A stretch of DNA of 64,000 nt, taken from NCBI GenBank assembly GCA_963842525.1, contig CAWJGT010000008.1, positions 32,001 through 96,000 of the forward strand, read 5' to 3'. The translations under genes were made by a program, and so were the position numbers. Positions 1-64,000 of the stretch are shown one piece after another; within the stretch, counting starts at the first letter, position 1; the number at the start of each line of letters is the position of its first letter. The notes below the pieces were generated by a model. It was not told where the DNA came from, made no database searches, and saw only the letters and a program-made list of their open reading frames with translations. This DNA comes from an uncultured Holophagales bacterium (GTDB taxonomy: Bacteria > Acidobacteriota > Thermoanaerobaculia > Multivoradales > UBA5704).

Positions 1-119
1 TGGATGCCGGCGGCACCGCCGTGGTCTGCGGCTCGATCTACCTGATCGGCGAGGTCCGGAGGGCGCTGCGCGAGCGGTTCGGAGTGCCCGCGCCACCTTT
101 CGCTCGTTTCGATCAGTAG
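1..119 (+). CDS. folC: 3' end of folylpolyglutamate synthase/dihydrofolate synthase (partial)
   Basis: Frame from nt 3 reads DAGGTAVVCGSIYLIGEVRRALRERFG...DQ*. The GSxYLxGEV motif is the conserved FolC C-terminus. TAG at 117-119. Confidence 0.75.
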   Translation, partial: DAGGTAVVCGSIYLIGEVRRALRERFGVPAPPFARFDQ

Positions 120-823
120 CTCTCGCCCGGTTTCAGGGCGATCACCTCGCAGCTCACTCCCTGGTCCTCGAGCGCCTTGACCAGCTTTTCCGGCGTGCCG
201 GTGAGGGCGGGGAACGTGCCCCAGTGGATCGGGATGACGCGCCGGACGCCGAGATAGCGGCAGGCGCGGGCGGCCTGGCGCGGATCCATGGTGAAGAGGT
301 CGCCGATAGGCAGGAAGGCCAGCTCGGGCCGGTACATCTCGCAGAAGAGCTGCATGTCGGTGAACAGGGCGGTGTCCCCGGCATGGTAGAAGGTAAAGCC
401 GCCCGGCAGCCGCACGATGAAGCCGCTCGCCGAGCCGCCGTAGAGGATCTGGTCGCCGTCGCTGATGCCGCAGGAGTGGTCGGCGCGGACCATGGTGACC
501 TGCAGCCCCAGGACGTCCTGGCTGCCGCCTAGGTTCATGGCGGAACAGTTTTCCACCCCCTTCGAGCCCAGCCAGGTGCAGGTCTCGAAGTTGGCGACCA
601 CCGTTTTCGGCCGGTGCTTCTTCGCCAGCTCCACGGCGTCGCCGACGTGGTCGAAATGGGCATGGGTGATCAGCATCGCGTCGAGCCGGTCGAGCTTTTT
701 CTGCTCGTCCGGGCAGGCAGGGTTTCCCTGAACCCAGGGGTCGATGAGCAGGACCTCCCCGCCGGGAAGGTCGCAACGGACGGTGGCGTGACCCAGGTAG
801 GTGAACTTCGGACGCGGGTGCAT
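113..823 (-). CDS. Metallo-beta-lactamase-fold metal-dependent hydrolase (UPF0173-like)
   Basis: Motifs YLGHA, IDPW, THAHFDH (HxHxDH), YHAGDT and IPIHWGTFP; GGAG RBS upstream. Confidence 0.92.
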   Translation of the reverse strand: MHPRPKFTYLGHATVRCDLPGGEVLLIDPWVQGNPACPDEQKKLDRLDAMLITHAHFDHVGDAVELAKKHRPKTVVANFETCTWLGSKGVENCSAMNLGGSQDVLGLQVTMVRADHSCGISDGDQILYGGSASGFIVRLPGGFTFYHAGDTALFTDMQLFCEMYRPELAFLPIGDLFTMDPRQAARACRYLGVRRVIPIHWGTFPALTGTPEKLVKALEDQGVSCEVIALKPGESY

Positions 824-858
824 GGCTCCCTCCTCTCGTTCAGGCTGGGGATTGTAGC

Positions 859-893
859 CAAAAAGAAAAGCGGCCGGGGGTCCGGCCGCTTTC
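859..893 (-). terminator. Rho-independent terminator after the ArsR gene
   Basis: Hairpin aaagcggccgg-gggt-ccggccgcttt, followed on the minus strand by a T-rich tract. Confidence 0.7.
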
Positions 894-920
894 GGGGGTG
901 TAAGGACCGAGCCGGGAGGC

Positions 921-1268
921 TCAGACCTGGAACTGCTTGAAGAAGTTGTCGCGCAGCTTGGCGTTGAACACGTGCTCGGTCAGACGGTAGTAGATCGTCT
1001 GGGCGTCCCGGCGCGGAGCCACCAGCCCGTAGGCCTTCAGCTTCGCCAGGTGCTGGGACACGGCCGAGACCGAGACCCCCAGCATCTCCGCCAAGTCACA
1101 CACGCACAGCTCTTTCATGTTCTCGAGCAGGTAGAGGAGCTTGAGCCGGGTGGCGTTCCCGGCGAGGTTCATCAGCTCCGCAGCCTCCTCGATGTCCGGC
1201 GTCCCCTCAAGGTTCTGCCGGATCTGGGCCATTTCCTTCGACGACATGGACGGCGCCTCGCCTTTCAT
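921..1268 (-). CDS. ArsR/SmtB family metalloregulator
   Basis: TRLKLLYLL...ELCVCDLA...SVSAVSQHLAKLK...RRDAQTIYYRL helix-turn-helix with the ELCVCDL metal motif; GGAGG RBS. Confidence 0.93.
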   Translation of the reverse strand: MKGEAPSMSSKEMAQIRQNLEGTPDIEEAAELMNLAGNATRLKLLYLLENMKELCVCDLAEMLGVSVSAVSQHLAKLKAYGLVAPRRDAQTIYYRLTEHVFNAKLRDNFFKQFQV

Positions 1269-1645
1269 CGCTTACCTCCAGGTAAAATTGGTTAAGGCAA
1301 ACCTGTCTCAACCAACCCGTCGCGGGACCTCCGCGCCGGGGAAAGTAACAGTCTCTTTGGTAACTACGTGTCCTCTTCACTCCTAACCGGGACACCCGGT
1401 ACGACATTTTTCTCGCGGACTCTGGTTGAACACTCTCGATTATACTCATAGGGCGACGAGGAAATCTAGCGTTTTTTGGCCGACTTTGTCCCGTTTCGCC
1501 CTCCAGCCGCACCTTGCAACTTCTGAACAGGGTCCTCGCCCATTTAATTCCTCTCTTGAAGAGGAGTCCTCTGCATACCTCCGAGCCCTGTTTCGGCGCC
1601 CATCTGGCGGGGCAGGTATAATCCCGGGTGGAAAGGAGGTGGGGT

Positions 1646-1885
1646 ATGGCCTCACGCATCAGCATCGAGTACTGCACGTCCTGAAACTATTACCCCCGCG
1701 CCGCCGGTCTGGCGGAGCAGATCGAGAAGAAGTTCGGGACCCGGCCGCAGCTCATCAAGAGCTACGGAGGGGTCTTCGAGGTCAAGGCGGACGACGAGCT
1801 CGTCTTCTCCAAGAAAAAGTTGGGACGGTTCCCCCAGCCGGGAGAGGTCGAAGGCCTCCTGGAGCAGAAGACTGCCGCATCCTAG
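1646..1885 (+). CDS. SelW/SelT/Rdx family selenoprotein (CxxU), 79 aa; not in the ORF track
   Basis: AAGGAGGT RBS, then MASRISIEYCTS[TGA 1682-1684]NYYPRAAGLAEQIEKKFG...GGVFEVKADDELVFSKKKLGRFP...*. Rdx-family motifs lie on both sides of the in-frame TGA. Confidence 0.9.
1701..1715 (+). promoter_or_regulatory. Putative bacterial SECIS hairpin
   Basis: ccgcc-ggtct-ggcgg stem-loop beginning 16 nt after the UGA. The GGUCU apex matches the apex of the E. coli fdhF SECIS. Confidence 0.65.
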
Positions 1886-3037
1886 TCACCCGTGTGAAGC
1901 GCTCGCGCCGCCTCCAGGAGGAGGCGGCGCGGGGCGCCCTTCCTCCCCTTTCCCAATTTCTTTCCCGACTAGCGGCGTCACCTGCGCCAGGAACTGCCCG
2001 GCCACCACGTCCCAGTCGTACTGCCGCGTGTGCGCCTGCCCGTGCCGTCCGTACGCCTCCCGCCGCGCCGGCTCGCGCAACAGGGTCGTCAGGGCCGCCG
2101 CCAGCGCATCCACGTCCCGCGGCGGCACCAGCAGCCCTGCCTGTCCGTCGGGGACCACCTCCGGGATCGCCGCGGCCCGTGTCGCCACCACCGGCAAGCC
2201 GCTTGCCATGGCCTCGAGGAACACGATCCCGAACCCCTCCTGCACGCTCGGCAGGCAGAACACGTCGGCATGACGATAGAGACGCGCCACGTCGTCGTCG
2301 TCCGCGACAGCGCCCAGGAACCGGACCGTGTCGCCGAGCCCCAACTCGGCCGCCAGCATGCGGAGCGCCGCGTGCTCAGGCCCATCGCCGACGACGACGG
2401 CATGCGCGGCCGGCACTGCGCGGCGCACTCGGGGCAGCGCGCGCAGCAGGTCGGCGATGTGTTTGCGCGGGTACTGGCGCGCCACGCACAGGATCGTCGA
2501 TCCGTCGCTGCGGCGCGGAGTCTGCGCGGCGATGCGCTGCCAGCGTGCCAGGTCGATCCCCTCGGGCACCAGACGGATACGCTCGACGGGGACGCCATAG
2601 TGGCGGACGATGGCGTCCTGGCAGTAGGCGCTGTCTGCCAGCACGATATCGGCCTGGCGGGCGTTGCGGCCTTCCAGGCGGGCGAGCGCCTGGAAGAGGA
2701 GGCGAGTGCGTCCCGACTCGTGGAGAAGCTCCTCGGCGATGACCCCCTTGATGGCTACGACGTAGGGCAGGGTGCCACGCGAGGAAGACCAGAAGACGCC
2801 GTCGAGGTCCGTGCCGACGACCAGATCGTAGTCGTGGGTGCGCCAGCGCGCACGGAGCCGTGCGTTGAAAAAGAGGCGGCGCAGGGTCAGGTTGCGAGGG
2901 CGCGGCCCGGCCGGCGCGATGCGGGTGACGAGGTGGCCGCGCGCGCGCAACGCCTCCACCAGGCCGCCGATGCCCACGGCCGTGCCGCTACCCTCAGCGC
3001 TGCTCTGGAGCCAGGAGTCGAGGAAGGCGATCTTCAC
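1886..3037 (-). CDS. Glycosyltransferase family 4 (GT-B fold)
   Basis: Motifs RKHIADLL and DVFCLPSVQEGFGIVFLEAMASGLPVV. Probable GTG start at 3037 overlaps the upstream stop (GTGA). Confidence 0.9.
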   Translation of the reverse strand: MKIAFLDSWLQSSAEGSGTAVGIGGLVEALRARGHLVTRIAPAGPRPRNLTLRRLFFNARLRARWRTHDYDLVVGTDLDGVFWSSSRGTLPYVVAIKGVIAEELLHESGRTRLLFQALARLEGRNARQADIVLADSAYCQDAIVRHYGVPVERIRLVPEGIDLARWQRIAAQTPRRSDGSTILCVARQYPRKHIADLLRALPRVRRAVPAAHAVVVGDGPEHAALRMLAAELGLGDTVRFLGAVADDDDVARLYRHADVFCLPSVQEGFGIVFLEAMASGLPVVATRAAAIPEVVPDGQAGLLVPPRDVDALAAALTTLLREPARREAYGRHGQAHTRQYDWDVVAGQFLAQVTPLVGKEIGKGEEGRPAPPPPGGGASASHG

Positions 3038-3531
3038 GGGGCCTTGATCTCGGCTTCGTACCAGCATCGCTGGCCCGCCGACTCCTGCACCGAGACGGCC
3101 AGGGTGTCCACCCGCGAACCGGCGAGGCACGGCGCCAGCTCGTCCCAGAGCAGGCGCGCGAGCAGCTCCATCGAGGTGTTGACCAGCGGCAGCAGGAGGA
3201 TGTCGTCGGCGGGGAACCGGTAGACCCTGTCCGCGAAGCGCACCTCGACGGCCCCCTCCTGCTGGGACCAGTGCAGGTGCCGGCTCTCGGACGGCAGCAG
3301 GGTGCGGCTGTCCAGGCGGGCGCAGCGCTCCCGCAGCGTCCTCTTGAAGCTCTCGAGGTCAACCAGCAGCCCCTCCCCGTCCAGCCCTTCGCCGGACAGC
3401 TCGACCTGCACCTGGTAGTTGTGGCCGTGGAGGAGCTCGGCCCGGCCGTCGGGGAAGATCGTGAAGTGGGCGGCCGAGAACTTGATGTCCTCCTTGGCGA
3501 GGGCGATGCGGTAGCGGGGGAGGTTTGGCAT
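3034..3531 (-). CDS. 6-pyruvoyl-tetrahydropterin synthase family protein (ExxHGH, PTPS-III type)
   Basis: FSAAHF...ELLHGHNY...VD...NTSMELLA...VQES T-fold motifs. Confidence 0.85.
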   Translation of the reverse strand: MPNLPRYRIALAKEDIKFSAAHFTIFPDGRAELLHGHNYQVQVELSGEGLDGEGLLVDLESFKRTLRERCARLDSRTLLPSESRHLHWSQQEGAVEVRFADRVYRFPADDILLLPLVNTSMELLARLLWDELAPCLAGSRVDTLAVSVQESAGQRCWYEAEIKAP

Positions 3532-3559
3532 GAGGCCGATTCTATCCGCGCGCGCCGAA

Positions 3560-3662
3560 CGCCCGGCGATGAATCGCCGGGCTAGCAATAGCGCCCCATG
3601 AATGGGGCTTGAAGCCGGGTTCACCCGGCGCTGTTCCTAGCCCGGGCATTCATGCCCGGGCG
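3560..3662. repeat. REP/BIME-like doublet of inverted palindromes
   Basis: Four hairpins: gcccggcgat-gaatcgccgggc, gccccatgaatggggc, gccgggttcacccggc and gcccgggcattcatgcccgggc. They form two inverted units with CTAG feet. Confidence 0.7.
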
Positions 3663-3749
3663 GCAGGGCGGCGCAGCTCACCTCAATGGGGGGCGCTGTA
3701 AGATGCTGCCGCTCCTCCTGCGTGGAGCCGCCAGAGAAAGGACGCGACC

Positions 3750-6365
3750 ATGCCCTTGTCCTCCCGTCCGGGCCTTGCCCGCGCGCTGCCGGTCCTGCTG
3801 CTGCTCCTCTTCGCCGCCGCGCCCGGGGCCCCCGAAGGGCGGCAGCCTTTTGCGCCCGACGCTCCTCCCCAGGACATGCCGGAGCGGACCTTCGACCTCC
3901 GGCACCTGCGGCTCGACCTCGTCTTCGATTGGAAGGAGGGCGAGGTCGCCGGGACCGCCACCAACACGCTCGCGCCGCTGCGCCCCGGGACCGACACCCT
4001 GGTCTTCCACGCCGCCGGCCTGCAGGTGTCGAAGGTGCGGCTTGCCGGCGCGGAGCTGCGGTTCTCGTTCGACCCCAAAGCCGAGACCCTGACCGTACGG
4101 CTCGGCCGCGCCTATGGCCCCGACGACGTGCTCGATGTGGCCGTCGACTACACGGCCCGCCCGCGCGCCGGCCTCTATTTCGTCGGGCCGGACGAGGGTT
4201 ATCCCGACAAGCCGCGCCAGGTCTACTCGCAGGGAGAGCCCGACCTCAACCGCCACTGGTTCCCGAGCTGGGACTACCCCAACGACCGCACCACCAGCGA
4301 GCTGCTCGCCACGGTCGAACGCCCCCTCCAGGTCGTCGGCAACGGCAAGCTGGTCGAGGTGCTCGACCGGCCCGACAGCCGGCGTACCTATCACTGGCGG
4401 ATGGAGGAGGCGCATACCACCTACCTCGTCTCGATCGTGGCGGGCGAATTCGTCCGGGTGGCCGACCAGTGGAACGGAATCCAGATCGAGTACTACGTCC
4501 AGCCCGGCCGGGAGGAGGAGGCCCGCCGCTCCTTCGGTGACACGCCGAAGATGATGGAGTACTTTTCGACCGTCACCGGCCGGCCCTATCCCTACGCCAA
4601 GTACGCCCAGAGCACGGTCGTCGACTACATGTGGGGCGGCATGGAGAACATCACCGCCACCACCCAGACCGAGCGGACGCTGCACGACGCCCGCGCCGCG
4701 CTCGACATTTCGAGCGAGGGCCTGGTGGCCCACGAGCTCGCGCATCAATGGTTCGGCGACCTCGTCACCTGCCGGAGCTGGGAGCACGCCTGGCTCAACG
4801 AGGGCTTCGCCGACTACATGACCGCCCTCTGGGACCGGCACGCCCACGGGCCGGATGAATTCGCCTGGGAGGTGGACGACCTGCGGCGTGCCTACTTCGC
4901 CGAGGACAAGGACGAATACCGGCGGCCCATCGCCACCAAGCGCTACGCCGACCCGATCCAGTTGTTCGATGCCCACACCTACGAAAAAGGGGCGCTCGTC
5001 CTGCGCATGGTCCACGGCCTCCTGGGCGAGGAGACCTGGTGGCGGGCGGTGCGTCAGTACCTCGCGCGTTTCGCCGGCCGGACGGTGACCACCGCCGACT
5101 TCCAGGGCCTCTTCGACGAAGTCTCGGGCATCCCGCTCAGCCCCGTTGTCGAACAGTACGTCCAGGGCGCCGGCCATCCTGAGCTTGCGATTCGCTGGGA
5201 CTGGCGGCCCAAGGAGCGCATGGTGCGCCTCGCCGTCGAGCAGACCCAGCAGGTGACCGGCGAGACCGGGTTCTTCGCGCTTCCGGTCGAGATCGGGCTG
5301 GTGGGAGAAAAAGGGATCGAAATCCGCCGCGTGCAGCTCGAGCCGCGACGCTTCCAGGATCTCGACCTGCCCAGCGAGGAGCGCCCGCGTACGATCGTCT
5401 TCGACCCCAGCGCCTGGACGCTCGCCACGGTCGTCTTCGACAAGCCGCTCGCCGAGTGGATCGTCCAACTGGAGGCCGCGGACGGCCTGGCCATGAAGCT
5501 CGAAGCCCTGCGCGCCCTCGGCGAGACGGGAGGCGGCATGGCCAAAGGGGAGGCCGAGGCGGCGCTCGGACAGGCACTCCGCGAAGAGCCGTTCCGCGGC
5601 GCCCGCCAGGTCGCGGCGCAGTCGCTGGCAAAGCTCGGCACCGATGCCGCGCTGGCCGAGCTGAAGGCCGGCCTGAAAGACCGCGAAGGCCGCGTGCGCA
5701 CGGAGATCCTGAAAGCCCTGGGCTCCTTCCCGCAGCACCGCGAGCTGGTGCCGGTCCTCGTGCGAGCCCTGGAGCAGGAGGAAGGACCCTATGCGCGGGC
5801 CGCAGCCGCCGAGTCTCTGGGGCATTTCGAGGAATTCCGCGCCGAGGCATCTCCGGCGCTCCTCCGAGCCCTCTCCCAGAAGAGCCACGGGGATGTGATC
5901 ACCGGAACGGCGATCAAGGCCCTGGCCGACCTCGGGGCGCCGCAGACCTTCGACCATGCGGTCCGCCTGGCGCGCTACGGAGCGCCGATCAACAGCCGCG
6001 ACGACGCCTTCCTTGCCCTGGCCAAATACGCCACGAAGCAGGGTCCTGACGTGCGCACGAAGGCCCGCCGCGTCCTGGAAAGCTACCTCGACGACCCCTC
6101 CTATCTGGCACGGCGCGGTCTCTATCCAGCCCTGGCCGAGCTCGGCGATCCAGCCGCAATCCCGGCGCTCGAAAGGGCCGCGCGCAACGAAACGGACGCC
6201 CAGCAGCGCCTGAACGCCGAGGACGCCATCGCCAAGCTGCGCGAAGCGCCGACCGAGCCGGTCTCCACCGAGGTGGCGGCGGATCGTCTCCAGCAGCTCG
6301 AACGGGAGGCTGAGGTGCTCCGCCAGAGGGTTGACGAGCTGGAGGAGGAGACCTCACCTCCCTGA
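3750..6365 (+). CDS. Secreted M1 family zinc aminopeptidase with C-terminal HEAT-like repeats
   Basis: Signal peptide; GGMEN, HELAH...WLNEGFA and YEKGA motifs; helical repeats of the VRTEILKALG type. Confidence 0.93.
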   Translation: MPLSSRPGLARALPVLLLLLFAAAPGAPEGRQPFAPDAPPQDMPERTFDLRHLRLDLVFDWKEGEVAGTATNTLAPLRPGTDTLVFHAAGLQVSKVRLAGAELRFSFDPKAETLTVRLGRAYGPDDVLDVAVDYTARPRAGLYFVGPDEGYPDKPRQVYSQGEPDLNRHWFPSWDYPNDRTTSELLATVERPLQVVGNGKLVEVLDRPDSRRTYHWRMEEAHTTYLVSIVAGEFVRVADQWNGIQIEYYVQPGREEEARRSFGDTPKMMEYFSTVTGRPYPYAKYAQSTVVDYMWGGMENITATTQTERTLHDARAALDISSEGLVAHELAHQWFGDLVTCRSWEHAWLNEGFADYMTALWDRHAHGPDEFAWEVDDLRRAYFAEDKDEYRRPIATKRYADPIQLFDAHTYEKGALVLRMVHGLLGEETWWRAVRQYLARFAGRTVTTADFQGLFDEVSGIPLSPVVEQYVQGAGHPELAIRWDWRPKERMVRLAVEQTQQVTGETGFFALPVEIGLVGEKGIEIRRVQLEPRRFQDLDLPSEERPRTIVFDPSAWTLATVVFDKPLAEWIVQLEAADGLAMKLEALRALGETGGGMAKGEAEAALGQALREEPFRGARQVAAQSLAKLGTDAALAELKAGLKDREGRVRTEILKALGSFPQHRELVPVLVRALEQEEGPYARAAAAESLGHFEEFRAEASPALLRALSQKSHGDVITGTAIKALADLGAPQTFDHAVRLARYGAPINSRDDAFLALAKYATKQGPDVRTKARRVLESYLDDPSYLARRGLYPALAELGDPAAIPALERAARNETDAQQRLNAEDAIAKLREAPTEPVSTEVAADRLQQLEREAEVLRQRVDELEEETSPP

Positions 6366-6408
6366 CCCAAGGGGAAGTCTGTTACAGTGTTTTCCGAGGA
6401 GGCCGAAG

Positions 6409-6660
6409 ATGGCCAACGTGATGATCGAGCTGCCCGATGAGGTGTATGAAGCCCTCCGCCGCTCGCCGAGCGAGGTGCAAAGGGATCTGCGTCTCGCCGC
6501 TGCCATTCGTTGGTACTCCCAAGGGCTGATCTCCCAGGAACGGGCAGCCATGGCGGCCGGCATGGACCGCACGGATTTCCTGATGGCGCTTGCCCGTGAG
6601 CAGGTCGACGCCTTCCATGTCGACCTCGACCAGCTTGCGAGAGAGATCGCAGGTGAGTGA
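6409..6660 (+). CDS. UPF0175 family putative antitoxin
   Basis: IELP...LAAAIRWYSQGLISQERAAMAAGMDRTDFLMAL; GAGGAGG RBS. Confidence 0.85.
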   Translation: MANVMIELPDEVYEALRRSPSEVQRDLRLAAAIRWYSQGLISQERAAMAAGMDRTDFLMALAREQVDAFHVDLDQLAREIAGE

Positions 6661-6775
6661 AGCTCCGGTTGTCAATTCCTCCCCTCTGCTCTACCTCGCT
6701 CACTCGCTGATCCCCTGGCGTCTTCATGCATGGTTTGACGGCGTCCTGGGTTGCTTGCCCACCAACCTCCGCTGA
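6653..6775 (+). pseudogene. Truncated DUF3368/PIN toxin remnant
   Basis: Overlaps the antitoxin stop. VVNSSPLLYLA matches the DUF3368 N-terminus, then similarity is lost and the frame stops after 40 aa. Confidence 0.65.
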
Positions 6776-8420
6776 GCCGGTTCCCTGGGCTAGAATTCGC
6801 AGATGCCCTCCGTCTTCCTGAGCTACAGCCACAAGGACGAGGTGTGGAAAGACCGCCTCCAGACCCACCTCCGTGTCCTGGAAAAGCAGGGACTCCTCGA
6901 GACCTGGGAGGACCGGCGCATCGGAGGCGGGTCCGGCTGGCTTGAGGACATCCAGGAGGCCATGGAGCGCGCGAGCGTCGCCGTGCTCCTCATCTCGGCC
7001 GACTTCCTGACTTCGGAATTCATTCTTAAGGAGGAGGTTCCCCGACTACTCCAACGACAACGAGAGAGCGGGCTGTCTGTCCTTCCAGTGATCGTTCGCT
7101 CCTGCGCCTGGAAGGAGGTCGGCTGGTTCCGTGAGATCCAGGTCCTACCTCCTGATGGGAAGCCACTCGCCAGCTTCACGGGAGATCGACGCGACGCCGA
7201 GTTAGCGAACATCGCTCTCGAAATCCGGCGGATGCTGCGCGCAGAGGACGCCCTCGCCCGCCGGGAACAGGCCAACCTCGCTGGCCACGATCTGCGCGGT
7301 AAGGACCTCTCGGGCCAGGATCTCTCTGGCGCGGATCTGAGCGGAGCGGACCTCACTGCGGCCCGGCTGGTCGGAACCCGCCTGGCCTCGGCACGGCTGA
7401 TCAAAGCTCGGCTTCGGGAGGCTGACCTCAACACGGCCCTGCTGACCGGTGCAGACCTCACCGGTGCCGATCTCACCGGCGCTCGGCTGGTCGGAGCAGA
7501 TTTGCGAGGGGCTCACCTGGAACAGGCCCGCCTCCGGCACGCCAAGCTCCTGGGTGCCGTGCTCGACGCTGGGGCCTTCGAGGAGTCCGATACGTTCGGT
7601 GCCGCTTGGAGCCATCTCGGCGATCTCGGCGTACAGATACGCGCGAAGAGGGTATGCCAGACCGTCGCCTGGAGCCCGGACGGCGAGCTCCTGGCGAGTA
7701 CTCATGAGAACTTGGTGTTTATTTGGAATGCCAACTGCAGACGCGAGATCCGTGCCTTAGTGGGACACCAAAGCACGGTCTGGAGCGTGGGCTTCAGCCC
7801 TGACGGCAAGACCATTGCCAGCGCCTCCTCCGACAACACCGTGCGGCTCTGGCAGACCGACTCCGGCTCGGAAATCAAAACCTTGACCGGACACCAAGAT
7901 ACGGTTTGGAGCGTGACCTTCAGCCCTGACGGCAAGACCATTGCCAGCGCCTCCTCCGACAACACCGTGCGGCTCTGGCAGACCGACTCCGGCTCGGAAA
8001 TCAAAATCTTGACCGGACACCAAGATACGGTTTGGAGCGTGACCTTCAGCCCTGACGGCAAGACCATTGCCAGCGCCTCCTCCGACAACACCGTGCGGCT
8101 CTGGCAGACCAACTCCGGCTCGGAAATCAAAACCTTGACCGGACACCAAGAGTGGGTCAGGAGCGTGGTCTTCAGCCCTGACGGCAAGACCCTCGCCAGT
8201 GCCTCCGACGACAACACCGTGCGACTGTGGCCGACTGAGTTCGGCTCGGAAATCAAAACCTTGACCGGTGTCGAGTCCCGCGTAATTCCGTGGCCACCTT
8301 TTCGAAATATTTCGTGGCGGACAGAAGGGGGAAGAGAGCAGTCCCGGATTGGGCCGGGTGGCGGTGGAATCCGGGACTGTTTTTGACCGAAGGGGCCGAG
8401 TTTTCAGCAGTTGCTTTGAT

Positions 8421-8663
8421 TCATTCTGGTCTTCGCGCCCAGGAGTTGGCAATCCAGCGCCGCAGGCCGACACGGACGTTCTTGAAACGGGCGGCCGGCC
8501 GGTTGTTGTGATACCACCTGAAGGTCTTGGTCTCCTCGAGAATGTTGAGATCCTGGAAGTCTGCGATCAGCTCGTCGACAAACTCTTCGTCGAGCTTGCG
8601 ATCGAACGGGTACTCGGGGACCTGGTTTTGCAGGTAGTCGAGGATGGGTTCGGGTGTGTTCAT
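8421..8663 (-). CDS. Small hypothetical transposon protein (80 aa)
   Basis: ATGA overlap with the ATPase stop; protein-like composition. Confidence 0.7.
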   Translation of the reverse strand: MNTPEPILDYLQNQVPEYPFDRKLDEEFVDELIADFQDLNILEETKTFRWYHNNRPAARFKNVRVGLRRWIANSWARRPE

Positions 8664-9466
8664 GAGCGCATCTCCTCGGCGGCTTGCAGGACGTGCTCGG
8701 GCTCGACGAGCTTGGCTCTGGAAGTGGCTGCGGCGGCCAGGGCGTGGTGGGCCAGGGTGTCGATTCTGCGCATGATGCCCTGGGAGGCTTCAAAGAGGGC
8801 TTCCTGGGCGGGGGCGGTGAAGAGGGGTCGATCCAGGCCGGCGATCTTGAGGCGATGTTCGAGGTAGCAGCAGGTGGTGTCTCGGTCGAAGCCGCGCAGG
8901 GTGAAGCGGATGGTGATGCGCTGAGCGAGGGCCTCCAGATGCGACAGGCGCAGGATCTGTCGCAATCCGGATTGACCGGCCAGGAGAAAGGCAAGCCGTC
9001 CTTCTGCGTCCCATTCAAAGTTGGCGAGCAGGGGGAAGAGGGCGAGGACGTCGGGCCTGAGGTTGTGGGCTTCGTCGACGATGAGCAGGACGGTTATGTG
9101 GCGGTCTTTGACGAGGCGTTGGATCTCTTGCTGGACGAGGCGGAAGGTCATGGCGCGAGACCATTCGGGCTGGAGGCCGAGTGCAAGGGCGAGTTGGCGG
9201 CAGAAGTCGGCGGGGTTGACCAGGGTGTCGTGCAGGTACACAGCGCGCACCTGGTCGGGGTGGAGATCGTCGCGCAGTCGCCTCAGGGCGGTGGTTTTGC
9301 CGCTGCCCGGCTCGCCGGTGAGCAGGCCGATGGCCCTGGAGTCGACCAGGTAGCGCAGACGGCTGTGGAGCTCTTCGAGCCCCTGAGGCCGAAACAGAGA
9401 GTCGGCGGTGAGGGGGCCGTGGAAGGGCGGCCGGGTGAAGCCGAAGGCGGTGGTATAGAGGTTCAC
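8660..9466 (-). CDS. ExeA/TnsC-like AAA+ ATPase of the transposon
   Basis: Walker A GEPGSGKTT, Walker B LLIVDEAH, LAGQ and QRI motifs; GTG start overlaps the transposase stop. Confidence 0.92.
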   Translation of the reverse strand: MNLYTTAFGFTRPPFHGPLTADSLFRPQGLEELHSRLRYLVDSRAIGLLTGEPGSGKTTALRRLRDDLHPDQVRAVYLHDTLVNPADFCRQLALALGLQPEWSRAMTFRLVQQEIQRLVKDRHITVLLIVDEAHNLRPDVLALFPLLANFEWDAEGRLAFLLAGQSGLRQILRLSHLEALAQRITIRFTLRGFDRDTTCCYLEHRLKIAGLDRPLFTAPAQEALFEASQGIMRRIDTLAHHALAAAATSRAKLVEPEHVLQAAEEMRS

Positions 9467-10791
9467 TGGGGCTCCCCCTGATAGAACTTCTTGGCGATGA
9501 GCTCGAGGTAGCTGATGCCGGTGGTGGGCGCTTCTCTGGCCGGCTCGCTGTTTCTTTCGAGTCGGCGCAGGGTGGCGTTGGTGGCGAGGTCGAGCCGGCG
9601 CAGAGGCAGCTCGGCGCTCTGGCCTTTGCGGCAAAAGTGGACGGGCCGGGCGGGGTCATAGGGATCGTAGAGGACGTCGACGGTCTCACCGGCATAGCCA
9701 TCGGGAGCCTCATAGAGACGGCCGTCGAGGTGGACGGTGCGGTCGCGGCCGACCCGGCGGGTGACCTTCATGCGCAGCCAGGCCTCCAGGTGCTCGGGGG
9801 CCGGGCGGATCAGGGCCTGGTCCTTCAGAAAGCGGTCCAGAGGCGTTTGCCCGTCCAGGCCGCCGTGGGCAGTCTGGTGATACTCGCCCTCCAGCCAGGC
9901 CCAGAAGACGCGGTTGAGCTGGGCCAGATCGGCGAGGACCTCGCTGGTGAGGTGGGGGACAAAGGCGGTGCGGACGTGGCGGAAGAAGCGCTCGATCTTG
10001 CCGCGACCGCGCGGCTTGTGGGGCCGGGAGTGGACCAGGGAGATGTTCAGCGTGGCGCAGATGACCTGCAGGTGGTGGGTGCGGAAGGTGGCGCCGTTGT
10101 CGCAGTAGAGCCGTCGCGGCAGGCCGCGGCGCAGCAGAGCCTGCTTCAGAGCGTCCTGGAAGCAGGCGGCGTTTTCGGCCAGGTAGAAGGCGGCAAACGG
10201 CACCATGCGCGAGGCGTCATCGAGGAAGGCGTAGAGGTAGGTCTTGCCGCCGTCCTTGCGCCCCGGCACCAGCAGGCGGGGCCCGTGCATCAGGTCGGAG
10301 GTCCACAGGTCGTTGACATGCGGAAAGGTGAAAGCCAAAGCGTCCGGCTCGGCGCTGGACCCTTGGCGGGCCGGCACCGCCTGGGCGGCGAAGAAGCGGT
10401 GCACGCTGCTGCGCGACAGCCGCAGATTGGGCGCAAAGCGGCCGCACAGATGCACGGCGCGGATCAGGCTGTCGAGCGAAGCACCGGGCCGCTCGGCCCG
10501 CAGCGCCAGCAGCAGATCCTGCACCTCCTCCGGGATCGCCCGCGAGCGCCCGGCATCGGTACGCGGGCCCGGCTTGAGCCCCTCAAACCCATGGATCTGG
10601 TACAGCTCGAGCCAATCTCGCACCGTCGAACGGCCGACGTGGCTGCGCGCGCTGCCCGGGATCGTCCACGTCTTTTCCGCGATCGCACACAACAGCTTCT
10701 CTTTTTCGCGTGGCGCCAACGGCCGGCTGATCAGCTCGGCAATGACGCTGTGGCGAAACAACGCAATCTGCTCTCTTTGGCTCTCATCCAT
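9463..10791 (-). CDS. DDE transposase (rve core, Mu-transposase-like C-terminus)
   Basis: LWTSD, AFLDDASR, LYCDNG and GKIERFF motifs; N-terminal HTH. Confidence 0.94.
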   Translation of the reverse strand: MDESQREQIALFRHSVIAELISRPLAPREKEKLLCAIAEKTWTIPGSARSHVGRSTVRDWLELYQIHGFEGLKPGPRTDAGRSRAIPEEVQDLLLALRAERPGASLDSLIRAVHLCGRFAPNLRLSRSSVHRFFAAQAVPARQGSSAEPDALAFTFPHVNDLWTSDLMHGPRLLVPGRKDGGKTYLYAFLDDASRMVPFAAFYLAENAACFQDALKQALLRRGLPRRLYCDNGATFRTHHLQVICATLNISLVHSRPHKPRGRGKIERFFRHVRTAFVPHLTSEVLADLAQLNRVFWAWLEGEYHQTAHGGLDGQTPLDRFLKDQALIRPAPEHLEAWLRMKVTRRVGRDRTVHLDGRLYEAPDGYAGETVDVLYDPYDPARPVHFCRKGQSAELPLRRLDLATNATLRRLERNSEPAREAPTTGISYLELIAKKFYQGEPQ

Positions 10792-10882
10792 CGCACGAAG
10801 TCTCCGCAATCGGGCTCTGGGACCATCCCACAGCCCCCGCCAGTAGCTTCGTGGCAGAACCCTGCGATGGGTAGTTACCAAC

Positions 10883-11446
10883 CTATGGAGAGGCCTCCCC
10901 TGACCGCCAGGACGGCCGGCCGTGGCGGAACAGTCCGCTCACTCCGCCGAAAAAGCAGCCCCAGGACGACCACAGAAAGTGCCGCAGCCGCGTCAACCAA
11001 CCCGCCGCCTGGCCCACCACCTCCTGCGCCCCCCGCCACCACGGAGCCGGCACTGGCCCCAGCAGCGCCTGCAGCTTGGCGGCAAAGGGCTCGTGCGCGC
11101 TGCGCAGCCAACCCCGCACCCGCCGCACCCCCGAACTGCCGCACTGCCCTGAAACCTCGGCGCCTTCGCTCGGACTCCCCGCAGCCAGACCCGCCTCCAC
11201 GGCCGCCAAGGTCAAATCGCGATAGGCGCACACGTCCTCCGGCAACACCGCATGGCTGACCCTGCAACGCGGGCACCGCACCCGCCGCAAGGCCTGAAGC
11301 ACTCCTGCGAGGAAGCGCTTGTAGGAGCCGTGGCCCCGCAGACGGGTCCTCTGACAATCCGGATCCGGGCAGCTCAGCTCGGGAACCGCCCCGCCGTCCA
11401 TCTGCTCTCGATACTGCTTGCAGCCCACGCCCTTCAGACTTAACAT
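10883..11446 (-). CDS. Zn-finger accessory protein of the transposon (DUF6431-like)
   Basis: CPDPDC...HGSYKR...RVRCPRCRVSHAVLP; GAGGAGG RBS before the ATG at 11446. Confidence 0.8.
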   Translation of the reverse strand: MLSLKGVGCKQYREQMDGGAVPELSCPDPDCQRTRLRGHGSYKRFLAGVLQALRRVRCPRCRVSHAVLPEDVCAYRDLTLAAVEAGLAAGSPSEGAEVSGQCGSSGVRRVRGWLRSAHEPFAAKLQALLGPVPAPWWRGAQEVVGQAAGWLTRLRHFLWSSWGCFFGGVSGLFRHGRPSWRSGEASP

Positions 11447-13340
11447 GGCCTCCTCTCGGAAGCCCGTCGGGTCATCCCCGGTCCGCCAAAAGACACAAGG
11501 AGAGCCCGGCGGGCTTCGCTTGCCTTGCCCGACCTCTCCACAGGCAAAATCGTCCCGCACTCCTGCGCCGACGAATCTACCTGACCACGCTGAAAACTGG
11601 GAAAAACTCAGGCGGCGGTCACGAAATAAGGCGGGCGTCTACACCGGACACCAAGACACGGTTTGGAGCGTGGTCTTCAGCCCTGACGGCAAGACCATTG
11701 CCAGCGCCTCCGACGACAACACCGTGCGACTGTGGCCGACTGAGTTCGGCTCGGAAATCAAAACCTTGACCGGACACCAAGACACGGTTTGGAGCGTGGT
11801 CTTCAGCCCTGACGGCAAGACCCTCGCCAGCGCCTCCTCCGACAACACCGTGCGACTCTGGCAGGCCGAGTCCGGCTCGGAAATTGAAACCTTGACCGGG
11901 CACCAAGACACGGTTTGGAGCGTGGCTTTCAGCCCTGACGGCAAGACCCTCGCCAGCGCTCCCGACGACAACACCGTGCGACTGTGGCAGACCGAGTCCG
12001 GCTCGGAAATCAGAACCTTGACCGGACACCAAGACACGGTCAGGAGCGTGGTCTTCAGCCCTGACGGCAAGACCCTTGCCAGTGCCTCCGACGACAACAC
12101 CGTGCGACTGTGGCAGACCGAGTCCGGCTCGGAAATCAGAACCTTAACCGGACACCAAGACACAGTCTGGAGCGTGGTCTTCAGCCCTGACGGCAAGACC
12201 CTCGCCAGCGCCTCCTCCGACAACACCGTGCGACTCTGGCAGACCGAGTCTGGCTCGGAAATCAGAACCTTAACCGGACACCAAGACACAGTCTGGAGCG
12301 TGGTCTTCAGCCCTGACGGCAAGACCCTCGCCAGCGCCTCCTCCGACAACACCGTGCGACTCTGGCAGGCCGACTCCGGCTCGGAAATCAAAACTTTGAC
12401 CGGACACCAAGACACAGCCTGGAGCGTGGCCTTCAGCCCTGACGGCAAGACTCTTGCCAGCGCCTCCTTCGACAAAACCGTCCGACTGTGGCAGACCGAC
12501 TCCGACTCGGAAATCAGAACCTTGACTGGACACCAAGACACGGTCAGGAGCGTGGTCTTCAGCCCTGACGGCAAGACCCTCGCCAGCGCCTCCGAAGACA
12601 AAACCGTCCGGCTCTGGCAAACCGACAGCGGCTCCGAGATCCGGGCTCTCACAGGACACCAGAACACGGTCTGGAGCGTGGCCTTCAGACCAAACGGAGA
12701 GACCCTCGCCAGCGCCTCCGCCGACCAAACCATACGCCTCTGGGACGTAGCGACCGGCCGGTGCCTGGCGGTTCTTCTTTCCCTTCCTGAAGGGTGGGTG
12801 GCGTTCTCTCCGGATGGCCGCTACAAATTCGGCGGCGTGCCGGCCGGGGGGTTCTGGCACGCGATCAGCCTCTGCCGGTTCGAGCCCGGCGAGCTCGACG
12901 AGTGGATTCCCGGCCTGCGGTTGGCGGACGACGCCTCGTTCCTCGACCTGCCGGCCTGGAAGCCCGAGGTGAGCCGCCGCACCAGCGAGGTGTTGTAGAC
13001 CTCACGGGGCAAAGCTCACCTGCCCCTGGCCTCGTACTGCTGAAAAAGGAGCTTGCTGCGCCGAGGTGGAGGCCGACCGGGCCGAGGTACAGTCGATCTG
13101 CGCCGTGGCGCGGGTTGGCCGGCCGAGGTGCAGATGGGCTGCGCCAAAGCCGGGCATACCTGTACCTTGGCGCAGGTAGACCCCACCATGGTGCAGGTCA
13201 CCTACGCCTCGGCGTTGGTGCGCACGCCGAGGTGCAGCCGGGCTGCGCCGAGGTCGCGTCCGACTGCGCCGAAGCCGGGAAACCTCCAGAATCGGCGCAG
13301 CTCGACCAGAAATCGGCTCTGGATTGGGTGGGTGGGCCTG

Positions 13341-14069
13341 ATAGGGGTAGGGAGGACCGGTTACCCGGCCCCCCCTCCCTCCGAACCGGACTTGCGGATC
13401 TCCCGCATCCGGCTCTCCGGTTGGTGGTTTTACCTCAGAGAGGATTGACGGCCTGTTCATAGGCTGTGGAATCGGAGAACAGCCTATGCACAGCAAAGAG
13501 TTTGACAGCTTCTTTCGACCTCAGCTTCGAGGCCCGTCAACATAGACTTGGCTCGGACTGACGATTCCTCCCACGCCCACTGGCCTTGGGAGTCTCCGGC
13601 TCGGTTAGCCCTCAGGGCACTCACACGCGGTCTCACTTCCGTCAGACTCCGCCTCCTCTATCCACCTTCCTGTCCTCCTTTGCTCCACGCCCGTTACGGC
13701 GCTTCTCAGCTCCTATGAGGACTCTGACTCCTCGGCAAGTCTCCGGCCCGACCGAGGGCTCCCCGCTTCACGTCACTCGTCCCTGCGAGACCATTCTGCC
13801 TCCAACCACCCCATGGCCCCCATGGCCGCTTTCTCACGCTACCCCTCAGCGCCGTGGGCTTCCCTTGCGGGTCTGAGCTTCGCCTTTACTCCGCAGGCTC
13901 GCCGGGTACATAAGGCCGAATCGAGTTCGTCATTCTGCGGACTGGTCTCTCACCTCCGGTTGCTCCCCACCCCGCCTCGCGGCGACGCAGTTACCTTCGG
14001 TTTCAGGCCGGAGAGCGTATGCCTGGAGAGGACTTGCACCTCTCTGAACGAGTGCGCTCACGGGCGCAC
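13341..14069 (-). mobile_element. ORF-less group II intron (729 nt)
   Basis: Minus strand begins GTGCGCCCG. Domain V is GAGCCGGATGCGGGAGATCCGCAAGTCCGGTTCG and domain VI ends ...CCTACCCCTAT. Only short N- and C-terminal remnants of an RT ORF remain. Confidence 0.9.
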
Positions 14070-14206
14070 GGAGCGCCGGCGTCCCGCCGGCTCTCCACGA
14101 GGCCGTGGATGAGACGAAGCCGCCGACTGCTGGAGCGGTGGCGGTGTCTGGCGGTGCCTCAGCGGTCGGCGCAGCTCCGGGCCGGCGGGACGCCGGCGCT
14201 CCCAGG
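14070..14206. repeat. Inverted pair of REP-like palindromes (GCCGGCGGGACGCCGGCGCTCCCAGG)
   Basis: Intact copy at 14181-14206 (+). The minus-strand copy at 14091-14070 is interrupted by the intron and completed by CAGG at 13340-13337. Confidence 0.8.
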
Positions 14207-14350
14207 GTTCCCTCTGGCCGAGGCACCCATCTTGCAGCCCGAAAAGGCCGTGCTATAGGATGACCTTGTGACGACTTTCACAAAGTCCCTTGAACCCAGA
14301 CCTGCGCTCCGATATCGTCCTGTCGCTGGGTGGCTAGGGAGGGCCGTCCG

Positions 14351-15007
14351 ATGCAGATCTTCCATCGCAGCACCAACACGGTCGCCAAGGTGAGCATCTT
14401 TGGCGCGGTCTTCTTCCTGGCGTTCTTCGCCTGGGTCTTCTCGACCCTGCTGCGCTCGTCGTACGCCACACGCCAGGGGGTGATCCTCAAGCAGCCGGTG
14501 CCGTTCAGCCACGACCATCACGTCACGGGCCTGGGGATCGACTGCCGGTACTGCCACACTTCGGTGGAGACGTCGGGCTTCGCCGGGATCCCGTCGACCG
14601 AGACGTGCATGAACTGCCACCGGCAGATCTGGACGAACGCGGACATGCTGGAGCCGGTGCGGGCGAGCTTTCGCGACAACGTGCCGATCCAGTGGACCCG
14701 CGTGCACGACCTGCCCGACTTCGTCTACTTCAACCACAGCGTCCACGTGGCCAAGGGGATCGGCTGCGTGACCTGCCACGGGCAGGTGGACCAGATGCCG
14801 CTGGTGTTCCAGGAGGCTTCGCTCCAGATGGAGTGGTGCCTGGACTGCCACCGCGATCCCGGGAAATTTGTGCGGCCGCGCGAAGAGGTGTTCAACCTCC
14901 AGTGGCAGCCGCCGGCCGATCCGGCCGCGGCCAGGGCGCTGCAGGCGCGGCTGGTCAAGGAGTATGACGTGAGGCCGATGACGAGCTGCTCGACCTGCCA
15001 CAGGTGA
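14351..15007 (+). CDS. actA: Alternative complex III pentaheme cytochrome c
   Basis: N-terminal TM helix, QPVPFSH and five CxxCH motifs; first gene of the operon. Confidence 0.93.
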   Translation: MQIFHRSTNTVAKVSIFGAVFFLAFFAWVFSTLLRSSYATRQGVILKQPVPFSHDHHVTGLGIDCRYCHTSVETSGFAGIPSTETCMNCHRQIWTNADMLEPVRASFRDNVPIQWTRVHDLPDFVYFNHSVHVAKGIGCVTCHGQVDQMPLVFQEASLQMEWCLDCHRDPGKFVRPREEVFNLQWQPPADPAAARALQARLVKEYDVRPMTSCSTCHR

Positions 15008-15065
15008 GAGCGGGCGGGCTGCCAGACCGGATCCCTGACACGACTCAACGAGAGCGAGCCAACGG

Positions 15066-18000
15066 ATGGACAGCACCAGCGGTGTGAAAGGCAAATGCGG
15101 CGCCGAGGCGGGCTGCCGGTGCGGGGCGGCCGAGCCCCTCGACCTGGAGCAGGTGCGCGCGAAGCTGCGGGACAAGAAGGGGCCGGAGCTCTGGCGGAGC
15201 CTCGAAGAGCTCGCCGGGACCCCGCAGTTCGAGGAAATGCTCCACCGCGAGTTCCCGCGCCAGGCCTCCGAGTGGCCTTCTGGGGCCGAGGGAGCTGAAG
15301 GCGTCTCCCGCCGCGGCTTCCTGCAGCTCGCCGGCGCCTCCCTCGCTCTCGCCGGCCTGACCGGCTGCACGAAGCAGCCGGTCGAGAGGATCGTCCCCTA
15401 CGTGCGCCAGCCCGAGCAGGTCATCCCGGGCAAGCCGCTGTTCTTCGCCACCGCCCTCACCCTGGGCGGCTATGCGACCGGCGTCCTCGCCGAGAGCCAC
15501 CTGGGCCGGCCGACGAAGATCGAGGGCAACCCGGACCACCCGGCGAGCCTCGGCGCCACCGACGTCTTCTCCCAGGCCGCCGTCCTGACGCTCTACGACC
15601 CGCAGCGCTCACAGTCGGTCGCCCGCGCCGGCCGCATCTCGACCTGGAGCGGCTTCGTCAGCGACACCGGGGCGGCGCTGCGCGCTCTCCAGGCGCTCGG
15701 CGGGGACGGGCTCCGCATCCTCACCGGCGCGGTCACCTCGCCGACCCTCGCGGCGCAGATCCAGGCGCTGCTCACGCAATACCCGCGGGCCCGCTGGCAC
15801 CGCTGGGAGCCGGCCGGGCACCACCACGCCCACGCCGCCGCGATGAGCGCCTTCGGCCGTCCGGTCGAGACCCGCTACGACTTCTCGCGCGCCGCCGTGG
15901 TCCTGGCGATCGACTCCGACGTCCTCACCTGCGGGCCGGGCAACGTCCGCTACTCGCGCGACTTCACCGCCAACCGCCAGGTGCGGGCGAGCCGCCCGGA
16001 GATGAACCGCCTCTACTGCGTCGAGAGCATGCCGACCAACACCTCGACGATCTCCGACCACCGGCTGCAGCTCCCGCCCGCCGAGGTCGAGGCCTTCACG
16101 GCCGCCCTTGCGCAGGCCCTGGGTGTGACAGGCGCAGGCGGCGGCCAGGTGCTGGCCGACGATTTGACCGGTAAAAGGGCGCAGCGCTGGGTGCAGGCCG
16201 TGGCGCAGGATCTGCGGCAGAATGCCGGCCGCTCGCTCGTCGCCGGCGACGAATACCTCTCGCCGGCCTGCCAGGTGCTGATCCACGCCATCAACCAGGC
16301 CCTCGGCAACGTGGGCGCGACCGTCTTCCACACCGAGCCGGTCGAGGCCGCGCCGGTCCCCCCGGCTCCCTCCGTCTCCTACGCCGAATCGCTCGCCGAG
16401 CTGGTGCGCGACATGGGCGCCGGCCGGGTCGACATCCTGCTGATGCTCGACGGCGTCAACCCGGTCTACACCTCGCCGGCCGACCTCGGCTTCGCCGCCG
16501 CCCTGGACAAGGTGCGGCTGCGCATCCACCACGGCCTGTACGGGGACGAGACCTCCGAGCGCTGCCACTGGCACATCCCGGCGGCGCACGAGCTCGAGAC
16601 CTGGAGCGACGCCCGCGCCTTCGATGGCACGGTCAGCATCATCCAGCCGCTGATCGAGCCGCTCTACGACGGCAAGAGCGCGCACGAGGTGCTGGCCGCC
16701 CTCGGCAGCCAGCCGGATGCCACGAGCTACGACCTGGTCCGGGCGCACTGGCAGACCCTGCTGGTCGGGGACTTCGAGGGGGCTTGGCGCGCCGCCCTGC
16801 ACGACGGCTTCCTGCCCAACACCCAGCTCCCGCCGGTCTCCGCCGGAGTGGCGGGCGGCGCGGCGCAGCAGGCCGCCGCCCAGATCCTCCAGGACGTCCA
16901 GCGGGCCCGCGCGCAGAAAGATGTGATCACCTTGTGCTTCCGTCCCGATCCGACGGTCTGGGATGGCCGCTTCGCGAGCAACACTTGGCTCCAGGAGCTG
17001 CCCAAGCCGATCACCAAGCTCACCTGGGACAATGCCGTCCTGCTCGGCCCGGCCACGGCCCAGCGCCTGGGCGTGCGCCTGGAAGAGAAAATCGAGCTGA
17101 CCTGGAAGGGGCGCAAGCTCCAGGCCGCCGTCTGGGTGCAGCCCGGGATGGCCGAGAACACGGCCGTGCTCACCCTCGGCTATGGCCGCACCCGCGCCGG
17201 CCAGCACGCCAGCGGGGCCGGCTTCAACGCCTACGCGTTGCGGACCTCGGACGCGCTGTGGACCGCCCGCGGGGTCGAGGTCCGCGGCCTCGGCGAGCAC
17301 CACGCCTTCGCCTGCACGCAGAACCACCACGTGCTGGAGAGCGGCGAGAGCGAAATCCCCCTGGCCTCCGCGGAGGCCGAGCGCCGGCACTTGATCCGCA
17401 CTGGCACGCTGGAGCAATTCCGGCAGGACCGGGACTTCATCAAGAAGCACCGCGAGAAGCCAAAGGACGACATGTCCATGTATCCCGCCCATAAGTACGA
17501 GGGGCACAAGTGGGGCATGGCCATCGACTTGAACGTCTGCACGGGCTGCAGCTCCTGCGTGATCGCCTGCCAGGCGGAGAACAACATCCCGGTGGTCGGC
17601 AAGGACCAGGTGCTCGCCGGGCGCGAGATGCACTGGCTGCGCATCGACCGCTATTTCTACGGCGTCCTCGACGAGCCGGCGATCCACAACCAGCCGGTCC
17701 CCTGCATGCACTGCGAGAACGCCCCCTGCGAGGTGGTCTGCCCGGTGGCAGCCACGGCGCACAGCGACGAAGGCCTGAACGACATGGTCTACAACCGTTG
17801 CGTGGGCACCCGCTACTGCTCGAACAACTGCCCCTACAAGGTGCGGCGGTTCAACTTCCTGCGTTACAGCGACCGGGAGAGCCCGCTCATGCGCATGCTG
17901 TACAACCCGGACGTCACGGTGCGCATGCGCGGCGTGATGGAGAAGTGCACCTACTGCGTACAGCGGATCGAGCAGGCGAAGATCGAGTCCAAGGTCGAGG

Positions 18001-18242
18001 GGCAGGGCATCCCGGTCGACAAGCTCCAGACCGCCTGCCAGCAGTCCTGTCCCACGCAGGCGATCGTCTTCGGCGACCTGAACGACGAGGCCTGGACGGT
18101 GACGCAGTGGCAGGCGGATCCGCTCAATTACGGCCTCCTCGAAGAGATCAACACCCGGCCGCGCACCACCTATCTCGCCAAGCTGCGCAATCCGAATCCC
18201 CTGCTCGAACCGGCGGAAAGGACTGAGCATGGCCACTCTTGA
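15066..18242 (+). CDS. actB: Alternative complex III molybdopterin-like/Fe-S subunit
   Basis: WRSLEEL, Tat motif [19 protein letters not shown] and C-terminal ferredoxin Cys clusters. Confidence 0.94.
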
Positions 18243-19653
18243 CGACGGCGGCGCGACGTTCTCTCCCGCCGCTCCGCCCTCCAAGCCGCCAGTCGTGGCC
18301 CCGGGGCATACGACGGCGACGGTCACCGACAAGATCAGCTCGGTGGTCCTGCAGAAGGCGCCCAAGTGGTGGTTCGCCGCCTTCGGGATCTCGTTCATGA
18401 TCATGATGCTCTTCCTGATGTCGGTGACCTGGCTGCTCGTCAAGGGTGTCGGCATCTGGGGCGTCAATCAGCCGGTGGGCTGGGGCTTCGCGATCATCAA
18501 CTTCGTCTGGTGGATCGGCATCGGCCACGCCGGCACGCTGATTTCGGCGATCCTGTTGCTCTTGCGCCAGGAGTGGCGGACGTCGATCAACCGCTTCGCC
18601 GAAGCGATGACGCTCTTCGCGGTGGCCTGCGCCGGCATGTTCCCGGTCCTCCATCTCGGCCGGCCGTGGCTCGCCTACTGGCTGTTCCCCTATCCGAACA
18701 CCATGGGCATGTGGCCGCAGTTCCGCAGCCCGCTGGTGTGGGACGTGTTCGCGGTTTCCACGTACGCCACGGTGTCGATGCTCTTCTGGTACGTCGGCCT
18801 GATCCCCGACCTGGCGACGCTGCGCGACCGGTCGAAGAACCGTTTTGCCAAGGTCGTCTACGGCTTCGGCGCCATGGGCTGGCGCGGCGTCTCGTCGCAC
18901 TGGCACAACTACGAGACGGCCTACGTGCTGCTCGCCGGCCTGGCCACGCCGCTGGTGCTCTCGGTCCACACCGTGGTGTCGTTCGATTTCGCCATCGGCA
19001 TCATCCCGGGCTGGCACGCCACGATCTTCCCTCCCTACTTCGTGGCCGGCGCGATCTACGCCGGCTTCGCCATGGTCCTGCTCCTCGCCATCCCGCTGCG
19101 CGCGGTCTTCGGCCTGCAGGACTTCATCACCACACGCCATCTGCAGAACATGGGCAAGGTGATGCTGGCGACCGGCATGATCGTGGTCTACGGCTACCTG
19201 ATGGAGTTCTTCTTCGCCTGGTACAGCGGCAACCACTACGAGAAGTTCGCGTTCATCAACCGCGTCTTCGGGCCGTACAAATGGCACTGGTTCGGGCTGA
19301 TCCTCTGCAACGGCTTCGTGCCGCAGCTCCTCTGGTTCCGGCGCTTCCGCACGTCGCCGGCCTGGCTGTTCGTGATCTCGCTGATCGTCAGCGTCGGCAT
19401 GTGGCTGGAGCGCTTCATCATCGTGGTGACCAGCCTGCACCGCGACTTCCTGCCGTCGTCGTGGGGCATGTACCAGGGCACGCGGTGGGACTGGATGACC
19501 TTCGCCGGCACCATCGGCCTGTTCCTGACCCTGTTCTTCCTGTTCATCCGCTTCCTGCCGATGATCTCGATCTTCGAGATGCGCACCATCGTGCCCGGCA
19601 CCAAGGGGAGCGCGTCCACGGAGGTGCCTGCGAATGACCCAGGCCCACGGTAA
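18229..19653 (+). CDS. actC: Alternative complex III NrfD-like membrane subunit
   Basis: [31 protein letters not shown] and HLGRPW motifs. Confidence 0.95.
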
Positions 19654-20203
19654 TCAGCGCGAGCAGCTCGAGCGGCGCGAGATCTACGGCCTGATGGCCG
19701 AGTTCCAGTCGGCCGAGGCCCTGATCGAGGCGGCGCACAAGGTCCACGCGGCGGGCTACGAGCGCGCCGAGGCCTATACGCCCTACCCGATCGAGGAGCT
19801 TGCCCACGCCCTCGGCCATCATCGCTCGAAGCTGCCGCTGATCGTGCTGATCGGCGGCCTGTGCGGCATGGTGGGCGGCTACATGCTCCAGTACTGGGCG
19901 TCGGTGATCGAATATCCGCTCAACATCGGCGGCCGGCCGTTCCACAGTTGGCCCGCCTTCATCGTGCCGACCTTCGAGACGACGATCCTGGCGGCGGCGC
20001 TGTCGGCGGTGCTCGGCATGTTCGCCCTGAACGGGCTGCCGCACCCGTACCACCCGGTCTTCAACGTGCCGCGCTTCGCCCTGGCGTCGCGCGACCGCTA
20101 CTTCCTGGTGGTCGAGGCGCGCGATCCGAAGTTCGACCGCGACCAGACCCGGAGCTTCCTCCTGGACCTCAATGCGAGCGAGGTGTCGGACGTTGAGCCC
20201 TAG
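19634..20203 (+). CDS. actD: Alternative complex III subunit D (DUF3341)
   Basis: [15 protein letters not shown] and YPLNIGGRP...PAFIVPTFE motifs. Confidence 0.93.
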
Positions 20204-20981
20204 AGCCCTGGCCCCTCACCCCCGGCCCCTCTCCCATCCGCCCTCCCGAACCGCCGGGAGAGGGGAGTCGTGGTGCCCCGAAGAATCGCTTCCAGCTTCC
20301 CCTGTCTCCTTCCCCCCTCTCCCGGGAGGTAGGGAGGGCGGATGGGAGAGGGGGGGCAGGGGGGTGAGGGGCCTCGCGCTACTCCTGGCCTGCTCGGTCC
20401 TGCTGCTCGCCGGCTGCCGGCAGAACATGCACGACCAGAACAAGGTCGAGCCGCTGGAGGCGAGCGCCTTCTATGCCGACAGCAAGGGCGCGCGCCCGCT
20501 GCCGGCCGGCACGGTGCCGCGCGGCGGTATCGGCGGCGAGAGGGGCGAGAAGATCGCTCCCTACACCGGCCTGACCGTGGCGCGGTGGACGGTCCCGGCC
20601 GGAGGCCCACCGGTCACCCTGGAGCTGCTGCGCCGCGGCCAGCAGCGCTATGACGTCTTCTGCTCCCCCTGCCACGACCGTACCGGCAGCGGACGCGGCA
20701 TGATCGTCCAACGCGGCTACAAGCAGCCGACCTCGTACCACGACGCGCGGCTGCTCAGCGTGCCGACCGACTACTTCGTCCAGGTGATCACCGAGGGGTT
20801 CGGCGTGATGCCCAGCTACGCCCCGCAAGTGCCGTTGGAGGACCGCTGGGCCATCGCCGCCTACATCCGCGCCCTCCAGTACAGCCAGAACGCCCGCCTG
20901 GCCGACCTGCCGCCCGCGCGGCGCCAGGAGATCGAGCGGGAGCTCGCAGCGGGCACGTCCCGACCCACCGAGGTGCCATGA
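20193..20981 (+). CDS. actE: Alternative complex III monoheme lipoprotein, with a palindromic insert near the N-terminus
   Basis: Lipobox LAGC-RQNMHDQ, CSPCH heme motif and MPSY. The start is uncertain (TTG 20193 or GTG 20364). Confidence 0.88.
   Translation: MSPRALAPHPRPLSHPPSRTAGRGESWCPEESLPASPVSFPPLPGGREGGWERGGRGVRGLALLLACSVLLLAGCRQNMHDQNKVEPLEASAFYADSKGARPLPAGTVPRGGIGGERGEKIAPYTGLTVARWTVPAGGPPVTLELLRRGQQRYDVFCSPCHDRTGSGRGMIVQRGYKQPTSYHDARLLSVPTDYFVQVITEGFGVMPSYAPQVPLEDRWAIAAYIRALQYSQNARLADLPPARRQEIERELAAGTSRPTEVP
20210..20373. repeat. About 164-bp palindromic element within the actE reading frame
   Basis: Terminal inverted repeats ggcccctcaccccc...gggggtgaggggcc with internal cctctccc/gggagagg stems. 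Confidence 0.85.
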
Positions 20982-22195
20982 ACGCAGAGCCCGGTTTTCG
21001 CCCCGATCGCCTCGACCGCCTCGACGCCGCGGCGTTCACCGCTCCGGCGGCGGTCGACCGCGTCCAGCGCACCGCCCTGATTGCCGGCGGGCTGGGCGCC
21101 GCCGCCTGCGTCCTCGGGTGGATCCTGTCGCCGGCCTACTTCTACCGCGCCTGGCTGGTCGGCTGGGTCTACTGGGTCGGCGTCGCCGCGGGCTCGCTCG
21201 CGATCTTCCTGCTCCACCATCTCACCCGCGGCGCCTGGGGCCTCGTCGCCCGCCGTATCCTGGAGGCATCCGCGCGCACGCTGCCGTTCCTGGTGGTGCT
21301 CTTCCTCCCGCTCGTCTTGGGGATGCGCGAGCTCTATTCCTGGGCGCGTCCGGAGGTGGTGGCCGGCGATGCCATCCTGCAGAGCAAGGAGGCCTATCTC
21401 AACCTGCCCTTCTTCTTCGTCCGGCTGGTGCTCTATTTCGTGGTCTGGGGCGGCATCGCCTGGCTGCTCAGCCGCCTGTCCTGGCGCCAGGACCACGGCG
21501 ACGACCCGGGCCTGACGCGCCGCATGCAGCTCCTCGCGGGCCCCGGCCTCGCCGCCTACTGCCTGGCGACGACCTTCGCCGCGGTCGACTGGCTGATGTC
21601 CCTCGATCCGCACTGGTTCTCGACGATCTACGGCGTTTCGATGATGGGCAGCCAGGCCCTCTCGGCCCTCGCCTTCCTGATCGTCTGCGCGCTCTGGCTG
21701 TCACGCCGTGCGCCCATGGACCACGTCCTGCGCAGCGGCCACTTCCACGACTGGGGCAAGCTGATGCTCGCCTTCACCATGCTCTGGGCCTATTTCTCGT
21801 TCTCCCAGTTCCTGATCATGTGGGCGGGCAACCTGCCGGAGGAGATCGTCTGGTACCTCCACCGCATCCGGCACGGCTGGGGCTACGTGGCGCTGGTGAT
21901 CGTGCTCTTCCACTTCATGCTGCCCTTCACCCTTCTCCTGTCGCGCGACCTGAAGAGCCGGGCCTCGCGGCTGGCGGGTGTGGCCGTGCTGATGCTCGTC
22001 ATGCGCCTGGTCGACCTCTTCTGGCAGGTCGAGCCCGGGTTCGAATACCAGGATTTCAGGTTCTACTGGCTCTATTTGGCGGCGCCGGTGGCCATCGGCG
22101 GCGTCTTCGTCTTCTTCTTCCTGCGCGAGCTCAAGCGCGCGCCGCTGCTGCCGGTCGGCGACCCCAATCTCCCGGAGGTGCTCGCTCATGAGTGA
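20978..22195 (+). CDS. actF: Alternative complex III membrane subunit F
   Basis: DWLMSLDPHWFSTIYG, HDWGKLMLAF and SQFLIMWAGNLPEE motifs. Confidence 0.93.
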   Translation: MNAEPGFRPDRLDRLDAAAFTAPAAVDRVQRTALIAGGLGAAACVLGWILSPAYFYRAWLVGWVYWVGVAAGSLAIFLLHHLTRGAWGLVARRILEASARTLPFLVVLFLPLVLGMRELYSWARPEVVAGDAILQSKEAYLNLPFFFVRLVLYFVVWGGIAWLLSRLSWRQDHGDDPGLTRRMQLLAGPGLAAYCLATTFAAVDWLMSLDPHWFSTIYGVSMMGSQALSALAFLIVCALWLSRRAPMDHVLRSGHFHDWGKLMLAFTMLWAYFSFSQFLIMWAGNLPEEIVWYLHRIRHGWGYVALVIVLFHFMLPFTLLLSRDLKSRASRLAGVAVLMLVMRLVDLFWQVEPGFEYQDFRFYWLYLAAPVAIGGVFVFFFLRELKRAPLLPVGDPNLPEVLAHE

Positions 22196-22796
22196 GATCC
22201 ACATCGGGCCCCATACCCGGGACGAGCCCCGAAAGATCCCGCACGACACGACCGGGACGTTCGACCGCGAGATCGACCTGAAGGCGATCGCCTGGCTGGT
22301 CGGCGGCCTAGTCGCTATCGCCCTCGTGGTGCAGGTCCTGGTCCTGTGGACGATCCGCGGCTTCGAGCGCTTCGACGAGAAGAGGGACGTGCGCCCGTCC
22401 CCGATCGAGGCGGCCATCCCCCAGGGTCCGCCGCCGGGGCCGCCACTGCAGACCGACGACGAGAAGGACATGCGCGATCTGCGGGAGGAAGAGGACAGCG
22501 TCCTCGACAGCCCGGCCTGGGTCGACCCCGCGCAAGGACGGGTGCGGGTGCCGATCGACGTCGCCATGGAGGTGATCGCCAGCCGGGGCCTCGGGGCGGA
22601 GGTGGTGGGCGGGGCCCCTCACCCCCCTGGCCCCCCTCTCCCAACCGCCCTCCCATCCCCCGGGAGAGGGGGGAAGGAAGACACTTCCGAGAGGGATCGC
22701 GAGCGGTCTCTGCTCCCCTCTCCCGGGGGCCAGGGAGTGCGGTTGGGAGAGGGGCCGGGGGTGAGGGGGCCGGCGCCACAGGAGAGCCCGCTTTGA
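22188..22796 (+). CDS. Small single-TM ACIII-associated protein (ActG-like position), with a palindromic insert at the C-terminus
   Basis: One TM helix, PPPGPPLQ and WVD...VRVPIDVAM motifs; overlaps both neighbours. Confidence 0.75.
   Translation: MSEIHIGPHTRDEPRKIPHDTTGTFDREIDLKAIAWLVGGLVAIALVVQVLVLWTIRGFERFDEKRDVRPSPIEAAIPQGPPPGPPLQTDDEKDMRDLREEEDSVLDSPAWVDPAQGRVRVPIDVAMEVIASRGLGAEVVGGAPHPPGPPLPTALPSPGRGGKEDTSERDRERSLLPSPGGQGVRLGEGPGVRGPAPQESPL
22613..22771. repeat. About 159-bp palindromic element, same family as 20210-20373, translated in frame
   Basis: ggcccctcacccccc...gggggtgagggggcc ends with the same internal stems. Confidence 0.85.
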
Positions 22797-23653
22797 CCCG
22801 TCTCCTCTCGACCCTCACGCTCGCGGCCGCCCTGCTGGCCGCCTCTTCGGCCTTCGCCGGCGACCGGGTGTGGACCGGCCCCGGGCCGGGGCTCGGCCCC
22901 AACGCGGCGGCCATGGCAAAACCGTTGCAGCAGGTGCGTTTCGACCAGCGCCTCGGCGAGCCGGTGCCGCTCGACCTCGCGTTCCGCGACGCGTCCGGCC
23001 GCCCGGTCCGGCTCGGCGGCCTGTTCGGCAAGCGGCCGGTGGTCCTGGTCTTCTCCTATTACGAGTGCCCGATGCTCTGCCCCATGGTCCTGAACGGCCT
23101 GGCGACCAGCCTGAAGCCGCTGACGTTCGAGCCCGGCCGGGACTTCGAAGTGGTGGTGGTGAGCATCGATCCGGGGGAGACCCCGCAGCTCGCCGCGGAT
23201 GCCAAGCGCCGGACGCTCGAACGCTATGGCCGCCCGCAGAGCGCCGCCGGCTGGCACTTCCTGACCGGCGGCCAGGACGCCATCTCCGCACTGACCGACG
23301 CGGCCGGCTTCCGCTACGTCTATGACGCGGAGCGCGACGAGTATGCCCATGCCGCCGGCGTCGTCGTGGCCATGCCCGACGGCCGGATCTCGCGCTACCT
23401 GTTCGGCATCGATTACCCGCCGCGCGACATCCGCATGGCGGTGATGGAGTCGGCCGGCCGCCGCACCGGCTCGGCCATCGACAACGTCATCCTCTACTGT
23501 TTCCACTACGATCCCACGATCGGACGCTACAGCGCGGCGACGTTCAAGATCCTGCGGCTCGCGGCCGTTGCCACGGTCGCCGGGCTCGTGCTGATGATGG
23601 TCCTCCTGCGCCGGCGGGAGACCCGGGACAACGGTCCTCTGGGGGCAGCCTGA
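22793..23653 (+). CDS. SCO1/SenC copper chaperone
   Basis: YYECPMLC (CxxxC), VSIDP, WHFLTG and EYAH motifs; TTG start overlaps the upstream TGA. Confidence 0.9.
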   Translation: MTRLLSTLTLAAALLAASSAFAGDRVWTGPGPGLGPNAAAMAKPLQQVRFDQRLGEPVPLDLAFRDASGRPVRLGGLFGKRPVVLVFSYYECPMLCPMVLNGLATSLKPLTFEPGRDFEVVVVSIDPGETPQLAADAKRRTLERYGRPQSAAGWHFLTGGQDAISALTDAAGFRYVYDAERDEYAHAAGVVVAMPDGRISRYLFGIDYPPRDIRMAVMESAGRRTGSAIDNVILYCFHYDPTIGRYSAATFKILRLAAVATVAGLVLMMVLLRRRETRDNGPLGAA

Positions 23654-23655
23654 CC

Positions 23656-24630
23656 ATGCAGAGCATGGCATCCGATCTACCGCTTTTTCCCGAATCGGCC
23701 TCCAGCGTCGCGCCGCAGATCGACGCCCTTTTCTTCGCCTGGTCGGCGGTGAGCATCTTTTTCTCGCTCCTGATCGCCGTCCTGATCATCTATTTCATGG
23801 CCAGATACCGCCGGCGCTCCCCCGACGAGGTGGGCCTGGCGGAGAGGGCGCCGTTCTGGCTGGAGATCGCCTGGTCGCTGATCCCGCTCGCCATCATGCT
23901 GGTCATGTTCTTCTGGGGCACGCGGGTGTTCATCAACATCTACCGTCCGCCGGCCGACGCAGTCCAGTACTACTCGATCGGCAAGCAGTGGATGTGGAAG
24001 TTCCAGCACCCGACGGGTCAGCGCGAGATCAATACGCTGCACATCCCGGTGGGGCAGCCGATCCAACTGCTCCTGCAGTCGGAGGACGTGATCCATAGCT
24101 TCTTCGTCCCTGCCTTCCGGGTGAAGCAGGACGCGGTCCCGGGCCGCTACACCTCCGTCTGGTTCGAGGCCACCAAGCCGGGTGTCTTTCATCTGTTCTG
24201 CGCCGAGTACTGCGGCGGCGAGCACTCCCGGATGATCGGCAGCGTCGTGGCGATGGAGCCGAGCCGGTACGAGGAGTGGCTGTCCGGCGGCCCCGCGGGC
24301 CGTTCGGTGGTGGCCTCGGGCGCCGATCTCTTCGAGCAGCTCGCCTGCCAGACCTGCCACAACCCGAGCCAGGCCGGCCTGGCGCGCGCGCCCACCCTCG
24401 AAGGGCTGTTCGGCAACCAGGTCAGGCTCCAGGACGGGCGCACCGTCGTCGCCGACGAGAACTACCTGCGCGAATCGATCCTCAACCCGATGGCCAAGGT
24501 GACGGCCGGCTGGCAGCCGATCATGCCGACCTACCAGGGGCAGGTGACCGAAGAGCAGCTCACGCAGCTCATCTCCTACATCCGCTCCCTTGAAGAATCC
24601 AGCGGGGCAGAGGTGACCGTCCGACCATGA
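23656..24630 (+). CDS. coxB: Cytochrome c oxidase subunit II with fused cytochrome c (caa3 type)
   Basis: DVIHSF, CuA motif [12 protein letters not shown] and C-terminal CQTCH. Confidence 0.95.
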
Positions 24631-26303
24631 GCACAGAACTTTCCTCCGCAACCGTCGCACCGGGCCCGGAGACCGGGTACGAACGGCCGAACTATCTGAA
24701 CGCCGCCTATGGCGTCCGTTCGTGGCTCCTGACCCGCGACCACAAGCGGATCGCCATCCTCTACCTCCTCTCGGTCACGGTCTTCTTCGCCCTGGGCAGC
24801 CTGTTCGCCCTGCTGCTCCGCCTCGAGCTGCTGACGCCGGAAGGCGACCTCATGCAGCCCGACATGTACAACCGGATGTTCACCATGCACGGCATCGTCA
24901 TGGTGTTCTTCTTCCTCATCCCCGCGATCCCGGCGGTGCTGGGCAACTTCCTGGTGCCGCTGATGATCGGCGCCAGGGACCTGGCCTTCCCCCGGCTCAA
25001 CCTGGCGAGCTGGTACGTCTACAACCTCGGCGGGATTTTCACTTTATGGGCGATCGCGCACGGCGGCGTCGACACCGGCTGGACCTTCTATACGCCGTTC
25101 AGCACCGCCTACTCGAACAGCTACGTCGTCACCGCGGCGCTCGGTATCTTCATCAATGGATTTTCGACCATCTTCACCGGGCTGAACTTCATCGTCACCA
25201 TCCACCGCATGCGGGCGCCCGGCATGACCTGGTTCCGGCTGCCGCTCTTCATCTGGTCGAGCTATGCGACGAGCGTGATCATCGTGCTCGGGACGCCGGT
25301 CATCGCCATCACCCTGCTGCTGGTGGCGGCCGAAAAGGTGCTCCACCTCGGCATCTTCGACCCCCGGCTGGGCGGCGACCCCATCCTCTTCCAGCACCTG
25401 TTCTGGTTCTACTCGCACCCGGCGGTCTACATCATGATCCTGCCGGCGATGGGAGTGATCAGCGAGCTGGTGGCCGCCTTCGCGCGCAAGCGGATCTTCG
25501 GCTACCGCTTCGTCGCCTTCGCCAGCATTGCCATCGCGGTGCTCGGCTTCCTGGTCTGGGGGCACCACATGTTCCTGACCGGCCAGTCGATCTACGCCAG
25601 CACGATCTTCTCGATCCTCTCGATGCTGGTGGCGGTCCCCTCGGCCATCAAGGTGTTCAACTGGACGGCGACGCTCTACGAGGGCTCGATCTCCTACCAG
25701 ACCCCGATGCTCTATGCCCTGGGCTTCATCGGCCTGTTCACCATCGGCGGCTTGACGGGGGTGATGATCGCCACGCTCGGCATCGACGTCCACGTGCACG
25801 ACACGTACTTCATCGTCGCCCACTTCCACTACATCATGGTGGGCGGCACGATCATGGGCTACATGGGAGGCCTCCATTACTGGTGGCCGAAGATCTCGGG
25901 CAAGCTCTATCCGGCGTTCCTGTCGCGGCTGGCGGCCCTGCTGGTCTTCGTCGGGTTCAACCTGACCTTCCTGCCGCAGTTCGTGCTCGGCTACCTCGGC
26001 ATGCCGCGCCGCTACTGGTCCTACCCGCCCGAGTTCCAGGTGCTGAACGTCCTGTCGACCGCGGGGGCCTCGATCCTCGGCGTCGGCTACATCCTGCCGC
26101 TCTTCTACTTCGCCTGGTCGATGCGCTACGGCGCGAAGAGCGGCGACAACCCGTGGGGCGCCCTCGGCCTCGAATGGGACACGCCGTCGCCGCCGCCGAC
26201 CGAGAACTTCTACACCCCTCCGGTCGTCACCCACGGACCGTACGAGTACAACCCGCAAGAGGTGCACGACCGCACCTCGCATCCGGAGGCACGCGTTGGC
26301 TAG
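24627..26303 (+). CDS. coxA: Cytochrome c oxidase subunit I (A2-type)
   Basis: [20 protein letters not shown] (YS motif), [17 protein letters not shown] and GMPRRY motifs. Confidence 0.96.
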
Positions 26304-27084
26304 CACGACCATGGAACCGCACGCGCACGAAGCGCATCATCACCCGGCGCACCCGGCGCTGCAGCACCAGTTCGACGACCTCGCGCAGCAGAAGGAGTCC
26401 TCGACGCTGGGGATGTGGCTGTTCCTGGTCACCGAGATCATGTTCTTCGGCGGCCTGTTCCTCGCCTACGTGGTCTACCGGCGGGCCTACTCCGAGGCCT
26501 TCCTGCTCGGCAGCAACACGCTGGACGTCCTGCTCGGCGGCATCAACACCGCCGTCCTGATCTGCAGCAGCTTGACGATGGCCCTCGCCATCTGGGCCGC
26601 GCAGGTGAACCGGCGCAAGTGGATCGTGCTCTTCCTGATCGCCACGATCGTCCTGGGTGCAGTCTTTCTCGGCATCAAAACGGTCGAATACAAGGACAAG
26701 TTCACGCACCACCACGTCCCGGGGCCGAATTTCCACTTCGTGCCGGAGCACGGCGGCGAGCATGCCGCGGAGAGCCCCTTCCCCGGTACGGGGGAGAGGG
26801 CCGGGGAGAGGGGGCACGGGATCAACCCGGCCGAAGACCCCCAGCTCGAGCGGCACGCCTCGCTCTTCTTCTCCCTCTACTTCGTCATGACCGGCCTGCA
26901 CGCCACCCACATGATCATCGGCATGATCATCCTCGGAGTGCTGGCCGTCTACGCCTGGAAGGGAAAATACGACAGCACGTACTACAACCCGCTGGAGATG
27001 ACCGGCCTCTACTGGCACTTCGTCGACATCGTCTGGATCTTCCTCTTCCCGCTCCTCTACCTGCTCGGGGCCCACGCGGCCTGA
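26296..27084 (+). CDS. coxC: Cytochrome c oxidase subunit III
   Basis: [24 protein letters not shown] and GLYWHFVD motifs. Confidence 0.95.
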
Positions 27085-27101
27085 GCGCGGAGAACCGAGG
27101 C

Positions 27102-27413
27102 ATGCCCGAGCACCACGAGCACGTTTCCTCCCCCTGGATGTACTTCGGGGTCTTCGCCGCCCTGATGGTCCTCACCGGCATCACCTGGGCCGTCGCCCAG
27201 GTCGACCTCGGCTGGGCCAACGACGTCGTGGCCCTGACGATCGCCGTCACCAAGGCGCTCCTCGTCATCCTCTTCTTCATGCACGTCCGCCACAGCACGC
27301 GCCTGACGAAGCTGACGGCTCTGACCGGGTTCTTCTTCCTGGCGATCCTGATCTTCATGACCCTGAACGACTACGTCACCCGCGGTGCCCTGCTGACGGT
27401 GCCGGGGAAGTAG
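27102..27413 (+). CDS. coxD: Cytochrome c oxidase subunit IV
   Basis: YFGVFAALMVLT...IAVTKALLVILFFMHVR; GAGG RBS. Confidence 0.9.
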   Translation: MPEHHEHVSSPWMYFGVFAALMVLTGITWAVAQVDLGWANDVVALTIAVTKALLVILFFMHVRHSTRLTKLTALTGFFFLAILIFMTLNDYVTRGALLTVPGK

Positions 27414-27532
27414 AAGAGGCAAGATCCCGCTCGCCCGTTGAGGAAAGGGGGTTCCAATGCGACGTCAAGATGGTAGACTACAGACTCAGCCAAAGGTAGG
27501 ATCTGGCCGCGAGGTTAGGGCTCGCTGACGAA

Positions 27533-29326
27533 ATGGAACGAGACGATACAGGCGCTCACCGCTCCCCTCTCGTCTTTATCAGCTATTTCCAGAAACCGCC
27601 GCAGCACAAGAAGAGAGTTCAGGCCTTCGCAGTGCGCCTTGCGAAGGAAGGGCTCGAGGTCGTCATCGACAGTGATCAGGAACCCGAGGAGGGTTGGGCT
27701 GCCTGGTCCGGGCGACAGATCGAGACGGCTGATTATGTTCTGATCATCTTCAGCCCTGGATATGCGAGCGAGGGCAGCGGCGCGTCGAGCCCTGAAGGAC
27801 GCGGCAGCGCATGGGAGCTCCATCTGGTTCAGCAAGACCTCTTTGAATCGAGAGCCAAGAATCACCGCTTCATTCCCGTCCTGTTCTCTGCTGAGCACAC
27901 CGGGCTCATTCCTCGATTCCTCAGGGGCGCCTCCTACTACGATGTCAGTACCGAAGACGCCTATCAAGGCCTTCTGAAGAGGTTGCGCCGGCCCCGCGCG
28001 AAGAGTGCAACTCCGCCCGCGCCACTGGTATCTGCCATGCAGGCGGTCCGCGCCGCCACCTGGACACGCATTGGGCCGATTCCCGAGCCCGCCGATGTGT
28101 ACAAGTACGACCCGTCGGATCGACATTCAATCTTCCTGCGCAACCTTCTACGGAATCCACCTCTAGAAGAGGTGTTGACTCATCACCGCGAGGACCCGCT
28201 GAGGATTCTCAGCATATGGGGTGCCAAGCACGACAAGGACCGGATCGACTACCACCTTGGTCACCTCTACGTCCTCCAGAAGTTGCGAGATTTTGTTGGC
28301 GAACCTTCGGTCCGGACCGAGCTCTTCCTCGGCATTAATCCGATGGCGAGCTTTACCAACCCTGAACGGGCTCGCCGTCAGGCAGAATATCTTGAATGCA
28401 CCGAAAAGCTGGTACGTTCCGTCCTTGGAGATCAAATCCGGATCGACAACTGCCTGAAGAGTGCCGATCTCCCCGAGGTCCGCGACATTTGTGAGCAGGC
28501 TAAGCGGACGTATTCCGAGGTCATCGAAAAGCTGGTCTCCATCTTCGACGTTGACCGGGTGAGCCAGATCCGCACGAGCCTGCCGGCAGCAGATCAGGAA
28601 GCCATTCTCAGCGAATTGGAAGCCGCCTTCGAGCTTCCCCGGGAGCAGGCCGAACAACTGTTTGAAGATTTGAAGGCATTCTTTGGCACGAAGAAGCCCT
28701 GGCTCCATGCCGAATTCGAAAGAGAGCACCGCCGCCAGCTCTTTGTCTACACCCATGCAATCGCGAAGCCGCACTGTATCCTGGTGAGCACGCGTCACCT
28801 TGCCCAATGGCGATGGTACCAGGCCGTCCTCTGGCTGGGCAAGATGAACCCAGTCCCCGAGTTGATCCTCCTCGACGCGTTCCGAGACCCGAACGATGAC
28901 GAGCCCATGAGATCGGGCGCCGGCCTGCCGATCTTCCTTATGGATCTCCCGAGCGAGACTCGTGCGAAGCTCGAGTACGCCAGCACGAGTTTCGAGTATT
29001 TCCTGCCGCAGTGCTTCGACTATCTCATCTTTCCCCAGCAGGAGGAGGTCGAGGTCGTTGCTTCCGGGACGGACCGGCGGACGGTTTTTCTCAAGGCACC
29101 GTGGAACTTGTCCCGCTACCGCGAGCAGCGCCTCGGCTCCCGCGAGATCCTAGCCGCCTGCCAGCAGCAACTCCTGCGCCTGTTCGAAAGGCATCGGCAG
29201 GTCGTCTCCAAAGCGCGGCAGTCCTTCTATGAGTCTCATACAGGTTGGATCAGCCTCACGAACGCACAGTGTCTGGCCCAGGCGGCGAGCTGGTGCGGTG
29301 TCACATTGGAGGAGCAGAGCTTCTGA
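27533..29326 (+). CDS. SEFIR/TIR domain fused to a class Ic aminoacyl-tRNA-synthetase (TyrRS)-like domain
   Basis: N-terminus: VFISY...RVQAFAVRL...GW..WSGRQIETADYVL...GRGSAWE...FIPVLF. C-terminus: HLGH (HIGH motif, H241), then PMRSG...IFLMDLPSETRAKL...YLIFP, resembling the KMSSS region of archaeal-type TyrRS. Confidence 0.75.
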   Translation: MERDDTGAHRSPLVFISYFQKPPQHKKRVQAFAVRLAKEGLEVVIDSDQEPEEGWAAWSGRQIETADYVLIIFSPGYASEGSGASSPEGRGSAWELHLVQQDLFESRAKNHRFIPVLFSAEHTGLIPRFLRGASYYDVSTEDAYQGLLKRLRRPRAKSATPPAPLVSAMQAVRAATWTRIGPIPEPADVYKYDPSDRHSIFLRNLLRNPPLEEVLTHHREDPLRILSIWGAKHDKDRIDYHLGHLYVLQKLRDFVGEPSVRTELFLGINPMASFTNPERARRQAEYLECTEKLVRSVLGDQIRIDNCLKSADLPEVRDICEQAKRTYSEVIEKLVSIFDVDRVSQIRTSLPAADQEAILSELEAAFELPREQAEQLFEDLKAFFGTKKPWLHAEFEREHRRQLFVYTHAIAKPHCILVSTRHLAQWRWYQAVLWLGKMNPVPELILLDAFRDPNDDEPMRSGAGLPIFLMDLPSETRAKLEYASTSFEYFLPQCFDYLIFPQQEEVEVVASGTDRRTVFLKAPWNLSRYREQRLGSREILAACQQQLLRLFERHRQVVSKARQSFYESHTGWISLTNAQCLAQAASWCGVTLEEQSF

Positions 29327-29327
29327 T

Positions 29328-30569
29328 ATGGCTCAGGTCCTCGACGAGCAGCCGGAGGCATTCAGCGATCTCTATTGGCAGGTGATCGATTCTGTCTGCG
29401 CATTCCTGACCACGAAAGCTGCAGGCAACAAAGGCAGCCCGAAGATTCTTGGGCGGCTCTTGGAGCTCGTCCAGCGCATGAAGGATCTCGACGTCTACCA
29501 TTGGCTGACGGAGAAAGCCTACCGGGACGAGTACAGCCACGTTATCAACGTCGGCGTCTGCGGACAGATCCTGCTCGGAAACGTACAGGCCGAGGGCCAG
29601 ACTCTGGGCGCACTGATCCGCAAGCTCCTGGGCTGGAACGAGCAGACATCCGATTCGCTGATAGAGGCCACTTGGTGGCTGACGGCTTTACTCCACGATC
29701 ATGCCTACCCCATCTCACACTTCCTGCGGCACTTCGGCCCGCGTACCTATGTGGAGCGCTCGCGGTCAGGAGGGCCGCGGGAGAATCTTCCGGAATCGTG
29801 GCTCCGCTTTTCCTCGTCGCTCGCCGACCTGGTGCAACGGCTAGCTGGAGGACGCTTGCGCACACTTCTCCAAGACCTCCAAGGAGGAGAGCGCTTTCCC
29901 GATTTGGCTAGCTATAGAAGAAAGATTCAGGCCGAGTTGACGAGCATCATCCGCAGGCACAATCTGCTCGGGGATTCCGGGCCCCACACGTCGGACCTCA
30001 CCTGGGAGACCACTGTCGACCATGGCATCCTGGCAGCGCTCAATCTCTACGAATTCGCCGACGCCGAGAGTCTTTTGCATTCCAGAGACAGGAGCGCGTG
30101 GCAGCCGATTGACTACGTGGCCGACGCGATCGCTGTTCACAACCATCCCGGCCTCCGCCCCATGCTCAAGTTCGAGGAGAATCCATTCGCCTATGTACTG
30201 GCCCTCGCCGACGAGATCCAGGAATGGGGTAGGAGCGCACTCAGCGAAGACTATCTCCATCCGATCGCCAAGGTCGACATCGGACCCTTCTTCGAGGAGC
30301 AGGGCAAAATGACCTCGCTTCCGGACCGGCGCTTGAAGGTCCGCTTTTTTGTGGCCGACGCTTTTCGCCGGCAGGAGCTGCGGTGGAGCCTGGAGCGTTT
30401 CGAGAGAAGCAAAAACGATACCTTCAAACGGCTGGCGCTCCCGGTAATCGATCCAACAGGATCAGATCCAGAGTTGGGTGCACGAGAGTTGCTGCGAGCC
30501 ATCGACTATGAGCTGCGCATGGAAGGGATGAAGTTCCACGGAGATCCTCCAAAACGTGAACGCATCTGA
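29328..30569 (+). CDS. HD-domain phosphohydrolase
   Basis: YRDEYSHVINV...ALLHDHAYP...DHGILAA...AIAVHNH...LALADEIQEWGR. The ATG lies 1 nt after the upstream stop. Confidence 0.82.
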   Translation: MAQVLDEQPEAFSDLYWQVIDSVCAFLTTKAAGNKGSPKILGRLLELVQRMKDLDVYHWLTEKAYRDEYSHVINVGVCGQILLGNVQAEGQTLGALIRKLLGWNEQTSDSLIEATWWLTALLHDHAYPISHFLRHFGPRTYVERSRSGGPRENLPESWLRFSSSLADLVQRLAGGRLRTLLQDLQGGERFPDLASYRRKIQAELTSIIRRHNLLGDSGPHTSDLTWETTVDHGILAALNLYEFADAESLLHSRDRSAWQPIDYVADAIAVHNHPGLRPMLKFEENPFAYVLALADEIQEWGRSALSEDYLHPIAKVDIGPFFEEQGKMTSLPDRRLKVRFFVADAFRRQELRWSLERFERSKNDTFKRLALPVIDPTGSDPELGARELLRAIDYELRMEGMKFHGDPPKRERI

Positions 30570-30582
30570 CTCGGGAGGACAT

Positions 30583-31446
30583 ATGATCGAACGCATCCGC
30601 ACGTATTCGGCCATTGACACACCCCAGGACATGGCAGCGGCCGCCAAGGTCCTCGAACAGCGCTTTGACATTGAATTTACAGTTCTCTTGCACTTCAAGC
30701 AAGGCTTGCTTCATAGCCTCCAGAGTGCGAACGGCTCTCCGGAAGACCTTCCTGAGGGGGCCTTTGTAGCCTCCCGTTCGGATCCGGGTGTGCTCGAGCT
30801 GTTTGGCGAGTTGACCTGGATCGCCAACTCGGGCACCCTGACGGTGGAGAAACGGCGGCGCTACCTCGCGGCCCTCCAAGCGATCTATCGGCGGCTTCCC
30901 GGCTCACCGCTGGACTGGATGAGCGATCCCGGTGCCCTTTTCGTCGCTCCTGAGCGCGAGGGCCGAATCCTAGCCGAGACCCTGGGCTGGCTTCCTTCCG
31001 GCCGGTCGCTCCGGCCACATGTCAAGAGGATCCACTATGGCGATGACCTGGTCGTAGGACTGGGCGACTTCGTGCCCAGCCGGCGAGCTTCCAGGTGCAT
31101 CCTGATTGACGGGGCAATCGCCAGCGGCGCCACCCTGATCTCCCTGATCGAACGGCTTCGGGCTTTCACCGAGTATTTCTCGATCTATTCAGTGCACGCG
31201 ACATGCGAGGGACTGCGTTGCATCCTGGCCTACGGCCGGGAGGCAGGCGTTAAGATCTCCATCACCGTCGGCCATGCGACGCCGGGTATCAATCGGCATT
31301 TCTACGCAGTCGGCTCCGATGGACGTGTCATGGTGGGCGACCTGGGTGATACAATTGCACCGCTCCTAGACGCGATGTTTGAGCCAGCCCATTCGGACCG
31401 GAAGGATGACACGGGCCTTGATCTGCAAGTTCCGTTCCTGAGCTGA
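30583..31446 (+). CDS. Phosphoribosyltransferase-fold protein (UPRTase-like)
   Basis: VAPEREG, PRPP loop ILIDGAIASGATL and C-terminal VGDLGD (compare UPRTase GDAGD); GGAGG RBS. Confidence 0.72.
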   Translation: MIERIRTYSAIDTPQDMAAAAKVLEQRFDIEFTVLLHFKQGLLHSLQSANGSPEDLPEGAFVASRSDPGVLELFGELTWIANSGTLTVEKRRRYLAALQAIYRRLPGSPLDWMSDPGALFVAPEREGRILAETLGWLPSGRSLRPHVKRIHYGDDLVVGLGDFVPSRRASRCILIDGAIASGATLISLIERLRAFTEYFSIYSVHATCEGLRCILAYGREAGVKISITVGHATPGINRHFYAVGSDGRVMVGDLGDTIAPLLDAMFEPAHSDRKDDTGLDLQVPFLS

Positions 31447-31467
31447 CCTACCTGCGCGCGTTAGGTG

Positions 31468-32085
31468 AACTCATGGGGCGCCCTCGGGCTCGAAAGGGCA
31501 TCCCTTCGCTGCCACGTCCCGGGGCCGAATTTCCACTTCGTGCCGGAGCACGGCGGCGAGCATGGCGAAGAGACCTCCCTTTCCCCCGGTACGGGGAGAG
31601 GGCCGGGGAGAGGGGGCACGGGGTCAACCCAGCCAAAGACCCCCAGCTCGAGCGGCACGCCTCGCTCTTTTTCTCACTCTACTTCGTCATGACGGGCCTG
31701 CACGCCACCCACATGATCATTGGCATGATCATCCTCGGAGTGCTGGCCTGGTACGCCTGGAAGGGGAAATACGACAGCACGTATTACAACCCGCTGGAGA
31801 TGACCGGCCTCTACTGGCATTTCGTCGCCGCCCTGATGGTCCTCACCGTCATCACCTGGGCCGTTCGCCCAGGTCGACCTCGGCTGGGCCAACGACGTCG
31901 TCGCCCTGACGATCGCCGTCACCAAGGCGCTCCTCGTCATCCTCTTCTTCATGCACGTCCGCCACAGCACGCGCCTGACGAAGCTGACCGCTCTGACCGG
32001 GTTCTTCTTCCTGGCGATCCTGATCTTCATGACCCTGAACGACTACGCCACCCGCGAAGTCCTGCTGTCGGTGCCGGGCAAATAG
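31468..32085 (+). pseudogene. Decayed partial duplicate of coxA 3' end, coxC and coxD
   Basis: Matches about 26148-26194, then 26712-27026, then 27156-27413, with substitutions, two internal deletions and frameshifts. Confidence 0.9.
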
Positions 32086-32351
32086 GGGCCGGGTCCGCCG
32101 GGGCATAGCGGCCCCGTCCTGTCCTTTCTCTGTTGTCAAAGAGCCTCACCCTCCCACGATCCGCGGATCGCGCTCCACCCTCGGTCAATCGGCATCATCC
32201 GCCTCCTTCGGTATGCAGTAGCCTGCCACACTCAAACGGCGGAGTCAACAAGGGACTTGACAACCATCGCACCTCGTGCAACCTATGCGCACGTCAGGTG
32301 CCGCTTCCGGTGCCGGATGTCCGAGCCCTCGGGCTCAAGAAGGAGAAGGAA

Positions 32352-32723
32352 ATGGCTGAAGCAACCTATGCAGGGAAACTGGGCGCACTGGCGCGGTTCA
32401 TCGCCGCGCTGATCGCCAACGCGTCCGAGCTCGTCCACCTGGACGGCATTCGTGTCCGGATCGAAGCGATCCTGGCCGAGGCCCAGGGCGTCGCGCGGGA
32501 GCAGGCCGCACTCACCGCCAGCAAGCAGGAGGCGAGCCAGCGCATCCGGGCGCTGCTCACCGAAGGCGACCGGCTGATGACCGCGGCAAGCAAGGTCCTC
32601 CAGGAGCACTACGGCCTGCGGTCCGAAAAGCTCGCGGAGTTCCACCTGCAGCCCTTCCGCGGCCGCAAGCGCCTCGGCAAGGCCGGACAGCCGGAGCCTC
32701 CACCCGCCCCCGCCGCCCAGTAA
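32352..32723 (+). CDS. Hypothetical helical/coiled-coil protein (123 aa)
   Basis: AAGGAG-type RBS, GC-rich codon usage and a downstream terminator hairpin. Confidence 0.75.
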   Translation: MAEATYAGKLGALARFIAALIANASELVHLDGIRVRIEAILAEAQGVAREQAALTASKQEASQRIRALLTEGDRLMTAASKVLQEHYGLRSEKLAEFHLQPFRGRKRLGKAGQPEPPPAPAAQ

Positions 32724-32732
32724 CGCCACCCC

Positions 32733-32764
32733 GGGGAGCGTGCCCACACGCTCCCCCGTTGTTT
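32733..32764 (+). terminator. Terminator-like hairpin
   Basis: ggggagcgtg-ccca-cacgctcccc followed by cgttgttt. Confidence 0.55.
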
Positions 32765-32803
32765 CCGCTCCCCACCGCCAAGGCTCCGACCGACATCCAC
32801 GCC

Positions 32804-33125
32804 AGATCAGCGTATCCACCGTAGATATAGAGTATCCGAGCCAGATAAGGATATCCGGCGCGGATAACACTATCCACCGTAGATAAGCGTATCCGCCACG
32901 GATAAGCGTATCCGCCGCAGATAAGCATATCTCTGCCGTAGATAGCCTTATCCGGCGCAGATAAGGATATCCGGCGCGGATAACACTATCCAGCGTAGAT
33001 AACGTTATCCACCGCGGATAAGCTTATCTGGCGTAGATAACACTATCTGGCGCGGATAAGCTTATCCACGCCAGTGTAAGCTTATCTGGCGTGGATAACG
33101 GTATCTGGCGCAGATACGCTTACGC
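32804..33125. repeat. Tandem array of about 17 units of 19 bp: RGATAA-NNN-TATCY palindrome plus a 5-bp linker
   Basis: Example units: agataaggatatcc-ggcgc, ggataacactatcc-accgt, agataagcgtatcc-gccac. Confidence 0.9.
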
Positions 33126-33545
33126 TGGCCGTCCAAGCCTGTCCGGCGCGGAGAATCCGTCCGCCACAGAGGACGGTATTCGCACTGTCACAAGCCATCC
33201 AGCGCAGATCATGAGATCGTCCGTGCCGTTCGTAAGATACTCTCGGCATGCCAAGAGGATCTCGAGCTGTCTAGCAATCGATTCCGCTCGGCGATGGATC
33301 CGCGCGGTAGTCTGGTCAGACGCGCACCCCGGTTGCCGCAAAAAAGAGCCCTCAGAGAGGCTCAGGCACGTGGCCCGGGGGCAGGCGTGACGCGCGAGAA
33401 CAATGCGAAGGCATGCTGTTCCTCTCATCGATATAGCCTCCGATCTGACGCCGACGTGGATGCCGATGAGCGACGGCTTTGCCGTCCACTCGATCGGCCG
33501 GGTTGGCCGCTGCTTCGCCCAAGTGTCATAGTTTATCTACTTGCA

Positions 33546-34040
33546 TCACCGCCCGAACTCCGCTCTCAAGCCGGCATCCGCCGTGTCCAGCGCTTCGGCC
33601 AGAGCATCGAGCGCGGCGATGACACTCTCCAGATTGAACCAAACGTCAGTCGCAATGGATCGCTGACCACGCTTATCAACGGGATAGCGGAAGGCGAATG
33701 AATCCGGATCTATATTCTCGAGGTAAGCTAAAAGTCGTTGCACATCCGCCATCGTCTTGACTAAGGGATTCAGCGGCCACTCCCACCCCACAAGCTTGAA
33801 CACATCTTCGACACGCGGAAGCAACGGCAACAATTTATGATTTCCTAGGCTCTTGAAAAGTTTCTCGTCGTCGGCAGGGCTTGCTGTGCGCGATCTGTTG
33901 CCAACAACGACAATCGACTTGAGATAGAGCTCGCTTGCGTGGCGATACATGAACAGTACCGGCGCTGTAGCTAACTTTGAGACCCCACCTCGGGGCGGAG
34001 GGGGGGCAGGGGTCGCAGATTCGGCCCGCGCAAAGCCCAC
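33546..34040 (-). pseudogene. HEPN-like protein, probably 5'-truncated
   Basis: PVLFMYRHASELYLK...HKLLPLL...IDPDSFAFRYP pattern; lower GC; no convincing start. Confidence 0.55.
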
Positions 34041-34198
34041 GCGGCTTCGCCGGAGCCATACGCAAAGCTGCGCACAAGTCTGAGCGGTTCAACCAAGGCC
34101 CGCAGGGCCAGCCAGGAAGGCCTCGAGAACACCTCAACTAGGCCGGGGAGAAGAAGAAAATCGGAACCGTAGCCCGGGTGACTACACCCTGACCGAGC

Positions 34199-35143
34199 TC
34201 AGCCTCGGAAGACGTCCTGGAGACTCTCGGCAGTCAAGACGCGCTCACCCCATTCCAGGAGACGATCCGTATCTGCAGAAGCCACCCGCTCCTCGATTTC
34301 AGGCTCCAGAGGGCCGAACTTCAAGCGGAGGAGACGAAGCAGCAGCCGGGCTTCCCCCTCTTGGCGGCCTTCTTCTCGGATCTCACGGTTCCAACGGTCG
34401 ATGCTTTCAGCCAGCATGGTTTCGAGCTCCTCAAGAGACAGAGTGGCAGAAAACTTCTCCAAGGACAATCCAAGGCGCGGCAGGATGACTGTCACCAGCC
34501 AGACCTCGAAGGCCCGCCGCAAGGAAGCCTCGCTCGGCGGAATGCTGCGCCGCAGCCGGTGAACGCTCGATTGGACCTCCACCCAGTCGCGGCTCTTCTC
34601 GATCCGAAACAGGTCGGCCACTGGACTCTTCAGTGCCGCCAGTGCCTCCCGCGGATAGGCTCCCTCGTCCACCAGCAGATACCGCAACTGCGGCCGGTAG
34701 ATCTCCGCGGACGGGTCCAGCTTCCCGATCAAAGAACCGAGGTCCGTCGACACGTTCCACGGCCCCTGCCCAGTGTAAATGAGGACGGGGATGACCAGTG
34801 GCAGCGTTTTCCAGGCCTTGGCTGGCTGGCCAGCCAGCAGGGTCTGGTAGAAGAGGTACTCGTATCCCATGAAGCGGACCGGCATGGAGGGGTCCGGCCG
34901 CGACTGGAACTCCAGGAGGATGTAGACGTAAACCGGATCCTCTCCATCCTTGCGCCGGAACTTCCAGATGACATCGCTCTCGCGCCTCTCCTGCTCGTCG
35001 GCGACGAAGGAGGCATTGACCCGCTCGCCGGAGTCGAAGTCGATGAGCTCCACCCAGCGCTCGCCGACGATCTCACGCAGGAGATCCTCGATCATGCGCC
35101 GGTGGTTGAAGAAGCGTCGGTAGCTGAGGTCGTGCTGTCCCAC
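34199..35143 (-). CDS. Rpn/YhgA-like recombination-promoting nuclease (PD-(D/E)XK) with DUF4351-like tail
   Basis: HDLSYRRFF, RESDVIW, YILLEFQSRPD, VLIYTG and GRQEGEARLLLRLLRLKFG motifs. Confidence 0.9.
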   Translation of the reverse strand: MGQHDLSYRRFFNHRRMIEDLLREIVGERWVELIDFDSGERVNASFVADEQERRESDVIWKFRRKDGEDPVYVYILLEFQSRPDPSMPVRFMGYEYLFYQTLLAGQPAKAWKTLPLVIPVLIYTGQGPWNVSTDLGSLIGKLDPSAEIYRPQLRYLLVDEGAYPREALAALKSPVADLFRIEKSRDWVEVQSSVHRLRRSIPPSEASLRRAFEVWLVTVILPRLGLSLEKFSATLSLEELETMLAESIDRWNREIREEGRQEGEARLLLRLLRLKFGPLEPEIEERVASADTDRLLEWGERVLTAESLQDVFRG

Positions 35144-35662
35144 GATTTTTCCCGCCAGGACTCTACCACGGATCTTGGCTGGGGATAACGCACTTGCGTT
35201 ACAACTCCCCACCTATCGAAGACGCGAGCCACCAGCTCGACGCGGTCGCCGCGGAGATGATGGCAGCGTCTGTCCCCGTGCGCCAAGCAGCCGCCGTGGG
35301 ACGACAACCCACCCGCCACCTATCCCCATCGCGCAGCTCCCGCGAAGGCGCTCCCCATCTAGAATGTTGACGAAAAGGCATCGTCACCGGCACGCCAAGC
35401 AGCTGGGCGGGGATGGCAGCGCCCAACCACCCGCGCGAGGTCCACCCGGCCGCGGAGAAGGCAACGTCCCGCCCCCGCGTCCCGGAGCCGATCGCGAAGG
35501 CGTGCCCCCACCAGCCGCTGACGCACTCCGCTACCACAACCACACCGATGCCGAGCTCGAACGCCGCCGCCGGGAGCTCTACGGCCTCGCCGACATCACT
35601 GTGACGTGCTTTCTGAAAGAAAGGAACAGGGCCACGGCCCACCCAGCCAAGGAGCCTTCGGG

Positions 35663-37262
35663 ATGACCTCACTCCGGGCAATCATCTACTGCCGCGTCAG
35701 CAGCAAAGAGCAGACCCTCAACCTCTCCCTCCCAGTCCAAGAAGACCAGTGCCGAGCCTTCTGCAAGCAGAATGGCTGGGAGGTCGATCGTGTCTTCATG
35801 GAACGCGGCGAGTCCGCCAAGACCGCCAACCGCACCGAGCTGCAGGCGGCCCTGACCTACCTGCGCGAGCAGAACAAGCGCACCGTCCGGGTCCATGTCT
35901 TCGTCGTCACCAACGTCGACCGGTTCGCCCGCGACGCCTTCGATCACGCGATCATCCGCCGCCACCTGGCCGGCCTCGGCGTCACCCTTCGAGACGTCAG
36001 CAAGCCCATCGACGAGACTCCGGCCGGCAAGTTCATGGAGGGCATCTTCGCGGCCCTCTCCCAGTTCGACAACGACGTCCGGGGCGGACGGACCAAGGCA
36101 GGCATGCAGGAGGCCCTACGCCGCGGCCAATGGGTCTGGAAGCCACCTCTGGGCTACCGCCGGACAGCAAGACCCTGCAGCTCGACCCCGAGCGCGCGCC
36201 GCTCGTCCGGCTCGGCTTCGAGCGCTTCGCCACCGGCCTATACACCAAGGCGCAGGTTCTCGAAGAGCTCAACCGGCAAGGCCTCCGCACCCGGCAAGGC
36301 CGCGAGCTGTCTCCCCAGAAGTGGGGCGAGATGCTCACCAACCGCGTCTACATCAGCCGGATTCTCCAGCGGACCTGGAACATCGAGACCATCGGCAACT
36401 GGCCTCCCCTGCTCGACGAAGACACCTTCTGGCGCTGCCAGAGCCTCCTCGCCACGAACGGCGAGATCGTGCCGAAGGAGCGCAACAACCCGGACTTCCC
36501 GCTCCGGAGCTTCACCACCTGCGGCCACTGCGGGCACCCCCTCACTGGCTCCTGGTCTCACGGCAAGCGCAAACGCTATGCCTACTACCACTGCCCGCCG
36601 AAGGCCCGCTGCCGCAAGACGAACATGCCCCGGCGCGAGCTCGAAGCCAAGTTCCTGAGCCTCCTCGAGCGCCTGCGGCCGCGCCCCGAGTTCCTGGCCC
36701 TCTTCCGGGCCCTCGTCCTGGACGTCTGGAAGGCTCGGAAGGAAGACGTCGCCGCCCAGCGGACCGCCGCCGAGCGGAAGATCGCGGACCTGAAGCGGCG
36801 CAAAGACAACTCGTCGAGGCCTTCATCTACCAGAAAGTCATCGACGAGGGCACCTACAAGGACCAGCTCGACAAGCTCAACGAAGCCATGACCCTGGCCG
36901 AGATCGACCAGCACGACCAGAGGGCGGACGAGCTCGACATCGAAGCCGTCCTGGGCTTCGCCGAGAGGGTCTCCCTGAATGCCCCGAGGCTCTGGCTGGA
37001 AGCCAACCTCGATCAGCGTCAGAGGTTCCAGGCGTTTCTGTTTCCGGAAGGATTGGAGGTCGTGGAAGGGGAGATTCGAACACCCGTAACTGCCTCATTC
37101 TACGAGGAGTTACAGCACTTCACTACCCCTGAGGAACGTTTGGTAGCCCACGGCGACACGAGTTCGAACACTACCACACGGCTACGGCCCTCGGCCTTTG
37201 CGCGCTTGGAGAAATTCCTCCGGCGGGTGGACTCTTTCAGACGCCAGCAGGTTGCGGCCTGA
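35663..37262 (+). CDS. Large serine recombinase (about 533 aa) with two -1 frameshifts (near 36160 and 36810)
   Basis: AIIYCRVSS, GESAK...R, DRFAR, PPLGY, Zn ribbon CGHCG...YYHC and a coiled coil, spread over three frames. Confidence 0.85.
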
Positions 37263-37393
37263 GGGAAGGGCGGCAAGGGACCTTCCCGTCCCGGGGCCTC
37301 GCCTTCCGGCCTTCCGGGCTCCCCCTTGCCCTGGCCCGACATCTGAGCATATTCTTTTTACCACTTCATCAGTCGGGCAAGGGGGGCTCTCCG

Positions 37394-40300
37394 ATGACTC
37401 GGACGAGGTCGCGGCGATTCTGTGGGCTTTTGCAGGCCTTCCGGCGGTGGGCGCCCTGGACGGTCCACCTCGCGCTGGCCGCCGTCCTCAACAGCGCCTT
37501 CGACGGGCCGGCCTTGGCGGACGAGATCGGCCGGTGGCGAGCGCTCGACGCCTCACTGGTCGAGGCGGACCGAGTCCCAGGCCCCCCTTCGTTGGACGAG
37601 CTCGTGGCCCTCCTGGCCCCGCTGATGGAGAGCGACGCGTCCTTCCTCCTCCCCCAAGAGAAGCCCGCCCCCGAACCTGCTGCATCTCAGCGGGTGTCCG
37701 GAGCATCGCGCCTGAAAGCTCCTCGCCCTCGCCCACGAACAGAGGCGGTAGAGCCGTCCCAGATTGCGATGAAGCTCTCCCCTCTCCCGGAAACGGAAGA
37801 GAGGATTGAGGAAAGCAGCACGGCGGTGCTCGAGGCCGCAGCCAGCGCCGCACCGCCCATTCCGCCCCCGCCCTCGCTTCCAGGTCTCCCGCAAGAGGAG
37901 AGCGGCCAGCCGGTCTCCTCGGCCAGCCCTGCGGCAGCCGTATCGGCCGCGGGGGACGCAATCCCCCTGATCCTGGGCTGGAACCTGGTCTCCCTGCCCA
38001 AGCAGCCGGACAGCGTCGATCCGGCCTCCGTCCTCGTCTCCATCTCGGGGAGCTATCAGGTCGTCCACGCCTACGACGCCTGCTCGTCCGACCCATGGCG
38101 CACCTACGACTCTGCCAATCCAGCCGAAAGCTCGTTGACAGCAATAGATCACCGGATGGGCCTCTGGGTGCGGGCCACTGCCGCGGCCACTCTCGCGGTT
38201 TCCGGGACCGAGCCGGTCGAGACCTCGATCCAACTCTGCCAGGGCTGGAACCTGATCGGTTATCCGCTCTCCCAAGCCAGGCCGGTGCTCGCCGCCCTCT
38301 CCTCGATCGCCGGCAAGTTCCAGCGCGTCTACGGCTGGGACCCTGCCGACCCTGCTGATCCCTGGGAGGTCTTCGACGTGGCCGTGCCCGCCTGGGCCAA
38401 TGACCTGGAGCAGATGCTCCCCGGGCGAGGCTATTGGGTCTACGCCACCGTGGACACGACGCTGGTGATGTCCAATGCTGGCCTGCCGCCGGAGGTGGAG
38501 ATCAGCAGCCCAGCCAATGCGGCGGCCGTCACAGCTCCGACCGACATCGTCGGAACCGTGCGCAGCAACCTTCTGGAGAGCTGGACGCTCGCTTGGCGGC
38601 TCAAGGGAGAGACAGGCAGCTTCACGACCTTCGCCACCGGCAACACGCCCGTCAGCAACGGTGTGCTGGGAAAGCTCGATCCAAGGCTTCTCCTCAACGG
38701 TCTTTATGAAATCGAGCTGACGGCGACGGATTTTCAGGGGCAGTCGGTTTCGATCTCCATCGACGTGGTCGTGGAGGGAGAGCTCAAGATCGGCAACTTC
38801 ACCCTCTCCTTCACCGACTTGGAAGTGCCGCTCGCCGGTCTGCCGATCCAGGTCATACGCACCTACGACAGCCGCGACAAGCGCGTTGGCGATTTCGGAG
38901 TGGGGTGGACACTCAGCCTCTCCAACGTCCGCCTGCAGGAGGACGGTCCGGTGGGAGAGGGCTGGCAGGGCACCCGGAGCCCGGGGGCATTCCCGACCTA
39001 CTGCGTGGTCCCGACACGCGGGCGCCGGGTGACCGTGACGCTGCCGGACGACACCGTCCTGCGCTTCGAGCCGCGGGTGAGCCCGCAATGTCAGCCGCTC
39101 GTGCCTCCCCAGGTGGTCACACTCACCTACGCGCCGCTGCCCGGGACCCTCGCCACCCTCGAGATGCTGGATCAGAGCCTGCCCGTCCTGGTGGTCGGCA
39201 GCTTTCCAGGGCCGGTGGAGCTGTGGGACCAGGAGACGGTCGAGCTCCAGGACCCCGGGCGGTACCGATTGACTCTCAAGGATGGACGCCAGCTCGTCAT
39301 CGATCAGCAGCAGGGCGGCCTGACCAGCATCAAGGATCGGAACGGCAACGAGCTGACCGTCGGCAGGAACGGGATCACCCATTCGAGCGGGAAAGGGATC
39401 ACCTTCCAGCGCGACGGGCATGGCCGGATCACGCAGATCACCGATCCCGCAGACAAGAGCCTCACCTATTCCTATGACGCCGCCGGCGACCTGGTCACCG
39501 TGATCGATCGCGAGGCGGCGACCAGCCGCTTCACCTACAGCTCGAATCACTTTCTGCTGTCGACGCAGAACCCGCTTGGCCGGCAGCCGATCCGCAACGA
39601 GTATGACGCCGCCGGCCGGCTGATCCGCACGACTGACGCCTTCGGCAAGACGATCGAGCTGACGCACGACGTGGCCGCCAACCGGGAGGTCGTCACCGAC
39701 CGGCTGGGCCATTCGCGGGTGCTCGAGTACGACGCACGGGGGAACGTCGTCCGCGAGACCGACGCGTTCGGCAAGGTGACGGCGCGGACCTTCGGCTCCG
39801 AGGACCGGCTGCTGTTGCAGACCGACCCGCTCGGGCACACGACGAGCTATGCGTACGACGCCAACGGCAACCAGACGGAGATCCGCGATCCTCTCGGGAA
39901 CGTCACGCGCTACACGTATGACGCCAGCGGCAATGTGTTGACGGCCACCGATCCGCGCGGCAAGGCGACGACGAGCACCTATGACGCGGCGGGAAACCTC
40001 CTGTCGACCCGCGATCCGCTCGGCAACATCACCACCTACACCTACGACGAGAAGGGCAACCTCCTTACCGAGACCGACGCTGCCGGGGGTGTGACCACAT
40101 ATGTCTACGACGTGGAAGGCAACGTCGTCCGCGAGACCGACGCGCTGGGGACGGTGACCACCGCGACCTACGACCGCAACGGCAACCGGCTCACCCAGAG
40201 CCTGACGCGGACGACGCCTTCAGGGCCGGAGACGCTGCCCTGGACCTACACCTACGAAACCGAGGGCCGGCTGCGGGCCACGACCAACCCCGACGGCTCG

Positions 40301-43153
40301 ACGCGCGAGACGGTCTATGACGCCATGGGGCAGGTCACAGCCACCATCGATGCGCTGGGCCGGCGGACGGAGCGGATCTACGACGAGCTCGGACGTCCGG
40401 TCCAGATGCGCTACCCCGACGGCACGACCGAGGCCTTGACCTATGACGCCGAAGGCCGCCGGCTCACCCTGACCGACCGCGGCGGGCACACGACGTCGTT
40501 CGTCTACGACGCGGCCGGGCGGATCGAGACCACGACCTTTGCCGACGGCTCGTCGACCGAGAACGTTTACGACGCGGCCGGCCGCCTGACCTCCTCAGTC
40601 GATGCCCGCGGACACGCCACGACCTATACCTACGACGCGGCTGGGCGGCGCACCGGCGTGACCGACGCCCTCGGTCACGAGACGCTCTTCGACTTCGACG
40701 CAGCCGGCAATCAGACCGCGGTGACAGATGCCCGCGGCAAACGGACCCGCTATGTCTACGACGACGCCGGGCGTCCCATCCGGGTGGAGCATCCCGACGG
40801 CGCCACGACCGAGACGGAGTACGACCGGCTGGGCCGGCGGACCCAGGAGACCGACGAGGCAGGGAACGCGACCCGCTTCGGCTATGACGCGCTGGGGCAG
40901 CTCGTCACGGTCACTGATGCCCTGGGCCAGGTCACCCGCTACGCCTATAACGAACGGGGCAACCGGATCTCGCAGATCGACGCCAACGGCCATGAGACCA
41001 GCTTCGAGCACGACGCGCTCGGCCGGCGGACGAGGATTGTCCTGCCCGATGGCACCGTGGAGCGCCGCGCCTACGACCTGGTGGGCAACCTCAAGGAGAG
41101 GACCCGCTTCGACGGCGCGGTGGTCCGCTACGCCTACGACGCGGCCGACCGCCTGCTCTCGCGCAGCTATCCGGACGGCACGAGCGTCTCCTTCACCTAC
41201 ACCCCCGCCGGCCGGCGGTCTACGGCGGTCGACGCGCGGGGCACGACGAGCTACACCTACGACCAGCGCGACCTCTTGGTCTCTCGGACGTATCCCGATG
41301 GGCGGGAGCTGCGCTACGCCTGGGACGCTGCTGGAAACCGCACCGCGCTCACGGCGGTCGTCGGCGGTACCACGTTCACCACCACCTACAGCTATGACGA
41401 TCTCGATCGTCTGGAGACGGTGACCGATCCGGCCGGCAGGGTCTACGAGCACGCCTACGATCCGAACGGCAATCGCGCGTCCCTCAGCTACCCGAACGGG
41501 GTCGAGACGACCTACCGCTACGACGACCGCAACCGGTTGCTGGAGCTCAGCTCGGTGCGGCCGGCGGACAGCTCGGTGGTGCAGTCCTACGTCTACACGC
41601 TGGGTCCCGCCGGCAACCGCACGGCGGTCCGGGAGCACGACGGCACGCTGCGGGATTACGGCTACGACGCGCTGTACCGGCTGACCACAGAGACGGTGAG
41701 CGATGCGCTGGGGATGGTCTACCGCAACGTTTTCGGGTACGACCCGGCCGGCAACCGGATCCGCCAGGACCGCACGCGACGGGCAACCGGAGGTGGGACG
41801 ACCACGGCGGTGATCACCTACGGCTACGACAGCCGTGATCGGCTGCTGACGGGGGATTCCGCCGCGTATGGCTGGGACGCGGATGGCAACCTGACGAGCC
41901 GGAGCGGGCCGGCAGGGGCTACCTATCAGTGGGATTTCGAGGATCGGCTGGTTCAGGCGACGCTCGCCGATGGCACGGTGGTCCGGCACGAGTACGACGT
42001 GGATGGCGTGCGGGTGAGGACGGAGGTCACGCCGGCCGGCGGGCCTGCCACCGTCGTCGAGTACCTGGTCGACATGTCCGGGCCGCTGAGCCAGGTCGTG
42101 GCCGAAGGGCCGAATACGACCACCGTCGCGACGCTCTACGTGCGCGGCGACGACCTCCTCGCGGTCATCCGGGGGGCCCAGGCGCGGTGGTACCACGCCG
42201 ACGGCCTCGGCTCGATCCGGGCCCTGACCGACGAGACCGGCGCTGTGACCGACCGGTGGTCGTTCGAGGCCTTCGGATCTCTCCTCAGCCATCAGGGGAC
42301 GGACCCGCAGGCATACCTCTTCGCGGGCGAGCCGCTCGATCCGAACCTTGGCTTCTATCAACTGCGCGCCCGGTGGATGGACCCGGCGCTGGGCCGGTTT
42401 GCCAGCACCGATCCACACCCCGGATCCGAATTCGATCCGGCGTCGCTCCACAAGTATCTCTATGCGCGGAACGCGCCCACGGTCTTCATCGACCCGACAG
42501 GGCGGGACTTCAGCCTGGCTTCCTTCAGCATTGCGGCAGCCGTGCGCGGCGCGCTCATCGGGGTCGCGATCACGGCCCCCTTCAGGCTCCTCGCCGCCGC
42601 TCAGAAGCTGCGGGCTGGCGCGGATCTGGGTGCCGTGTCTCAAGAGCTGGCGCTGGGCCTGGCCCAGGACTTCGCGATCGGCCTGGTCCTCGGAGGTGTC
42701 CTCCAGTACATCCCTCGCCTCTTCGCCTTGCGGTTTGCCGGCGAGGCCGTCAAGCGCGCGTCCACATCGTTCTGGAACCTGAATCCGTTCGCTCGCGGGC
42801 GGGCCATCGAGCAAGCAATCCTCGGCGGACCCGCCAGATTCCCGAATGCTCCCGTCGTCGAAGACGTGGTCGAAGGTGTCGCCACCTCGATCAAGAGCAT
42901 CGATCTGACGGCCGTCACCTATGAGTCGACCTCGGCGCTCAGGAGCCTGGTGAGCCGATATGCGCGGGACCTCGCGACATTCACCTTCAACATAGGACCG
43001 TTCTCGGCGAATCAAGTCTCCCAGAGGGTTCTGGTCATCGCCATCGAAGAGGGAGCTGCGACGGCGGCCCAGGCCACTGTGCTCCAACAATTCATGCGGA
43101 CTGCGCAGTACCTGTGGCCGGAGATCAAGGTTCTCATCGTGGCTATTCCTTAG
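37394..43153 (+). CDS. RHS/YD-repeat polymorphic toxin with an EC869-like DNase C-terminus
   Basis: Many YD repeats; RHS core ending ...YLYARNAPTVFIDPTG; C-terminus RGRAIEQ...ATSIKSIDL...RVLVIAI. Confidence 0.92.
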   Translation: MTRTRSRRFCGLLQAFRRWAPWTVHLALAAVLNSAFDGPALADEIGRWRALDASLVEADRVPGPPSLDELVALLAPLMESDASFLLPQEKPAPEPAASQRVSGASRLKAPRPRPRTEAVEPSQIAMKLSPLPETEERIEESSTAVLEAAASAAPPIPPPPSLPGLPQEESGQPVSSASPAAAVSAAGDAIPLILGWNLVSLPKQPDSVDPASVLVSISGSYQVVHAYDACSSDPWRTYDSANPAESSLTAIDHRMGLWVRATAAATLAVSGTEPVETSIQLCQGWNLIGYPLSQARPVLAALSSIAGKFQRVYGWDPADPADPWEVFDVAVPAWANDLEQMLPGRGYWVYATVDTTLVMSNAGLPPEVEISSPANAAAVTAPTDIVGTVRSNLLESWTLAWRLKGETGSFTTFATGNTPVSNGVLGKLDPRLLLNGLYEIELTATDFQGQSVSISIDVVVEGELKIGNFTLSFTDLEVPLAGLPIQVIRTYDSRDKRVGDFGVGWTLSLSNVRLQEDGPVGEGWQGTRSPGAFPTYCVVPTRGRRVTVTLPDDTVLRFEPRVSPQCQPLVPPQVVTLTYAPLPGTLATLEMLDQSLPVLVVGSFPGPVELWDQETVELQDPGRYRLTLKDGRQLVIDQQQGGLTSIKDRNGNELTVGRNGITHSSGKGITFQRDGHGRITQITDPADKSLTYSYDAAGDLVTVIDREAATSRFTYSSNHFLLSTQNPLGRQPIRNEYDAAGRLIRTTDAFGKTIELTHDVAANREVVTDRLGHSRVLEYDARGNVVRETDAFGKVTARTFGSEDRLLLQTDPLGHTTSYAYDANGNQTEIRDPLGNVTRYTYDASGNVLTATDPRGKATTSTYDAAGNLLSTRDPLGNITTYTYDEKGNLLTETDAAGGVTTYVYDVEGNVVRETDALGTVTTATYDRNGNRLTQSLTRTTPSGPETLPWTYTYETEGRLRATTNPDGSTRETVYDAMGQVTATIDALGRRTERIYDELGRPVQMRYPDGTTEALTYDAEGRRLTLTDRGGHTTSFVYDAAGRIETTTFADGSSTENVYDAAGRLTSSVDARGHATTYTYDAAGRRTGVTDALGHETLFDFDAAGNQTAVTDARGKRTRYVYDDAGRPIRVEHPDGATTETEYDRLGRRTQETDEAGNATRFGYDALGQLVTVTDALGQVTRYAYNERGNRISQIDANGHETSFEHDALGRRTRIVLPDGTVERRAYDLVGNLKERTRFDGAVVRYAYDAADRLLSRSYPDGTSVSFTYTPAGRRSTAVDARGTTSYTYDQRDLLVSRTYPDGRELRYAWDAAGNRTALTAVVGGTTFTTTYSYDDLDRLETVTDPAGRVYEHAYDPNGNRASLSYPNGVETTYRYDDRNRLLELSSVRPADSSVVQSYVYTLGPAGNRTAVREHDGTLRDYGYDALYRLTTETVSDALGMVYRNVFGYDPAGNRIRQDRTRRATGGGTTTAVITYGYDSRDRLLTGDSAAYGWDADGNLTSRSGPAGATYQWDFEDRLVQATLADGTVVRHEYDVDGVRVRTEVTPAGGPATVVEYLVDMSGPLSQVVAEGPNTTTVATLYVRGDDLLAVIRGAQARWYHADGLGSIRALTDETGAVTDRWSFEAFGSLLSHQGTDPQAYLFAGEPLDPNLGFYQLRARWMDPALGRFASTDPHPGSEFDPASLHKYLYARNAPTVFIDPTGRDFSLASFSIAAAVRGALIGVAITAPFRLLAAAQKLRAGADLGAVSQELALGLAQDFAIGLVLGGVLQYIPRLFALRFAGEAVKRASTSFWNLNPFARGRAIEQAILGGPARFPNAPVVEDVVEGVATSIKSIDLTAVTYESTSALRSLVSRYARDLATFTFNIGPFSANQVSQRVLVIAIEEGAATAAQATVLQQFMRTAQYLWPEIKVLIVAIP

Positions 43154-43162
43154 GAGGCGCCG

Positions 43163-43846
43163 ATGAGTTTCTGGGATCGACTCGGCAAGTATCGGACACA
43201 TGGTCCGCAGGCGGTTGGCGAGTTGGCCCTGCAGCCGCCCGACGTCTTTCGCCGCATCCTCGGGGAGGTGGCCGACGAGGTGCTGTTGCCTCTCGGATGG
43301 GTCCGTGGCAAAAAGCTCATGTGGTCCCGGCTTTGCCAGACCTGGGCTGATCAGGTGATCGAGCTGCAGCCTCTGAGGAGCGCTGTCGGTGCCCGTTGGG
43401 GTCTGCGCCTTTCGTTCATGCCCGCGCTCAAAAAAGGGCGCGGAGGAGCCCGGCCGCTCGACCTCTCCTACGATCCGCTGGACTACGAAAGGGACAGGAC
43501 TCCCTGGACGATCAGCCAGTTTGCGAACGAGGAGGAGCTGCGTGCGGAGACCCGGGCCCTGGTGCGACGCGCCCTCGCGGAAGTTGACGCGCTGTCCGTC
43601 TGTTGCCGGGACCTCCGGTCCCTGATCCGGTGCTTCGAGGAGAAGAAGACGAGGAAATACATCGGCTTCGGCTTTTACAACTATCCGAATGAAGTCCTCG
43701 CGTATGCGGCCGTGCTCGGGCTGGTCGAACGCGAAGACGAAGCGCTCCAGGAGCTCGACGCCGCATTCACCCGGCTGAAGGCGTCCGATGCCGAGCAGGA
43801 AAAGCTCAGGCAGGATCTGGTGGAGCTATGGAAGAAGGGGATCTAG
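43163..43846 (+). CDS. Putative immunity protein
   Basis: Starts 9 nt after the RHS stop with an AGGAGG RBS. The assignment rests on position. Confidence 0.65.
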   Translation: MSFWDRLGKYRTHGPQAVGELALQPPDVFRRILGEVADEVLLPLGWVRGKKLMWSRLCQTWADQVIELQPLRSAVGARWGLRLSFMPALKKGRGGARPLDLSYDPLDYERDRTPWTISQFANEEELRAETRALVRRALAEVDALSVCCRDLRSLIRCFEEKKTRKYIGFGFYNYPNEVLAYAAVLGLVEREDEALQELDAAFTRLKASDAEQEKLRQDLVELWKKGI

Positions 43847-43964
43847 CGCTGGCGCGGAGGACACGATACAGTGCGGACAGTTCCAGTAGTCAAGCAGGTA
43901 AAGATCCCGAGGGGATGGTTCCCGGGGGCGAAGATGCTTCGGTAGCGATCGGGAGAGGACCTTG

Positions 43965-46900
43965 ATGATGCTCTCGCGGCAGCGGAAGGTGGATGGCAGG
44001 CTCCCTGGGGTGGCGGCGCGCACCCTTGGGCTGGCGTGCGCCTGCCTGCTGTTCGCGGTCCGCGCCTTCGCCGTCCCCGCTGCGCCGGGCAATCTCCTCG
44101 CCACGCCCGGCAACGTCAAGGTCACGGTGACCTGGAGCGCCGTCACCGGCGCCACCGGCTACAACGTCTACCGCAGCCTCGCCCCGGGCGGCCCGTACGG
44201 CGCGCCGCTCGCCGGGGGCGTCACCGGCACGACCCACACGGACAACGCGGTCGCCAACGATACGACCTACTACTACGTCGCGACGGCGGTCGACGGCACG
44301 GGGGAGGGTCCGCTGTCGGCGGAGGACCCGGCCACGCCGCGGGCCGGCACGTTCGTCAGCGGCGTGATCGGCAGCGCCAGCCCCATGGCGACGACTTGGA
44401 GACTGGCCAACAGCCCCTACGTGGTCGTCGGTGACGTCGAGGTGCGAGGGACCATCAACGATTTCAACAACCGGACGAGCACCCTCGTGATCGAAGCGGG
44501 AGTCGCCGTGCTCTTCGAGCCCAGGACGGGTCTGTTCGTTGGCGACGACACGACGTTCAACGGCCACAACGGGAGGCTGCAAGCCACGGGAGCGACGTTC
44601 ACGTCCAATCGCATTGCGCCGGCGGCTGGAGATTGGAAGGGCCTCCGCTTTGGCAACACGGCCGTGGACGGAGGCACCAACACGTTCCTTGACGGCTGCA
44701 CGGTGGAATGGGCGGGCGGCTCTGCGGCTCTGGCGGCGGTCATCGTCAACCAGTCGGCCCCCGAGCTGCGCAACGGCACTCGGGTGCTGCGCACGGCAAC
44801 GGGAGGGATCCACGTCTCCGATTCAGCAGCGGTGACGGTGATCGGCGGCGAGGTGGAGGGCGGGTTGGCTCCCGCGGTGCGGGTTCTGGGCTTTTCCACC
44901 TTGCGTCTGACGGGAGTCACCTTCCGCGGCGGCACGTACCCGGTGCAGATCCAGCCGAACGTCGTGTTGGCCGCGCTGACGGGGAACACCTTGGAGAGCT
45001 ACGCGCCCGAACGTGCCGGCCTGGCGGTGGAGGGCGGCATCATGGGCTCCACGCCGATCCAGAACCGTACGTGGCCGGGCGGAGACTTGCCGTACATCGT
45101 GTTGGGCGATCTGACGGTGCGGGGGAACATCAACGACTTCAATAACCGGACGAGCACGCTGGTGATCGGCACGGGGGCGCAGGTGCGGTTCGAGCCCGGC
45201 ACCGGGCTGTTCATCGGCGACGACACGACGTTCGACGGCCACAACGGGAGGGTGCAAGCCACGGGAGCGACGTTCACGTCGAATCGCACGACTCCGGCGG
45301 CAGGAGATTGGAAGGGCCTCCGCTTTGGCAACACGGCCGTGAATGGAGGCACCAACACGTTCCTCCATGGCTGCACGGTGGAATGGGCAGGAGGCTCCGG
45401 AGTCCTGGCGGCGGTCATCGTCAACCAGTCGGCGCCCGAGCTGCGCAACGGCACACGGGTGTTGCGCACGACGACGGGAGGTATCCACGTCTCCGATGGG
45501 GCGGCGGTGACGGTGATCGGCGGCGAGGTGGAGGGCGGGTCGGCTCCGGCGGTGCAGGTTCTGGGCTTTTCCAGCCTTTTTTTGACGGGAGTCACCTTCC
45601 GCGGCGGCACGTACCCGGTGCAGATCCAGCCGAACGTCGTGTTGGCCGCGCTGACGGGGAACACCTTGGAGAGCTACGCGCCCGAACGTGCCGGCCTGGC
45701 GGTGGAGGGCGGCATCATGGGCTCCACCCCGATCCAGAACCGCACATGGCCGGGCGGAGACCTGCCGTACATCTTGTTGGGCGATCTGACGGTGCGGGGG
45801 AACATCAACGACTTCAATAACCGGACGAGCACGCTGGTGATCGGCGCCGGAGCGCAGGTGCGTTTCGAGCCCGGTACCGGGCTGTTCATCGGCGACGACA
45901 CGACGTTCAACGGCCACAACGGGAGGCTGCAGGCCACGGGAGCGACGTTCACGTCGAATCGCACGGCTCCGGCGGCCGGCGACTGGAAGGGTCTCCGCTT
46001 CGGCAACACGGCGCTAGACGGGGGAGCCAACAACTTCCTCCATGGCTGCACGGTGGAATGGGCGGGAGGCTCCGGAGCCCTGGCGGCGGTCATCGTCAAC
46101 CAGTCGGCGCCCGAGCTGCGCAACGGCACTCTGGTGCTGCGCACGGCGACGGGAGGGATCCACGTCTCCGATGGGGCGGCGGTGACGGTGATCGGAGGCG
46201 AGGTGGAGGGCGGGTCGGCTCCGGCGGTGCGGGTCCTGGGCTTTTCCAGCCTTTCCCTGACGGGAGTCACCTTCCGCGGCGGTACGTACCCGGTGCAGAT
46301 CCAGCCGAACGTCGTGTTGGCCGCACTGACGGGCAATACCTTGGAGAGCTACGCGCCCGGACGTGCCGGCCTGGCGGTGGAGGGCGGCATCATGGGCTCC
46401 ACCCCGATCCAGAGCCGGACATGGCCGGGCGGAGACCTGCCGTACCTCGTGTTGGGCGATCTGACGGTACGGGGGAATATCGACGACTTCAACAACCGGA
46501 CGAGCACGCTGGTGATCGGCACGGGGGCGCAGGTGCGGTTCGAGCCTGGCACCGGGCTGTTCATCGGCGACGACACGGGGTTCGACGGTCACCGGGGGAG
46601 GCTGCAAGCTACGGGAGCGACGTTCACATCCAATCGCCCAACTCGAGCGGCTGGAGACTGGAAGGGACTCCGCTTCGGCAATACGGCTGTGGACGGAGGC
46701 GCCAACACCTTCCTCGACGGCTGCACCGTGGAATGGGCGGGAGGCTTTGGAGCCCTTGCCGCGGTCGTTGTTAGCCAGTGCGATCCCGAGTTGCGCAATG
46801 GCACACGAGTACGTCGAACGGCCACCGGGGGCATCTATGTATCCGACAGCTCAGTGATGACGGTGACTGGTGGCGAGGTGGAAGGCGAGTCGGCTCCAGC

Positions 46901-49900
46901 GGTGCGGGTCCTGGGCTTTTCCACCCTGCGTCTGAAGGGGGTCACCTTCCGCGGCGGCACGTACCCGGTGCAGATCCAGCCGAACGTCGTGTTGGCCGCG
47001 CTGACGGGCAATACCTCGGAGAGCTACGCGCCCGAACGTGCCGGCCTGGCGGTGGAGGGCGGCGTCATGGGCTCCACCCCGATCCAGAGCCGGACATGGC
47101 CGGGCGGAGACCTGCCGTACATCGTGTTGGGCGATCTGACGATACGGGGGAACATCAACGACTTCAATAACCGGACGAGCACGCTGGTGATCGGCACGGG
47201 GGCGCAGGTGCGGTTCGAGCCTGGCACCGGACTGTTCATCGGCGACGACACGGGGTTCAACGGCCACAACGGGAGGCTGCAAGCCACGGGAGCGACGTTC
47301 ACGTCCAATCGCACGGCGCCGGCGGCTGGAGACTGGAAGGGCCTACGCTTCGGCAACACGGCTGTGGATGGAACCACCAACACGTTCCTCGAAGGCTGCA
47401 CGGTGGAATGGGCGGGAGGCTCTGCGGTTCTCGCGGCGGTGGTGGTCAATCAGTCGGCCCTCGAGTTGCGCAACAGCCGAGTGCTCAGCACGGCGACGGG
47501 AGGAGTGCACGTCTCCGATGCGGCCGCGGTGACGATCCTCGATGCCGAGATCGAGGGCGGCACGGAGCCGGCGGTCCGGATCCTGGGTTTTTCCCAACTG
47601 AGCCTGAAGGGCACGACCCTGCGCGGCGATGCCTACCCGGTGCAGATTCAGCCGAACGTGGTGCTGGCGGCTTTGATCGGCAACCAGGCGGATGGATATC
47701 CGCACGAACAGGCGGGGATTGCGGTCGAAGGGGGAACGATGGGATCGGCTTCGGTCCAGAGCCGGACCTGGCCTGGCGGAAACCTGCCTTACATCGTGCT
47801 CGCAGACCTGACGGTGCGGGGGACCATCAACGACTTCAACGATCGGACGAGCACCCTCGTGATCGGTGCGGGAGCGGAGATTCTCTTCAAGTCCGGCGCG
47901 GGGCTCTTCGTGGGTGACGACACGGCGTTCGATGGGCATCGAGGGAAGCTGCAGGCGACGGGAGCCACTTTTTCATCGGTGCGGAGCACGCCGGCGCCGG
48001 GTGACTGGAAAGGGATCCGTTTCGGCAACACGACGATCGACGACGGTCTGAACACCTTCCTCGATGACTGTACGGTGGAATGGGCAGGAGGCTCCGGGAG
48101 CGCCGCCGCGATTGAGGTGAATCAAGCGAGCGTGGAGCTGCGCAAGACGGTCGTGCGCCAGACGGCTTCCGCGGGGAGCTCATGTCGCGGATGGCTCTGC
48201 GATCACGATCATGGGATCGGAGATCGAAGGCGGCACCGGGCCGGGCGTGAAGGTTCTGGGCTTTGCGAGCCTGAGCCTGATCGAGACCCGGTTGCGCAAG
48301 GGAACCTATCCTGTGCAGATCCAACCGAACGTGGTGCTCGCGGCGCTGCGGGCCAACGCGGCAGAGGGATATCCACGCGAGCAGTCGGGGATCGCCGTCG
48401 AGGCGGGAGTGATGGGCTCGACGTTCCAGAGCCGGACCTGGCCCGGAGGGGACCTGCCGTACGTTGTGCTCGGAGATCTCTCCGTGCGCGGGAACGTCAA
48501 CGACTTCAATGATCGAACGAGCACGCTCGTGATCGGTTCAGGAACGGAAGTGCGCTTCGCGGATGGCGCCGGGCTCTTCGTCGGCGACGACTCCGGTTTT
48601 AGCGGCGGCCACTCGGGGCGCCTCCAGGCTACGGGCGTCACCTTCACGGCGAGCTCCGCCACGCCCGTGCCCGGCTTCTGGAAGGGGATTTATTTCGCCG
48701 ACCAGGCGATCGACGGCGGCGCGAACAACTTCCTCGATCACTGCACGGTCGAGTGGGCCGGTGGCGATGTCCCCGGCGCCGTGCGCGTCAACGCCAGCTC
48801 TCCGGTCTTCAAGAACGGTTTCGCAGTCCGCAGCACGGCCGCGGCGGGCGTTCATCTCTCGCCAAGCTCGGCGACCAGCGTCTCGATCCTGGGCGGCGAG
48901 ATCGAGGGGGGCGCCGACGCGGCCGTCCGTGCCACGGGCAATTCGACGCTGCTACTGCGGGACGTCACCCTGCGCGGCGGAATCTATCCAGCGCGGATCG
49001 ACCCCAATGTGACCCTTCTGGGCCTGCGCGGCAGCCGGGCCGAGGGGTATCCCTTCGAACGGTCGGCGGTGGCGGTGGAGGGCGGCCTCATGGGGAATTC
49101 AGGTGGACCCCAGACCCGCCTTTGGCCCGCCGCGGACCTCCCCTTCCTCGTCTTGGGCGAGGTGCAGGTACGAGGCAATCAGAACACGGGTGGCGACCGC
49201 ACGAGCACCCTGGTGCTCCAGAGCGGGGGCGAGGTCCGGTTCGGCCGCGGCGCCTCTCTGCAGATCGGCGACGACACCAACATCGACGGCGGCCACTGGG
49301 GCGCCCTTCAGGCGAGCGGCGTGACTTTCACGGCCAACACGCTCTCCCCGACTCCCGGCTTCTGGAGCGGCCTCTACTTCGCGGATCAGACCCGGGACGA
49401 GCTGAGCTTCCTCTTCGACTGCACGGTCGAGTATGGCGGCGCCACCGGCGGCAACGTCACGATCTACCGTTCGTCCCCCTATCTGAGTGGCATGGTGGTC
49501 CGGGGAGGCGGCCAGGACGGGATCCTGGCGGGCATCTCGAGCTCGGTCGTGACCGGCTCGCGGCTGATCGGGAACGCCCTCGGCCTGCAACTGTTCTCCT
49601 CGGGAGCCCTGTCCCTGGCCGACAGCGACGTCGAGGAAAATCCCGGCTTCGGAGTGTTCAACGGCACGGCTTCGTCACTCTTCGCGCGGTTCAACTGGTG
49701 GGGCGATCCCCCCGGTCCCCGCGCGGCCCCCAATCCAGCCGGACTCGGCGACCGTGTGTCGGACCGGGTGGACTTCACTCCCTGGCTGACGGCGAGCCCC
49801 GTGCCTCCGGTGGCTCCGGCGAGCGTGACGGCCCAGCCGGGCGACGGCACGGTTGTCGTCGCGTGGCGCGCCAACCCGGAGAAGGACGTGGCCGGATACA

Positions 49901-52266
49901 ACGTCTACCGCCGGCTGCCTCCCGCGACCGCCTGGACCCTCCGTAGCTCTGCCCCGGTTCCGGCGTCCACCTCGCCGTCGTTTCAGGAAAGCGGCCTGAC
50001 GAACCGGATCGGGCATTGCTACCAGGTGCGGGCGGTGGACTCCCAGGGGCGGGAGGGTGATCCTTCCCGCGAGGCCTGCGCCACGCCAAAGACCGATGTG
50101 ACGCCTCCGGCCTGGGCTGGCCCCGCGGGAGCCCTCTTCGCAGAGGGGGGCGACGGCAAGGCCGTGATCCGCTTCGAGCCGGCGGCCGACCAGGGCCCGA
50201 CGGTGGCCTACAATCTGTACTACAGCACGATCACCCCTGTGGATCGCAGCCTGCCGGGGATCGGCCGGATCGCCAACGCCGTGCCGGCGCCGAGCAGCGT
50301 CGGCCATTCCCTGGAGGTGACCGTCCCCGGATTGATCAACGGCCGGCGCTACTTTTTCAACCTGCAGGCCGTGGACTCCGAAGGCAACGCGGACGGCAAT
50401 GCCACCGAGGCTACGGCGGTGATCGGCCCGGACTCCGGCGCCGTGGACGCGGCGAGCCCCTGGACCGGAGCCACGCTCGATGGCATCGAGGTGGACGGCG
50501 AGGGCCGCGCCGTGCTTGCCGCAGGTCGCACCGAGGGGCAGATCACCTCAGCGGTCATCGAGCTGCCGGCGGGCGCGGACCTGTCGGCAGTCTCCTGGAA
50601 CGCGGTCGAGCCCGCGGGCGCGGCCGTCGACACGGTTTTAGGTGGACGGCCGACGATCGAGGTCCGGGCCGCAGAGAGCGCCGCGAACCTGGCGAACGCC
50701 CGCTGCACCGCGCCCACGGGGCTCGCCGCCTGGTGGCCGGGCGACGGCAACGGTCAGGACATCCACAGCGGGCAGGACGGCGCGGTGCGCGGCGGAACGG
50801 GTTTCGCAGCCGGCCGGAGCGCGGCGGCCTTCCGCTTCGACGGCAACGACGACCGCGTCGAAGGCCCGAATTTCGGCAGCTTCACCCGGGTCACGGTGCA
50901 GGCCTGGGTCTACCGCGAGGGCGCGACCAGCACCCGGGAGAGCCTGGTCTCCTACAAGGAAAGCGGCAACTGCGGCTTCGTCCTCTCCCTCAACGAGGAT
51001 GGCGCCAGCCAGCGGCCGCGGCTGTTTGTGCAGGTCAACGGCACCTGGCGGTTCGCCGAGGGGGCGCTGCCGGTCCCTAGCGAGCGCTGGACCCACCTGG
51101 CGGGAACCTATGACGGCCAGGAAATCCGCCTCTACGTCGACGGCGCTCTCGCCGCAACCACGCCGGCTGTGGGCAACATGGTGCAGTGCAACCAGAGAGT
51201 GGGCCTGGGCGCGCGGTCGAGCTTCGACCAGCACTTCTTCCCGGGCCGCCTCGACGAGGTTGCCATCTTCAGCCGCGCTCTCACCGCGGCGGAGATCCAG
51301 ACGCTTTATGCGGCGAGCAGCGCCGGCCTCTGCAAGTCCGACTCGGACGGCGACGGCGTGGCCGACCTTGCGGACGCCTGCCCGGCCACGCCCGCCCGTA
51401 CCGCGGTGAACGCCGCGGGCTGCCCGGGAGGCTGTTTCGGTCCTCCCTCGGGCCGCGTGAGTTGGTGGCGAGGCGAGGGAGACGCGGCGGACTCGACTGG
51501 CACAAGCGCCGGTACCCTGGTGGGTGGCACCAGCTTCGACCTGGGCCAGATGGGGCAGGCCTTCCGCTTCGATGGCGTCAATGACCGCGTCGAGATCCCG
51601 AATTTCGGCAGCTTTACGCGGGTCACTGTTCAAGCCTGGGTGTATCGCGAGGGTTTGACGAACACGCGGGAGAGCCTGATCTCCTACAAAGAAGGGAACA
51701 GCCCCAACTGCGGCTTCCTCCTCTTGCTCAATGAGGACGGCGTGCGCCAGAGGCCGGGCATGGACGTGCAGGTCAACGGCGCCTGGCAGTTTGCCGAATG
51801 GGATCAGCCCCTTCCCTTTGCGCGATGGACCCATCTCGCCGGCACCTACGACGGCCAGACCGTCCGCCTCTATGTCGATGGTGTCCTTGCGGCGGCCACG
51901 CCGGCGGCGGGAAATCTGACGCAGTGCAATCAGAAGACAGCCCTGGGCTCGCGGGCAAGCTTCGATCAGTACTTCCTCCCCGGCCTCTTGGACGAGGTCG
52001 CGGTCTTCGACCGGGCTCTGTCGCCGAGCGAGGTCCAGGCCTTGGCCGAGGCCCACAGCGCGGGGATGTGCGCCGCGGCAGGCCCGGACTCCGGAGCGCC
52101 GGCCGGCACGCCCCAGGTGCAGCAGGGATGGGTGCAGGTAACGCCGAACCAGGTCCTGGACCTGCCGGACGGCCGCTATGTCCAGCTCCGGGTCACGCTA
52201 CGGGGCGACGGGACGCAGTCCCCGGCCCTGCGCAGCGTCTCGCTCGGCTACCGGGGAGGAGGCTAG
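43965..52266 (+). CDS. Giant secreted protein (about 2,770 aa): FN3, 225-aa beta-helix-like repeats, FN3, two LamG domains; +1 frameshift at 48173-48176
   Basis: Signal peptide and a recurring NINDFNNRTSTLVI unit. Removing one G from GGGG restores TASAGAHVADG, matching TATGGIHVSDG in the other repeats. Confidence 0.88.
44390..49440 (+). repeat. About 675-bp coding tandem repeats (7-8 copies, diverging toward the 3' end)
   Basis: aacatcaacgacttcaataaccggacgagcac-like sequence recurs near 44455, 45130, 45805, 46480, 47155, 47825 and 48495. Confidence 0.9.
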
Positions 52267-55200
52267 GTGAAGAAACCCCTGGCCCTTGCGCTGGTGTCGG
52301 CCCTGGCCGCGGCGTCTGCCATGCCGCAGGGACCGGCGGCGGTGTGCACGGACCCCGGTCCGCAGGCCCAGGACTTCGCCTTCACGGGTTTGCACTGCTC
52401 TGAATGCCTCGGCGCGGACCTCGAACTGACGGTGAGCGACGGCACTCCCTCGACCGCCAAGGGAGCGACGCTCAATTACAAGCTGACCTACGCCAACCGC
52501 GGCGCCGACAGCTCCACGGACGTGGTCCTCACCGCGACCGTGCCGGCGAACACGACGTTCGATCCCACGGCGAGCGCCTCCGGCTGGCAGCGGGTGGGGA
52601 CGTCGAGCACCTATCGGTTGAGCACGCCGGAGCTGAAACCCGGGCAGCAGGTCTCGGTCCCCTTCGTGGTCAAGGTCTCCACTACGGTTCCGGTGGGCAC
52701 CGTGCTGCCCTTCTCGGCCACGATCGCGGACGACAGCACCCACGGCCCGGACAAGATCCCGGCCGACAACGCGGTTGCGGACGAGAACCTGGTCACCTCG
52801 GGGCCGACGACCGTCTGCGGCACGATCACCAGCGACACGCTCTGGAAGGCGCTCGACGGCCCCTTCATCGTCACCTGCGAGGTCGTGGTCCCGGCCGGCG
52901 TGACGCTGACCCTGGAGCCGGGCGTGGTGGTCAAATTCAACAGTCTCCTGGGCATCCAGGTCCTGGGCAGCCTGGTCGCCCAGGGCACGGAGTCGCGCGG
53001 CATTCTTTTCACGTCGAACCGCAGCCGGCTGCGCCGCGGCGACTGGGACGGCATCGGCATCGGGAGCGGCGGCACGGCCGTGCTGGACTGGACCACGGTG
53101 GAGTACGGCGGCGCTCCCGCCGGCCCATGGGACGCCAACGTCCAGGTGGCCCAGGGCGGCTCGCTGACCCTGCGCCACTCCATCGTCCGCTCCAGCGACG
53201 AGTATGGCCTGTGGGCCGCGAACGGCCAGGCGATCGTCGAGGACTCCCTGTTCGCCGACCACGACAACGTCGCGGTCTACGTGCAGACGAATGCGCCGGC
53301 CAACCTCACGCGGGTGGTGCGCAACACGTTCAGCACCAACCGCAGCTATCCGATCTCGGTGGAGTACGCGGACGGCGCCACGGCGGAGATCGGGGAGAAC
53401 GGGGGCAGCGGAAACAAATTCGCCAGCGTGCGGGTGAGCGGAACGCTCTCCGGCGACGTCACCTGGGCGCTCAATCCGGGGCTGACCTATCTGGTGGGCG
53501 GCGACCTGACGGTGGCGCGCCGCGGGAAGCTCGTGCTGGGTCCCGGCTTGGTCGTCAAGCTGGAGACGGCGGCTTCGGATCTGTTCGTCGACGGCACGCT
53601 GGACGCCCAGGGGAGCGAGGCAGCGCCGGTCGTCTTCACCTCGTTCAAGGACGATTCCGCAGGCGGCGATACGAATGGCGACGCCGCGGCCACGAGCCCA
53701 GCTCCCGGCGACTGGGGGCAGATCCGCTTCAATCCCGGCAGCCGGGTGAGCCGCCTCGATCACTGCACGGTCGCCTGGGGCGCGAGCTCCGCATCCGCGG
53801 CGCCGGGCCAGGTGCGGATCGACTCCGAAGGCGTCACCGTGACGGACAGCCGGTTCCGGAGCTCCCGCCAGGCCGGCCTCCACGTCACCGGCGCGATGTC
53901 GCTGATCCGCGGCTCGCGCTTCGAGAGCAACCTCACCCACGGCCTGCAGATCGATCTGAAGAGCAACCGCGGGCAGCTCCTCGAAGGCAACACGTTCCTG
54001 GGCAACACCCTGCACGCGGTGTCGCTCACCCTGGCGGCCGCCCGCGGCGGCATCACCCTCAAAGGCAATGCCGCGTCGGGCAACCAGACCAACGGCGTCG
54101 CCGTGCAGGGCGACGTCGCCGGCGACTTCAAGGTGGACACCAGCGGTCAGGCGGGCTTCGCGCTACGGCTGGCCAACGACCTGACGGTGGATGCCGGCGC
54201 GGCGCTGACGCTCTCGCCGGGCACGGTGGTCAAGGCAGGAAACGCCGCCTACGACCTCCACGTCTTCGGCCGGCTGATCGCCGACGGCACGCTCGCCCAG
54301 CGGATCGTCTTCACCTCCTTCAAGGACGACTCCTTCGGCGGCGACACGAACGGCGACGGCACGGCCTCGGCGCCGGCCGCGGGCGACTGGGGCCAGGTCT
54401 GGCTGCGCACGGGGAGCAGCGGCAACGTCCTCCGGCACGCCATCCTGGCGTACGGCGGCGCCCTGGGGCAAACCAACACCCTGGCGACCCTGCGCACGGA
54501 CACCCCGCAGGTCCTGCTGACCGACACCACGGTGCGGCGGTCGCGCCAGCACGGCATTTATGCAGCAAATGCCCCGCTGTCCCTGGCGCGAGTGAGCCTG
54601 GAGGAAAGCTCGTCCGTGGGTCTGTACCTGGACGACCTCACCGGCACCGTGGACGTCACCCTGGAGGGGAACACCTTCCGCGCCAACGGCGCCCAGGCCG
54701 TGTTCCTGGACCTGCAGGGAGTGACGGGCCAGATCGTGGCGCGCGGCAACGTGGCCACGGGCAACGGCACGAACGGCGCCGGGGTCCAGGGCTTCTTCGT
54801 CGGCCCCTTCCGCTTCGACTGGACGCAGCAGGACGGCTTCGCGCTGCGGATGGCCGGCGACCTCACGGTGCAGGCGGGCGCGGCGCTGACCCTGACACCG
54901 GGCGTGGTGATCAAGGGCAGCGCCGCCGACCACGAGCTGCGCGTCGGCGGCAGCCTGATCGCCCGCGGCACGGCTGCCCGGCCGGTGGTCGTCACCTCGT
55001 TCAAGGACGACTCCTTCGGCGGCGACACGAATGGCGACGGCGGCGCCACGAGCCCTGCTCCTGGCGATTGGGGCCAGGTGTGGCTGCGCGCCGCCAGCAC
55101 GGGGAGCGTCCTGGAGGAGGTCGTCCTCGCCTGGGGCGGTGCCGACAACGTGACGGACGTCCTGGCCAACCTGCGGGTGGACGCGGGCCGGTTCTCCCTC

Positions 55201-58200
55201 GTGGGAGGAGCCGTGCGCAGGTCCAAGCAACGCGGCATCTACGCGGTGCGCTCTTCCGGTGAGATCCGCGGCGTCGCGGTCGAGGACAACGTCCTGGGCG
55301 GCATCCTCTTCAGCAACCTGCAGGGCAGTGTCGACATCACCCTGGCGGACAACCGCTTCCTGCGCACCGGTGGCCACGCGGTTTTCCTGGACCTGAACGG
55401 CACGGCGGGCCAGGTCACCGCCAGCGGCAACACCGCATCGGGCAATCAGGTCAACGGCGCCGGCATCCAGGGCACCGTGGGCGGGCCGCTGACCCTCGAC
55501 TGGAGCGGCCAGACGGACCTGCCGCTGCGGCTCAACGCCGACCTCTTCGTCCGTGCGGGCGGCGTCCTCACCCTGTCGCCCGGCGCGATCGTCAAGGGCG
55601 GAAGCCCGCAGCACGACCTGATCGTCGACGGCTCGCTGGTCGCCCGCGGCACCGCGGCGCAGCCCGTGATCTTCACGTCGCTCAAGGATGACGCCCGCGG
55701 CGGCGACACCAACAATGACGGCGCTGCGTCCGCTCCGGCTGCCGGCGACTGGGGCCAAGTCTGGCTGCGCGCGGCCAGCTCGGCCAACGTCCTGGAGCAC
55801 TGCGTGCTGGCCTGGGGCGGCGCGAACGTCACCGACACCCTCGCCAACCTGCGCATCGACACGCCCGGGGTCTCGGCCACCTCCTGCACGTTCGAGCGCA
55901 GCGCGCAGAGCGGCGTGCGTGTGACCTCCAGCCCGCCGCCGCTCTTCTCGGGCAACCGGCTGGAGAGCAACACCAGCCACGGGCTCCAGCACACCGGCAG
56001 CGGCATCCTCGACGCCCGCCACAACTGGTGGGGCGATCCGTCCGGCCCCTTCCATCCCACGCTGAACCCCTCCGGCCAGGGCAACCGGGTGAGCGACAAC
56101 GTGCTCTTCGACCCCTGGCTGACGGTGCCGGACCCGGCCGGGCTCGCGGCGCCGGAGGCCGCGTCGAGCCCGCTCCTGGAGCCCGAAACGCCACCGGAGC
56201 CGCCCGCGGACATGGGGACGGCCGCCCTCGTGCAGCCCGACCCTTCGATGGCTCCGATGGCACCGATGGACCTGGCTCCGGCCGCGGCGACCTCCGCCGC
56301 GACGACTCAGGAGGCGCCGCCGCGCCCCTCCAGCTTCTTCGGCCGGGTCACGGTCGAAGGGACCGCCGACGTGCCGCCGGGCACCCGCGTCAGCGCCTGG
56401 ATCGGCGGCATCCGCTACGCCGAATCCTTCTCGCTGCTGACGGACGGCCAGTCGGTCTACCGGCTCGACGTGCCGGGCGACAACGACAACACGCCCGCGA
56501 TCGAAGGCGGCCAGCCCGGCCAGACCATCACCTTCCGGGTCGCCGGCGTGCAGGTCCCCCAGACTGCCATCTGGCAGGACGGGCTCTATCAGCGCCTCGA
56601 CCTCACCGCCGCGCGGGGTCCCGACCTCGCCGTCACCCAGACCGACGGCCGCGACCGGGTGGCGCCGGGCGACACGGTGACCTGGACCCTCACGGTCGAA
56701 AACCGCGGCGCGGGGATCGCCTCCGGCGTCGCGGTGCGCGACACGCTGCCCGATTCCACCACCTTCGTCAGCGCCAGCGACGGCGGCACCACCGCGGGCC
56801 GCATCGTGACCTGGCCGGCGTTCGACTTGGTGGAGGGGGCGAGCGCCACGCGGACCGTGACCGTGCGTGTGGCCGCGATCGTGCCCGCGGGCCTCGAAAC
56901 GCTCGTCAACACTGTCCACGTGGCCGACGACGGCACTCACGGCGTCGAGCCCGAGCCGGCCAACAACACCGCGCAGGACAGCGACGTCCTCGACGCGGCT
57001 CCGGACCTCGCGATCACCAAGACCAACGGCATCGCCGAGGTCCTCCCCGGCACCACGCTGCGCTATGTCCTGACGATCACCAACCGCGGCAGCCAGGGGG
57101 CCACCGGCGTGCGCGTGACCGACACGCTGCCCGAGCACCTGACCTTCTTCGCGGCGAGCGACAGCGGCGCGGAGTCCGGCCTCACGATCACCTGGCCGGC
57201 CTTCGACCTGCCGGCCGGAGCGACCGTCCGGCGCGAGATCAGCGGGCGTGTCAAGGCGCCGCTGCCCGCGAATCTCACCGCGCTCGTCAACAGCGCCGCG
57301 GTGGCGGACAACGGTGCCAACGGTGCGGACCCGACCCCCGCGGACAATAGCGCCACGGACACGGACACGGTGCTCCGCAAGCCCGACCTCGCCGTGCCCG
57401 GGGTCGACGCAAGCCAGACCCAACTGAACCTGGAGAGCCTCGCACTGTCCGGCGACGTGCTGGTGCGTCTGGAGAACCGGGGAACCCTGGAGGTGACGAC
57501 GCCGTTCGAGGTCACGGTCTTCGAGGACACCAACGGCGACGGCCTCTGGACCCCTGGGACGGACAACCTCCTCGGGCAGCAGACCTACAGCGCGCCGCTC
57601 GCGGCTGGGCAGACCGTGCCGTTCGCCGTGCCGGTCTCCGGCACCGTGACCTTCCGCGGCAACCGGATCCTCGCGGTCGCCGACAGTGCCGGCGTCGTCG
57701 ACGAGCTGAGCGAGACGAACAGCGTGGGCAGCACGGCCAGCGGCTGCGAGACCGTGCCGGCGGTTGGCGCCTTCGTTCCCGACCTGGAGATCGTCTGGCC
57801 GCGGCCGGGCATCTTCGAGCCGTTCGTGGTGGACAGCGCCTCCAGCCCGGTGGTGGTCAACCTGACCGACGACAACGGGGACGGGAAGATCGACGGCAAC
57901 GACGTGCCCGACATCGTCTTCACCTCGGCCAGCCTCGACCAGCAGCTCGGCCTCTTCGATCAATCGATCCTGCGGGCCATCCACGGCGACACGGGCGAGG
58001 CGATCTTCGACGTGCAGTCGTTCCACGACGGCTTCCGTTTCTGGGAGTTCAACCTCGCGACCGTGGCCGCCGGCGACATCGACCTCGACGGCAAGCCCGA
58101 GATCATCACGGCCAACCTCGGGATCTCCGTGATTGGCGAGCCGGTCAACGCCATCACCGCCTACGAGCACGACGGGCGGCGGAAGTGGCGGAGCCCGGTC

Positions 58201-61200
58201 TACACGACCAACCCGAGCGGCCGCTGGACCAACCGCGACAACCCGAGCATCGCGGACATCGACCGCGACGGCGTGCCCGAGATCATCGTTGGCGCCCACG
58301 TGTTCAACAACAACGGCACTCTGCGCTGGAAGGGGACCGGCGGCCAGGCCTTCCAGTCGATCTTCAACGCGGACAACCCGGCGAGCGGCGCCATCTCCAT
58401 CGTGGCCGACCTCGACCTGACCGGGAACCCCGAGATCGTCACCGGCAACACGGCCTACCGGTCCGACGGCTCGATCTACTGGCAGATCCCGGAGGACGAC
58501 GGCTATCCCGCCGTGGCCAACTTCGACGCCGATCCGTTCCCCGAGATCGTTGTGGTGGCCAAGGGCAAGGTCCGCCTGCACGAGCACGACGGCGCGCTGA
58601 AGTGGGGCCCCTTCGTGCTGCCCGGACAGCAGCCCGTGGCCGGTGGCGCGCCCACGATCGCCGACTTCGACGCCGACGGAGCGCCCGAGATCGGCGTCGC
58701 CAGCTCGGACTTCTACGTGGTCCTCGAGACCGACGGCTCGGTCAAGTGGCAGCGCAAGACGCAGGACTTCTCCTCCGGCATGACCGGCTCCACGGTGTTC
58801 GATTTCGACGGCGACGGCCGCTTCGAGGTGGTCTACCGCGACGAGGTCTTCCTGCGCGTCTACCGCGGCGAGGACGGCACGGTCCTGTTCCAGGTCCCGG
58901 TCCCGTCCACCACGCTCAACGAGCAGCCGACGGTGGCCGACGTGGACAAGGACGGCAACGCCGAGATCCTGGTCACCGCCGACCACGGCGACTCCGACAG
59001 CGGCATCCCGGGCAATGCGAGCAACGCCGGCCTGCGCGTCTTCGGAGATGCCAACGACAACTGGGTGGGTACGCGGAGCATCTGGAACCAGCATGCCTAC
59101 AGCGTGGGCAACGTCAACGACGACGCCACGATCCCGCGCGATCCGGACTGGAGCTGGCTCACCCACAACACCTTCCGCGCCCAGATCGCGCCGCCGGGCG
59201 TGGCCTTCTCCGCGCCCGACCTGACCGCCTCCCGCGGCCGGGTCGACGTCACTGACTTCCCACGCAGCCTGCGCATCTCGGCCCGTATCGGCAACGGCGG
59301 CAGCACGTCCGTGGCGCCGGGCATCTCCGTGGCGTTCTACACCGGCGACCCAGCGGCCGGCGGCGCGCTCCTCGGCACCGCTACGGTCGGCCGCCTCGGG
59401 CCCGGCGGCTTCGAGGACGTCTCCTTCACCTGGACCTCGCCGCCGCTACAGCCCGCGACCCTCTGGATCGCCGCGGACAGCGAGAGCCGCGAGCGCGAGT
59501 GCGACGAAGCGAACAACGTCTATGCCTTCGCCTACAGCCTGGCGGAGGTCGGCCTCTTCCTGAGGAAGGACGACGGCCGCGCCTCGATCCGCTTCGCCGA
59601 CGAGACCACCTACACGCTGACGGTGGACAACTTCGCCCTGCAGACCCTCACCGGCGTCGCCCTGACCGACACGCTGCCGCCGCACACGACCTTCGTCGCG
59701 GCCGGCGACGGCGGCTCCTTCTCCAATGGGATCGTCACCTGGCCGCCGTTCACCCTGGAGCCCGGCGCGCGGGCCACTCGGACGCTCACCGTGCGTGCCC
59801 CGTCCACTGTGCCGGCCGGCGTGGATTCGCTGACCAACACTGCCACAGTGACGGACGACGGCAGCCACGGGCTCGACCCGACCCCGGGCAACAACACGGC
59901 GAGCGACACGAACGAGCTGCTCGCCTTCCGCGCCGAGGCCGGCGGGCCGTACTCCGGTGGAGAAGGGGAGGCGATCCAGCTCGACGCCTCGGGCACCGCC
60001 GACCCCGAGAGCCGGATCGTCCGCTACGAGTGGGATTTCGACGGCGACGGCGCCTTCGACGACGCCACCGGCACCGCACCCACGGCCACCTTCCCGGACG
60101 AGGGCACCTACACCGTGGTCCTGCGGGTAGTGGAAGCCACCGGCCGGTCCGATACCGACACCGCCGTAGTGACAGTCGCCAACCGGCTGCCGGAGGTGGA
60201 TGCGGGCGCCAACCGCACGGTGCTCGAAGGAGACCGCCTCACCCTGTCGGTGCCGTTCACCGATCCGGGCACGGCGGATACCCACACGGCCATCATCGAT
60301 TGGGGCGATGGCACCTTCGATCCAGGGACGATTGCCGGGGGCCGCGTCGCCGGCAGCCACGTCTATCCGGACGATGCGAGCGCCGAGGTGCGCATCTGCG
60401 TCACCGACGACGATGGCGACACGGGCTGCGATACGGTCCAGGTGACCGTGGACAACCAGAACCCGGTGGTCCAGGGCGCGGGCGCCTTCGTGCTTCCGGC
60501 CTGGCGTGCCGAGGACTACCTCTCCTGCTACGACGGCTTCTCCGACTGGCAGATCGCCGCCGACGGCGGCTCGGTCCTCCAGACGCGCAACAGCCGGCCG
60601 AGCCTCTTCTATGGCAACTTCCTGGCCCTGGGCAGCCGCATCGAGGGCCGGCTGCGCGTCTCCTCCGGAAGCGCGGACGGCGACGCCTTCGGCCTCGCGA
60701 TCGGCTTCAAGCCGGGCGACACCACGAGCCCCGCGGCCGACTACCTGCTGATCGACTGGCGGCGCGAGGACCAGGCCTTCAACTTCGGCTGCGGCGGCCG
60801 GGCCGCAGCGAAGAAGGGCCTGGCGCTGTCCCGCGTCTCGGGCGCGCCGGCCGACGCCGAGCTTCTGGGCGCACGACAACCGCGCCTGCAACGGCACGGG
60901 CAACGGCGTCCGCGAGCTGGCCCGCGGCAGGCGCTTCGGCTCCACCGGCTGGACGCCGGGCACGGAGTACACCTTCGCCCTCGAAGCGACCCCGGACCGC
61001 CTGCGCCTGTTCATCAACGGCGTGCTCGAGCTCGACCTGACAGGCACCTTCCCGAACGGCCGGGTGGCCTTCTACGGCTATTCGCAGGCCGATGTGACCT
61101 ACAGCGGCTTCGCCATCCAGTCGATCGTGGGCGACGAGGGCCGGCCGCTGGAGGCCCGGGTGGGCTTCACCGACGCGGGCGTCCTCGACACCCACACGGC

Positions 61201-64000
61201 CACGATCGACTGGGGCGACGGCACGCCGGCCACCCCCGGCACGATCGCCGACGTGGCGGGCTTCGAGGTCATCACCGGCACCCACTCCTACCCGGACAAC
61301 GGCGCCTTCACCGTCCGCGTCTGCGCCACCGACGACGACGCCGGCACCGGCTGCGACGACGTCCCGGCGCAGGTGCGCAACCTGGCTCCGGTGGTCGACG
61401 CCGGCGAGAAGGTGCTCACCGCGCCGGGCCAGCCCGTGCCGGTCAATGCCTCGTTCACCGACGCCGGCGTGGCCGACACCCACACCGCGACGATCGACTG
61501 GGGCGACGGCACCGTGGAGGCGGGCGTTGTCACCCAGGGCAGCGGCTCGGGCACGGTGGCAGGCACCCACGTCTATACCGAAGACAGGACCTTCCTGCTG
61601 GAGGTCTGCGTCACCGACGACGACGGAGAGACCGGGTGCGACGGCTTCCAGGTCAACGGCGTCCTCGACCTCGGCCTCGACGTGGACAGCGACGCGGGCC
61701 CGGTCATCGCGCCCGGCCAGGTCGTCACCTACACGATCACGGTGACCAATGACGGCACCCTGCCGGCGAGCGGCGTCACCGTGGTGGACACGCTGCCCGT
61801 TCTCGCCAACTTCGTGTCCGCGGGCCAGGGCGGGGTCTACGATCCCGAGACCCACACCGTCACCTGGCCGGTGGGCACGCTGGAGCCGGGCCAGACCGTC
61901 ACCCTGACCCTCACCGTGCAGGCCGACTTCGTGCTGCCCGTGGGCGCGGTGCTCAACAACACGGCGACGATCTCTGACGACGGCAGCCAGGGTCCCAACG
62001 TCAAGCCGGGCGACACCGGCAACGACCAGGGCGGCGAGGTCGTGCGCACGCCGCCCGATCTGATCGTCCGCTCCTTCGACCTCGGCGGCACGGCCACCGA
62101 CTTCGCGACGCTGGCCCTGACCGGTACGCTCGGCGTCGAGATCGCCAACCAGGGCGGCCTGGACGTCGCCGCGCCCTTCCGTCTCACCGTCTTCGCGGAC
62201 CACGACGGCAACCGCGCCTGGACCCCCGGAACCGATCAGATTTTCGGCGAGAGCGACGTGACGGCTCCGCTGGCCGCCGGGGCCGCGCTCACCGTGCCGG
62301 TCGCGGTCGAGGGCGCCGTGGCCTTCCGCGACGCGCCCCTCTGGGCCTTCGTGGACAGCGGCGCCGTGATCCCCGAGGTCGACGAGACGAACAACCTGCG
62401 GAATACGGGTGAGGCCTGCCGCCTGCCCGGCGAGCCCGGCCGCCGCGTCTACACCCTGGACGCCGACTTCGACGAAGGCGTGCTGTTCAACGTCAACCAC
62501 GACGCGCCGCACTACGACGAGCTGCGGCTCAACCGGATCGCCGAGCCCTTCCCGTTCCTCTGGGTTGCCGCCTCCGCCCGCGGCACCGTGGTGAAGATCG
62601 ACACCGTGACCGGGCAGATCCTGGGCGAGTACTTCGGCGCGCCGCAAGGGCGCGGGCGCAACCCCTCGCGCACCACGGTGGACTTGAACGGCAACGTCTG
62701 GGTCGGCAACCGGGACGAGGGCAGCGGGGGCCGGGGCTCGGTCGTGCACATCGGCCTCAAAGAGGCCTTCCAGTGCGTGGACCGCAACGGCAACGGCGTC
62801 ATCGACACCTCGGGCGGTCTGGGCGACATCCGGCCGTGGCCGAACACCAGCGGCGCCGACAACAACGGCGGCGTCTCCACCGCGGCCGACGAGTGCATCC
62901 TCCACTACGTCCGCGTCAATGGCACCGGTACGCGCACCGTGGCCGTGACGCCGGAGAACGACCTCTGGGTCGGCGGCCTGGACAACCGCAAGCATGACCT
63001 GCTCGACGGCGAGACCGGCACCATCCTGGATTCGATCGAGCCTCCCTGCGGCGGCTATGGCGGCCTGGTCGATCGCAACGGCGTGCTGTGGTCCGCCCGC
63101 GCCCTGATGCGCTACGACCCCCGGACCGGCGAGCTCGAGTGCCTGCCGGTGTCCAACTCCTATGGCCTGGGCCTCGACAGCCAGGGCAACGTCTGGAACG
63201 CCCAGTGGACCGATGGCACGGTCACCAAGATGGCGCCGGACGGCACGATCCTCGACGTCTTCCCGTCCGGCGGCGGCAGCTCGCGCGGCGTGGCGTTCAC
63301 ACCCGCCGACGACAACGCCTGGATCGCCAACTCCGGCTCCGGGACGGTCACCCGGCTGAGCAACGACGGCGACCTGCTCGCCACCGTCCCGGTCGGCTCG
63401 GAGCCCACCGGCGTGTCCGTCGACGCCGCGGGCAAGGTCTGGGTGACCAACCTCGGCTCCAGCAACGTCATGCGGATCGATCCGGCCACCAACAAGGTCG
63501 ACCTCACCGTCTCCCTGGGCGCCGGCGCCGGGCCCTACAACTACAGCGACATGACGGGCGCCGTGAGCGTGGGCAAGACCGCGCCGCAGGGGAGGTGGAC
63601 GGTCCGCCACGACAGCGGCCAGGCCGGCACGAAGTGGGGCCGGGTGCAGTGGAGCAGCTACGAGCCGCCGGGCGCGAGCGTCGCCGTCCGCGCCCGCAGC
63701 GCGGAGGCCCCTGGAGCCCTGGCCGCGGCCACCTTCGTCGAGGTGGAGAAGGGGATCGAGATTGGCGTGCCCGACGGCCGCTACCTTCAGGTCGAGGTCA
63801 TCCTCAAGCCGTCGCCCGCGGGCGAGACGCCGATCGTCTACGACGTCACGGCCGAGACCCGCTCCGGCCTGCCGGACCTGACCGCCTCCTTCGTGCGTAC
63901 GGTCCAGCGTCCGGATGCGTTGGAGCTCACCGTCCGCATCGGCAACGGCGGCGACAACCGGTCCCCGGCCGGCACCCCGGTCTCGCTCTACAACGGCGAT
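52267..64000 (+). CDS. Giant secreted multidomain protein (over 3,900 aa, partial): DUF11, beta-helix, CARDB, FG-GAP, PKD, beta-propeller; +1 frameshift near 60862
   Basis: Signal peptide; FTSFKDD...GGDTNGDG repeats; DxDxDG..EI FG-GAP repeats; IDWGDG PKD motifs. The shifted frame from 60863 is open to the window end. Confidence 0.88.

Follow-up and report, generated by a model that had tools for sequence, protein, structure and literature searches.

In type II Thoeris a TIR domain makes His-ADPR. Truncated class I aminoacyl-tRNA synthetase (aaRS) domains are reused beyond tRNA charging for translation by non-canonical paralogues such as GluQRS/YadB and the cyclodipeptide synthases (CDPSs), and aaRS enzymes are able to make Ap4A. 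The OxsB/OxsA pair acts in oxetanocin synthesis, and upp-uraA is a pairing of a phosphoribosyltransferase (PRTase) with a permease. bSEFIR, as described in the available text of two reports, is a single-protein system whose N-terminal SEFIR domain depletes NAD+ (10.1101/2024.02.11.579819; 10.1101/2022.05.11.491447). For HD enzymes, the available part of PMC8177086 gives a six-ligand HD pattern as diagnostic of a dinuclear site, describes OxsA as an HD enzyme and includes a list in which the Ap4A hydrolase YqeK is the sole dinuclear HD phosphatase. NAD+ salvage, according to a passage of PMC9503650, follows the logic that a base and PRPP yield a mononucleotide, which is followed by adenylyl transfer.

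Here, we describe a three-gene cassette in a window of 64,000 nucleotides from an uncultured Holophagales bacterium (contig CAWJGT010000008.1, positions 32,001 to 96,000), in which a SEFIR domain fused to a TyrRS-like domain is encoded together with a putative HD protein and a UPRTase-like PRTase. The combination is known so far from one genome only. The cassette may act in defence or produce a modified nucleotide, and it is a plausible candidate for a new nucleotide-based defence module.

A recently acquired operon beside the cox genes

The three genes are located on the forward strand at 27533-29326 (gene 1, 597 aa), 29328-30569 (gene 2, 413 aa) and 30583-31446 (gene 3, 287 aa). Genes 1 and 2 are joined as TGA-T-ATG with a spacer of 1 nt, genes 2 and 3 as TGA, 13 nt and ATG, both junctions with a GGAGG-type Shine-Dalgarno sequence ahead, and the three genes form a translationally coupled operon. 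The open reading frames and the junctions as read here agree with the positions, spacers and shared strand given by an earlier, sequence-only reading of this DNA. The same holds for its statements that the cassette is less GC-rich than the cox operon (0.58-0.61 compared to 0.63-0.70 for the cox operon and the sequence farther out) and that it lies between coxD and a decayed cox duplicate. The left flank is the intact end of the cox operon (26296-27413, forward strand) with coxC/COX3 at 26296-27084 (Pfam, 5.1e-19) and coxD/COX4_pro at 27099-27413 (Pfam, 2.8e-16); within it lies the first copy of a flanking direct repeat (26712-27413; repeat families D3, D4, D7 and D8). The second copy is the partial cox duplicate of the right flank (31468-32100, forward strand), which consists of a small remnant of coxA from its 3' end, the 3' part of coxC, an internal deletion of 131 nt and coxD to its stop. 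It is 92-96% identical to the coxC 3' part and coxD, is frameshifted as well as internally deleted, and retains a COX3 fragment (Pfam, 7.4e-7).

Synteny with five genomes of the same genus stops at about 27395, i.e., at coxD, and all three cassette genes are absent from 60 related genomes, gene 2 (P0002) and the PRTase being found in 0/60 each. Together with the lower GC content and a Transposase_31 gene (Pfam) 2.8 kb downstream of the cassette, this shows that the cassette was acquired horizontally and recently. The neighbours at 32133-32723, 33546-34040 and 35895-37262 match no Pfam family, and among the genes adjoining the cassette no known defence gene was identified.

Domains of the three proteins

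All four domain calls of the sequence-only reading hold up, with differing strength. The N-terminus of gene 1 is firmly assigned by its sequence matches as a SEFIR domain (residues 11-146; 27563-27970, forward strand). Pfam places TIR_2 (7.6e-13, 49.5 bits) slightly above SEFIR (7.9e-12, 46.1 bits), the PADLOC bSEFIR model matches residues 11-153 (E 4.2e-30; profile positions 38-182 of 412), and matches in the PDB are the SEFIR structures 5y8f/5y8e (5.5e-5) and Act1 (5.9e-4). The GxGxxWE glutamate noted by the sequence-only reading is present in the motif G89-x-G91-x-x-W94-E95 (E95 codon at 27815-27817); it is invariant in 5/5 aligned bacterial SEFIR domains and aligned to the glutamate of the Bacillus structures 5y8e/5y8f. 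The public gene call (P0004, 564 aa) starts 33 codons later than the ATG at 27533 and would cut off the first SEFIR strand. The ATG at 27533 is favored because the Pfam and PADLOC matches start at residues 14 and 11, respectively.

The remainder of gene 1 is supported at the profile level as a homologue of the TyrRS catalytic domain of the HIGH superfamily (residues 187-592; 28091-29308, forward strand), as the earlier reading of a fused synthetase-like domain had it. The profile of the N-terminal half of fused relatives (see below) matches gene 1 by hmmsearch with E 9e-84 over the envelope 187-592. Against the PDB, 45 TyrRS and 2 TrpRS were found among the 48 matches of the family profile A3 (best 3n2y_A, 2.6e-7), which cover the HIGH and KMSKS regions, and 8/9 matches of profile A7 were TyrRS/TrpRS. 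Pfam tRNA-synt_1b did not match gene 1 (P0001), and the best relative reached 16.5 bits at a cut-off of 21.1. The HIGH-equivalent motif H241-L-G-H244 (28253-28264) is invariant in eight fused relatives (alignment A2). The KMSKS-equivalent loop is degenerate, reading P-M-R-S-G at residues about 458-462, and only its Met is invariant. Because the KMSKS lysines are not conserved, the domain may bind a ligand rather than catalyze a reaction.

Gene 2 carries the full residue set H71, H123-D124, H232, H271 and D295 (H..HD..H..H..D; H123-D124 at 29694-29699) of the dinuclear type, as had been noted before. In 52 sequences H123, D124, H232, H271 and D295 are invariant, and H71 is present in at least 90%. 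The family has 258 representatives at E<=1e-3. There was no match in the PDB, P0002 matched no Pfam family, HD included, and hhalign against YfbR-type HD gave a probability of 0.11. It is thus by its six-residue motif that gene 2 is assigned a putative HD fold; of the HD protein read earlier from the sequence, the residue set stands and the profile comparisons do not recover the fold.

For gene 3, the PRPP loop and the GDxGD tail proposed earlier are present as D176-G-A-I-A-S-G-A-T184 (31108-31134) and G252-D-L-G-D256, and the conserved columns are invariant in 45 sequences. These motifs argue for a UPRTase-like type I phosphoribosyltransferase, to which the profiles point weakly: 6/7 PDB matches of the PRTase profile A1 are UPRTases (best 2e55_A, 0.0065), and Pfam Pribosyltran reaches an E of just 0.16. 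A family-specific extension of ~110 aa precedes the domain. Genes for a permease, a SAM methyltransferase and a SLOG protein accompany family members in their operons, and fusions among the 120 homologues listed comprise six to a YfbR-type HD nucleotidase and one to a methyltransferase.

A TyrRS-like/HD core with changing partners

The nearest relatives of gene 2 are proteins of ~800 aa that combine a TyrRS-like and an HD part in a single chain (P0005, P0127, P0128 and P0129), and a quick ML tree places P0002 in a clade with four fused proteins (SH-aLRT 99). Since the closest relatives are single fused proteins, the split of the core into genes 1 and 2 is derived. A TyrRS-like N-terminal part is present in 26/149 HD-family representatives, and this narrower TyrRS-like/HD association is strongly supported. 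A nucleotide enzyme stands beside the core in 5/6 distinct loci of the relatives: GTP cyclohydrolase II and Maf (L043), NDT (L051), a radical SAM enzyme (L055), a methyltransferase ORF of uncertain start (L050), and NDT with a thymidylate-kinase-like gene (L060). The recurring unit is a TyrRS-like/HD core beside a changeable nucleotide enzyme, and the core itself is a rare, uncharacterized enzyme pair. Members of the wider HD family are also encoded in contexts of two-component signaling (REC, HisK, GAF) and sugar metabolism (DeoRC, PGI).

Co-occurrence of the three genes in a conserved order, which the sequence-only reading had proposed to check, was found nowhere else in the data searched. 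A TyrRS-like or HD relative occurs in 0/37 PRTase-family loci, a PRTase of the gene 3 family in 0/60 metagenome loci of the HD family, and the relatives seen have no SEFIR domain, making the SEFIR fusion unique there. By the refuting condition that the sequence-only reading had set, the idea of a conserved three-gene system thus fails in the data searched. The core profile matched 4/401 genomes of the phylum, three of these besides G000 being weak partial matches, and 0/401 genomes of one sampled order. The core family had no match in 72,556 plasmid records or 50,697 phage records and was found at one locus only in viral contigs.

Candidate functions and comparison with known systems

Tentatively, the cassette is best read as a NADase module of the bSEFIR type in which a new part, a sensor or an enzyme, handles nucleotides. 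A core of a TyrRS-derived HIGH-superfamily domain and a dinuclear HD-type phosphohydrolase would have been split at its linker, and its first half would have gained a bSEFIR-type SEFIR domain, which by its conserved Glu would cleave NAD+ as single-gene bSEFIR does, forming an anti-phage conflict module. The TyrRS-like/HD pair would replace the C-terminal region of bSEFIR and bind, or make and destroy, a nucleotide-type ligand; the TyrRS-like domain would probably adenylylate a substrate, because the ATP-binding HLGH is kept, and the HD part would hydrolyze a phosphoanhydride or phosphodiester. The UPRTase-like enzyme would have been recruited from a family that salvages nucleobases, and may supply or remove a base-ribose-phosphate substrate in the slot held by other nucleotide enzymes in relatives. 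The defence reading is favored by the PADLOC bSEFIR match, the N-terminal position of SEFIR and the invariant E95, and moreover by the TyrRS-like/HD fusions, the nucleotide enzymes beside the core, the six-ligand HD pattern, the operon and its acquisition. It is weakened by the singleton cassette, the unique SEFIR fusion and the lack of adjoining known defence genes, by the other contexts of the HD family, the lost KMSKS lysines, the unconfirmed HD fold and a PRTase that could be a salvage-type passenger, and by the near-absence of the core family from plasmids and phages, which is unusual for mobile defence genes. Furthermore, genes 2 and 3 have no PADLOC match and the bSEFIR model covers the SEFIR part only. 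The earlier expectation of no PADLOC hit proved right for genes 2 and 3 and wrong for gene 1.

Alternatively, and rather doubtfully, the genes could serve to synthesize or salvage a modified nucleoside or nucleotide, i.e., a secondary metabolite or signal. From a base and PRPP, the PRTase would form a non-canonical nucleotide, to which the TyrRS-like domain would attach an amino acid or AMP using ATP; HD would trim phosphates, and SEFIR would be an N-glycosidase or base-exchange enzyme of the pathway, not an immune effector. The core partners as nucleoside-modifying enzymes (NDT, GTP cyclohydrolase II, radical SAM, methyltransferase, kinase), the operons and fusions of the PRTase family and the retained HLGH fit such a pathway, and the B12-binding radical SAM genes directly upstream of HD-family genes (L057, L058, L063) recall OxsB/OxsA. 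However, the best SEFIR match is a defence model, we know of no biosynthetic role of a SEFIR domain, the cassette holds no transporter, regulator or resistance gene and is a singleton without a conserved gene set, and the KMSKS loop is degenerate.

It is unlikely that genes 1 and 2 alone are the functional unit and that the PRTase, a passenger of the same transfer, serves ordinary nucleobase salvage: gene 3 shares strand and low GC with the core, follows it after 13 nt with a strong Shine-Dalgarno sequence and has no permease beside it in the cassette, and a nucleotide enzyme before or after the core is the rule in the relatives. The passenger role is conceivable because members of the PRTase family typically serve in salvage and have a xanthine/uracil permease as neighbour (29/37 loci), as in upp-uraA; moreover no core relative has a PRTase of this family, and the gene is single-copy in the host genome and absent from the 60 relatives. 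A stress-alarmone synthetase/hydrolase pair of RelA/SpoT-like logic, acting in regulation and not in defence, is very unlikely. Its aaRS-derived domain would make a dinucleoside polyphosphate or adenylylated nucleotide, the dinuclear HD would degrade the product, and SEFIR and PRTase would be lineage-specific add-ons. The wider HD family does serve as a two-component output domain (REC in 5/52 members; REC-HD adjoining GAF-HisK in L045/L046), and the capacity of aaRS enzymes to synthesize Ap4A together with YqeK, the dinuclear HD phosphatase named above, would suit such a cycle; yet the product is only proposed, and the very sparse distribution (0/401 in one order, one strong match in 401 genomes of the phylum) is unlike that of a core regulatory system.

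Compared to described systems, the cassette shares with type II Thoeris a TIR-superfamily domain and, potentially, amino-acid/nucleotide chemistry, but a ThsA-type effector is absent, PADLOC gives no Thoeris match, and the amino-acid link would come from the TyrRS-like domain, which Thoeris lacks. Like GluQRS/YadB and the CDPSs, it may reuse a truncated class I aaRS catalytic domain for other chemistry; CDPSs have no HIGH motif, whereas the TyrRS-like family has kept it. To archaeal/eukaryotic-type TyrRS (class Ic; PDB 3n2y, 2cyb) the HLGH and the KMSKS-loop region with the following strand/helix align, whereas the middle, amino-acid-binding part could not be aligned, an anticodon-binding domain was not recognized, KMSKS is degenerate, and the domain has SEFIR or HD as its fusion partner. 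Gene 3 aligns with UPRTase structures in the PRPP loop, in the R-x-G of the flexible loop and in the G-D-x-G-D at the C-terminus, and differs from Upp/upp-uraA by its N-terminal extension, its borderline E and the absent permease. With the dinuclear HD phosphohydrolases/phosphodiesterases covered in the available part of PMC8177086 (YqeK, PgpH, HD-GYP, Cas3 HD), gene 2 shares the six-ligand pattern; it differs by ~100 aa inserted after the HD motif and before the third His, and has no significant match to a solved HD. The co-occurrence of a PRTase and a HIGH-superfamily domain with an NAD+-cleaving domain resembles the salvage pairs NadV with NadM/NadR and phage NARP2, although gene 3 belongs to the type I, UPRTase-like enzymes and does not resemble NadV, the HIGH domain resembles TyrRS and not NMNAT, and no homology of the cassette proteins to these enzymes was found. 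Finally, the single-gene anti-phage system bSEFIR (Millman et al., 2022; PADLOC PDLC03957) likewise has a SEFIR domain, including the conserved Glu, at its N-terminus ahead of a large C-terminal region; the cassette differs in that its own C-terminal region is TyrRS-like, with no relation to the one in bSEFIR, and in that two further genes are present.

The cassette and its genomic setting

The cassette consists of three genes on the forward strand: gene 1 (27533-29326, + strand; P0001, 597 aa), gene 2 (29328-30569, + strand; P0002, 413 aa) and gene 3 (30583-31446, + strand; P0003, 287 aa). The gene 1/gene 2 junction reads TGA-T-ATG, the gene 2/gene 3 junction TGA-13 nt-ATG, and a GGAGG-type ribosome-binding site lies just 5' of both gene 2 and gene 3, an arrangement suggesting that all three form a single, translationally coupled operon. 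A frameshift artefact is improbable at the first junction, where TGA-T-ATG with a Shine-Dalgarno sequence of its own has the look of genuine coupling. The sequence-only reading had described three co-oriented genes with spacers of 1 and 13 nt, less GC-rich than the cox operon and placed between coxD and a decayed cox duplicate. This is confirmed by the ORFs, by the GC content (0.58-0.61 in the cassette vs. 0.63-0.70 in the cox operon and farther out) and by the flanks, with COX3 (26296-27084) and COX4_pro (27099-27413) upstream and a cox copy downstream; likewise, every residue named in that reading is present in genes 1-3. Searching Rfam at E<=1 across 26500-35500 revealed no riboswitch or other RNA, and the promoter/terminator scan was no better than for shuffled sequence.

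The downstream copy (31468-32100) is a mosaic of the coxC 3' part and coxD with 92-96% identity to the intact copy; besides small indels, 131 nt are missing from its interior, across the coxC/coxD junction, and it ends at the coxD stop, as does the intact copy. In order, it holds 31 nt left over from the coxA 3' end, the coxC 3' part with indels and, after the deletion, coxD. The intact cox end on one side and the duplicate on the other thus flank the cassette as direct host-sequence repeats of approximately 0.6 kb. At this degree of identity the duplicate is either an old one or an import from a related donor. Five genomes of the same genus have the cox operon in common with the window as far as the coxD stop and nothing thereafter. 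P0002 and the phosphoribosyltransferase (PRTase) family of gene 3 are each encoded in 0 of 60 related genomes, both are single-copy in the organism's own genome, and P0001, P0002 and P0003 are each singletons in their own 90% cluster. The profile of the core, i.e., the TyrRS-like and HD parts, gave matches in 4 out of 401 genomes sampled from the phylum; in the three that are not the organism's own, the match was only short and weak and lay in the HD core. In another sampled order (around genome G451) none of 401 genomes matched, nor did three further genomes. As a recent and lineage-specific acquisition, the cassette sits at a break in synteny, and its horizontal acquisition is firmly supported. 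A scan of viral contigs with the core family gave one locus, in which the HD part alone matched, and nothing for the PRTase family; the PLSDB record NZ_CP109560.1 carries no annotation. The sequencing-run listing contained no RNA run with the cassette sequence, and one soil-metagenome DNA run shares 0.11 of the sequence words.

Further features were observed in the window. A putative YhgA/Rpn-type Transposase_31 gene (34199-35212, - strand; Pfam 4.8e-25 plus DUF4351) lies 2.8 kb downstream of the cassette and may be connected with the rearrangement behind the cox duplication. A tandem array at 32803-33122, between two ORFs without Pfam family, holds 16.6 copies of a 19-nt unit with the consensus CAGATAAGCTTATCCGGCG; its copies contain TATCC...GGATA half-palindromes, and several read TTATCCAC, resembling a DnaA box. 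Rfam had no match for this array, which could represent iterons or a series of binding sites for a regulator. Downstream of the cassette region, 37394-61752 (+ strand) is taken up by very long ORFs in a row (1919, 1516, 1351 and 3161 aa).

Domain composition of the three proteins

Residues 11-153 of P0001 form a SEFIR/TIR domain (Pfam TIR_2 7.6e-13, 49.5 bits; SEFIR 7.9e-12, 46.1 bits), and the same residues match the PADLOC bSEFIR profile with 4.2e-30, only at profile positions 38-182 of 412; the prediction that PADLOC would have no match was therefore wrong for the SEFIR part, and for that part only. The best PDB matches are the SEFIR domain of Bacillus (5y8e/5y8f, 5.5e-5) and human Act1, SEFIR proteins only. 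The glutamate E95 of the G-x-G-x-x-W-E motif, to which the sequence-only reading had drawn attention, is invariant in five of five aligned bacterial SEFIR domains and pairs with a glutamate in 5y8e/5y8f, not in Act1. The N-terminal part of gene 1 is firmly a bacterial-type SEFIR domain with its glutamate. The genome encodes further SEFIR/TIR proteins on contigs C1, C25 and C9 (loci L002, L003 and L004): a 684-aa ORF with SEFIR, Ser/Thr kinase and FGE-sulfatase domains, a 337-aa SEFIR protein and a 657-aa protein with a TIR_2 domain at its C-terminus.

The relation between genes 1 and 2 became apparent when 1.84 billion representatives were scanned in full with HMMER, yielding 258 relatives of P0002 at E<=1e-3. 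The C-terminal halves of the three best, P0127, P0128 and P0129 (800-824 aa), match P0002 with 37-43% identity, and the N-terminal half of P0127 matches residues 189-595 of P0001 with 38% identity (E 1e-97). These were missed by the word-indexed search with P0001 (whole or residues 185-597), which returned only P0001 itself, two SEFIR-only matches and P0005, its sole full-length-type match, showing the same fusion cut by a contig end. The gene 1/gene 2 split falls exactly in the linker of the fused forms, both halves being collinear with them, and in a quick maximum-likelihood tree of the HD parts P0002 falls into one clade with four fused proteins (SH-aLRT 99), from which it follows that the split in this genome is derived. 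The TyrRS-like domain and the HD-like protein are thereby firmly connected by a Rosetta-stone link. A TyrRS-like N-terminal part is recognizable in at least 26 of the 149 listed HD-family representatives (50% identity).

For the remaining approximately 410 residues of P0001 Pfam holds no matching family, tRNA-synt_1b included. Of 48 PDB matches of a profile of P0001 and 29 relatives (A3), 45 are TyrRS and two TrpRS (best 3n2y_A, E 2.6e-7), upholding the synthetase-like domain claimed for gene 1, and A7, a smaller profile restricted to the TyrRS-like parts (five sequences), found TyrRS/TrpRS in eight of nine matches. A3 aligns to TyrRS structures in two stretches, the HIGH region and the KMSKS loop with the following strand and helix. 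The HIGH motif is H241-L-G-H244, invariant in eight fused relatives and paired with the HLGH of 3n2y_A; an R-H pair and the methionine of the KMSKS-equivalent loop, which reads PMRSG in gene 1, are also invariant in the family, the lysines are not. With both profiles the amino-acid (tyrosine) pocket region was not alignable to PDB TyrRS, a tRNA-binding or anticodon-binding domain was not recognized in P0001, and three of 30 members match tRNA-synt_1b weakly (best 16.5 bits vs. a cut-off of 21.1). The profile matches in the HIGH and KMSKS regions and the degenerate lysines make the domain a diverged homologue of the catalytic domain of class Ic aminoacyl-tRNA synthetases (aaRS), which probably still binds ATP. 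Judged by the tests defining TyrRS, it is not a tyrosyl-tRNA synthetase; a genuine second TyrRS was rejected on the degenerate KMSKS motif, the sub-threshold Pfam match and the fusion to SEFIR.

In 52 sequences of the HD family H123, D124, H232, H271 and D295 are invariant and H71 is conserved to at least 90%. According to PMC8177086, which reviews the HD superfamily, the six-ligand motif H..HD..H..H..D diagnoses a dinuclear site, examples being YqeK, phosphodiesterases and oxygenases. The proposed HD metal set therefore stands as a full motif, whereas the fold found no PDB or Pfam match for P0002. Pfam HD matches weakly in three of the 52 relatives (best E 0.0022), a PDB profile search with the family gave nothing meaningful, and hhalign against the YfbR-type HD fusions gave a probability of 0.11. 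The Atlas neighbours of gene 2 are mostly unnamed, one cluster being HD in 16% of its members and an HD-CE cluster scoring 0.89.

The family of gene 3 is well populated, the word search returning 176 proteins with 40-50% identity at E<=1e-3. In 45 sequences the conserved columns are invariant in the PRPP loop (DGAIASGxT; D176-GAIASGAT184 in P0003) and the C-terminal G-D-x-G-D motif (G252-D-L-G-D256), and an E-R-E-G-R loop is also present. Six of seven PDB matches of the family profile are UPRTases (best E 0.0065, 2e55_A) with the motifs in register. The PRTase assignment is thus retained as to both motifs, whereas Pfam Pribosyltran stays below its cut-off (E 0.16; 11.7 vs. 26.3 bits); NCBIfam has no family for P0001, P0002 or P0003. 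In species-representative genomes a xanthine/uracil-permease homologue lies within the fetched flanks of 29 of 37 PRTase loci, five to seven of which also hold a SAM methyltransferase, a SLOG-cluster-4 protein and an ABC importer, and among 120 listed homologues at least six are fused to YfbR-type HD nucleotidases and at least one to a methyltransferase. These neighbours and fusions make the usual job of the family look like nucleobase salvage or modification. A conserved PRTase operon in Acidobacteriota, Planctomycetota and Armatimonadota (GTDB loci L006-L008, L010-L012 and L040) contains an ABC importer, an unknown 229-aa protein, a SLOG-cluster-4 protein, a SAM methyltransferase, the PRTase, a xanthine/uracil permease and an unknown 619-aa protein; such a gene set resembles a route by which a modified nucleobase is taken up and processed.

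Conservation and neighbours of the core

The three-gene set is not conserved in the loci searched, an outcome that the sequence-only reading had named as refuting: a TyrRS-like or HD relative is encoded in 0 of the 37 PRTase loci (tblastn, E<=1e-3), and among 60 metagenome loci found with the core family neither the PRTase family (tblastn and hmmsearch) nor SEFIR occurs. Other nucleotide enzymes adjoin the TyrRS-like-HD gene in five of six distinct loci. These are a GTP cyclohydrolase II whose start abuts the stop of the core, followed by Maf (L043), a nucleoside 2-deoxyribosyltransferase (L051), a radical SAM protein (L055), a methyltransferase ORF with uncertain start (L050), and a deoxyribosyltransferase with a thymidylate-kinase-like gene (L060-62); L044 has nothing recognizable beside the core. 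Hence the family is consistently paired with nucleotide-modifying enzymes, and the operonic UPRTase-like enzyme firmly occupies the slot taken by other nucleotide enzymes in relatives. Pfam on 92 same-strand neighbour ORFs returned HATPase_c 8, Radical_SAM 6, REC 6, NDT 2 and ThsB_TIR 2 times; the two ThsB_TIR-matching ORFs were not recovered by phmmer with local TIR/SEFIR queries.

In the metagenome loci L057, L058, L063 and L066 B12-binding radical SAM genes lie directly upstream of HD-family genes of 629-795 aa, a pairing presumably recalling OxsB/OxsA of oxetanocin biosynthesis. In L045 and L046, also from metagenomes, a GAF-GAF-histidine kinase, a stand-alone REC and a REC-HD-family protein stand in a row, so that one branch of the HD family serves as output domain of two-component systems. 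Distant members also adjoin DeoRC/PGI genes and a STAND ATPase. A PLD-family nuclease-like gene (L043, 3211-4884, - strand; PLDc_2 1.4e-23, weak NgoFVII N-terminal match) 3 kb upstream of P0127, the closest fused relative, is a possible hint of a defence neighbourhood.

Interpretation and comparison with known systems

The simplest model is a SEFIR-effector module because bSEFIR is reported as a single-protein defence in which the SEFIR domain at the N-terminus depletes NAD+ (10.1101/2022.05.11.491447, 10.1101/2024.02.11.579819); here the C-terminal sensing or regulating part of such an effector would be replaced by the TyrRS-like/HD core. Counting against a defence role, the exact three-gene combination is unique to this genome in the searched data, the core family has no match in plasmid and phage collections (tblastn of P0127), and some parts of the HD family clearly serve regulation or metabolism. 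Furthermore, none of the cassette's neighbours was recognized as a known defence gene. The partner enzymes of the core all make, break or rework base-ribose-phosphate units, and a modified-nucleoside biosynthetic cassette is unlikely, if worth keeping in mind. Somewhat more doubtful is a two-gene unit of genes 1 and 2 with a passenger PRTase; the missing co-occurrence of the PRTase with the core in relatives speaks for it, the coupled layout of gene 3 against it.

The retained HLGH suggests an attack on the ATP alpha-phosphate, i.e., adenylylation of a carboxylate or phosphate, and the six-ligand HD motif suggests hydrolysis of a phosphoanhydride or diester. An alarmone synthetase/hydrolase pair would combine two such activities and is very improbable. 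Only slightly less so is the reading that the core and an exchangeable nucleotide enzyme (PRTase, NDT, GTP cyclohydrolase II, radical SAM or kinase) form aaRS-derived synthases of a nucleotide signal or antimetabolite, as a class not described before. The partner would make a non-canonical nucleotide, which the TyrRS-derived domain would aminoacylate or adenylylate with ATP and the dinuclear HD domain would reset; in this genome the product would be wired directly to the SEFIR NADase. If true, a tRNA-synthetase paralogue would here, for the first time in an immune pathway, make or sense the second messenger.

We class the cassette as a SEFIR-based module whose set of partner domains is new; the core family may itself prove novel. 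A SEFIR-TyrRS-like fusion or a TyrRS-like-HD system or family was not found described in the literature, where supplementary tables may list such architectures, and within this scope the statement that no system with this combination has been described holds. If the operon is active, it would add a new sensor/enzyme module to the SEFIR/TIR NADase immune repertoire and offer the first functional handle on an uncharacterized TyrRS-like and HD protein family. Reuse of a class I aaRS catalytic domain in conflict or nucleotide signalling would bear on aaRS evolution, bacterial immunity and nucleoside natural products. The value is limited as the exact combination is known from one genome only.

Among known systems, membership in Thoeris (ThsB TIR plus ThsA-type effector) was rejected, none of the three proteins matching a PADLOC Thoeris model. 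The pairing of a PRTase with a HIGH-superfamily enzyme is, according to PMC9503650, the logic of NAD+ salvage, and the cassette also pairs a PRTase with a HIGH-superfamily domain; homology of its proteins to NAD+ salvage enzymes was not found. Gene 2 shares with the HD phosphohydrolase superfamily the extended metal-ligand motif. Gene 1 shares with TyrRS and the class Ic aaRS the HIGH motif, but lacks the conserved KMSKS lysines, an alignable pocket, a recognizable anticodon-binding domain and a sufficient tRNA-synt_1b score. Finally, bSEFIR proteins were selected, according to 10.1101/2022.05.11.491447, by a SEFIR match stronger than the TIR match in HHsearch; in Pfam scores TIR_2 exceeds SEFIR for gene 1, and its PDB matches are SEFIR only. 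Gene 1 resembles bSEFIR in its N-terminal SEFIR domain and differs in its C-terminal part, which lies outside the matched stretch of the bSEFIR profile and is TyrRS-like.
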